Part shown: in pieces, positions 1 to 36,128 of the stretch
How positions within the stretch are numbered: the stretch's first letter is position 1
Layout of the letters: every line of letters begins with the position of its first letter
Source: a virus
Lineage: Duplodnaviria > Caudoviricetes
Virus record (IMG/VR): IMGVR_UViG_3300030372_003559
Span: 1 to 36,128 of that record
DNA length: 36,128 nucleotides
Reading direction: 5' to 3' (one strand)
Notes under the pieces: model-generated
What the model was told of the DNA's origin: nothing
Database searches by the model: none
Seen by the model: the letters and a program-made list of their open reading frames with translations, nothing else
Made by a program: the position numbers and the translations under genes

Positions 1-101
1 TCCAAAGAGAAGGGTAATAGATTTGAAAGACAACTTGTTATGTTGTTTGAGTCATTTAAATTTAAGGCTGTCCGAGCTTGGGGAAGTAATGGTAAGTCAT
101 T
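1..101. repeat. Terminal direct repeat, copy 1 (assembly overlap indicating a circular/complete genome)
   Basis: nt 1-101 match 36028-36128 except position 99 (A) vs 36126 (T). Confidence 0.97.
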
Positions 102-318
102 AGGACTACCTGAAGAAGTTGATATACTTGTTGAAGGTGAAACTAAAGTCCAGGCTAAATGCAGAAAACAGATACCAAAGTTTCTAGGTATGACAGATAA
201 TGTAGATATGGTAGCTTTTAAAGAGGATCGTGGAGAAACATACTTGATGATAAGAGCAGTTGATTATTTAAAAGAAAAAAAAGAATTACACGATAAGATA
301 TACGAATTAAGCAAGTGA
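1..318 (+). CDS. Holliday junction resolvase-like PD-(D/E)XK nuclease (Hjc-like), 3' part; true start at 36016 across the join
   Basis: Joined frame reads MPNKSKEKGNRFERQLV...RAWGSNG...EVDILVEG.TKVQAKCRK, matching the Hjc-type KG.RFERE / D / Q-x-K pattern. Confidence 0.75.
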   Translation, partial: SKEKGNRFERQLVMLFESFKFKAVRAWGSNGKSLGLPEEVDILVEGETKVQAKCRKQIPKFLGMTDNVDMVAFKEDRGETYLMIRAVDYLKEKKELHDKIYELSK

Positions 319-1277
319 AGTTATTAGACTTGTTTAGTGGTATTGGTGGCTTTCATTTAGGTCTTGAACAGTCAGGTTTTGAGTTTGACTGGATAGGATA
401 TAGTGAGATAGATAAATATGCCTCCAACCAATATAAAAGGAGATTTCCAAATGCAACAGAACTCGGAGATGTTACAACTATTCAACCAAAAGACTTGCCA
501 AGCGACATTACAATCCTTTGTGGTGGATTTCCATGCCAAGCGTTTTCGATTGCTGGAAAAAGGCAAGGATTCAATGACACAAGAGGAACATTATTTTTTG
601 AAATTGCACGGATTCTCAGATATTTCAAAGAAACTGGCAAACCAATCTCATACTTTATACTCGAAAATGTTAAAGGCTTACTTAACCACGACAATGGACA
701 AACATTTGCTACAATATACAAAGTTCTTACCGAAATTGGTTATACCATTGAATGCCAACTACTTAATACTAAGTGGTTTTTACCTCAAAATAGAGAGCGA
801 ATATACATTGTCGGATATATTGGAGAAGGAAGTAGATCAAAAATATTTCCTATCAGAGAAAGCGATAGAGTATTTGAAAAGAGCAGAAAAAAGAAGAGGC
901 AAAGGAGTAGCGAATATTGTTCAACAATAACATCAAATTTACATAAAGGCGTTCATGCTATGGGTGAAACTTATGTAAAGGTTGCTGACTTTAGAAATGA
1001 TGAAGGTTTAAGAATAAGAAAAGATGGCAATAGTCCTTGCCTGTCTACTCGTAAGCACTCTAAAACTGATATATCTACTATGCCACCACTTATAATAGAT
1101 AAAAATATAAGAAGATTAACTCCAACAGAAGCAGAGAGATTGCAAGGCTTTCCTGATGGATGGACAGACGGTCAGTCTGACACTCAAAGATATAAGCAAT
1201 TAGGAAATGCAGTAAGTGTACCAGTTGTAAAAGTAATAGGCGAAAAAATATGGCGATTGATACAAAAGAATACTTAA
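315..1277 (+). CDS. dcm: DNA (cytosine-5) methyltransferase
   Basis: Motifs I DLFSGIGG, IV GGFPCQAFS, VI ENVKGL, VIII QNRERIY, IX RRLTPTEAERLQGFP, X YKQLGNAV; GTG start overlaps the upstream stop region. Confidence 0.97.
   Translation: MKLLDLFSGIGGFHLGLEQSGFEFDWIGYSEIDKYASNQYKRRFPNATELGDVTTIQPKDLPSDITILCGGFPCQAFSIAGKRQGFNDTRGTLFFEIARILRYFKETGKPISYFILENVKGLLNHDNGQTFATIYKVLTEIGYTIECQLLNTKWFLPQNRERIYIVGYIGEGSRSKIFPIRESDRVFEKSRKKKRQRSSEYCSTITSNLHKGVHAMGETYVKVADFRNDEGLRIRKDGNSPCLSTRKHSKTDISTMPPLIIDKNIRRLTPTEAERLQGFPDGWTDGQSDTQRYKQLGNAVSVPVVKVIGEKIWRLIQKNT
451..930 (+). CDS. Nested +1-frame protein inside the C5 methyltransferase gene (M.EcoHK31I beta-like arrangement)
   Basis: Stop-free frame 418-930; AAGGAG at 437-442, 8 nt before ATG 451; C-terminus LSDILEKEVDQKYFLSEKAIEYLKRAEKRRGK resembles a segment often found within single-chain C5 MTases. 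Confidence 0.65.
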   Translation: MQQNSEMLQLFNQKTCQATLQSFVVDFHAKRFRLLEKGKDSMTQEEHYFLKLHGFSDISKKLANQSHTLYSKMLKAYLTTTMDKHLLQYTKFLPKLVIPLNANYLILSGFYLKIESEYTLSDILEKEVDQKYFLSEKAIEYLKRAEKRRGKGVANIVQQ

Positions 1278-1522
1278 AGTATATTAAGTCACAACCTTGT
1301 TTAATATGTGGCGGCACACCTGTTGATCCTGATCACCTAGAAGCTATAGGTATGGGTAATAATAGAAAAAAACAAACACCTAAAGACTTTAGTTGCATAC
1401 CTCTGTGTAGAGAACATCACCAGGATAGGCATGGCATGGGCATTAAGCGATTTAACGAGCATTATCGTATAGATGTATGGAAAGAAGCATTTAAATTACT
1501 AAGGAGATATTTTATTGATTGA
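1250..1522 (+). CDS. Small Zn-binding HNH-like nuclease (DUF968/Ref-like)
   Basis: YLKYIKSQPCLICG...DPDHL...CIPLCREHH pattern. Confidence 0.75.
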   Translation: MAIDTKEYLKYIKSQPCLICGGTPVDPDHLEAIGMGNNRKKQTPKDFSCIPLCREHHQDRHGMGIKRFNEHYRIDVWKEAFKLLRRYFID

Positions 1523-1880
1523 GATTAGAGTATTTGGCAAGGTAAAGAATGGTAAGCTTAACTTAAATAATAAAGACGACTTTCAAAACGACTTATATAA
1601 GTTACATGGAGATGTCGTCTTAACTGTAAAAGAACTGCCAAAGAAAAAAACTAGCAAACAAAATAACTACTATAGAGGCGTAATAGTAAGGCTGTTAGCA
1701 CAACATCTAGGTTATTCTGACAATAAGATGCACGAGGTATTAAAGTTTAAGTTTGATGTGCAGTCTACTAGTAAATTATCACAAGATGAGTTTCAAGAGT
1801 ATCTTGATAGAATTATTAGATGGTCGGCTCAGTTTTTAGACTTTCCTTTACCTGATCCTACCAGACTTCAAGAATTTTAA
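1515..1880 (+). CDS. NinB/Orf-like recombination-associated protein
   Basis: KQNNYYRGVIV...GYS...MHEVLK...STSKLSQDEFQEYLDRI pattern; start codon (TTG) uncertain. Confidence 0.6.
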   Translation: MIEIRVFGKVKNGKLNLNNKDDFQNDLYKLHGDVVLTVKELPKKKTSKQNNYYRGVIVRLLAQHLGYSDNKMHEVLKFKFDVQSTSKLSQDEFQEYLDRIIRWSAQFLDFPLPDPTRLQEF

Positions 1881-2970
1881 GACTAACATTGTAAGTATTG
1901 TGAGCTACCTGCTTAAACGATATTGAGTCTTGATCCAATACACATATTGCAAAACCATCAGGAGTGAAGTCAGTTTTGTCTGGTTGAAATATAAACCTTA
2001 AACTACCACCTAAAGTTTTCTGCATAAATTGAGTAAAGAAACTTGTGTCTTGTGTAAAGACAAAATCAAGACCATCCTCTGTTGATCCACTATCAAATTG
2101 ATTGTAAGTATGAGGAAGTATATTTAACTCTCCTAAAATATCATTGTCTAATGTTTCAATATCAGCCATTAAATCTGACGATGCTATGTAAGAAAATTTT
2201 AAATCCCATCTTCTCCTACCTGCTCTTCTTTTTTGTATTTTTCTTGGTGTATCTAAATAAGTACCCCATGCCTCAGCATCTCCCCAAGTAGGTGGTTGAG
2301 TATAGTTGTAGTTTGTTAAAAGCGCACCACCTTTAGTAAACTGCTTAGTTGATCCACCATATTCTCTTGTAAGAGTTAAGTCTAAGTCAGGTGAGTGAGG
2401 CATATCATAATAATATCCTGCAGTTAATGCACCCAATTTTAATTGATTGGTTGGATCAAATCTAAAATTAAAAAAAGTAGATATTGGTATTGCACTAATC
2501 TCATCATCGGATGACTTTAAGTCTACAAATGAAAAACCATTTGCATTAACAGTATTGGCATTCATATTTATTTTAAATTTATTTTCCATGTTTTGCAAGG
2601 CAGAATAATTAGCTTCATTACTCTCTGTATATCCTAAAGCAATAGTTCCACCTTGTATTGATCCTGTATCTACTTCTTTTAAATTGTGATTAAATATTCC
2701 ATAATAGTCAAAAGCATAGTCAGTCGCCTTAAAATTAGTTGCAGTTCCAATATTTAATTCTTTAAAAGCTACCAAGTCTGTTAAATATTCTTCTTTAATT
2801 AAATTAGTTTTTGTAGGATTTAAGTAAAATAAGTTAGTTATTTGATCTAAATTTTCATTACTTCCAGTCGTTACAAATATATCTCCATCTGACAATATAC
2901 CTGTCGTTAAAGCATATTGAAAATAATCTACATAAAATCTTGGCGTACCTACATTTTGATATTTACCCAT
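1858..2970 (-). CDS. Putative tail-tip/distal tail structural protein
   Basis: 370 aa last gene of the late operon; GRRRWDLKFSY and FIFQPD...YNVSLKILEVW resemble distal-tail-type beta strands; positional call. Confidence 0.5.
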   Translation of the reverse strand: MGKYQNVGTPRFYVDYFQYALTTGILSDGDIFVTTGSNENLDQITNLFYLNPTKTNLIKEEYLTDLVAFKELNIGTATNFKATDYAFDYYGIFNHNLKEVDTGSIQGGTIALGYTESNEANYSALQNMENKFKINMNANTVNANGFSFVDLKSSDDEISAIPISTFFNFRFDPTNQLKLGALTAGYYYDMPHSPDLDLTLTREYGGSTKQFTKGGALLTNYNYTQPPTWGDAEAWGTYLDTPRKIQKRRAGRRRWDLKFSYIASSDLMADIETLDNDILGELNILPHTYNQFDSGSTEDGLDFVFTQDTSFFTQFMQKTLGGSLRFIFQPDKTDFTPDGFAICVLDQDSISFKQVAHNTYNVSLKILEVW

Positions 2971-3449
2971 TAATAACCTCCACTACTTCTAGTTGTCTGT
3001 CTAGACACATTTCTTGCTACACTTTCTCTCTTAACTGATTTTGCACCTTTTACTAACTTAGGTATATTATTTTTTTGTCTTAATACTTTTTTACCAAATC
3101 TATTTCCGCCTATATAGCTTTCCCATTCTGAACCTGAATCATATGTGCCTAAAGTCATAGACCAAAAACCTAAATTATTATTTACAGGAATTACATTAAT
3201 TTTAACTCCTTCACTAGTCGAAGCAATACATTGTGTTATTCTTAAAGAGCCATTATAAGTAAATAATATTTCAGGCAGAACTAATAATTCTAAACTATAT
3301 ATTAACATCTTTCCATCTGCTAATATTACATTGAAGTTGTCAGGAAGTTTGCTTACTACATTTATTTTACCCATAAAGTGTATTTGAAGACCAACAATTT
3401 GAGTATTTTCTTCTAAAACTACCTCACCATTTCCATATAACAAATTCAT
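2970..3449 (-). CDS. Putative cohesin-like beta-sandwich protein with basic C-terminal tail
   Basis: N-terminal ~90 aa of alternating beta-strand pattern (IVGLQIHFMG, MLIYSL, ILFTYNGSLRITQCIAS); starts 2 nt after the dockerin-bearing gene. Confidence 0.4.
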   Translation of the reverse strand: MNLLYGNGEVVLEENTQIVGLQIHFMGKINVVSKLPDNFNVILADGKMLIYSLELLVLPEILFTYNGSLRITQCIASTSEGVKINVIPVNNNLGFWSMTLGTYDSGSEWESYIGGNRFGKKVLRQKNNIPKLVKGAKSVKRESVARNVSRQTTRSSGGY

Positions 3450-3451
3450 AT

Positions 3452-6400
3452 TTATCCTAATATTATATTAACTAAAGTTACCACATCTAATACATCAATA
3501 TTTCCGTCTTGATTAATATCTGCTTGAAAAAACTCTTCATCTGTAGGTTGCTTTACTCCTAAAGCAAAACTAACTATATTTACTATATCTACAACATCTA
3601 TATTGCCATCGCCATTTACATCACCTGTTGGCAATACAACATTAGATTCCTCTTGTTGTGTTTCTGGCTCTTCAACCGTTCCTAAACTATTAATATCTAG
3701 GTTGTGTAGTTGTATTAGTTTTATATCTACTTTTTCTAAATTCTTATTAGTTTCATATACCATAAAGTATGGATATATTTCTTGTCCATTTCTATCTATT
3801 GATGTTTGTGTGTAAGTTTCACCAAATATTTTTGTTCCTTGTATTTCTTTGTCTAAAGCGACGACATCACCAACTTCTAACTTAATATACTTAATAGGTA
3901 AAGTAAGGCTAATTAAATTCTTTTGATTCATATTCCAAGTAAGTAACCAATTTTGCAACTGTTCTGCTGTATATCTATCTCTGATGTAGTCGCTTTCAAA
4001 GTTTAAAGTAGAGTCAGAGTCGTCAGTTGCTAAACCATAATACTGATATATACTAGTATTTACATAGTCTGTTGCCAAAATTTCATCTGTAGAAAATAAA
4101 TGATTGCCTTGAGCATAGTCAATATTAAATAAAACCTTTACTTTTGTTTTTACATCTTCTAATTTTGTTCTATCATATTTATAGTTAATAATATCTGATT
4201 CTTCTATTATTAAGTCTACATCATCGTCTGAATAAGTATCTTTGACTACATTCCAACCAAAAGTACCATCAGCTCGAAATCTTGGAAAAGACTTGGTTGA
4301 TCTTGAAAAATCTTCTATTAATTTTTTGGAACTTATTAGTTTGCTCTGCGTAAAAGCAAAAGTCCAGTCAGGATGTAATTCTTTTATTGCATTAAATTCA
4401 TCGTCATTAAACTCACCATCATACTTGCATTCTTCCTCTAATATATGCTTTACTATATCAGCAGGATTTTCTATTGGTGATATAAATATATTTTCCTTGT
4501 CAGAATTAATAGATATTTCATATTCATCTACAATTTCTCCATTTAAATTACCTAATTGTATCGTGAATGTTTCTTCAAAGACTTCATCTTTAGTTAATCC
4601 TTGAAAGTTAAAATCTATATAGTATACATCGTTTGAAATACTTAAACTAAATCCCCAACTTTTAATATTTACCTCTTTTTCAACATCTCCTAATGAATTA
4701 TATTGCACAGCTTTTAAAGGAACTATATTAAAAGAGTAAGGCATTTCTGATGTTAAAAGAGGTGAAGCATCATTCATAGCATTTTCAATTTCATCTAATA
4801 TTTCTTCTGCACTATCAGTAGTATTGATTATTGTATTTAATAAATTTTGTACAGGACTAGCAAATTGTCCTAAATTAAATGTATATAGTATAGAAGAAGT
4901 TGAGTAAAAATTAAACTCTGACTTTCTACCCCAAACACTTGCATAAAAGTTTTTATTTAATAAATTATCAATAGTTCCAAAAGCATATAAACGAGATTCG
5001 TAAATTCTAATTTTAATTGGTATTTCAATACCAATAAAATTCGTAATACTACCTAATTCCCTAATTTTAGGTAATCCTAAACAATATGAATTTGATTCAG
5101 CAGGAACTAAATGAGGATTTATACAACTAATAGGATTATTTTCTATGTCATCACTATCATAACTATTATATTCAGATTCACTTGTAGCAAATGTATGAAA
5201 ATAAGTATTATCACCTGTCGGCAAAACTTGTTCAATACTGCCTACTGGAGGTGCTTGTATAAAATTAGTATCAATTTCTGGTTCTAACAATGAACCAAAT
5301 TTATGTAAAAGTCTGCAAAAATCAGCACCTATAAACGATCTTATAAGAGGTTCAGGAAAAGCAGGATCAACTTTTAACAAAGCACTTCCAAATGACTGTG
5401 GTGCATTTGTTGATAATTGAAAAACTGAAATAACTGGCAAAGTTATTTTATCTAAACCTTGTTCATCAAAAACACTTCCAAATTGTCCAGATGTAGTTTC
5501 TAAATTTTCTATTTTAGCTATTATTCTTGTCCAAGATGAATTGTCGTTTATTTCAATCTTAACATCAGATGGTAAGGAATCAAAATTAAATTTTAAAAAA
5601 GCAGTTGATGATAGTAGGTGAAAGTCAAGATTTGCAAAATCTTCAAATTTACTTATAAATGTTCCTTCAATTTGTACACAAGTATTAGGATTTCCATCAT
5701 TAATTCTATCAAAATTCAAATTAAAGTCAGGAATAAGTTCTCCATCTTGAACAGTTCCACTTGTAAATTCAAAATTACCATCCGCGCCAATATTTTGTAT
5801 TTTTCTTTCAATTTTATTTTCTTTGCGATGAACTAAAACTCTACCTCTATTTGCTGCAGTATCATTTTTGGCTAATTCTTCTATAGTAATTTCACCATCT
5901 TCATTAGGTTCTGGTTGATCGTTAAATAAATTAACAAAACAAAAACCATTATTCGTGGCTAAAGTTGTAAAATTTATATGTCCTGCGTTTAATCCATTAT
6001 CAAAATCAATTACAGTTCGTGGATATATTCCTACATAAGTATCGTCTGATTCTACATATAAAGACGTTGATCCAATTATATTTCTTCCTACTTGTTCGTT
6101 TTCCGAAATAATTTTAGATAATTCTTTTCTATCAGCAAATACATCTCTTACAAACTCATAATTATCTAACTCTCCATCTTCATCTAAGTCATATTCACCT
6201 GTAGTTCCAAATGATGTTACACAAGGCGATCTATCAACCTTACCTATAACCATTGGAAAAGGTTTGTTTTTAAATTTAGATGTAAAATCTATTTCGCTAG
6301 TTATGCTTTCTGGTATATCTTTATGTACTTTTTGCTCTGAGGCATCTTCTACATTTAAAGTGAGAGTGGTGTCAGTTTGAGATATTCTTCTTACTGTACC

Positions 6401-6751
6401 TCTATAAACCAACATAGCTCGTGTAAGGTCGTTAATGTTTTGTGTTTTAAAAAAAATTTGCACATCACCATTTATTAAATCTACATAACTATCACTTAAA
6501 CGTCTACCTAGATACTTAGAATTAGAAAGTGTAACAGTTACGGATGATGTTTTATATTTACGAGTTTCAACGTCTACCGACTCTTTTATTGAAGATACAT
6601 TTAACAGTAGTGGATCAAAACTTAATTCTTGTAAGTTAAAATTGTATGTAGAAAAATAATTTATTTTATTTTCGCTAGTAATAACTACTAAAGGTATTAT
6701 ATTGTAAGTATTACTACCTGTAGCTAGGTTAAATTTTTCGTTATTTATCAT
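3452..6751 (-). CDS. Large tail-tip/baseplate hub protein with C-terminal type I dockerin domain
   Basis: 1099 aa directly after tape measure; ends GDVNGDGNIDVVDIVNIV...ADINQDGNIDVLDVVTLVNIILG (two Ca-binding loop-helix repeats, nt 3452-3625) after an acidic linker EEPETQQEES. Confidence 0.85.
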   Translation of the reverse strand: MINNEKFNLATGSNTYNIIPLVVITSENKINYFSTYNFNLQELSFDPLLLNVSSIKESVDVETRKYKTSSVTVTLSNSKYLGRRLSDSYVDLINGDVQIFFKTQNINDLTRAMLVYRGTVRRISQTDTTLTLNVEDASEQKVHKDIPESITSEIDFTSKFKNKPFPMVIGKVDRSPCVTSFGTTGEYDLDEDGELDNYEFVRDVFADRKELSKIISENEQVGRNIIGSTSLYVESDDTYVGIYPRTVIDFDNGLNAGHINFTTLATNNGFCFVNLFNDQPEPNEDGEITIEELAKNDTAANRGRVLVHRKENKIERKIQNIGADGNFEFTSGTVQDGELIPDFNLNFDRINDGNPNTCVQIEGTFISKFEDFANLDFHLLSSTAFLKFNFDSLPSDVKIEINDNSSWTRIIAKIENLETTSGQFGSVFDEQGLDKITLPVISVFQLSTNAPQSFGSALLKVDPAFPEPLIRSFIGADFCRLLHKFGSLLEPEIDTNFIQAPPVGSIEQVLPTGDNTYFHTFATSESEYNSYDSDDIENNPISCINPHLVPAESNSYCLGLPKIRELGSITNFIGIEIPIKIRIYESRLYAFGTIDNLLNKNFYASVWGRKSEFNFYSTSSILYTFNLGQFASPVQNLLNTIINTTDSAEEILDEIENAMNDASPLLTSEMPYSFNIVPLKAVQYNSLGDVEKEVNIKSWGFSLSISNDVYYIDFNFQGLTKDEVFEETFTIQLGNLNGEIVDEYEISINSDKENIFISPIENPADIVKHILEEECKYDGEFNDDEFNAIKELHPDWTFAFTQSKLISSKKLIEDFSRSTKSFPRFRADGTFGWNVVKDTYSDDDVDLIIEESDIINYKYDRTKLEDVKTKVKVLFNIDYAQGNHLFSTDEILATDYVNTSIYQYYGLATDDSDSTLNFESDYIRDRYTAEQLQNWLLTWNMNQKNLISLTLPIKYIKLEVGDVVALDKEIQGTKIFGETYTQTSIDRNGQEIYPYFMVYETNKNLEKVDIKLIQLHNLDINSLGTVEEPETQQEESNVVLPTGDVNGDGNIDVVDIVNIVSFALGVKQPTDEEFFQADINQDGNIDVLDVVTLVNIILG

Positions 6752-8952
6752 GACATTCCAAAGTTAGAGCCTTTACGGACAGCTTCTTTTATTCTCTCTG
6801 CAAGTTCTCCTTCTACAAAATCCTGCGACATCACGTTGCCTGATACATTAACAGTAACACCTGCCGAGCCAGTTTGATTTATCCTATTCATAGTTTCTAT
6901 GCCAACCGCATCTACTGCATTCCTACTCATAACAAACTCACCTTGCTCTGCTTCAATTATAGTTCCACCTTGAGAATGTCTTCGACCACCTATTATTCCA
7001 CCATACTCAAATTTTCCTATACTTTTTTCTATTTGTATTACATTAGCTAGACCTAGAGCATAAGATGTTGCGGCTTGAATGTAACTCATTGGTGGAACTC
7101 CTGTAGCTAATGCTCTGTTTGCTGCGGCATAAGCATCTATACCTGCCTGTACTTGCATTAACCTGGCAGTTGCTTTTGCTGAACCACTAGAGGCTTGATT
7201 TAACTTTGCCAAAGCTCCTACAGATGCTGATACAGTTTTTAACTTCGCTTGATGAGCTTGGTTATCTACTTCTTTTGTTTTGTTTAATTGTTCTTCTAAC
7301 ATTTTTAATACAGCAACTCTTTTTTCATCACTATCTATTAGATCGGCATTTGTATTTACAAATTCTATCATACCTTCTATATCGCTAATACGACCTTCTC
7401 TAGTCTTTAAAAATAATTGATTAAGTTGCTCATTAACTGATATATGATTTTCAATAGTGCTATCAGAATCGCCTAGAATAGATATAAACTTATCTATTTC
7501 TTCAATAGATAATTTACTTGCATTAATTTGTTTAAATATTGCAGAACCATAACCGTCTACACCATCTCTTGCTTCTTTGTAAGAATTAACTAAGTCTGTA
7601 TAATTTTTGATTTGTTTATCAGTTTCGTCTGCATTTTCGCCTCCAAACTGTATTGTTTTATCTAATTTATTCTGATATATTTCTATCATTTCATTAGCAT
7701 CTTTAATTGCTTTAGTAGCCTTTTCATATTCTTCTGTATCTTTAGCTCGAACTATGGATGCGTTTTGAGAACCTTTTTCAACATTTAATTGAGATGTTGT
7801 TAATTTCTTTAAACTTTCTATATATGTTGCAGTTTTACCTGATATGTTATCAGTAACATCATTAGCATCTTCAAAAGCATCTACTAATTTTAAAACTCCT
7901 GTTGCCAATGTTGTTACCGCTACAGTTGTTGCTATGTAAGGATTTTTCATTAAAGTAATGCCAAAAGTTTTAGTTAAGAAAGTTGCAACTTTAATTTTAT
8001 TATTATATAAAATTACAGCAGGTATCAAAGATACTGTAAAAGCAGATGCGAAAATTCTAACATTTTGTGGTGTAATAGTTTCATTAAAACTACTCATCAA
8101 GTCTAATGTAGGCTCTAAAAAAATATTAGCAAAATCACCTAAAGCCATAGCTGCATTTTGACTTGTAGCTGCAAATCTATCAAAAGTTTCGGTTGTAGAT
8201 GCTTGTTCATCGCCTAACAACTCTACTTTCTTTCTAGCGGCATCCATTACTGCATTTTGAAATGCTTGTTTCTTTTCATTGTCTGTTAAAGCAGAAACTG
8301 ATTTATTTAAAGACATAGCATAGTCTTTTTGAGCGTCATCAACTTTTACAATAATACCAATATTATCAAGCATCAACCTTGACTGTCTACCAACACCAGT
8401 AATTAAAGACTCAACAGAACTTGCTGTATCTCTACCAAGAGCCTTACCAAGTCTTTGTGCCATATCAAACATTTCAGCCATTTCATCTGTATTTTTACTA
8501 ACACCAAGTATCATGGCGTTGTTTGCTTGTTGCAATAACCTGAAGTCTGATACAGTACCGTTAGTTGCTTGTCGTAACTTATTCAAGGATTCTGATGACT
8601 TTTCTGTAGGATCAATCAAAGAATTAAAACTTTGCCTCATCAAATTGACTGCGGCAGCCTGTCTACCAAAGTCAATTACCTGTCTTATACCTAAAGCCAT
8701 AGCAAAGTTAAACAATAGCATTTTCGATCTTAAAGTAGCAAAACTTAAACCTAAATCTTTATTTGTATTAGTTAATCTTTTATTTCTAGTGTCTAATACT
8801 CCTGCATTCTTAGTGGTTTTACTAAGCTCATGTTTTAATTGTCTATTTTCACCTGTGAGCCTTTTAGTAGCGGCATCCAACTTGTTAATAGAATTAATTA
8901 ACGATTTGTCGCCTATTGGCTTAAACTTAATTGTTATGCTTTGTTCTGGCAT
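6748..8952 (-). CDS. Tail tape measure protein
   Basis: 734 aa Ala/Lys-rich helical protein after the chaperones; GVGRQSRLMLDNIGI and C-terminal FEYGG..GG..HSQGG..IEAEQGEFVM motifs. Confidence 0.9.
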   Translation of the reverse strand: MPEQSITIKFKPIGDKSLINSINKLDAATKRLTGENRQLKHELSKTTKNAGVLDTRNKRLTNTNKDLGLSFATLRSKMLLFNFAMALGIRQVIDFGRQAAAVNLMRQSFNSLIDPTEKSSESLNKLRQATNGTVSDFRLLQQANNAMILGVSKNTDEMAEMFDMAQRLGKALGRDTASSVESLITGVGRQSRLMLDNIGIIVKVDDAQKDYAMSLNKSVSALTDNEKKQAFQNAVMDAARKKVELLGDEQASTTETFDRFAATSQNAAMALGDFANIFLEPTLDLMSSFNETITPQNVRIFASAFTVSLIPAVILYNNKIKVATFLTKTFGITLMKNPYIATTVAVTTLATGVLKLVDAFEDANDVTDNISGKTATYIESLKKLTTSQLNVEKGSQNASIVRAKDTEEYEKATKAIKDANEMIEIYQNKLDKTIQFGGENADETDKQIKNYTDLVNSYKEARDGVDGYGSAIFKQINASKLSIEEIDKFISILGDSDSTIENHISVNEQLNQLFLKTREGRISDIEGMIEFVNTNADLIDSDEKRVAVLKMLEEQLNKTKEVDNQAHQAKLKTVSASVGALAKLNQASSGSAKATARLMQVQAGIDAYAAANRALATGVPPMSYIQAATSYALGLANVIQIEKSIGKFEYGGIIGGRRHSQGGTIIEAEQGEFVMSRNAVDAVGIETMNRINQTGSAGVTVNVSGNVMSQDFVEGELAERIKEAVRKGSNFGMS

Positions 8953-9354
8953 CCTCTATCTTATCCTTGTTCAATTTTGCTAATGCACTTTTAATTATAA
9001 ATGATTTTTCTATCCATTTAAAAGGTTGTTCACCATAGCTACCTGGATATGGCTGAGTATTAAAATCTTGGCAATAGATGTATCTTTGTATATCTTTTTG
9101 ATTCTCTGAAGAATGAAATAAGTTTTTGCAAGTAAAAAAGGGTAACTGAGCATTAACAGACTTACCAACATCAAAGCTCTTACCCTCACTATTAAACTTT
9201 TTCACCTCCTCTACTAATAAATCTACTACTGTCCATACATCATCCATACACTCAAACTGTCGTGGCTTTGCACCACTTATAGGTGGCGTAGCTATGTAAG
9301 GAAATTGATGGTACTGACAACCCTCGCACCAACTTTCATTAAGAATATTGAGAG
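8927..9354 (-). CDS. Tail assembly chaperone, downstream (gpT-like) part reached by -1 frameshift
   Basis: The frame of ORF 8927-9247 stays open upstream of its ATG and past the upstream gene's stop (…GGRESLKLTLNILNESWCEGCQYHQFPY…FECMDDVW). Confidence 0.75.
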
Positions 9355-9636
9355 TTAGCTTGAGGGATTCTCTTCCCCCAACAACATATTTCCTTGTATA
9401 GCTTTGAATATTTCAACTCTATCATCAAAAGACATAGCCATTAATGCCTTATCAGATGTGTCGCCATCTATACCTGTTCTTAGATATTTGGTGAGAGTAG
9501 AGTGCATCATTTTGACTTCCTTTATCTCACCATTATCCATCACATATTGTGTATTATCTAGTAAGTAATCTCTATCATCTAAAGTTAATTCTTTTAACTT
9601 TATCTTATTACCATTTTTAAGTTTAATTTCTTTCAT
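9355..9636 (-). CDS. Tail assembly chaperone (gpG-like)
   Basis: 93 aa between tail tube and tape measure; AAGGA SD; GGGGGAA near the 3' end. Confidence 0.8.
   Translation of the reverse strand: MKEIKLKNGNKIKLKELTLDDRDYLLDNTQYVMDNGEIKEVKMMHSTLTKYLRTGIDGDTSDKALMAMSFDDRVEIFKAIQGNMLLGEENPSS
9373..9379 (-). other. Putative programmed -1 frameshift slippery site G GGG GAA
   Basis: TTG GGG GAA in the chaperone frame; -1 frame continues into 8927-9247. Confidence 0.7.
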
Positions 9637-9648
9637 TATTTTCCTTTA

Positions 9649-10641
9649 TTATGATGTTATATCAAAAGTTACTAAAGCATCAGTACCATCATCAACAGCT
9701 TTTATTGAACAATCTAACATCATTATATCGCCTTCATTGTATGCCACATTAGTGAATACTCCATTTTGCACATCTATACCATAAGCATTGTTATTTACTA
9801 CTACAAACATATTACCTGATTGCGCTGCAGTTTGTGTATCAAAACTATTTACAAATGATTTTGTGCTTCCATCGTATTTTATTGTTGTATCAACTGTTAC
9901 TGCGCATTCTGCACCTCTTGATACAGCCTCATAACCTGTAGAGGTAAATCCAGTAAATATAGCAGGATGATCTACTGTTAAGGCAAATGACTGCATTATA
10001 ATGCTAGTATTAAATACTTTCATTCCACTAGCTGTAGCTAATGTCATGTCAGTAGTATTAGCATATATATTATTACCTGCAGCTGTAGATGACTCATTTA
10101 GATCTGGCTTTACACCTGACTGTAAGGTTGCTGAAAATTTATATCTTCCACCCTCTGTTCCTGTATCGGCTGATACTGAAAAATTAGTTACTACACATCC
10201 AGGAATTTCTAGTGACCTTTGATTTGTGTGATCTGATGACTTTATAACAACAGTTAATGATGACGCTGCATTTGTTACTGCAGAGCCATAAAGTTGCGAT
10301 GTTCCTGTATGATTTGTAGCTACAGATGGATCACCTGAAACATCATTACATATATTTTGAGCTAACAAATTATGTCCTGTGTCATTATGTAAAGTTCCTG
10401 ATATTGATAATTCAGTTACTCTAATTATATTGTCTTGAAAAAAATCTTCATCCTTAAAAGTTCTTCCGACTCCACTTCTAACATCCAATACTTGATTCAC
10501 ATTTAAACTTGGAAATCCAACTGAATCCACGTCTAATTGGTGCATATTACTAGCATGAATACCTGACGCTCCTGCATCGGTTGCATCTGAAGCTATGAAA
10601 ACTTGAAACTCTTTTGGCGAAAATGCGTGTGCTACTGCCAT
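9649..10641 (-). CDS. Major tail tube protein
   Basis: 330 aa beta-rich protein; EIPGCVVTNFSVSAD..GGRYKFSATL pattern; position before chaperones and tape measure. Confidence 0.8.
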   Translation of the reverse strand: MAVAHAFSPKEFQVFIASDATDAGASGIHASNMHQLDVDSVGFPSLNVNQVLDVRSGVGRTFKDEDFFQDNIIRVTELSISGTLHNDTGHNLLAQNICNDVSGDPSVATNHTGTSQLYGSAVTNAASSLTVVIKSSDHTNQRSLEIPGCVVTNFSVSADTGTEGGRYKFSATLQSGVKPDLNESSTAAGNNIYANTTDMTLATASGMKVFNTSIIMQSFALTVDHPAIFTGFTSTGYEAVSRGAECAVTVDTTIKYDGSTKSFVNSFDTQTAAQSGNMFVVVNNNAYGIDVQNGVFTNVAYNEGDIMMLDCSIKAVDDGTDALVTFDITS

Positions 10642-10817
10642 TATTTAGCCTCCTTTTTATTAGTAGTTAAATCTACTAAATGATTAATTGAATCAGGTAC
10701 TTCTTTCATCTCTATCTCTTGACCTGAATGTAATTTATTCCAATCTTCTAATGTTACGCCACATTCTTTCCAAATATTCGGCAACTTTTGACTGCTATCT
10801 TTTAATTTTACTTTCAT
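10641..10817 (-). CDS. Hypothetical small protein (58 aa)
   Basis: AGGAG SD before ATG 10817 (shorter than the track call); stop abuts tail tube start. Confidence 0.7.
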   Translation of the reverse strand: MKVKLKDSSQKLPNIWKECGVTLEDWNKLHSGQEIEMKEVPDSINHLVDLTTNKKEAK

Positions 10818-10825
10818 AACTACTC

Positions 10826-11260
10826 CTAACTTATGTTTCCTAAATGCTGAGCTTTCCACTCCCACTCTACAACATATGCCTCTTCATCTTCATCAGCGTT
10901 TAAAGTTGTAGTTTCAAATCTGCAATTAAATAGATTACTTGAATCTGTAAGTGTCATAGCTATATTGTCATGTATTAATGCTTCAATTCTTGATGTCATT
11001 CTCATTACATGATCTAAAGCTGTTTCTCTCATATTCTTCTCAAAAAAATAATATAAGACTTGTATAGTAAACTCTCTAGTTTCACTTGTTGTATTATATT
11101 CTAACAAATCACTACTTACAGGAACTAATCTTAAATATTGGTTACCTGTAGTTTTTTGCATACCTCTATATACAGGCATACTGCCGCCAAACTCAGTTCT
11201 CAAAATAGACTGAAGTTTATCTATTATATTTTTCCAATTATTTGTAAATGTAACTGGCAT
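10826..11260 (-). CDS. Tail terminator/completion protein
   Basis: 144 aa, position just before tail tube, helix-strand pattern typical of gpU-like proteins. Confidence 0.6.
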   Translation of the reverse strand: MPVTFTNNWKNIIDKLQSILRTEFGGSMPVYRGMQKTTGNQYLRLVPVSSDLLEYNTTSETREFTIQVLYYFFEKNMRETALDHVMRMTSRIEALIHDNIAMTLTDSSNLFNCRFETTTLNADEDEEAYVVEWEWKAQHLGNIS

Positions 11261-12213
11261 TATAATCTAGTCATCCTTGCTGATCTCATACTAGAAGCAT
11301 TATCTACTTCTTCAAAATATCCTGACAACTCTATTTCCCATTTATCTCCTAGTGTTGCAGTATCTGCGGTGTCGCCACCAAAGCGTATTTCTAAACCTCC
11401 AGATAAAGACTGATATTGTCCATTTATCACCTCATCAGCAAAGTCTGCAGGTAAGCCATTATTCATTCTTTCTGCGCCTAAATTTTCACTATCTTTGCGC
11501 CATACAGAGTATTTAGCAGTACCTAATGCACCACCTGTAGTAATTTTCACTCCTACTCTATCATAAACGCCAAAATATCTACCTCTAGTATCAACTATCT
11601 TTAAACCACCACTTACAGAAACTTCTCTTACTATTCCTTTAGAGCTGTCTGCGGTTTTCATCCAAGACAACACATTGTCACCACTATTTAATTTATCTAT
11701 CTCAGCCTGTGCTTCCTCCATCATATTTGATGCCACTTCAGATGTAGGATCATGAGAACGTATAAGAAAAACTGTGGCAAGTAATGCTGTTGTTCGTACA
11801 ATTATATAGTCATAGTTACCATCTTTGTCTTTAAATTGTTCTCTAGGCAAAGTTTTATCTAATTTACTTTCTAAATATCTTGATGCGTTTTCTCTATATC
11901 TTTGTTTTAAAGTCGTCCAATCTTCACCTGCCTCTATAAGCATATCATTAGGATTCTTTGTAGCGTGAAAAACTTGCACAGAATCTGTAGTAGAAGAATA
12001 ATTATACTCATATGTGGCATTAGGAGAGTCTGTTACAGATGTTCCTTTAATACCATCAAAAAACAAATGAGTTATTAATCCAGTATTATTTGCCTGGTAT
12101 TGATTAGTTGTATCTGTATTTTCAAATCCATATATAGGTGTCTTATTATCAAAGTCATCAATATGTGGATATACGTCTTTCAATTCTCTATCTGTACAAT
12201 ATGCTACTGCCAT
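11260..12213 (-). CDS. Head-tail adaptor/neck protein with extra domains
   Basis: N-terminal AYCTDRELK, ASRYLESKL and helical C-part typical of gp6/gp15-like adaptors; position. Confidence 0.6.
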   Translation of the reverse strand: MAVAYCTDRELKDVYPHIDDFDNKTPIYGFENTDTTNQYQANNTGLITHLFFDGIKGTSVTDSPNATYEYNYSSTTDSVQVFHATKNPNDMLIEAGEDWTTLKQRYRENASRYLESKLDKTLPREQFKDKDGNYDYIIVRTTALLATVFLIRSHDPTSEVASNMMEEAQAEIDKLNSGDNVLSWMKTADSSKGIVREVSVSGGLKIVDTRGRYFGVYDRVGVKITTGGALGTAKYSVWRKDSENLGAERMNNGLPADFADEVINGQYQSLSGGLEIRFGGDTADTATLGDKWEIELSGYFEEVDNASSMRSARMTRL

Positions 12214-12458
12214 TATTTGCCTCGCATTCTTCTTCTAGTAGACTTAGAGTATTTAGCTCTTTGCTTACCTTTTTTACTCGCTGCTCTTTTCTTTCTATTT
12301 TCATATGCTTTCTGTGAAGCTGTCATAGACTTTCTAATAGATGCAGGTAAATATCTGCCTCTTTTTCTTCGAGGCTTTTTCTTATCACCTTTACTAATGT
12401 AGTCCCATTTTTGAGAACTCCATTTCTTTAATGACTTTTGTGGTTTTCTAAGTGCCAT
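12213..12458 (-). CDS. Small highly basic protein
   Basis: 81 aa K/R-rich, QKSLKKWSSQKW...GRYLP; stop/start overlaps on both sides. Confidence 0.8.
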   Translation of the reverse strand: MALRKPQKSLKKWSSQKWDYISKGDKKKPRRKRGRYLPASIRKSMTASQKAYENRKKRAASKKGKQRAKYSKSTRRRMRGK

Positions 12459-12649
12459 TACTTCTTGTAACCTCCACCTGCTTTTTTATAAGCACGAGCC
12501 AACATCTGCGCTTTTCTTGCGCTCCATTGACCTGCTCTACCACCTTTAGAACCTGCTTTTATCCTATAGAATAATCTTTTTCTCATAGTAGGTTTAGTAT
12601 AGTTACCTGCTTCATTTACTCTACTTTTTTTTCTTTTTTTTCTAGCCAT
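12458..12649 (-). CDS. Small highly basic protein (DUF5872-like)
   Basis: NYTKPTMRKRLF..IKAGSKGG.AGQWSARKAQMLA..YKKAGGGY. Confidence 0.8.
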   Translation of the reverse strand: MARKKRKKSRVNEAGNYTKPTMRKRLFYRIKAGSKGGRAGQWSARKAQMLARAYKKAGGGYKK

Positions 12650-12652
12650 TCC

Positions 12653-12910
12653 TTACCAAGCCTTACACGACCAATACCTTGCAGTAGTTCTGTCTTTTGC
12701 TGTTGCACATCTATGCCTAGCTCTAAAAGACTTTCTTCTAGCAGGACTTGACTTTTTAATTCTCATATTAGGATCACCAAACGTAATTCTTTTTACTCGA
12801 CCTTTGTCCTTAACAAATACTTGCGACTTTTTACGACCAAAACCTGGTTGTCCTCTTCGTATTCTAGAAGGTTTATTTAAACGAACTGTTCTGCCTTTAT
12901 ATTTAGCCAT
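12653..12910 (-). CDS. Small highly basic protein of a family common in aquatic phages
   Basis: VKRITFGDPNMRIKKSSPARRKSFRARHRC...TARYWSCKAW. Confidence 0.8.
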   Translation of the reverse strand: MAKYKGRTVRLNKPSRIRRGQPGFGRKKSQVFVKDKGRVKRITFGDPNMRIKKSSPARRKSFRARHRCATAKDRTTARYWSCKAW

Positions 12911-12911
12911 T

Positions 12912-12983
12912 TCACTTACGCTTTTTCATTCCTTTTTTCTTTTTTTTACCTTTATTCATTTTTCTACCATATTGAATTGCCAT
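12912..12983 (-). CDS. 23 aa Lys-rich peptide (not in ORF track)
   Basis: GGAG SD then MAIQYGRKMNKGKKKKKGMKKRK*, filling the gap between 12995 and 12910. Confidence 0.7.
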   Translation of the reverse strand: MAIQYGRKMNKGKKKKKGMKKRK

Positions 12984-12994
12984 AACTTCTCTCC

Positions 12995-14563
12995 TTATTT
13001 ATTAAATGCTATTATCTGTATTTTCGCTTTTCTTTTGTTACTTGTACTTCTTGCTCTTATACTTGTAAGAGTGTTTAATTGTGTGTTGCCGCCACAAGCT
13101 AGTCCTGAATTACCATTAGCAGAAAAAACAAAGTCTGCTCTACTTGGACATCCTGAAAGCGTCAAAGCACCTGTATCATAATCTATTGTTCCGCTACCTT
13201 GTGTTAATGATCCTCCAATTAAATTTCCAAAACCATCATCCATTAAATATGCTTCAGAGTTAGGAACTGATATTCCATCTTTTACAATATTATCATCAGG
13301 AAGCTTTGCTGCTACAGCTCCTTCAGGTGCTGCAGGTAATCTACCTATTGCTTGTGCAAATATTTCTGTTGTTGTGTCTGAACCACTTGTTCCTGCTGTT
13401 AGCGCGATAGCGGATGTAGAAAGATGTTGCTTTGAGGTTACCCTTATATCTCCGTTTACGATAGATACTGTCGCTCCTTTCTGAAAATTATTCTTACTAG
13501 CATCTGAAAATAAAGCATCTATAGCAGTTTGCAATTTTGCTACAAAACCATTTGCACCACCAAAAGTATCTATACTAGAGTCTGTTGTGATTGATATTTC
13601 GTCTGCTGTCGCTCCGTCTATACCAATCTTAACAAAATATTGTGTAGATGCAGTCAAACCTGTTTTTGTTGCTGATGTAATACCTGAAAGTCCAAACTCT
13701 TGAAACCCTGCTTCAAAAAACTTAATAGCTACAGTTCCTCTACACAAACCATCTAAAGTGCTAGATGCAACAGTTCTGTATTTGGCAAAAAAGTTTGTAG
13801 ACTTATAGTTGCCTGACACATCAGTAGATGCTGTAGAATATGTATTAAAATCGTCAAAATTATTAAAAAATGGAAGTCTTATCTGTGTATTATCTGCATG
13901 TGTTGCAGCAGTTGATCCAAATAATCCTCTTTTTACCGTTAAAGTATCTTCAGTACCACCAGAGTCTGTTATCGCTGTAATTTCCATTATCTCATCTTCG
14001 ATTCTAATTAAATCTCCTACTTTGAACAATCCTGCTGTTCCTGATGGAGAACCTGCATTATCATCTATATCAAAAGACGTAGCAGAAGCATCACTTGCCA
14101 ATCCTGATCCATCTACAAAAGCTGTTACTCCACCAAACATATTAGAATCTGGAGTTGCATTATCTACTGCAACTGTAGTACCATTCATAGCTGATTTAGT
14201 AGAACTATAATTAACAAGCATAGCATGAGGTATAATATAATATTCTAAAGGTCTTAGTAGCATTTGTATGTTACCATCTGTCGCGCCTGTTGTGTCACTC
14301 GCTCCTGCAGTTATACCTTGAACAATATGTTGAATTTCTGCAGGTTGATTAGAAGAATTATAAATACAAATAAATTGTGGATTTTCTATAGTTCCTGTAG
14401 TAGCGCCGCCTGATAAAGGATCAACTTGCAACAATCTTACAAAATCATCAGTTTCAGAAACCGACTGCTCTATATTTAATATTTCATTATATGTACTAGA
14501 GTTTTGAAATTCAAACTCTTTACCATTTGCACTTAACACTAATTGTGTATTTAAATTTGCCAT
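12995..14563 (-). CDS. Putative virion structural protein (fibre/collar-like)
   Basis: 522 aa Ser/Thr/Gly-rich; FKVGDLIRIEDEIMEIT...LTVKRG..GSTAATH small beta-barrel repeat and GSGTIDYDTG motif. Confidence 0.6.
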   Translation of the reverse strand: MANLNTQLVLSANGKEFEFQNSSTYNEILNIEQSVSETDDFVRLLQVDPLSGGATTGTIENPQFICIYNSSNQPAEIQHIVQGITAGASDTTGATDGNIQMLLRPLEYYIIPHAMLVNYSSTKSAMNGTTVAVDNATPDSNMFGGVTAFVDGSGLASDASATSFDIDDNAGSPSGTAGLFKVGDLIRIEDEIMEITAITDSGGTEDTLTVKRGLFGSTAATHADNTQIRLPFFNNFDDFNTYSTASTDVSGNYKSTNFFAKYRTVASSTLDGLCRGTVAIKFFEAGFQEFGLSGITSATKTGLTASTQYFVKIGIDGATADEISITTDSSIDTFGGANGFVAKLQTAIDALFSDASKNNFQKGATVSIVNGDIRVTSKQHLSTSAIALTAGTSGSDTTTEIFAQAIGRLPAAPEGAVAAKLPDDNIVKDGISVPNSEAYLMDDGFGNLIGGSLTQGSGTIDYDTGALTLSGCPSRADFVFSANGNSGLACGGNTQLNTLTSIRARSTSNKRKAKIQIIAFNK

Positions 14564-15351
14564 TACGCGCTCCTTAAACTGTATATTACCTGCATTGATA
14601 TTGTCAAATCAGCCGAAGTTCCATCCATCTTGACATTTGCAGTTATTGCCTTACCTAAATTTACATCTGCACTACTTATATTTAAAGTTTGAAAATAAGC
14701 TTGTTCATAACCTGCGCCTACTATGGCTGATGGTGAAACTGCAACTTCTGTACCGTTACTTAGATCACCACCTGTACTACCATTACTTGTATCAATGTCA
14801 TAGCTCATTAAACTAAATTGAACATCATCACCAGAACTTACATCAGCTCCAAACCAAACAATTACTTGGTTTAATGTTATGTTAAACGGTAAATACCACA
14901 AACATTGTACTACATCATCTGCTGTGGTTGATATTGTAAGTGATGTATTAGGTGTTGATCCTGAACCCATACTAGGTGCAGTAGAATTAAATCTTCCACC
15001 GCCAACAGAATCTAACATTGTCCAATTTGTTGTTGTTGGTTGAAAGTTTACAGATGATAACATAAATTGTTTAACTTGTGTATTAACAAACTGTCCTAAT
15101 GCTTTTACCTTTGTATTAGTGCTATCTACTTGTAGTAAGTTTGTACCACCTGCGTTTTTAACAGTTAAAACATCTGTTGTATTGTCGTTCTGTGGCTTTA
15201 TTGCTAATTGATCATCTGATATAGATGCACAAGAATTAGTACCATCACCACTTTTTATTTGCTTTGTAGATGTAGATACACCGTTATTACCATTGTCTAT
15301 CTGCAATAAGTCTTTGTAACTACTGGCTATTGTTTTGTTGGTTAAACTCAT
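14563..15351 (-). CDS. Putative virion structural/fibre protein
   Basis: 262 aa; MSLTNKTIASSYKDLLQI N-terminus, beta-rich C-domain; in late operon. Confidence 0.55.
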   Translation of the reverse strand: MSLTNKTIASSYKDLLQIDNGNNGVSTSTKQIKSGDGTNSCASISDDQLAIKPQNDNTTDVLTVKNAGGTNLLQVDSTNTKVKALGQFVNTQVKQFMLSSVNFQPTTTNWTMLDSVGGGRFNSTAPSMGSGSTPNTSLTISTTADDVVQCLWYLPFNITLNQVIVWFGADVSSGDDVQFSLMSYDIDTSNGSTGGDLSNGTEVAVSPSAIVGAGYEQAYFQTLNISSADVNLGKAITANVKMDGTSADLTISMQVIYSLRSA

Positions 15352-15722
15352 TATTTAAGAACTTTCTTTAAAACTCCACCTATAACTTCAAATATAATAG
15401 TAAAAATCTTTTCTTCAACTTTTTCAGAAAGAAATGGAATATCAATAGCTTTATTCACTTTATCAACTAAAATTTTCTTACCTTTTTCATCTTCAAAATA
15501 ATACATAATTTTATCTTTTACAGATAAAGATACTTCAGCTTTAGCTTCTTTTATCTCTTCTTCTATAGCGTCTTTAAAATTATTTTTAATTTCGTCGCCA
15601 TCAACTCCGACTTTGTCTAATAAAGTGTTTATTTTATCAAAATTCATTACTTTCTCCATTTTAAAGGTTATTCTATTGTCTATATAAAAAACTGGTAAAT
15701 TTGATACCGATACATTGTTCAT
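15351..15722 (-). CDS. Hypothetical protein
   Basis: ATGA overlap with upstream small ORF; NKAIDIPFLSEKVEEKIF motif; could also start at MNFDK. Confidence 0.65.
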   Translation of the reverse strand: MNNVSVSNLPVFYIDNRITFKMEKVMNFDKINTLLDKVGVDGDEIKNNFKDAIEEEIKEAKAEVSLSVKDKIMYYFEDEKGKKILVDKVNKAIDIPFLSEKVEEKIFTIIFEVIGGVLKKVLK

Positions 15723-15835
15723 TTCTTATATTTATCTATAATATGTATTACTCCAACCTTAAATACTAAATATAATATCCAAATTGGAAATGCTATTAAA
15801 AAAACAGATACTAAATATGATAATACCTCAAGCAT
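15719..15835 (-). CDS. 38 aa single-TM peptide (not in ORF track)
   Basis: MLEVLSYLVSVFLIAFPIWILYLVFKVGVIHIIDKYKK*; ATGA overlap with next gene. Confidence 0.6.
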   Translation of the reverse strand: MLEVLSYLVSVFLIAFPIWILYLVFKVGVIHIIDKYKK

Positions 15836-15842
15836 GAACATA

Positions 15843-15989
15843 TTATCTGCCTTTTGGCTGATACCTAATTATTGCATCTTTACAATACTCATATATCCAC
15901 CATCCATTATATTCACCATTTAAAGCATCTAACTGAGCTTTTCTTTGATGGTAAATATGGTTACTTCCTTTTTCTTGGTTTTTCATCAT
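15843..15989 (-). CDS. 48 aa hypothetical protein (not in ORF track)
   Basis: MMKNQEKGSNHIYHQRKAQLDALNGEYNGWWIYEYCKDAIIRYQPKGR*, fills the operon gap. Confidence 0.5.
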   Translation of the reverse strand: MMKNQEKGSNHIYHQRKAQLDALNGEYNGWWIYEYCKDAIIRYQPKGR

Positions 15990-16395
15990 CTCCCCATACT
16001 AAATCTTTATCGTTACTTGTTGCTACTTTCATACCATTACCACCTATTTTTATGTGGTTTTTATCCATCATAATTTCTGCACTTTTGTTTGTTTCTTGCA
16101 AGTGATGAACTAAGTCTTTTGCTACTGTTGCCAACGGATCTTCAGGTGGTGGTGGTGCGACCATAGATGTTAATACATTTATCAATCCTAAAGTAATTGT
16201 AGAGATCAAACCAGTTACAACCGCTAATTGACTTTCACCAAGATAATAAGCGGCGGCAATCAACATACAAGCCATAATCAATATAGTAGGCACACTAAAT
16301 ACACCTACCCAAAAACGCAACTTGTCTATCAACAACCTTCTAGCTGCAGCTCGTTCTTTCTTTTTTGCTTCTATTTCTACTTTAGACATTGCCAT
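15961..16395 (-). CDS. Two-TM membrane protein (holin/antiholin candidate)
   Basis: Two hydrophobic stretches, basic N-terminus, charged C-terminus; near lysozyme. Confidence 0.6.
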   Translation of the reverse strand: MAMSKVEIEAKKKERAAARRLLIDKLRFWVGVFSVPTILIMACMLIAAAYYLGESQLAVVTGLISTITLGLINVLTSMVAPPPPEDPLATVAKDLVHHLQETNKSAEIMMDKNHIKIGGNGMKVATSNDKDLVWGDDEKPRKRK

Positions 16396-17155
16396 CTATC
16401 TTTTCTCCATAAAGGCTTGTAACTCCATTTATAATTTGCATAAGGTGTACAGAAAAGTAACCTTTCTCAAAAAAGTCTACTATTGCAAAGCCATGACACC
16501 AATTATGCTCTCTACCACCTAACCACTCATTACTAGCATCAGACATATCTTTTAAACAACCTATACTCCAGGCTGACTTTTGTCCGTCTATATGTGTAGC
16601 ACTCATTTGTTGGATGTCATGCCAATGACCATACATAACATTAGCACCTAACTTTCTTAGATGATTAGCAGTATGATACTGACCTCCATACAAATGTCCA
16701 TGATAAAAATTTAATTTACCTATCTTTAAAAACTTTCCACAAGGATGATACTTGTAACCACGCTCTTTTAACTTTAAACAATTCTGTGGCTTGTACTGAG
16801 GTAAGTAAGGATGTTCTTCTACAAACTGATCTAACCATAGTTCGTGATTACCTTCAATAAAGTGTTTAGTTTCGCATCCTGCCTTATCTAACGCCTCATC
16901 TATCTGATCCATACCTTCATTAACATCATTAACGTCTTGATCTAATGTTGGTATTATTACTTCTAATGGTGGTCTTTTTTTTCTTTTCCATTTCCAATGC
17001 GAAAAGTTACCCCATTCTCCACTATCGCCTAAATCTACATATATGTCAGGCTTTATAATTTCAATAGTCTGTATAACACAATTAATAGCAGGTTGTGAAT
17101 GTAAAGGAAAATGTTTATCTGGTGTAACGATTGCTCTTTTTAAAACTTTCGCCAT
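16382..17155 (-). CDS. Calcineurin-like metallophosphoesterase
   Basis: D-x-H (PDKH), GD (DLGDS), GNHE, HGH, GHWH motifs. Confidence 0.9.
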   Translation of the reverse strand: MAKVLKRAIVTPDKHFPLHSQPAINCVIQTIEIIKPDIYVDLGDSGEWGNFSHWKWKRKKRPPLEVIIPTLDQDVNDVNEGMDQIDEALDKAGCETKHFIEGNHELWLDQFVEEHPYLPQYKPQNCLKLKERGYKYHPCGKFLKIGKLNFYHGHLYGGQYHTANHLRKLGANVMYGHWHDIQQMSATHIDGQKSAWSIGCLKDMSDASNEWLGGREHNWCHGFAIVDFFEKGYFSVHLMQIINGVTSLYGEKIDGNV

Positions 17156-17162
17156 CTTACCT

Positions 17163-17309
17163 CTATTGTATCTCTTTATTAATTTTAATAAGCATATAAA
17201 CTAATGTTGCCAATGCCGCCAAAGCACTCATTATCGGCGGCACATATTCTGTCCAATGCAACGCGCTTCCTGCTATTCCTACACCTGCTGTTCGTAAAGT
17301 ATCTAACAT
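17163..17309 (-). CDS. 48 aa holin-like membrane peptide (not in ORF track)
   Basis: MLDTLRTAGVGIAGSALHWTEYVPPIMSALAALATLVYMLIKINKEIQ*; overlaps the lysozyme stop. Confidence 0.65.
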   Translation of the reverse strand: MLDTLRTAGVGIAGSALHWTEYVPPIMSALAALATLVYMLIKINKEIQ

Positions 17310-17704
17310 TTTTTCATTTGGTTACTAAGTTTAATAGCTCTGTTAGGTGTCTGCTTCGCCCATAAACTATCAAGCATTTCTGCAGATGCCTTATCGTAAT
17401 CTTTTATTTCTAATGCTTTTAACATCTTCTTAAACTTACTTACACCAGTAAGTCCAAGCTGATATACCATTTCAAATACTACTTCACACTTATCTTGTGG
17501 CAACTCTCTTAAAAATGGAAACTTGTTATTAGTAGCATCTATAAGTTTATCTAGCTTTTTGTCAAGTATTAAGTCGCAAACTTCTTCATCTAATTCTAAG
17601 TCTTTAATTGCGAAGCCATAGCCTATTGTATCATAACCTAAGGTATCGGTATACACGGTGGATTTATATCCTTCATTTTCTTTAATTGATTCTATTAAGC
17701 TCAT
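17303..17704 (-). CDS. Endolysin, T4-type lysozyme (GH24)
   Basis: E-x8-D-x5-T triad in ENEGYKSTVYTDTLGYDTIGYG; SLWAKQTPNRA C-terminal motif. Confidence 0.93.
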   Translation of the reverse strand: MSLIESIKENEGYKSTVYTDTLGYDTIGYGFAIKDLELDEEVCDLILDKKLDKLIDATNNKFPFLRELPQDKCEVVFEMVYQLGLTGVSKFKKMLKALEIKDYDKASAEMLDSLWAKQTPNRAIKLSNQMKKC

Positions 17705-17949
17705 TCTGTTTCCTCAACTGTCCACTCTGATGTCGCTAAAGTGGTTAGTATTTGTGTGTGATTATATGTTACCATACCATTAAAGCAAGATGGTGTGTCG
17801 CCATCCCATTTTAATATTGCTTTAGTTCCATCTACTGACTTTCTTAATGTAGATGAACTTGTTTGTATTGCATTAGATACTAATTCTTCTAACTGCTCAT
17901 CTGTGTAGTCAGCCAAAGTTATTATTACCCATTTTCTATTACTAAACAT
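17701..17949 (-). CDS. Hypothetical protein, possible fibre chaperone/partner
   Basis: 82 aa, AGGAG SD; TLRKSVDGTKAILKW...YNH.QIL..L...EW; directly after the LamG gene. Confidence 0.7.
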   Translation of the reverse strand: MFSNRKWVIITLADYTDEQLEELVSNAIQTSSSTLRKSVDGTKAILKWDGDTPSCFNGMVTYNHTQILTTLATSEWTVEETE

Positions 17950-17958
17950 TTATTCTCC

Positions 17959-20900
17959 TTACGGTGTATCTGTTTCTATTGCATTATTTGGCATATTTAT
18001 CATTACACCTGCGTTACCATTGACTTTTTCTAAACTTATATTACTTAATGTAAAATTTTGACCATCAGTATTACTTCTAACTTGTATATAAACACTTGCA
18101 CTTTCTACTTTAAAATATATAACATTATCTGTACCTGCGACTAAATTAGTTGTAGTTCCACCTCCGTGATTTATCCTAAATTGAAAACTTGGTAAACTTG
18201 ACGTTGTAGAAACACTATATACAAATTTATATATTGCATTTGATTCTAAATCTGATGACATTCCTGAATTTATAGATGATTGCAAATTCAATCTTAAATC
18301 ACCTGTATCTGTACCATTTTTAGTTAATGTCATAGATGTTTGTGAAGAAGTATGACCTGTCCAATCTCCTGTATCACCTGCTACGGTACTCCAATTATTA
18401 CCGTTAAAATTACCATCATCATTTAAATGTGGAGTAATAGCTGTTGCCAATGTTGGATTAGTTTGATCTCCAATCAATCCATTACCTGCAATATTATTAT
18501 CATCTAAAATTCCATCGCCCATTCTCCACCAAGCCTGTAAATTAGATGCTGATGTGTATCCACCACCATTCTGACTTAAATCAAAATTAGCTTTACTACC
18601 GTGATATATTTGTGCAACTTGAGATGCTGATAATGCAGTATCCCAAATAGCAACTTCATCTATATTTCCATTCCATTCTTCTGTTCTGACCTTACCTATA
18701 TGGACCTCTATATTTGAAAAATCTGATATTGTTGATGCTATTGCTGTTCCACCTGTTGTTGATGCTATTTCCAAACCATCTACATAAAAAGTTAATCTAT
18801 CATCATTTGTGCTTTGACTACCATCAAAAACTAAAACAATATGATGCCAAGCCTTATCAGTTGGATAAGTAGAATCTGACATTACAAAACCATTATTAGA
18901 AGATGATTCAAAGTCAGAGTAAAGTCTATTGGAAGCTGTTAATTTTATAGATATTTGATCATTAGTATCATCAAATATTGAAAATAAACCTATATTTGTA
19001 CTAACAACATCGGCTTTTGCCCATAATGAAACAGAAAGTGCAGACAAACCATTTAAAAAACTCATTTTACCTGCATTTATAAAGTCATCACCTCCATCAA
19101 ACAGTACAGACTTTGTATTTGCTACTGTATATATCTGTGTAGGTGTGTCTGTTTCTATATCGGCTGTCGCATCAAAGTTAATCATATCGCCTGAATTACG
19201 ATTAGGTGCGTGATCTACTAAATCAAATGCACTCATATTAATAGTAATTCCTGCATTACCATTTACAGGTTCAAATTTTACATTTTCTAATTTAAAATTA
19301 TGTCCTTCGGTTGATGTTTGGAATTGAAAATGATGATTAGCAGATGAAGATGTGCAAAGTTCATATATTTCAAAATTACCTGCAGATAAATTATGAATAT
19401 TTGTAGCATAACCACCATACCAAACAAATCTACAATTTGAACTTGGTAGTGTAGATGTTGTAGATAATGTACCTGTAATTTTATACACACCTGCAGGAAT
19501 ATCAGCTGACAATCCTGAATTGCTTGTTTTAACATATAATTTTGCATCTGCCGTTCCATCTATATCACTATCCGTTGTTGCTTCAAAAGCAGTTGCAGTA
19601 TTTGTATTTATAGTCCATTCTGCCAATGTTGTTAATGTCCAATTACTTCCATCTCCATTTCCATCGTCAGACAAATTAGGCACTAATGCAGTTCCTAATG
19701 TTGCATCAGTATAATCTGCAATCAAACCAATTCCTGTTTGACTACTATTACTAAAAGCATCTATACCACCATTACCCATTCTATAATAGGCTTGTAAGTT
19801 ACCTGTCTTTTCTACACCACTACCTGCTGTATAACTTGCAGATAATGTTAAATTGTTTGGCTCAGCTGAATTGTAAATAGATGCTATTGTGTTTGCATCT
19901 AACTCTGCATTCCATATTGCTACATCAGTTATTTTAGTTCCTGTATTTACTTTATCTGTTACACTTGTATTATTAATACCTCTGCCAAAAAAAATAGGAG
20001 AATTTCCATTATCAATTCCATCTGCATCTATATTTGATGAAGCTGTTGCAACTAAAGAACCATTAACATATAATTTTGGTGGATTATTAGCTGAAAAAGT
20101 ACCTACTATATGATTCCAAGTGTTTGTAGATAAAGCTGTGCCTGACTTGGTAGTTGTATTAGAATCAAATGAACCTTTTGCACTTTGAACATTCCATTTA
20201 GGCTTTTCGTCACTTTCTATTGTTAATCTAAACTCTCTATTGCCTGTACCTGCATTATATTTATTTACTATAGATTGGACTGTTGTTCCTGATTTTACAA
20301 AAATCCAAGCAGAAACAGTTCCTGCTGTTGTCATAAGTTGTGCATCACCTACTTCTATAAAGTCATCAGTACCATCAAAATCTATACTTTTACCTGTAAA
20401 GAATGTTTTTCTCATATCAGGTATTACAAGGTTGTTAGCATTGTCATCTACTACTCTTGTAGATGCTTCGTCGCCCATTCTCCACCAACCTTTAAGATTA
20501 GCACTTGATGAATAATCACCTGTATCAGTAGATAAATCTAAAGTTGCTTTGTTAGTATTGTAGATTTGTGTTACTTCATTTTGAGTTAATATGTCGTGCC
20601 ATATAGCTACTTCATCTACATTTCCTAATATCTCATAAGAATTAGACGCATCATTACCTATATTTCCTGCCGAATCACTAAAAGAAGCAGTATATGATAA
20701 AGTACCTGAAGCTATTTCTTGACTATCTAAATACATTTTTTGTGAACCATCGGTAATAGTTAAAACTATATGATGCCAATTTCCATCATTTGCATTAACA
20801 GGAGAAGATGATCCAAAATATCCGTGAGAACTACCGTATACTATACCTGTAATATATCCTGCTACATCGCTTTGGTCTGATGCTTTTTGATTTATAGATA

Positions 20901-21138
20901 TTGCAACACTTGTAGATGTTGTTGATCCTGATCTTATTAATTGAAATAAATATATCCTATCAGAACTTGTAGTCTTAAACCAAGCTGATATAGATAAATT
21001 TGCATTACCTAAAGAACTTGATGCAGGTAATGTTAAAATATCATTAGTACCATCAAAATCTATTGATTTAGTATTGGTTACCTCTGCGAGGACATCTACA
21101 AATCCACCTTTAGATGTGCCTAATCCTAATCCTAACAT
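17959..21138 (-). CDS. Multi-LamG (concanavalin A-like) fibre protein, probable head spike fibre
   Basis: Three units each with KS(I/V)xFDG.(N/D)D, W.HIV, D(E)VAIW, L..(W/Y)(W/Y)RMG; N-terminal MLGLGLG. Confidence 0.85.
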   Translation of the reverse strand: MLGLGLGTSKGGFVDVLAEVTNTKSIDFDGTNDILTLPASSSLGNANLSISAWFKTTSSDRIYLFQLIRSGSTTSTSVAISINQKASDQSDVAGYITGIVYGSSHGYFGSSSPVNANDGNWHHIVLTITDGSQKMYLDSQEIASGTLSYTASFSDSAGNIGNDASNSYEILGNVDEVAIWHDILTQNEVTQIYNTNKATLDLSTDTGDYSSSANLKGWWRMGDEASTRVVDDNANNLVIPDMRKTFFTGKSIDFDGTDDFIEVGDAQLMTTAGTVSAWIFVKSGTTVQSIVNKYNAGTGNREFRLTIESDEKPKWNVQSAKGSFDSNTTTKSGTALSTNTWNHIVGTFSANNPPKLYVNGSLVATASSNIDADGIDNGNSPIFFGRGINNTSVTDKVNTGTKITDVAIWNAELDANTIASIYNSAEPNNLTLSASYTAGSGVEKTGNLQAYYRMGNGGIDAFSNSSQTGIGLIADYTDATLGTALVPNLSDDGNGDGSNWTLTTLAEWTINTNTATAFEATTDSDIDGTADAKLYVKTSNSGLSADIPAGVYKITGTLSTTSTLPSSNCRFVWYGGYATNIHNLSAGNFEIYELCTSSSANHHFQFQTSTEGHNFKLENVKFEPVNGNAGITINMSAFDLVDHAPNRNSGDMINFDATADIETDTPTQIYTVANTKSVLFDGGDDFINAGKMSFLNGLSALSVSLWAKADVVSTNIGLFSIFDDTNDQISIKLTASNRLYSDFESSSNNGFVMSDSTYPTDKAWHHIVLVFDGSQSTNDDRLTFYVDGLEIASTTGGTAIASTISDFSNIEVHIGKVRTEEWNGNIDEVAIWDTALSASQVAQIYHGSKANFDLSQNGGGYTSASNLQAWWRMGDGILDDNNIAGNGLIGDQTNPTLATAITPHLNDDGNFNGNNWSTVAGDTGDWTGHTSSQTSMTLTKNGTDTGDLRLNLQSSINSGMSSDLESNAIYKFVYSVSTTSSLPSFQFRINHGGGTTTNLVAGTDNVIYFKVESASVYIQVRSNTDGQNFTLSNISLEKVNGNAGVMINMPNNAIETDTP

Positions 21139-21139
21139 A

Positions 21140-21493
21140 CTAACCTATATAGGCTACTACAGAGCCAGAATTAACATCTATTTCTGTCCATCTACCAAAG
21201 ATAGTAACTCCTTTAGGAAAGGTTACTGAGTCTACTACTTGTCCGCCTGAACCTTGTCCAGTTGTTTCACTACCATCGGCGGCATCATTAGCTGCAGTTT
21301 CAGTATTTATAAATTTTGTTGCAGTTTCAGATATTAATCCACCAGACGAATCAAAAACTGTGTCAGCTAACATAGTAATTGCAACAAAGACTTTACCTGA
21401 AGGTGGTTTAATTGCATCGGAACTATCTTTCGTATAAGCGCATCCTATCTGTCCAAGCGTAGTATTTCCTACTTCTGTATTATTATTAAACAT
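21140..21493 (-). CDS. Putative capsid vertex spike-base protein
   Basis: 117 aa beta-rich, ends VTFPKGVTIFGRWTEIDVNSGSVVAYIG; 1 nt upstream of the MLGLGLG fibre gene. Confidence 0.5.
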   Translation of the reverse strand: MFNNNTEVGNTTLGQIGCAYTKDSSDAIKPPSGKVFVAITMLADTVFDSSGGLISETATKFINTETAANDAADGSETTGQGSGGQVVDSVTFPKGVTIFGRWTEIDVNSGSVVAYIG

Positions 21494-21646
21494 CTACTTT
21501 CCTTTTTTCTTAGTGTCTTTTTTAACTACCTTCTTTTCCTGTTCTGTCCAACCTAAAGCCTTTGCTTTTTTAATATCTTCTCCTACAAATACTTTTTGTA
21601 ATTTTGTACCATTTTCTTTAGTATGAAATAATTTCATAGTTTTCAT
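21494..21646 (-). CDS. 50 aa Lys-rich protein (not in ORF track)
   Basis: GGAG SD; MKTMKLFHTKENG...KALGWTEQEKKVVKKDTKKKGK*; stop abuts next ATG. Confidence 0.7.
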   Translation of the reverse strand: MKTMKLFHTKENGTKLQKVFVGEDIKKAKALGWTEQEKKVVKKDTKKKGK

Positions 21647-21657
21647 AATTTCTCCAT

Positions 21658-21687
21658 AAAAATGGAGAGGACATTACATCCTCTCCA
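21658..21687 (-). terminator. Rho-independent terminator after the major capsid gene
   Basis: On - strand TGGAGAGGA-tgtaatg-TCCTCTCCA followed by TTTTT. Confidence 0.85.
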
Positions 21688-21700
21688 ATTAGTTTAACTA

Positions 21701-22774
21701 TTAAGATGCAGGACTTACTAAAGCAAAAATTCTTTTATTTCCACTTGTTGTGCTTCCTGTTATTGTGCATCCATAAACACTATCTGCTACAAATCTTGTA
21801 GATAATGAAGCAAGGTGATAGTCGCTTTGTACTCTAGCTTTCATGCCAGAAGCATAAGCAATATGTAATGCGTCGTTATGTATTAAGTATCCTAATAACT
21901 TTTCTGACTCATTATCAACGCCATTAGCACTAAAGTTACCAACTGGTGTAGCTGATTGAGCAGAAGAAGCAGAACCTACGCCATAGTGCATAAAGTTATT
22001 TGAAACAATAACATTTACACCTGCAAGTTTTCCTGCAAAGCCACTAATAAATGGAACTTCATTTCCAAATGATGAACCTACACCATCATAGTTTGCAAAT
22101 TGATCTAATTTAAATAAACTTGCATATGTTTGTGGTGTTAAGATCATATTGTAGTCATCTGCAATAGAGTCATTAGTATAGATAGCTTCTAACATATTCG
22201 CAACACCTGCTTGAATAATATTTGTTCCATCATGAGTTGTGTTTAGCTCAATAGTATTACCTGCTTGTGCGCCATCATCTGTACCATTTGCATAGTTAAA
22301 TGCAATAGATTCGAATATTTTAAGTGCTAAATACTGATCTGTTTTTTTAGCTAAAGCGTAACCTAGTTTTTGTGTGTAAATATCCATTACATCAAAACTT
22401 GATTGCATTTTTGCTACATCAGTAATAGCGATTGCGCTATGAATTGCTTGGTTAATATCTAAAGTATATTCATCTTCTGCACCTGTTGTTTTAGCGAATG
22501 CTAGGTTATTGTCAATCAATGTTTCGACTACACCTGATCCATAGGTATCTGAAGCAGTAAGCTCAGAATGTTTAGGTAAGTGAATTTTATCACCACCTGC
22601 AACAACTAATGCTGAAAGATCATTTGCTATTGCACCAAATACTAGACTTTTTTCCATATAGTCCATAATTGATGCGCCCCACACTTCAGGTATAAAGTTT
22701 TGCAAAGTTGCTTCAGCGGTACTATCTTGCAAACCTCCTGCTAGTGCTATATTATTTGTTCCTGCTAATGCCAT
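21701..22774 (-). CDS. Major capsid protein (HK97 fold)
   Basis: NFIPEVWG, GDKIHLP, GYALAKKTD, GKLAGVNVIVSNN, ADSVYG motifs; AGGAG SD; follows scaffold. Confidence 0.92.
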   Translation of the reverse strand: MALAGTNNIALAGGLQDSTAEATLQNFIPEVWGASIMDYMEKSLVFGAIANDLSALVVAGGDKIHLPKHSELTASDTYGSGVVETLIDNNLAFAKTTGAEDEYTLDINQAIHSAIAITDVAKMQSSFDVMDIYTQKLGYALAKKTDQYLALKIFESIAFNYANGTDDGAQAGNTIELNTTHDGTNIIQAGVANMLEAIYTNDSIADDYNMILTPQTYASLFKLDQFANYDGVGSSFGNEVPFISGFAGKLAGVNVIVSNNFMHYGVGSASSAQSATPVGNFSANGVDNESEKLLGYLIHNDALHIAYASGMKARVQSDYHLASLSTRFVADSVYGCTITGSTTSGNKRIFALVSPAS

Positions 22775-22793
22775 TTTATTCTCCTAAATTTTT

Positions 22794-23288
22794 TTACCTT
22801 TTTTTGGTAAGCATTTCGTTATAATAGGCTCTTCGTTCTTGGTCATTCATTTGAGAATATGGTTTTTTAGAAACTACTGGATTGATTGATCCAACTGCAG
22901 TAACTTCTTTCGGAGTTGCTTTCTTTAACTCGTTTACCATAAACTCAATAACATCCAAGTCCTTATTGCCAAATCGTTCTTGCTGTTCAGGAGGTAGATT
23001 TTCTAATAGTTGAGCTTTTCGCTGATCTACCAGGCTATGATATTTATCTTTATAGCCTTTCTCACTTTCGTACAAACTCTTCCATTCTTCTTTTTCTACC
23101 ATTTTAGCTTTTTCTTGTTCTTCTAACTTAGACTTAAGTTTTGCAAGTTTAGCTTCAGCTTCCTGACTCCTTTGTCTATACTTCTTGCTTTCTGCAATTA
23201 ATGAACCTACATCAGGAGTGTTTGTAGGTGCTTCTTGTGTAGTTTCCTCACTAACTGTTTCGGTTGCTACTTTTGTTTCTTCGGACAT
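22794..23288 (-). CDS. Capsid scaffolding protein
   Basis: Acidic N-terminus, coiled coil LIAESKKYRQRSQEAE, C-terminal helix; AGGAGG SD; precedes MCP. Confidence 0.8.
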   Translation of the reverse strand: MSEETKVATETVSEETTQEAPTNTPDVGSLIAESKKYRQRSQEAEAKLAKLKSKLEEQEKAKMVEKEEWKSLYESEKGYKDKYHSLVDQRKAQLLENLPPEQQERFGNKDLDVIEFMVNELKKATPKEVTAVGSINPVVSKKPYSQMNDQERRAYYNEMLTKKR

Positions 23289-23327
23289 ACTGCCCTCCTA
23301 TTTTTAACTGATTTGTGTTCAAAATAT

Positions 23328-23415
23328 GGTGGTATATTAATAATAATTCGGACAAAACATACTATATATAGTGTAATTTTGTGAAAATAATATTAAATTC
23401 GCTTGACTACTAAGT
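23328..23415. promoter_or_regulatory. Divergent late promoter region (scaffold/capsid leftward, terL rightward)
   Basis: Imperfect palindrome ACAAAA-cat-ACTATATATAGT-gtaa-TTTTGT at 23352-23382 with a -10-like hexamer 11-12 nt beyond TTTTGT on each strand. Confidence 0.55.
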
Positions 23416-24720
23416 ATGGAAAATAAAGAATTTAAGGAAAATTGGTTTGATTTTATAGACTATGTTCCTCACAATGGACAAAAAAAGTTACACTTTCCAA
23501 ACAAAGATTGGAGATTTTGTGTGGCAGTCTGCGGCAGGAGATGGGGAAAGTCTGTAAGCGCATCTATAGAGGCTCAAATTATACTTGCGAAACCTAATAA
23601 AAGAGTTTGGTGCGTTGCGCCAACCTATGATGGTTCTGAAAAGATATTTAGAGAGATTTGGCATAAAATGGTTGTGGAAAAAGGTTTTGAAACAACTAGA
23701 GCTTCATATAAAGACCAATATATAGAATTTGAATGGGGTAGCGTAGTAGAAGGTAAAAGTGCCGACAAGCCTGATAGCTTAGTTGGTGAAGGTTTAGACT
23801 TACTTATAATAGATGAGGCTGCTAAAATAAAGAAAAAGACGTGGGAAATGTATTTAAGACCTACGCTATCTGATAGAAAAGGTAAAGCTCTTTTTATAAC
23901 AACGCCACAAGGATTTAATTGGATATATGATTTATACTTACTTGGACAAAAGGATGAGATGTGGCATTCATTTAACAGTCCTAGTTATGAAAATAATTAT
24001 GCTTATCCTGATGGTAGTCGCGATGCCGATTTACTGGAAGCTAAGCGAAATTTGGCAAAAGAAGTCTATGATCAAGAGTATGGAGCAAAGTTTACAAGTT
24101 TTGCAGGTAGAGTTTATCCGTTTGATCGTAATCTTGATATGGGTGATTTTAAATATGATCCTGGTTTGCCTACTTTTTGCAGTATAGACTTTGGATATAG
24201 GCAACCTGCTGTATTGTGGATGCAAACATATAGAGAAGCAGGTATGTGGCACGTCAAAATAATAGATGAAATTATACACGACAGAGATATTAAAACAGAT
24301 GAACTTGCTAAAAGAATTAAAGCAAAACATTACAAAGGTGTTGTTTACTTTGGCGATCCTGCAGGTGGACAAGCTCAAGGTCAAACAGGTTTAGGAGATA
24401 TAGAGATTTTTAGAAGGCATGGCATTATTGTAAGAACAATTAGAGATAAAGTTTCAAGGAAACTTGAGGCAGGTGTATCTCACGTTAGAGGTTTCATAGA
24501 AAATGCTGAAGGCATGAGATTTCTTCATGTAAATAAAAAATGTTTAGGTATAGCAGAGGACTTAGAAAACTATCGCTATCCTGAACCTAAAGAAGGCTTT
24601 CCACTTAAGCCTGATCCAGTCAAAGATGGTTATCACGATCATGGTTGTGATGCTTTAAGATATTTTTTCATTAATAGATTTCCAATTAAAAAAAGAGAAG
24701 TTAGGATACTACAAAGATGA
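23416..24720 (+). CDS. terL: Terminase large subunit
   Basis: Walker A CGRRWGKS, Walker B LIIDEAA, ITTPQG coupling motif, nuclease SIDFG and DHGCDALRY. Confidence 0.96.
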   Translation: MENKEFKENWFDFIDYVPHNGQKKLHFPNKDWRFCVAVCGRRWGKSVSASIEAQIILAKPNKRVWCVAPTYDGSEKIFREIWHKMVVEKGFETTRASYKDQYIEFEWGSVVEGKSADKPDSLVGEGLDLLIIDEAAKIKKKTWEMYLRPTLSDRKGKALFITTPQGFNWIYDLYLLGQKDEMWHSFNSPSYENNYAYPDGSRDADLLEAKRNLAKEVYDQEYGAKFTSFAGRVYPFDRNLDMGDFKYDPGLPTFCSIDFGYRQPAVLWMQTYREAGMWHVKIIDEIIHDRDIKTDELAKRIKAKHYKGVVYFGDPAGGQAQGQTGLGDIEIFRRHGIIVRTIRDKVSRKLEAGVSHVRGFIENAEGMRFLHVNKKCLGIAEDLENYRYPEPKEGFPLKPDPVKDGYHDHGCDALRYFFINRFPIKKREVRILQR

Positions 24721-25988
24721 TTGCACAAGACATAATACAAGACTCGTTAAAGAATGAAAAGTTAAGAATTGCAAACGCCAGGCGTGATGAAATAAGACGC
24801 ATGGTAGACTACTACACAGACTGTGAAACAGATAAATATATAATAGATCACTTTAACTCTCAAGCATTTAGAGAGATACCTCCTTACTCTGTGAATTTTA
24901 CAAGAAGATTTATTAATAAGATGTCGAGAATATATACCTTAGGAGCGGATAGGAATGTCAGCGATGAGTACCTCTCTTTAACACGCAAGAAGAACGCTAG
25001 AATGAAGCACATAGAACGAATGACGAGGCTTGTTGGTACAATAGCAAACAGGGTAATGGTGAAAGAAGATGCCAATGGTACTTTTTTTGACTATAGACCT
25101 ATATATTATTACAATGCGTTCTTTGATGACGATCCGTTTTTGCCTATGGCAATAACCTATCCGCTACTCCTCCCTGTAAACGACATATCTGATTCAGGAA
25201 AATTAGAATATGCCTATTGGGATGACACTCATTATGCTCAATATGATGAAGATGGAAACATAACAATGCAATACGAGCATGGTTTTGGTATGTTGCCATT
25301 TGTATTTACACACAGAGAAGATCAAATAGACTCACATTTTGTAGAAGGTGCTAATGATATTGTTAATGTAAACGAGCAAGTAAATATAACTATGACTGAA
25401 ATGCAACTTGGTTTAAGGTTTCAAATGTTCGGACAGCCAGTAACTACAGGCGCAGACATAGATGTAAACACTATTAGGACAGGATCAGATAGTATATTAG
25501 GCTTACCAGAAGGTTCTACATTTAATATAGTTGCTCCTGAAGGTGATATTAACGCAGTTATTGAAAATGTAAAGTTCCAAATAGAACTCGTTGCATCTAA
25601 CAACCATTTAATGATAAATTGGGCAGAGCAAGGTGGTGAAATGCCATCAGGTGTTAGTCTTATGATTAAAGACTTAGAAAGAACAGAGGATTACTATGAT
25701 GATCTTGAGTTGTTTAGAATGTATGAAGAGGAGTTTTTTATTGTTGAAAAGGCAGTTGGTCAAGCAAATAATATCAATCTTCCTAATAATTTTGGTGTTA
25801 ATTTCGTTGAACCTGAATATCCTCAGTCAATCCAAGATCAAATTGCTTGGAATACTTACAGACTAAGTAATAACCTAACAACTAGACCTAAATTGCTTAA
25901 CGAAATCAACACAGACCTATCTTTAGAAGAAGCCGAACAGATAGTTAATGCTAATGCAGAGGTCAATGCAGGTATAGAACAAAGATGA
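24717..25988 (+). CDS. Portal protein (SPP1 gp6-like)
   Basis: 423 aa with ATGA overlap to terL; HGFGMLPFVF and SGVSL motifs. Confidence 0.85.
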   Translation: MIAQDIIQDSLKNEKLRIANARRDEIRRMVDYYTDCETDKYIIDHFNSQAFREIPPYSVNFTRRFINKMSRIYTLGADRNVSDEYLSLTRKKNARMKHIERMTRLVGTIANRVMVKEDANGTFFDYRPIYYYNAFFDDDPFLPMAITYPLLLPVNDISDSGKLEYAYWDDTHYAQYDEDGNITMQYEHGFGMLPFVFTHREDQIDSHFVEGANDIVNVNEQVNITMTEMQLGLRFQMFGQPVTTGADIDVNTIRTGSDSILGLPEGSTFNIVAPEGDINAVIENVKFQIELVASNNHLMINWAEQGGEMPSGVSLMIKDLERTEDYYDDLELFRMYEEEFFIVEKAVGQANNINLPNNFGVNFVEPEYPQSIQDQIAWNTYRLSNNLTTRPKLLNEINTDLSLEEAEQIVNANAEVNAGIEQR

Positions 25989-26461
25989 TAGAAAAAATAG
26001 AAGTAACATTTGACTTTGGAAAATTACTTAAAAATTTAGATAAGTTTTTGCAAAAAGATATTGATATTCGTAAAAATGCACTTGTAAAAGCAGCAAAAGA
26101 TGAGTTAATGAATGGTAAATTTTTTCCTATTAAAAAATCGACTGAAAATATAAGAAAAAGAGGTTTATCACGAAAATTAGGCAAAGGCAAATTTGGAAAT
26201 AAACCACTAATGCACACAGGAAGTATGTTTAAATCAATAAAAGCAGTTAAAGATGGAGTTACATACATATCTTATGGTACTCCATCCGAGCCAAATGTAC
26301 ATCAAAAAACTCACAAAGTAGCAAGTTCAGCTTTTTCACGCAAATTTAAAACAGTAAATAAAAATGTACCTAAACGCGACTTTATGAGCAAAGCATTGGC
26401 AAGAGTGGCTAAATTAAAAACAGACTTTTACGAAGAACTAAACAAAGCCTTAACTAAATAA
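25985..26461 (+). CDS. Virion morphogenesis protein (Mu gpG/HK97 gp10-like)
   Basis: Basic; KPLMHTGSMFKSI and VPKRDFM motifs. Confidence 0.6.
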   Translation: MIEKIEVTFDFGKLLKNLDKFLQKDIDIRKNALVKAAKDELMNGKFFPIKKSTENIRKRGLSRKLGKGKFGNKPLMHTGSMFKSIKAVKDGVTYISYGTPSEPNVHQKTHKVASSAFSRKFKTVNKNVPKRDFMSKALARVAKLKTDFYEELNKALTK

Positions 26462-26469
26462 GGAGTCAT

Positions 26470-26751
26470 ATGGAAGAGCTTATAGAGCTTATGAAGAAAA
26501 AGTTAGCAAGTTCTGACGAAGAATTAAGTAAATTAGAGATCATAATGATAACCTACCTGCTCAGAGTGGATAAAAACATAAAGAAACTCATCAAAGAAAC
26601 AAGTCAAAATACCAGATTTTTAAAAATTTTAGAAGAAGAAACACGACCTTCAGACGAAGTTATAGCAGATGTTCCAATTCCTTACGATGTTTATAGAGAG
26701 ATATGCGAGGACTGCGATATAGATAGCATAACTTTTATGGGCGTTGCTTGA
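26470..26751 (+). CDS. Hypothetical protein
   Basis: 93 aa, AAGGAG SD. Confidence 0.7.
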   Translation: MEELIELMKKKLASSDEELSKLEIIMITYLLRVDKNIKKLIKETSQNTRFLKILEEETRPSDEVIADVPIPYDVYREICEDCDIDSITFMGVA

Positions 26752-26965
26752 GCTCTCTAAATTTAGCCTCAAAACAATTATCAGTAGAGTCAAACTCTTT
26801 AAGTACATAACCATTTACTTCGTCATACTCGAAGTCATCTAACTGCCAGGAACACATAAAACCTTCACTATCATATGTATCTTCTATTCTAGGATAGTAA
26901 CAATTTAAACACTCACTTACCGATATAGTACCAATAACAACCATTAACCATGTAGCAAATATCAT
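26735..26965 (-). CDS. Hypothetical protein with hydrophobic N-terminus
   Basis: 76 aa, overlaps terS stop; four Cys. Confidence 0.55.
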   Translation of the reverse strand: MIFATWLMVVIGTISVSECLNCYYPRIEDTYDSEGFMCSWQLDDFEYDEVNGYVLKEFDSTDNCFEAKFRELKQRP

Positions 26966-27606
26966 CTAATCTCCTTTTCTCTACGTTCCAATTCTGCATA
27001 CCATTCTTCTCTAGCTTGACCTGTGCGCCTACCTAAAGGCTCTAAACCTACTTTTTTAGCTCTTTGTTGCCTTTTATACGACTCTAAGCTCTTTTTTCTA
27101 TTCTTTGCGCGTTGTTCTGGTGATACTTCTTTCTTGTAACCGCGTTTTATGGCGTTATTTAGGCTTTCTCGCTCGTTTTTAGCCTTCACTCTAGGTTTAT
27201 CATTGCTTGTATCTCTCTCAGGCAATTCTGAAGTAATTTCATAGTCCATAACTTCGGCATCTTCAATATTACTCATATTTATAAACTTTTCGTATGGACT
27301 TTCATTCTTAATACTAATTCGTTTAACAAGTTTACCTGACATTTCTGCCCATAACCTCATAGCAGATACATTACCTAGCTTAGCTTCTCTAAACGCGGCA
27401 TCCATAACCTGCGTCATCTTAAAACCTGATGTACTCATATACTTAGTATACACAGCTTCATTAAAGCCTGCATCAGTCTTCCAGGTCTTAAGCGTAGTAA
27501 TTCCAATACCACAAGCATCTGCAACTGCCGCCAAAGACGCATTTGGTTCTTCAGCCAACATTTGCATAGCTCTATCTTTAACTTCTTTTTTTATTAATTT
27601 CGGCAT
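26962..27606 (-). CDS. terS: Putative terminase small subunit with N-terminal HTH
   Basis: HTH ASLAAVADACGIGITTLKTWK..AGF; REAKLGNVSAMRLW helix; ATG 27606 preferred over TTG 27633. Confidence 0.65.
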   Translation of the reverse strand: MPKLIKKEVKDRAMQMLAEEPNASLAAVADACGIGITTLKTWKTDAGFNEAVYTKYMSTSGFKMTQVMDAAFREAKLGNVSAMRLWAEMSGKLVKRISIKNESPYEKFINMSNIEDAEVMDYEITSELPERDTSNDKPRVKAKNERESLNNAIKRGYKKEVSPEQRAKNRKKSLESYKRQQRAKKVGLEPLGRRTGQAREEWYAELERREKEIR

Positions 27607-27641
27607 AGTCAAATATAGAATTTTTTTTGACAAAATTACAA
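27607..27641 (-). promoter_or_regulatory. Putative leaderless promoter of terS
   Basis: TTGTAA-18nt-TATATT-tgact-ATG, no SD. Confidence 0.45.
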
Positions 27642-27745
27642 CTTGTTTTAAGGACTTGACTCATTTTGACATATTTGTGAGTTTTGGTATCTCCACGTCC
27701 TTCCTATTGCCTATACGCCTCTATGCCTGATTTGCACGATCCTTG

Positions 27746-27785
27746 AGTAAATACTTACTTACTTAGCAAGTAAACACTTACTTAC
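27746..27785. repeat. Two 17-bp direct repeats, each with an AGTAA-N4-TTACT palindrome
   Basis: AGTAAATACTTACTTAC 27746-27762 and AGTAAACACTTACTTAC 27769-27785. Confidence 0.8.
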
Positions 27786-27884
27786 CATAAATTGAGTTAC
27801 CTGGATCACTTAAAGTTATACTTTAACCATACAAATTTTAAAAAAAGCCAAAAAATGCTTGTTATAAACAGGCGAAAAGCGTGG

Positions 27885-27976
27885 TTAAAAAGACATTTTA
27901 AAAACTAAATAAAGACATTTAAAAAGATATATTAAAAGATATTTAAAGCACTTAAAAAGCAATTTAAAAAGAATTA
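27885..27976. repeat. Degenerate 9-13 bp A-tract tandem array
   Basis: Units such as TAAAAAGACATTT, TAAAGACATT, TAAAAAGATATAT, TAAAAGATATT, TAAAAAGCAATT. Confidence 0.7.
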
Positions 27977-28169
27977 TTATTGTTTATAGTCTTATATATA
28001 AGAAGTTGTATTGATGCCGTCGCAAAAATGTATTAAATATTCATAAAAAGTTCTTGACTTTCTCAATTTGGCTTAAATTTAGCGTTTTTTGGAGGTTTTT
28101 TTGTTTTGTAGTATGTTATCTTGGAAAAGTAATAAAACTAATTTTCATAAGGAGAGTTACATTTATTAC

Positions 28170-28198
28170 TTGCATATAATAAATTTATTTAGTATAGA
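28170..28198 (+). promoter_or_regulatory. Candidate sigma70-type early promoter
   Basis: TTGCAT-17nt-TATAGA upstream of the first early gene; region is very AT-rich so chance matches are likely. Confidence 0.35.
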
Positions 28199-28320
28199 AA
28201 TAAAATTAAATAAAATTAATTAAATAAGTAACAAAAAAGTATTTGCTTTATATATATATTTATTACTTATATTAATAATGTTAATAATGTTACTTATAAA
28301 TAAATAAAGGAATTAATAAA

Positions 28321-28545
28321 ATGAATACAAAACATAAATTAAATATAAAAGCTTTAAATATAATTGACAATCACAAAAAAAATATTGATAAATATAATAA
28401 AATGATTAAAGATCTATATAATAAAAAATCAACTAAGGGTTTGATATTATCTCCAAAAAATAAACACAAACTTGATTTTTTAATTAATAAAAGAAATATT
28501 GAATATAAAATTATTGAATCAATTAGAAATTTATTAAGTAAATAA
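28321..28545 (+). CDS. Early hypothetical protein
   Basis: 74 aa, AAAGGA SD. Confidence 0.7.
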   Translation: MNTKHKLNIKALNIIDNHKKNIDKYNKMIKDLYNKKSTKGLILSPKNKHKLDFLINKRNIEYKIIESIRNLLSK

Positions 28546-28572
28546 ATAACAATAAACGAAAGGACTTAAAAA

Positions 28573-28875
28573 ATGAAAAATTACGAAATAAGAATAAATA
28601 ATAATAATAAATATCAAAATATTAAAATTAATCACGCTAGACAAATTCAAGCATATTTTGGTAATACTAATAATATAATATTAAAAGATACGAGACATAA
28701 TAAAAGAGTAATATTGCCTTATGATTATGCACAAGATGGATTAAAAGAAATTGCTTTAAATTATTTAAATAATAAATGTAAAATTAAAATTGATTCATTT
28801 ACTTGTGTAGAAGGTAATAAAACAATAATTTATTTTAACACTTTAGATTTTGCAACACAAATCAAGAAAGGATAA
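28573..28875 (+). CDS. Early hypothetical protein
   Basis: 100 aa, GAAAGGA SD. Confidence 0.75.
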   Translation: MKNYEIRINNNNKYQNIKINHARQIQAYFGNTNNIILKDTRHNKRVILPYDYAQDGLKEIALNYLNNKCKIKIDSFTCVEGNKTIIYFNTLDFATQIKKG

Positions 28876-28877
28876 AA

Positions 28878-29036
28878 ATGTATCATATTAAAAATATTAT
28901 AAATGCAATTTACGACGATTTAACACAATTAGATCATGAATTGCACGAATTAGGAAACAAAGAACAAATAATTCAAAGTGCAGAATTTAAAGAGTTATTA
29001 AACATTATTGATAATTTTGCAAATAATTATAAATAG
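28878..29036 (+). CDS. Early 52 aa protein (not in track)
   Basis: GAAAGGATAA SD; MYHIKNIINAIYDDL...NNYK*. Confidence 0.7.
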   Translation: MYHIKNIINAIYDDLTQLDHELHELGNKEQIIQSAEFKELLNIIDNFANNYK

Positions 29037-29047
29037 AAAGGCATAAA

Positions 29048-29140
29048 ATGAAACACAAATTAAAACCATTAAGCAAAAAAACAATTAAAGAAATAGATAA
29101 TATAATTTCTAAAGAAATAAAAAAAGCATTAAAAAAATAG
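29048..29140 (+). CDS. Early 30 aa basic peptide (not in track)
   Basis: MKHKLKPLSKKTIKEIDNIISKEIKKALKK* between two junction motifs. Confidence 0.6.
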   Translation: MKHKLKPLSKKTIKEIDNIISKEIKKALKK

Positions 29141-29151
29141 AAAGGTATAAA

Positions 29152-29298
29152 ATGAAACATATAATAATCAAAACACTATTAACAATATTTTTCTTACTTG
29201 CTTTGAGTGGATCGGAACATTTGTTTGTTTATCCTATCGCGTTATTATGTTTTGGCATCGCTTACAAGCTAGACACCAACAAAAGATATTTCTTATAA
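29152..29298 (+). CDS. Early 48 aa membrane peptide (not in track)
   Basis: MKHIIIKTLLTIFFLLALSGSEHLFVYPIALLCFGIAYKL...; two short hydrophobic segments. Confidence 0.65.
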   Translation: MKHIIIKTLLTIFFLLALSGSEHLFVYPIALLCFGIAYKLDTNKRYFL

Positions 29299-29318
29299 AT
29301 AGAAAGGATAATTAAAAA

Positions 29319-29441
29319 ATGAGTTGTGATATATGTGGTAAAAAAACAAAAGTAAATGAAAAAATAGAGTATAGGACTTTGAATTATTATAATATATGTA
29401 ATTCAAAAAAATGTAAAGAAATTGTAAAAAAAGAATTATAA
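29319..29441 (+). CDS. Early 40 aa Zn-finger peptide (not in track)
   Basis: MSCDICGK...ICNSKKCKE. Confidence 0.7.
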   Translation: MSCDICGKKTKVNEKIEYRTLNYYNICNSKKCKEIVKKEL

Positions 29442-29461
29442 ATAAAAAGGATAATTTAAAA

Positions 29462-29665
29462 ATGGAAATTCAAAGAATAGAAATAATGTGTAGTAATACA
29501 ACTTCTAAATGTAAAAAATGTAAAAATAAAAGTAATTATCATATTTTAGATTGGAAACATTCCGAAGATAATTATAATACATCTCAATTTTTTAATAATG
29601 ATATTTATTATAATTTATGCAATATTTGTATTAAGAAATTAGAAAATCAATTAATAAAACTTTAA
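29462..29665 (+). CDS. Early Zn-finger protein
   Basis: CKKC...LCNIC; junction-motif SD. Confidence 0.7.
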   Translation: MEIQRIEIMCSNTTSKCKKCKNKSNYHILDWKHSEDNYNTSQFFNNDIYYNLCNICIKKLENQLIKL

Positions 29666-29690
29666 TTATAAATAAAAAGGATAAAAAACA

Positions 29691-30167
29691 ATGAAAAACA
29701 TAATGACAAAAGCACTTAAAAAAATAAGCAAAAATAAATTCAGATATACTGAATTTCAAAACATTATTTGGCAAATTAATAACAATAAAGGCAAAGCACC
29801 AAGAGGTTATTATTGCACAAATATTACAGAAATGAAACGATTAGGAATTATAAAACAAGATAATAATAAAAAATATTACATAACCAAAAGAGGCTTTAAA
29901 AACATTGAAACACCTTATAAGAAAGGTTATGATTTTTTTATTGAACAAAATAAAAAACTATCTAAAACATTAAACAAAACATTTCACGAACTAAATAGAA
30001 TTAAATATTCACAATTAAATGATGTTAATGATAAACAATGTATTGATGCTATTGAATACCTATTTGAGCAAGGTTTTATTGATGAAATGACAACAGATAA
30101 AAGATATTATACAAATATATTATTAAACAAAGTTGCTAATGTTTTAGGCATAAAATTAGTTAGATAA
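29691..30167 (+). CDS. Early hypothetical protein, possible winged helix
   Basis: 158 aa; ...MKRLGIIKQDNNKKYYITKRG wing-like segment. Confidence 0.65.
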   Translation: MKNIMTKALKKISKNKFRYTEFQNIIWQINNNKGKAPRGYYCTNITEMKRLGIIKQDNNKKYYITKRGFKNIETPYKKGYDFFIEQNKKLSKTLNKTFHELNRIKYSQLNDVNDKQCIDAIEYLFEQGFIDEMTTDKRYYTNILLNKVANVLGIKLVR

Positions 30168-30205
30168 CATATTTTAACAATTATAAATAGAAAGGATAAT
30201 TTAAA

Positions 30206-30361
30206 ATGATAAAATGGACCATATACTTAAAAAATGCAGATAAAATACATATTGACTTTTCTGATAAGCAATTCCAAAAAATTAAAAAAGATATTGTCAA
30301 AACAAATTTTGATGGATCATATACTTTAAAAAATGGTGATGTTATCCAAGTTTATAAATAA
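30206..30361 (+). CDS. Early 51 aa protein (not in track)
   Basis: Junction-motif SD; MIKWTIYLKNADKIHIDF...VIQVYK*. Confidence 0.7.
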   Translation: MIKWTIYLKNADKIHIDFSDKQFQKIKKDIVKTNFDGSYTLKNGDVIQVYK

Positions 30362-30430
30362 CTTGTATATTATAAATTATATTAATAATTTTAATTATAA
30401 ATATTACTTTATATTTTGAAAGGATAAAAA

Positions 30431-30637
30431 ATGTTAGATGAAATTAAAAGACTATTAAACGACTATCTTGATGAGGTTAAAAACGATGATAAACCTATTA
30501 ACCTTAAAGAACAACACATAAACGAAGGTATTATTGAAGGTATAGAGTATAGTATAAAAACTATAGATGTCGTCGCAAATCAGAACAAAGAAATACCTAT
30601 TTTTAAAGGTACTTTAAAACAATTAAATGAATTATAA
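30431..30637 (+). CDS. Early hypothetical protein
   Basis: 68 aa, GAAAGGATAA SD. Confidence 0.7.
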   Translation: MLDEIKRLLNDYLDEVKNDDKPINLKEQHINEGIIEGIEYSIKTIDVVANQNKEIPIFKGTLKQLNEL

Positions 30638-30669
30638 AAAAGCTAAATAATTTTTAGAAAGGATAAACA

Positions 30670-30816
30670 ATGAATAAACAAAATGTATATAAAAAACTTA
30701 AAAAGGAATTTGAAGCGGCACTAACCGAATCCAGGATTTGGAATGACGGAGCAATGTTGTTAAATGATGTGGCAATATTTGACATATTAGAAAATGTATT
30801 TGAGGAGAAAAAATGA
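30670..30816 (+). CDS. Early 48 aa protein (not in track)
   Basis: GAAAGGATAA SD; MNKQNVYKKLKKEF...EEKK*. Confidence 0.65.
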   Translation: MNKQNVYKKLKKEFEAALTESRIWNDGAMLLNDVAIFDILENVFEEKK

Positions 30817-30950
30817 ACGAAGCATTATGTGATACCTGTTACGAATCAAAAGCAAGTATAGCAGAAGGAACAGAGCTATTTTGTTCAACTTGCTTTGTTA
30901 AAAAACTAAAAGATGAAGGAGATTACGATGAAAATGACTTTTGGTACTAA
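30813..30950 (+). CDS. Early 45 aa Zn-finger peptide (not in track)
   Basis: GAGGAG SD, ATGA overlap; CDTC...FCSTC. Confidence 0.65.
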   Translation: MNEALCDTCYESKASIAEGTELFCSTCFVKKLKDEGDYDENDFWY

Positions 30951-31113
30951 ATCAGATGAGATGACTGATATGGACTTAATATTATGTGAATATCAAACTA
31001 AATTTTACGAATTACTAAAAATATGTTTAGATATAGATCATAATTCTAATCCATCATACATCAAATCACAGATAGATCAATTCAAAGAAAAATGGTATAT
31101 CGATGAATTATAA
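30913..31113 (+). CDS. Early hypothetical protein
   Basis: 66 aa ORF; AAGGAG suggests the real start is ATG 30928. Confidence 0.65.
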   Translation: MKEITMKMTFGTKSDEMTDMDLILCEYQTKFYELLKICLDIDHNSNPSYIKSQIDQFKEKWYIDEL

Positions 31114-31253
31114 AATTGATAAATATTTTACTTTTATACTTATAATTATTATTATAATTTTGATAACTAATTTAAGTATGTTAGTATTGATTTACGATAT
31201 AATGGACAAGATATATTTCATATTTAGAACTATAAAATAAGAAAGGATAAACA

Positions 31254-31508
31254 ATGACAATCAGAAAGCATATATTGAATTACCTCTACCAGGTTAAAGA
31301 AAGTATTGGAGAAAAGACCTTTAGAACGTCTGATATACAAGACTTAAGCTTTGAAGGTTTACAGAGGTTTGGAAAAAGACTAGGTAGCAGTAGTAGCTAT
31401 GAACGTGAGTTTCGTAGTATGCGACAAGATAGCATAGTCCAGGTCAAGAAAGTTGCAAGACTGCCTCGACAAAGACAAACATCTTGGATATTAACAGACA
31501 TAATATAG
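31254..31508 (+). CDS. Hypothetical protein, possible HTH DNA-binding
   Basis: 84 aa, GAAAGGATAA SD; SSSYEREFRSMRQ helix followed by beta hairpin. Confidence 0.65.
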   Translation: MTIRKHILNYLYQVKESIGEKTFRTSDIQDLSFEGLQRFGKRLGSSSSYEREFRSMRQDSIVQVKKVARLPRQRQTSWILTDII

Positions 31509-31519
31509 AAAGGAATAAA

Positions 31520-31645
31520 ATGGATAAAAAATATTTACTGCAAGTTGATTCTGACTTATGGACTAAACTAAAAGTTAAAACTGCAAAAGATAATATTACT
31601 ATCAAACAAAAATTGATAGATTTGATAAAAAACTATGCAAGTTAG
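31520..31645 (+). CDS. 41 aa ribbon-helix-helix (Arc/CopG/ParG-like) regulator (not in track)
   Basis: MDKKYLLQVDSDLWTKLKVKTAKDNITIKQKLIDLIKNYAS*: strand-helix-helix pattern; GAAAGGA SD. Confidence 0.7.
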   Translation: MDKKYLLQVDSDLWTKLKVKTAKDNITIKQKLIDLIKNYAS

Positions 31646-31672
31646 AATTATAAATAAGGATATTATTTTAAA

Positions 31673-31706
31673 AAGAAAAAGAGCCTAATTAAAGGCTCTT
31701 GTTCTT
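31673..31706. terminator. Hairpin, probable (possibly bidirectional) intrinsic terminator
   Basis: AAGAAAAAGAGCCT-aattaa-AGGCTCTTGTTCTT. Confidence 0.7.
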
Positions 31707-31791
31707 CGATAAACAATGAAAGGAATTAACATTAAAACTACCATACAAATATAGATGTATTTGTAGGTTACTTACAAATGAAAGGAAATAA

Positions 31792-32268
31792 ATGACAAAT
31801 TACTTAAACGAAATAGCAACTGCATTAATGGAGGCTCAAAAAGAGTTAGTAAATGGAGTTGTAAAAAATTCAAAGAATCCACATTTTGGTTCAGACTATG
31901 CAGACTTAAAAGCAGTTTTAGAAACAAGTCTTGAAATATTACCTAAATATGGCTTATCAGTTACACAAGGATCAGAATGGCGCGATGGTGTCTTCCTGGT
32001 TACTTGTAAATTAATGCACACATCAGGTCAAATGTTATCATCAGAAATAATGATGCCTGTCAAAGATAGGAAAGGCAATGTAACACCTCATACGGTTGGA
32101 CAAGCTATGACATATGGTAGAAGATATTTACTAACTGCTATGCTTGGACTTGGACAAAAAGATGATGATGGTAATGAAATGTCTATACCAAAAGATGATC
32201 TACCTTTGAATAAATCAGGTAAGAGTTATAGTAAAAAGAAAATACAATTCGATATAAACGAATTATAA
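31792..32268 (+). CDS. erf: ERF-family single-strand annealing recombinase
   Basis: KNPHFGSDYADL, LMHTSGQ, GQAMTYGRRYLL..MLGL...DDDG. Confidence 0.92.
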   Translation: MTNYLNEIATALMEAQKELVNGVVKNSKNPHFGSDYADLKAVLETSLEILPKYGLSVTQGSEWRDGVFLVTCKLMHTSGQMLSSEIMMPVKDRKGNVTPHTVGQAMTYGRRYLLTAMLGLGQKDDDGNEMSIPKDDLPLNKSGKSYSKKKIQFDINEL

Positions 32269-32283
32269 ATTAAAGGAGTAATT

Positions 32284-32541
32284 ATGGAGTTAGAAGAAAA
32301 TATGAAATACAACATAGCAGCACATGGTATTCACAAAGAAAATGTTAGATTTATGAATTATATCATTACAAATGATAAATTTGAATATTTTGATGAAGAA
32401 AATGTACATATGCTATTTGGTTGTTTACTACAAAGCACTATGCAACAAATGTTAATGTACGAAACTGATGAACAAGTTAAGCTAAAAGTAAATGCCTATT
32501 TAAAAACTGCCATGAATGGTACAGAAATGTCAAAATCATAA
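32284..32541 (+). CDS. Hypothetical protein
   Basis: 85 aa, AAAGGAG SD. Confidence 0.7.
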   Translation: MELEENMKYNIAAHGIHKENVRFMNYIITNDKFEYFDEENVHMLFGCLLQSTMQQMLMYETDEQVKLKVNAYLKTAMNGTEMSKS

Positions 32542-32551
32542 GGAGAAAAAA

Positions 32552-32782
32552 ATGGAATATGACAACACAAACAAAGGTGTTTTATTTGTAAATGACGGAA
32601 AAGACACAAATAATCCAGACGATAAAAAGCCTGATATGACAGGCAAGTTAAATGTAGATGGTGCAGAATTTCGCATCGCTGCTTGGAAAAAAGTTGCTAC
32701 AAATAGTGGCAAAGCTTTCTTATCTCTAAGTATAAATTTAGCTGATAATTTAAAGTCCGAAGATGATGGAATGCCATTCTAA
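32552..32782 (+). CDS. Small SSB-like protein with acidic tail
   Basis: YDNTNKGVLF.N...KPDMTGKLNVDG.EFRIAAW...FLSLS and C-terminal EDDGMPF; AAGGAG SD before ATG 32552. Confidence 0.7.
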   Translation: MEYDNTNKGVLFVNDGKDTNNPDDKKPDMTGKLNVDGAEFRIAAWKKVATNSGKAFLSLSINLADNLKSEDDGMPF

Positions 32783-33534
32783 TGGCTAAACGATTCACAG
32801 ATACTCAAAAATGGAACAAGTCTTGGTTTATGGACTTAGAGCCTAAAGATAAGCTTTTGTGGATATATATGACCGATTCTTGCGATCATGCAGGTGTTTG
32901 GGAAGTAAATTGGAAGCTGACCTCGTTTATGGTTGGCTTCCAGGTTACAAAACTACCAAAAAGCTTTGAAAAGCAAATTATAAAAATAAGTGATAAAAAA
33001 TATTGGTTAAGTGATTTTTGTGAATTTCAATATGGAACTTTAAATCCTAATGTAAATGCACATAAGTCTGTTATAGGTATTTTAACTAAACATAATATTA
33101 TAAATTCAACTCTTGATCAACCCTTAAATAACTCATCATTAGGAGTTAAAGATAAAGATAAGGATAAGGATCAAGTTAAAGTCAAAAAGGATGTTAGGTT
33201 TAAAAGTCCAAGCTTAGATGAAATTATAAATTACTTTAAAAAAATGAAATATCCTGACTTTAAAAACCAAGCAGAAAAGTTTTTTTACTTTTACGAGTCT
33301 AAAGGTTGGATGGTAGGTAAGAATAAGATGAGGAATTGGCATATGGCGGCAGGAAACTGGAATAAAAATAATATGGAAAATAATAAAAATAATATTGTAG
33401 ATTTGAGCGATGAGAAAATGCAGAAAGAAAGACGACAATTTCGTAAACAACAACAAAAATATGAAGAACGATCTGCATCTCCAGAAGAAATTAGAGAAAT
33501 TATGTCCAAAGTTTCCAAACGGATGGTGGGTTAA
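32782..33534 (+). CDS. Replication initiator protein (lambda O-like architecture)
   Basis: MAKRFTDT.KW...WF..L N-domain, DKDKDKD linker, C-domain EKFF.FYESKGW.VGKNKM.NW..A..NW. Confidence 0.75.
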   Translation: MAKRFTDTQKWNKSWFMDLEPKDKLLWIYMTDSCDHAGVWEVNWKLTSFMVGFQVTKLPKSFEKQIIKISDKKYWLSDFCEFQYGTLNPNVNAHKSVIGILTKHNIINSTLDQPLNNSSLGVKDKDKDKDQVKVKKDVRFKSPSLDEIINYFKKMKYPDFKNQAEKFFYFYESKGWMVGKNKMRNWHMAAGNWNKNNMENNKNNIVDLSDEKMQKERRQFRKQQQKYEERSASPEEIREIMSKVSKRMVG

Positions 33535-33763
33535 TGACTATTTTCAGGACTTATATCCATCAAGGCACGACACTCATCGAAAGCATGAACGCCAACAAGA
33601 GCCTTCAGTCGATAAAAAGCTTAGATACTGTACAAAATGTAAAAAAGTATGGGAAATACCACCTATGTTCATGAATTTAAACAAGGAATTGATGTATTAC
33701 GATATTACATCATTAGGAAAAACAAAAAAAATATGCAAAAAATGCAAGGAAAACAATGAGTGA
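33410..33763 (+). CDS. Zn-binding hypothetical protein (start uncertain)
   Basis: YCTKCKKVWE...ICKKC; 5' part overlaps the initiator gene. Confidence 0.6.
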   Translation: MRKCRKKDDNFVNNNKNMKNDLHLQKKLEKLCPKFPNGWWVNDYFQDLYPSRHDTHRKHERQQEPSVDKKLRYCTKCKKVWEIPPMFMNLNKELMYYDITSLGKTKKICKKCKENNE

Positions 33764-34793
33764 ATTAATATTATGGAATAAAATGAAAAACGCAGTAGTA
33801 GAATGTCATTCTGTAGATGAGATAAAACAACTGCGAGATAAAGCTGAGGCTTATAGGTATGCCTTAAAACAAGCTAAAGAGTCGCCAGAAGTTATAAGAA
33901 AGGCAGAAGAAATTAAACTTCGTGCCGAAAGAAGAGCAGGAGAATTATTAAAAGAAACGCCTAAAGCAAAAGGGGGGAATCCTAACTCCTCACAGCCTGT
34001 TAGGGGTTGTGAAACACTTAGTGATATGGGTATTACTTATAATCAATCGTCAAAGTGGCAAAAAATAGCAAACATACCTGAAGAAAAGTTTGAAAATTAT
34101 TTAGAGGTTGAAAAAGAGCTATCTACTAGAGGAGCAATAAGAGTAGCAAGACAGATAGAAAGACAAGAAGAAATACATAAAAAGATTGAAGAAGGAAGAA
34201 ATAAATTAATAGATATAGATTTTAGATTAGGAGATTTTGAAGAGGTTTTATCTGATATGCCTGATAATAGCGTAGATTGCATTATAACTGATCCACCATA
34301 TCCAAAAGAATACATTAATTGTTGGTCTAAATTGGCTAAATTTGCTAAAAGAGTTTTAAAGCCTAATGGTTTTTGCATAGCATATTCAGGACAAATGCAC
34401 TTACCTGAAGTGATTAAAAGAATGAATGAACATTTAGATTATTATTGGACATTTGCATTATATCATGAAGGACAAACTCAGATTGTAAATGGAGTTAATC
34501 TTATATGTAGATGGAAGCCTGTTCTTGTTTATCAAAAAGATAAGAAAAAAATTAAAAATACCTTTCAAGATTACTTTATATCAGAAAGTAGAGAAAAAAA
34601 TAATCATGATTGGCAACAATCAAAATCAGGAGTTTCATACTTAATTGAAATGTTTACTAATCCTGGAGATTTAATTTGTGAACCATTCGCAGGAAGTGGC
34701 ACAACAATATTGGCGGCTATAAACAAAAATAGAAGCATAATAGCATCTGAAATCGATGAAGATACTTATAATATAGCTAAGGCAAATCTATGA
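33756..34793 (+). CDS. DNA N6-adenine/N4-cytosine methyltransferase (beta order) with N-terminal helical/HTH domain
   Basis: ITDPPY precedes EPFAGSGTT; N-domain RAERRAGELL...LSDMGITYNQSSKWQKIA. Confidence 0.92.
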   Translation: MSELILWNKMKNAVVECHSVDEIKQLRDKAEAYRYALKQAKESPEVIRKAEEIKLRAERRAGELLKETPKAKGGNPNSSQPVRGCETLSDMGITYNQSSKWQKIANIPEEKFENYLEVEKELSTRGAIRVARQIERQEEIHKKIEEGRNKLIDIDFRLGDFEEVLSDMPDNSVDCIITDPPYPKEYINCWSKLAKFAKRVLKPNGFCIAYSGQMHLPEVIKRMNEHLDYYWTFALYHEGQTQIVNGVNLICRWKPVLVYQKDKKKIKNTFQDYFISESREKNNHDWQQSKSGVSYLIEMFTNPGDLICEPFAGSGTTILAAINKNRSIIASEIDEDTYNIAKANL

Positions 34794-35275
34794 CTGCAAA
34801 AGAAAGAACAGGAAAAAGAGATAGCGATTTGTTTTTAAGTCGATGGATTAGAAAATATGGTCCTGATTCCAAAACAGGTTTTGGCGTAAGTGATATAGAT
34901 TTTTCAATAGATAATCATAACACTAAAAAAAGTATGATTATAGAGGTTAAAAATAATCAAAATGAAGAATTTTTAAAAGACAATATGTCATCTGATCAAA
35001 AGCAAAAATATATAAAGTTAGCAGAAGCTTTTGAATGTCTTTATCAAACCAAAAAATGGAAAGGTTGGAATTTTTTAGGTTTATACTATATACAGTTTAA
35101 ACGTAGACAATTCAAAGATGGAGTTAGTTTTGCAAAAGTAGATTTAAATACAAGAAAATTCAATTTTAAAAAAAGTTCTGAAAAAGAAATATTAAAATTG
35201 ATTTCTTCAATAAATGATGGATATGAAGAAATATCAAAAATTAGAAGTATTGAATTTTTTAAATCTATTCTTTGA
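34790..35275 (+). CDS. PD-(D/E)XK nuclease-like protein
   Basis: SDIDF...IIEVKN; ATGA overlap with the MTase. Confidence 0.6.
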   Translation: MTAKERTGKRDSDLFLSRWIRKYGPDSKTGFGVSDIDFSIDNHNTKKSMIIEVKNNQNEEFLKDNMSSDQKQKYIKLAEAFECLYQTKKWKGWNFLGLYYIQFKRRQFKDGVSFAKVDLNTRKFNFKKSSEKEILKLISSINDGYEEISKIRSIEFFKSIL

Positions 35276-35466
35276 TAAAATACATAGGCAAACTTGATAG
35301 CAAATGCGATATGTGTAGTAAATATGGAACACATATGTATAAAGATGATAAAAGTTTAATGAAGGCTATGTTCAAAGAGGTAGAATGGGAAGAACAAATA
35401 ATTTGTGAGAGTTGCGCTAGGAGAGAAAGTGGTAAGAAACTCTGGGAGAGAACGAAAAGAAAATGA
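35272..35466 (+). CDS. Small Zn-finger protein
   Basis: CDMC...ICESC; TTGA overlap. Confidence 0.65.
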   Translation: MIKYIGKLDSKCDMCSKYGTHMYKDDKSLMKAMFKEVEWEEQIICESCARRESGKKLWERTKRK

Positions 35467-35655
35467 GTCAGGTTTGAATGTGGCTTGGCTCATTTTCGAA
35501 ATTTACTGGCTGGAAGTTGCAGGATAAAAACTCCTTACATAACAAAGCGGACTGTTCGTCAGTTGTTGGTAACTACTAGATAGTGCGGAAGTGTATAGAA
35601 CTATATTGAGGAGTCAAATCCATATGTATATGTTGCCTTCCGCATCAGTCCGTAC
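35460..35655 (+). ncRNA. Candidate structured non-coding RNA / cis-regulatory element
   Basis: Gap without a convincing ORF, visibly GC-richer than flanks, several complementary stems (see findings); strand assumed from context. Confidence 0.5.
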
Positions 35656-35670
35656 AAAACAAAGGATACA

Positions 35671-35844
35671 ATGAAAGAAAAAAACCATGTAGTAATTGAA
35701 ACATATGAGATAATGATAGAAGATTATCAAAAAAATTTAGGAAAAATTACCGATTATAATATTGAGATTACTAAAGATATGATAGACATTTTAAAAACAA
35801 GGCTTTTACACTTAAGAGTTAGGAGAATACCATGTTCACTATAA
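35671..35844 (+). CDS. 57 aa hypothetical protein (not in track)
   Basis: AAAGGA SD; MKEKNHVVIETYEIMIEDY...IPCSL*. Confidence 0.7.
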   Translation: MKEKNHVVIETYEIMIEDYQKNLGKITDYNIEITKDMIDILKTRLLHLRVRRIPCSL

Positions 35845-36044
35845 GTATAATAAAAAAGTTCCTTATATGGGCAAATTTAGGCTTATATCATAAAAGTAAA
35901 CCACTACATCAACTAGAAGTGCAGAATGATTCGCCACATTTTAAAATTAATGACTTAAGTGATGGTGAATTAAATGATGTAATAATGAAGTTTAACAAAA
36001 CATTAGGAGTATCAGATGCCGAACAAATCCAAAGAGAAGGGTAA
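35832..36044 (+). CDS. Hypothetical protein
   Basis: 70 aa, AGGAG SD. Confidence 0.6.
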   Translation: MFTISIIKKFLIWANLGLYHKSKPLHQLEVQNDSPHFKINDLSDGELNDVIMKFNKTLGVSDAEQIQREG

Positions 36045-36128
36045 TAGATTTGAAAGACAACTTGTTATGTTGTTTGAGTCATTTAAATTTAAGGCTGTCC
36101 GAGCTTGGGGAAGTAATGGTAAGTCTTT
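36016..36128 (+). CDS. 5' part of the Hjc-like resolvase, continuing at nt 1-318
   Basis: AGGAG SD before ATG 36016; in frame with nt 1. Confidence 0.8.
   Translation, partial: MPNKSKEKGNRFERQLVMLFESFKFKAVRAWGSNGKS
36028..36128. repeat. Terminal direct repeat, copy 2
   Basis: Matches 1-101 with one mismatch. Confidence 0.97.

Follow-up and report, generated by a model that had tools for sequence, protein, structure and literature searches.

A possible dockerin and miniature cohesin pair in the tail operon of an uncultured marine phage

The question raised by this locus is whether a phage tail operon encodes a cohesin-dockerin pair and, if so, what such a pair would do on the virion. Cohesin-dockerin pairs are connectors on bacterial and archaeal surfaces; the dockerin is the calcium-binding "plug" of cellulosomes and the cohesin is its socket. 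A preliminary description of the 36,128-nucleotide stretch of DNA analyzed here (the window), which derives from an uncultured marine phage, placed a dockerin at the end of a tail-tip protein and a cohesin-like domain in the next gene, and proposed that the two either attach an accessory protein to the tail tip or cap the dockerin. A literature search found no paper that puts a cohesin-dockerin pair in a virion.

The protein of 1099 aa encoded at 3452..6751 on the minus strand is the probable tail-tip hub, as judged from its position and a sub-threshold Pfam match. Its gene directly follows that of the tape measure protein (6748..8952, minus strand; PHROG 3779, E 2.4e-16) and is thus a large gene beside the tape measure gene in the tail operon, as in Tal-like siphophage hubs. 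Residues 918-971 match Pfam Phage-tail_3 with 20 bits, below the cut-off of 23. The hub homologue P0068 clears this cut-off with 27.4 bits, and among 23 related hubs one gave a sub-threshold match and none a match over the cut-off. An acidic linker (aa 1021-1042; 3626..3691, minus strand), variable among relatives, joins the hub body to the dockerin. The pair, or the hub directly where the pair is absent, is followed by the gene of a conserved viral protein of 370 aa with no assigned family (1858..2970, minus strand). This protein had no match in Pfam or PHROG, and its Atlas matches (30/30) were without a shared Pfam family; the three shown were viral.

The hub does end in a duplicated dockerin motif, as the preliminary description had stated. 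The type I-like dockerin occupies aa 1043-1099 (3455..3625, minus strand), and Dockerin_1 (PF00404; curated cut-off 22.9 bits) matched these last 57 residues with 35.1 bits in a search with the whole protein and with 41.5 bits in a search with the last 82 aa. The two repeats (3557-3622 and 3455-3520, minus strand) are identical at 13 of 22 residues, and both carry Asp or Asn at loop positions 1, 3, 5, 9 and 12. The nearest solved relatives by sequence are the C. thermocellum dockerins 2ccl_B and 1ohz_B. In the model of the homologue P0068 the dockerin has the loop-helix, helix, loop-helix fold (helices 15-25, 33-39 and 49-59) and superposes on 2ccl_B with Z 13.1 and rmsd 1.4. A dN/dS of 0.13-0.37, calculated against four relatives, indicates purifying selection on the hub dockerin. 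It is the only dockerin in the whole record, and it lies on a gene of the structural operon.

The partner open reading frame (2970-3449, minus strand) encodes 159 aa. Its first 90 residues (3180..3449) were modeled by AlphaFold2 with a pLDDT of 86-93 per block and are predicted to form a miniature cohesin-like beta-sandwich. The model has ten strand elements, the final two being one interrupted strand, and hence a predicted nine-stranded jelly-roll. The segments IVGLQI, LIYSL and ILFTY.G.L.I, from which the cohesin call had been made by eye, are present and lie on predicted strands. In Foldseek, the 29 rows shown with a rank above 34 were all cohesin entries (best E 1.3e-3), including 2o4e, which we take to be a cohesin. 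In VIA-align, ranks 1-13 were all cohesin chains (Z 8.1-9.5), led by 6kgc_A with an rmsd of 2.6 over 95 residues. Non-cohesin sandwiches reached Z 7.7-8.1, a GH20 accessory domain being at 8.1, so that the best cohesin exceeds the best non-cohesin by 1.4. A second, independent model, that of the homologue P0068, again matched cohesins (2vo8_A, Z 10.0).

The cohesin call thus stands at the level of predicted fold; Pfam, profile-profile comparison and domain size did not bear it out. The core of ~90 residues falls short of the ~140 of a full-size cohesin and of the 135-158 in the single-cohesin chains among the top matches. Pfam gave no cohesin or other match to the 159-aa protein, and Cohesin (PF00963) matched 0/150 relatives. 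In hhalign, the partner family scored 13.0 against 30 Marinimicrobia Pfam cohesins, compared with at most 12.9 for shuffled columns, and only strand 3 was aligned. An Atlas lead to cohesin at 0.84 was the only such pointer. PHROGs held no family for the partner, with just six single-member matches among the 150 relatives; a profile search of PDB sequences with the partner alignment returned nothing significant, and tblastn with the partner and P0020 found no match in 50,697 GenBank phage records. Nine viral structures were matched, all of them nameless.

In the partner family, residues G8, G27, F63, Y65 and G67 are each conserved in 90% or more of 150 rows, and the dN/dS of the core (0.10-0.21 against four relatives) indicates purifying selection. 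With strands numbered by order, strand 6 is hydrophobic at four successive positions (91-99% of the 150 rows) on both faces, and strand 3 has conserved G and Q/E on one face. Strands 8-3-6-5 form the dockerin-binding face of cohesins in R. flavefaciens complexes (PMC5429695). The C-terminal tail (aa 91-159; 2970..3179, minus strand) was modeled with low pLDDT and consists of a conserved Trp-spaced segment followed by a basic low-complexity end, with 13 K/R and 4 D/E in all.

The hub and partner reading frames are on the same strand and, as had been described, 2 nt apart. A likely ribosome-binding site of the partner gene, AGGA (3455..3458, minus strand), lies inside the last codons of the hub gene, 5 nt before the ATG, which suggests that the two genes are translationally coupled. 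In the part of the partner family whose gene neighborhoods were viewed, the pair is kept in 47 of 49 related loci: there a dockerin ends just upstream of a separate partner gene, at most 68 nt away from the core, and none of the 47 has a gene inserted between. Partner cores in paired loci are down to 19% identical and fall into 13 clusters at 60%. Hub-partner gaps range from -14 to +9 nt among the 13 junctions listed, and contigs from four runs had no indel listed at the junction, which together with the many split loci speaks against an assembly slip. A sequencing error or conserved frameshift joining both genes was ruled out because the gaps vary in all frames.

In more distant phages, a hub without the dockerin also lacks the partner (9/9 loci), and all seven of the dockerin-less hubs tested were homologous. 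These nine phages form one clade and presence or absence of the pair is one change on the tree; it therefore counts as a single contrast, and a reading as many independent cases was rejected. The tree labeled L140 as having the pair, although the upstream frame, of which only 147 nt are visible, was not seen to end in a dockerin. In L112 the dockerin is split off from the hub yet still adjoins the partner. A spurious match, L049, a GC-rich contig without such a gene, was dropped.

Both domains also occur in one chain. Three phage hubs (P0068, P0137 and L120) are fused to the partner domain; in L120, a single case, the second repeat of the dockerin is decayed, which would be expected if fusion makes the tether dispensable. 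In Marinimicrobia, secreted proteins combine a dockerin, a mini-cohesin domain and a type IX secretion tail in 18/18 confirmed matches (11/11 plus 7/9, the remaining two being weak matches unconfirmed by profile). Bacterial and phage mini-cohesins are the same domain family by profile search (e.g. P0110, E 1.9e-6), and the spacing from dockerin to domain is 11-17 residues in 21 sequences. When the architectures are compared, the tail of the phage partner occupies the place of the bacterial secretion domain. The fused dockerin and mini-cohesin of P0068 are predicted to pack as one unit, with a pTM of 0.83 against 0.50-0.59 calculated for unpacked domains; this is a model of a homologue, made without control or interface, to which AlphaFold's familiarity with solved cohesin-dockerin complexes may contribute.

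Taken with the dockerin HMM match, the cohesin-like fold and the co-occurrence of the genes, these natural fusions support the dockerin-cohesin interpretation. Since the two domains are fused in some relatives, a role in attaching an accessory protein is more plausible than one as a removable cap. We consider it probable, with moderate confidence, that the tail hub holds an accessory protein through a host-type dockerin/mini-cohesin cassette split into two genes. The mini-cohesin would bind the hub dockerin, likely in a calcium-dependent manner, which would fasten the partner to the tail tip. If this hub is a trimer like those of other siphophages, it would offer three partner sites. By way of the dockerin tether, the tail of the partner would remain attached to the virion, where it may cement the tip or stick to the host surface. 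An ancestor of the clade may have acquired the cassette at the hub C-terminus from a Marinimicrobia-like bacterium, in which it would have ended a protein secreted by the type IX system; the secretion domain would then have been lost, the Trp-spaced, basic tail gained in its place, and the cassette split into two coupled genes in most lineages.

Were the hub dockerin instead a receptor-binding plug for host-surface cohesins, the phage mini-cohesin would be a temporary cap or decoy, shed or swapped at adsorption. Consistent with this, 53 of 101 sampled genomes in the phylum of G001 have a Pfam cohesin over the cut-off. So are the resemblance of the hub dockerin to bacterial dockerins (up to 52% identity, with the same hydrophobic residues at positions 10-11), its placement at the end of the acidic linker, and L111, in which a second dockerin lies within the 370-aa-family protein and no second partner gene was seen. 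We nonetheless regard it as unlikely: three hubs are fused to the partner, one with a decayed dockerin; the conserved extra tail would be superfluous for a mere cap; every confirmed bacterial mini-cohesin shares its chain with a dockerin; and, in a search of 401 genomes of the phylum, the 370-aa family had no convincing relative (1/401 marginal, E 9.4e-4) and gave no prophage or host link.

Another reading, in which the C-terminal tail anchors the 159-aa protein to the virion and the cohesin face catches dockerin-tagged proteins of the host surface, appears quite improbable, since it leaves unexplained both the dockerin that ends the upstream gene in 47/49 loci and the packed fusion model; in its favor, four Marinimicrobia loci (L070, L072, L074 and L079) encode proteins with a free terminal dockerin that no cohesin-like domain follows. 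The two domains might also not bind at all, the dockerin being a calcium-stabilized end cap and its neighbor a generic beta-sandwich (carbohydrate-binding or Ig-like) that was merely co-acquired. A single acquisition would account for the adjacency, the sequence-profile link to cohesins is absent, and other sandwiches score close to the cohesins in Z. Maintenance of the adjacency at such low core identity and without insertion, the L112 dockerin that adjoins the partner though detached from the hub, the ranking of cohesins over all other folds in two models, and the pTM of the fusion make this reading doubtful. A further-reaching proposal, which we put forward as a long shot, is that a calcium-switched plug and socket, borrowed from the surface system of the host, finishes the tail tip in a widespread marine phage clade. 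The joint would close only once lysis has brought it into seawater rich in calcium, and the dockerin would pass from the phage mini-cohesin to cohesins on Marinimicrobia cells, so that adsorption proceeds via the cohesin-dockerin network of the host.

If binding in the tethered hub-partner pair holds, the connector serves tail assembly in an ocean phage clade with 201 representatives at 50% identity (a few of them bacterial), defines a 90-residue cohesin overlooked by routine annotation, and points to hosts or donors among the Marinimicrobia or their kin. Being compact and hydrophobic, the pair could also be of use as a protein connector.

Among known systems, siphophage Tal/gpJ-like tail hubs carry C-terminal extensions, and the phage hub shares with them a large gene that follows that of the tape measure, a weak (here sub-threshold) Phage-tail_3 match and a variable C-terminal add-on; here the add-on would be a module for protein docking whose dedicated partner has a gene of its own, rather than a fiber, enzyme or carbohydrate-binding domain. 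Clostridial type I cohesin-dockerin complexes (1ohz, 2ccl, 6kgc, 5nrk) resemble the phage pair in the duplicated calcium-binding loop-helix dockerin, and the predicted jelly-roll of the partner superposes on their cohesins over ~95 residues. The phage partner differs in its ~90 rather than ~140 residues and in lacking a Pfam match. A cellulosome has a secreted multi-cohesin scaffold and dockerin-tagged enzymes, whereas the phage has one dockerin and a single cohesin-like domain in a tail operon, with no scaffoldin, enzyme or secretion domain. Non-cellulosomal cohesins, namely the C. perfringens glycoside-hydrolase modules (2jh2, 2vo8, 2w1n) and A. fulgidus 2xdh, gave the best Foldseek and near-best VIA-align matches and, as proposed for the phage pair, are connectors outside cellulose breakdown; they are cellular proteins, whereas the phage halves are adjacent genes of a structural operon. 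A related idea is found in Ca. Stygibacter (PMC8542988), with tandem cohesins on a scaffoldin; it involves neither the dockerin/mini-cohesin cassette nor a phage. The Marinimicrobia cassette has the same domain family and order as the phage pair, dockerin first, but is one chain with a secretion tail, whereas the phages usually have two genes and a Trp-spaced, basic tail.

The window, a complete virus record of 36,128 bases, encodes a terminase large subunit, a major head protein, a lysozyme and a tape measure protein and is therefore assigned to a tailed phage; no match to a sheath was seen in the window. With two possible source runs excluded, over half of the record's sampled words occur in six runs of marine metagenomes, which belong to two studies. 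The tape measure gene (6748-8952, minus strand) is first in the gene order of the tail region, directly followed by the gene for a 1,099 aa putative tail hub (3452-6751, minus), then by those for the 159 aa partner (2970-3449, minus) and a 370 aa protein (1858-2970, minus). Position and a sub-threshold Phage-tail_3 match make the 1,099 aa protein a probable tail hub; its homologue P0068 passes the cut-off. At a compared locus, L045:627-4972, the hub is divided into two genes, the first with a Lys/Arg-rich tail closing in GSY, which resembles partner tails closing in GGY.

The terminase large subunit and the next gene (423 aa, the portal by position, with no profile match) lie at 23416-25988 on the plus strand, and the remaining structural genes lie opposite (1858-23288, minus). 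A terminase-small-like gene is located at 26962-27633 (minus). A gene close behind that for the major head protein (17959-21138, minus) encodes a likely adhesin of 1,059 aa, which carries three Laminin G-like lectin domains. Two small, very Lys/Arg-rich genes (12213-12458 and 12653-12910, minus) match PHROGs 14910 and 7595, of unknown function, and two DNA methyltransferase-like genes (315-1277 and 33756-34793, plus) were called from motifs by eye.

The dockerin that the preliminary description placed at the end of the 1,099 aa protein is, judged by its sequence, real: Pfam Dockerin_1 matches hub residues 1043-1097 above cut-off, and the duplicated repeats are identical at 13 of 22 positions, with the calcium ligands kept in both. 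Among solved structures, C. thermocellum dockerins are the closest by sequence. Val/Leu occupies positions 10-11 in both repeats, as mostly in the bacterial relatives. Excerpts of PMC12484212 describe type I dockerins as containing a pair of such Ca-binding motifs, with a binding surface that is symmetric. In the L108-L121 subfamily, many dockerins have several cysteines, located in helices and spacer and possibly serving for disulfides or metal binding. At L111:5651-7465, a protein of the 370 aa family contains a second intact dockerin mid-way (aa 230-284, Pfam 30.5 bits), so that the locus has a single socket gene for two plugs.

Neither Pfam nor PHROGs gave a family for the partner. A profile search yielded 201 representative relatives at E up to 0.001, and the best 150 of these had no Pfam Cohesin match. 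The AlphaFold2 model (150 aligned rows) is all-beta over residues 1-90 (pLDDT 86-93) with a low-confidence tail. Against 48,161 chains in VIA-align, ranks 1-13 were cohesin chains (Z 8.1-9.5; 6kgc_A, rmsd 2.6 over 95 residues), and the best hit of any other kind was a GH20 accessory domain (Z 8.1). In Foldseek (best E 1.3e-3), each of the 29 rows listed above rank 34 was a cohesin entry, with 2o4e counted as one. Alignment of the partner family with 30 Pfam cohesins by hhalign scored no better than shuffle level. The earlier cohesin call thus held for the predicted fold and failed at the level of sequence family: the partner is cohesin-like by model and outside the Pfam family. According to passages of PMC5429695, the cohesin fold comprises nine strands, and dockerin is bound by the sheet of strands 8-3-6-5. 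When the strands of the partner family are numbered by order, four consecutive positions of strand 6 are hydrophobic in 91-99% of rows, and one face of strand 3 shows conserved G (68%) and Q/E (84%). This pattern fits a predicted exposed hydrophobic patch. An Atlas cluster with 31% Pfam Cohesin members, placed under eukaryotes on the basis of one taxon record, matched the partner at a score of 0.84 and is a lead only. In a distant partner subfamily (L108:5001-5636, P0013, P0020 and P0028), the C-terminus is extended by a segment that bears HxH and MTGxxH motifs and matches no Pfam family.

The co-occurrence of the two genes in related phages, raised in the preliminary description, was borne out, and dockerin and partner travel together. 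In 47 of 49 loci, near-copies included (38 distinct cores; 28 clusters at 90% and 13 at 60%; lowest identity 19%), the dockerin match ends at most 68 nt from the partner core, on a separate gene. L120 encodes hub, half-decayed dockerin and partner as one fused protein; at L140 no dockerin was found within the 147 nt of upstream sequence available; at L112 the dockerin has its own 187 aa gene, yet lies directly ahead of the partner. Repeat entries were left out of the tally, and locus L049 was dropped as a spurious match. In nine loci reached via the 370 aa family, the hub is followed directly by the 370 aa family gene, without dockerin or partner; all seven hubs tested there were homologous. 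On the tree of this family (34 rows, near-duplicates excluded) presence or absence of the pair requires one change, so that the nine loci count as one contrast, not nine. The 370 aa family is unnamed, and its gene is in two or three tandem copies at L022, L108, L110, L111, L112, L116 and L118.

The best 150 of the 201 partner relatives include two phage hubs, P0068 and P0137, in which hub, dockerin, partner and partner tail form one continuous chain. For P0068, the naturally fused stretch of dockerin and domain was modelled, without a control, at mean pLDDT 89 and pTM 0.83 with a low-confidence linker, the pTM calculated for domains without fixed placement being 0.50-0.59. The dockerin half reached Z 13.1 to dockerins and the other half Z 10.0 to cohesins. 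This model of a homologue gives no interface, and its score may stem from similarity to solved complexes.

P0110, P0132, P0134 and P0150 from the same search read dockerin, partner-type domain, type IX secretion tail; the closest genome match of P0110 (72%) is a record titled Candidatus Neomarinimicrobiota (Marinimicrobia). The same arrangement was found at 11 of 11 matches in five genomes of Candidatus Neomarinimicrobiota type. Seven of 101 genomes of the phylum matched, with the arrangement at seven of nine new places, the other two being weak with the domain unconfirmed. The gap from dockerin to domain is 11-17 residues in 21 sequences. A 93-column tree separates 28 phage cores from 22 bacterial ones by one branch (SH-aLRT 92, unrooted), which allows a single transfer, in a direction that the tree does not give. 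We infer that the bacteria were the donors and the phages the recipients, given that the secretion cassette is complete in the bacterial version and that the pair is missing from other phages.

On balance, the partner is probably a virion accessory with a predicted binding to, and tethering by, the hub C-terminal dockerin. A likely ribosome-binding site for the partner lies inside the last codons of the hub gene and would couple synthesis of the partner to that of the hub. Once tethered, the partner would present a Trp-spaced, basic tail in place of the secretion domain of the bacterial version. Dockerins require calcium, which is low in the cytoplasm.

Pfam cohesins, carried by 53 of the 101 genomes of the candidate host phylum, favor a hub dockerin that binds host cohesins with the partner as its cap, but the fused hubs speak against a removable cap, and this reading is unlikely. 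Equally doubtful is that dockerin and partner do not bind at all, and slightly less probable still that the partner binds host dockerins. The tethered accessory remains the preferred reading.

In a literature search that covered few subscription journals, no paper was found that describes either a virion with a cohesin-dockerin pair or Marinimicrobia dockerins. Peer et al. (2009), who reportedly surveyed non-cellulosomal modules, may bear on novelty. In excerpts of the respective papers, dockerins occur without a cohesin on a putative archaeal virus contig (PMC13452462), Marinimicrobia podo- and myoviruses are described without a dockerin (PMC4611503), a cohesin-dockerin system is inferred for Cloacimonadota (PMC8542988), only a template name bears on the subject (PMC5967307), and the contexts are unrelated (PMC9012536). 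The feature is real, with binding and role putative; compared with the known cohesin-dockerin connectors, the phage pair is a variant of that connector in a new setting.
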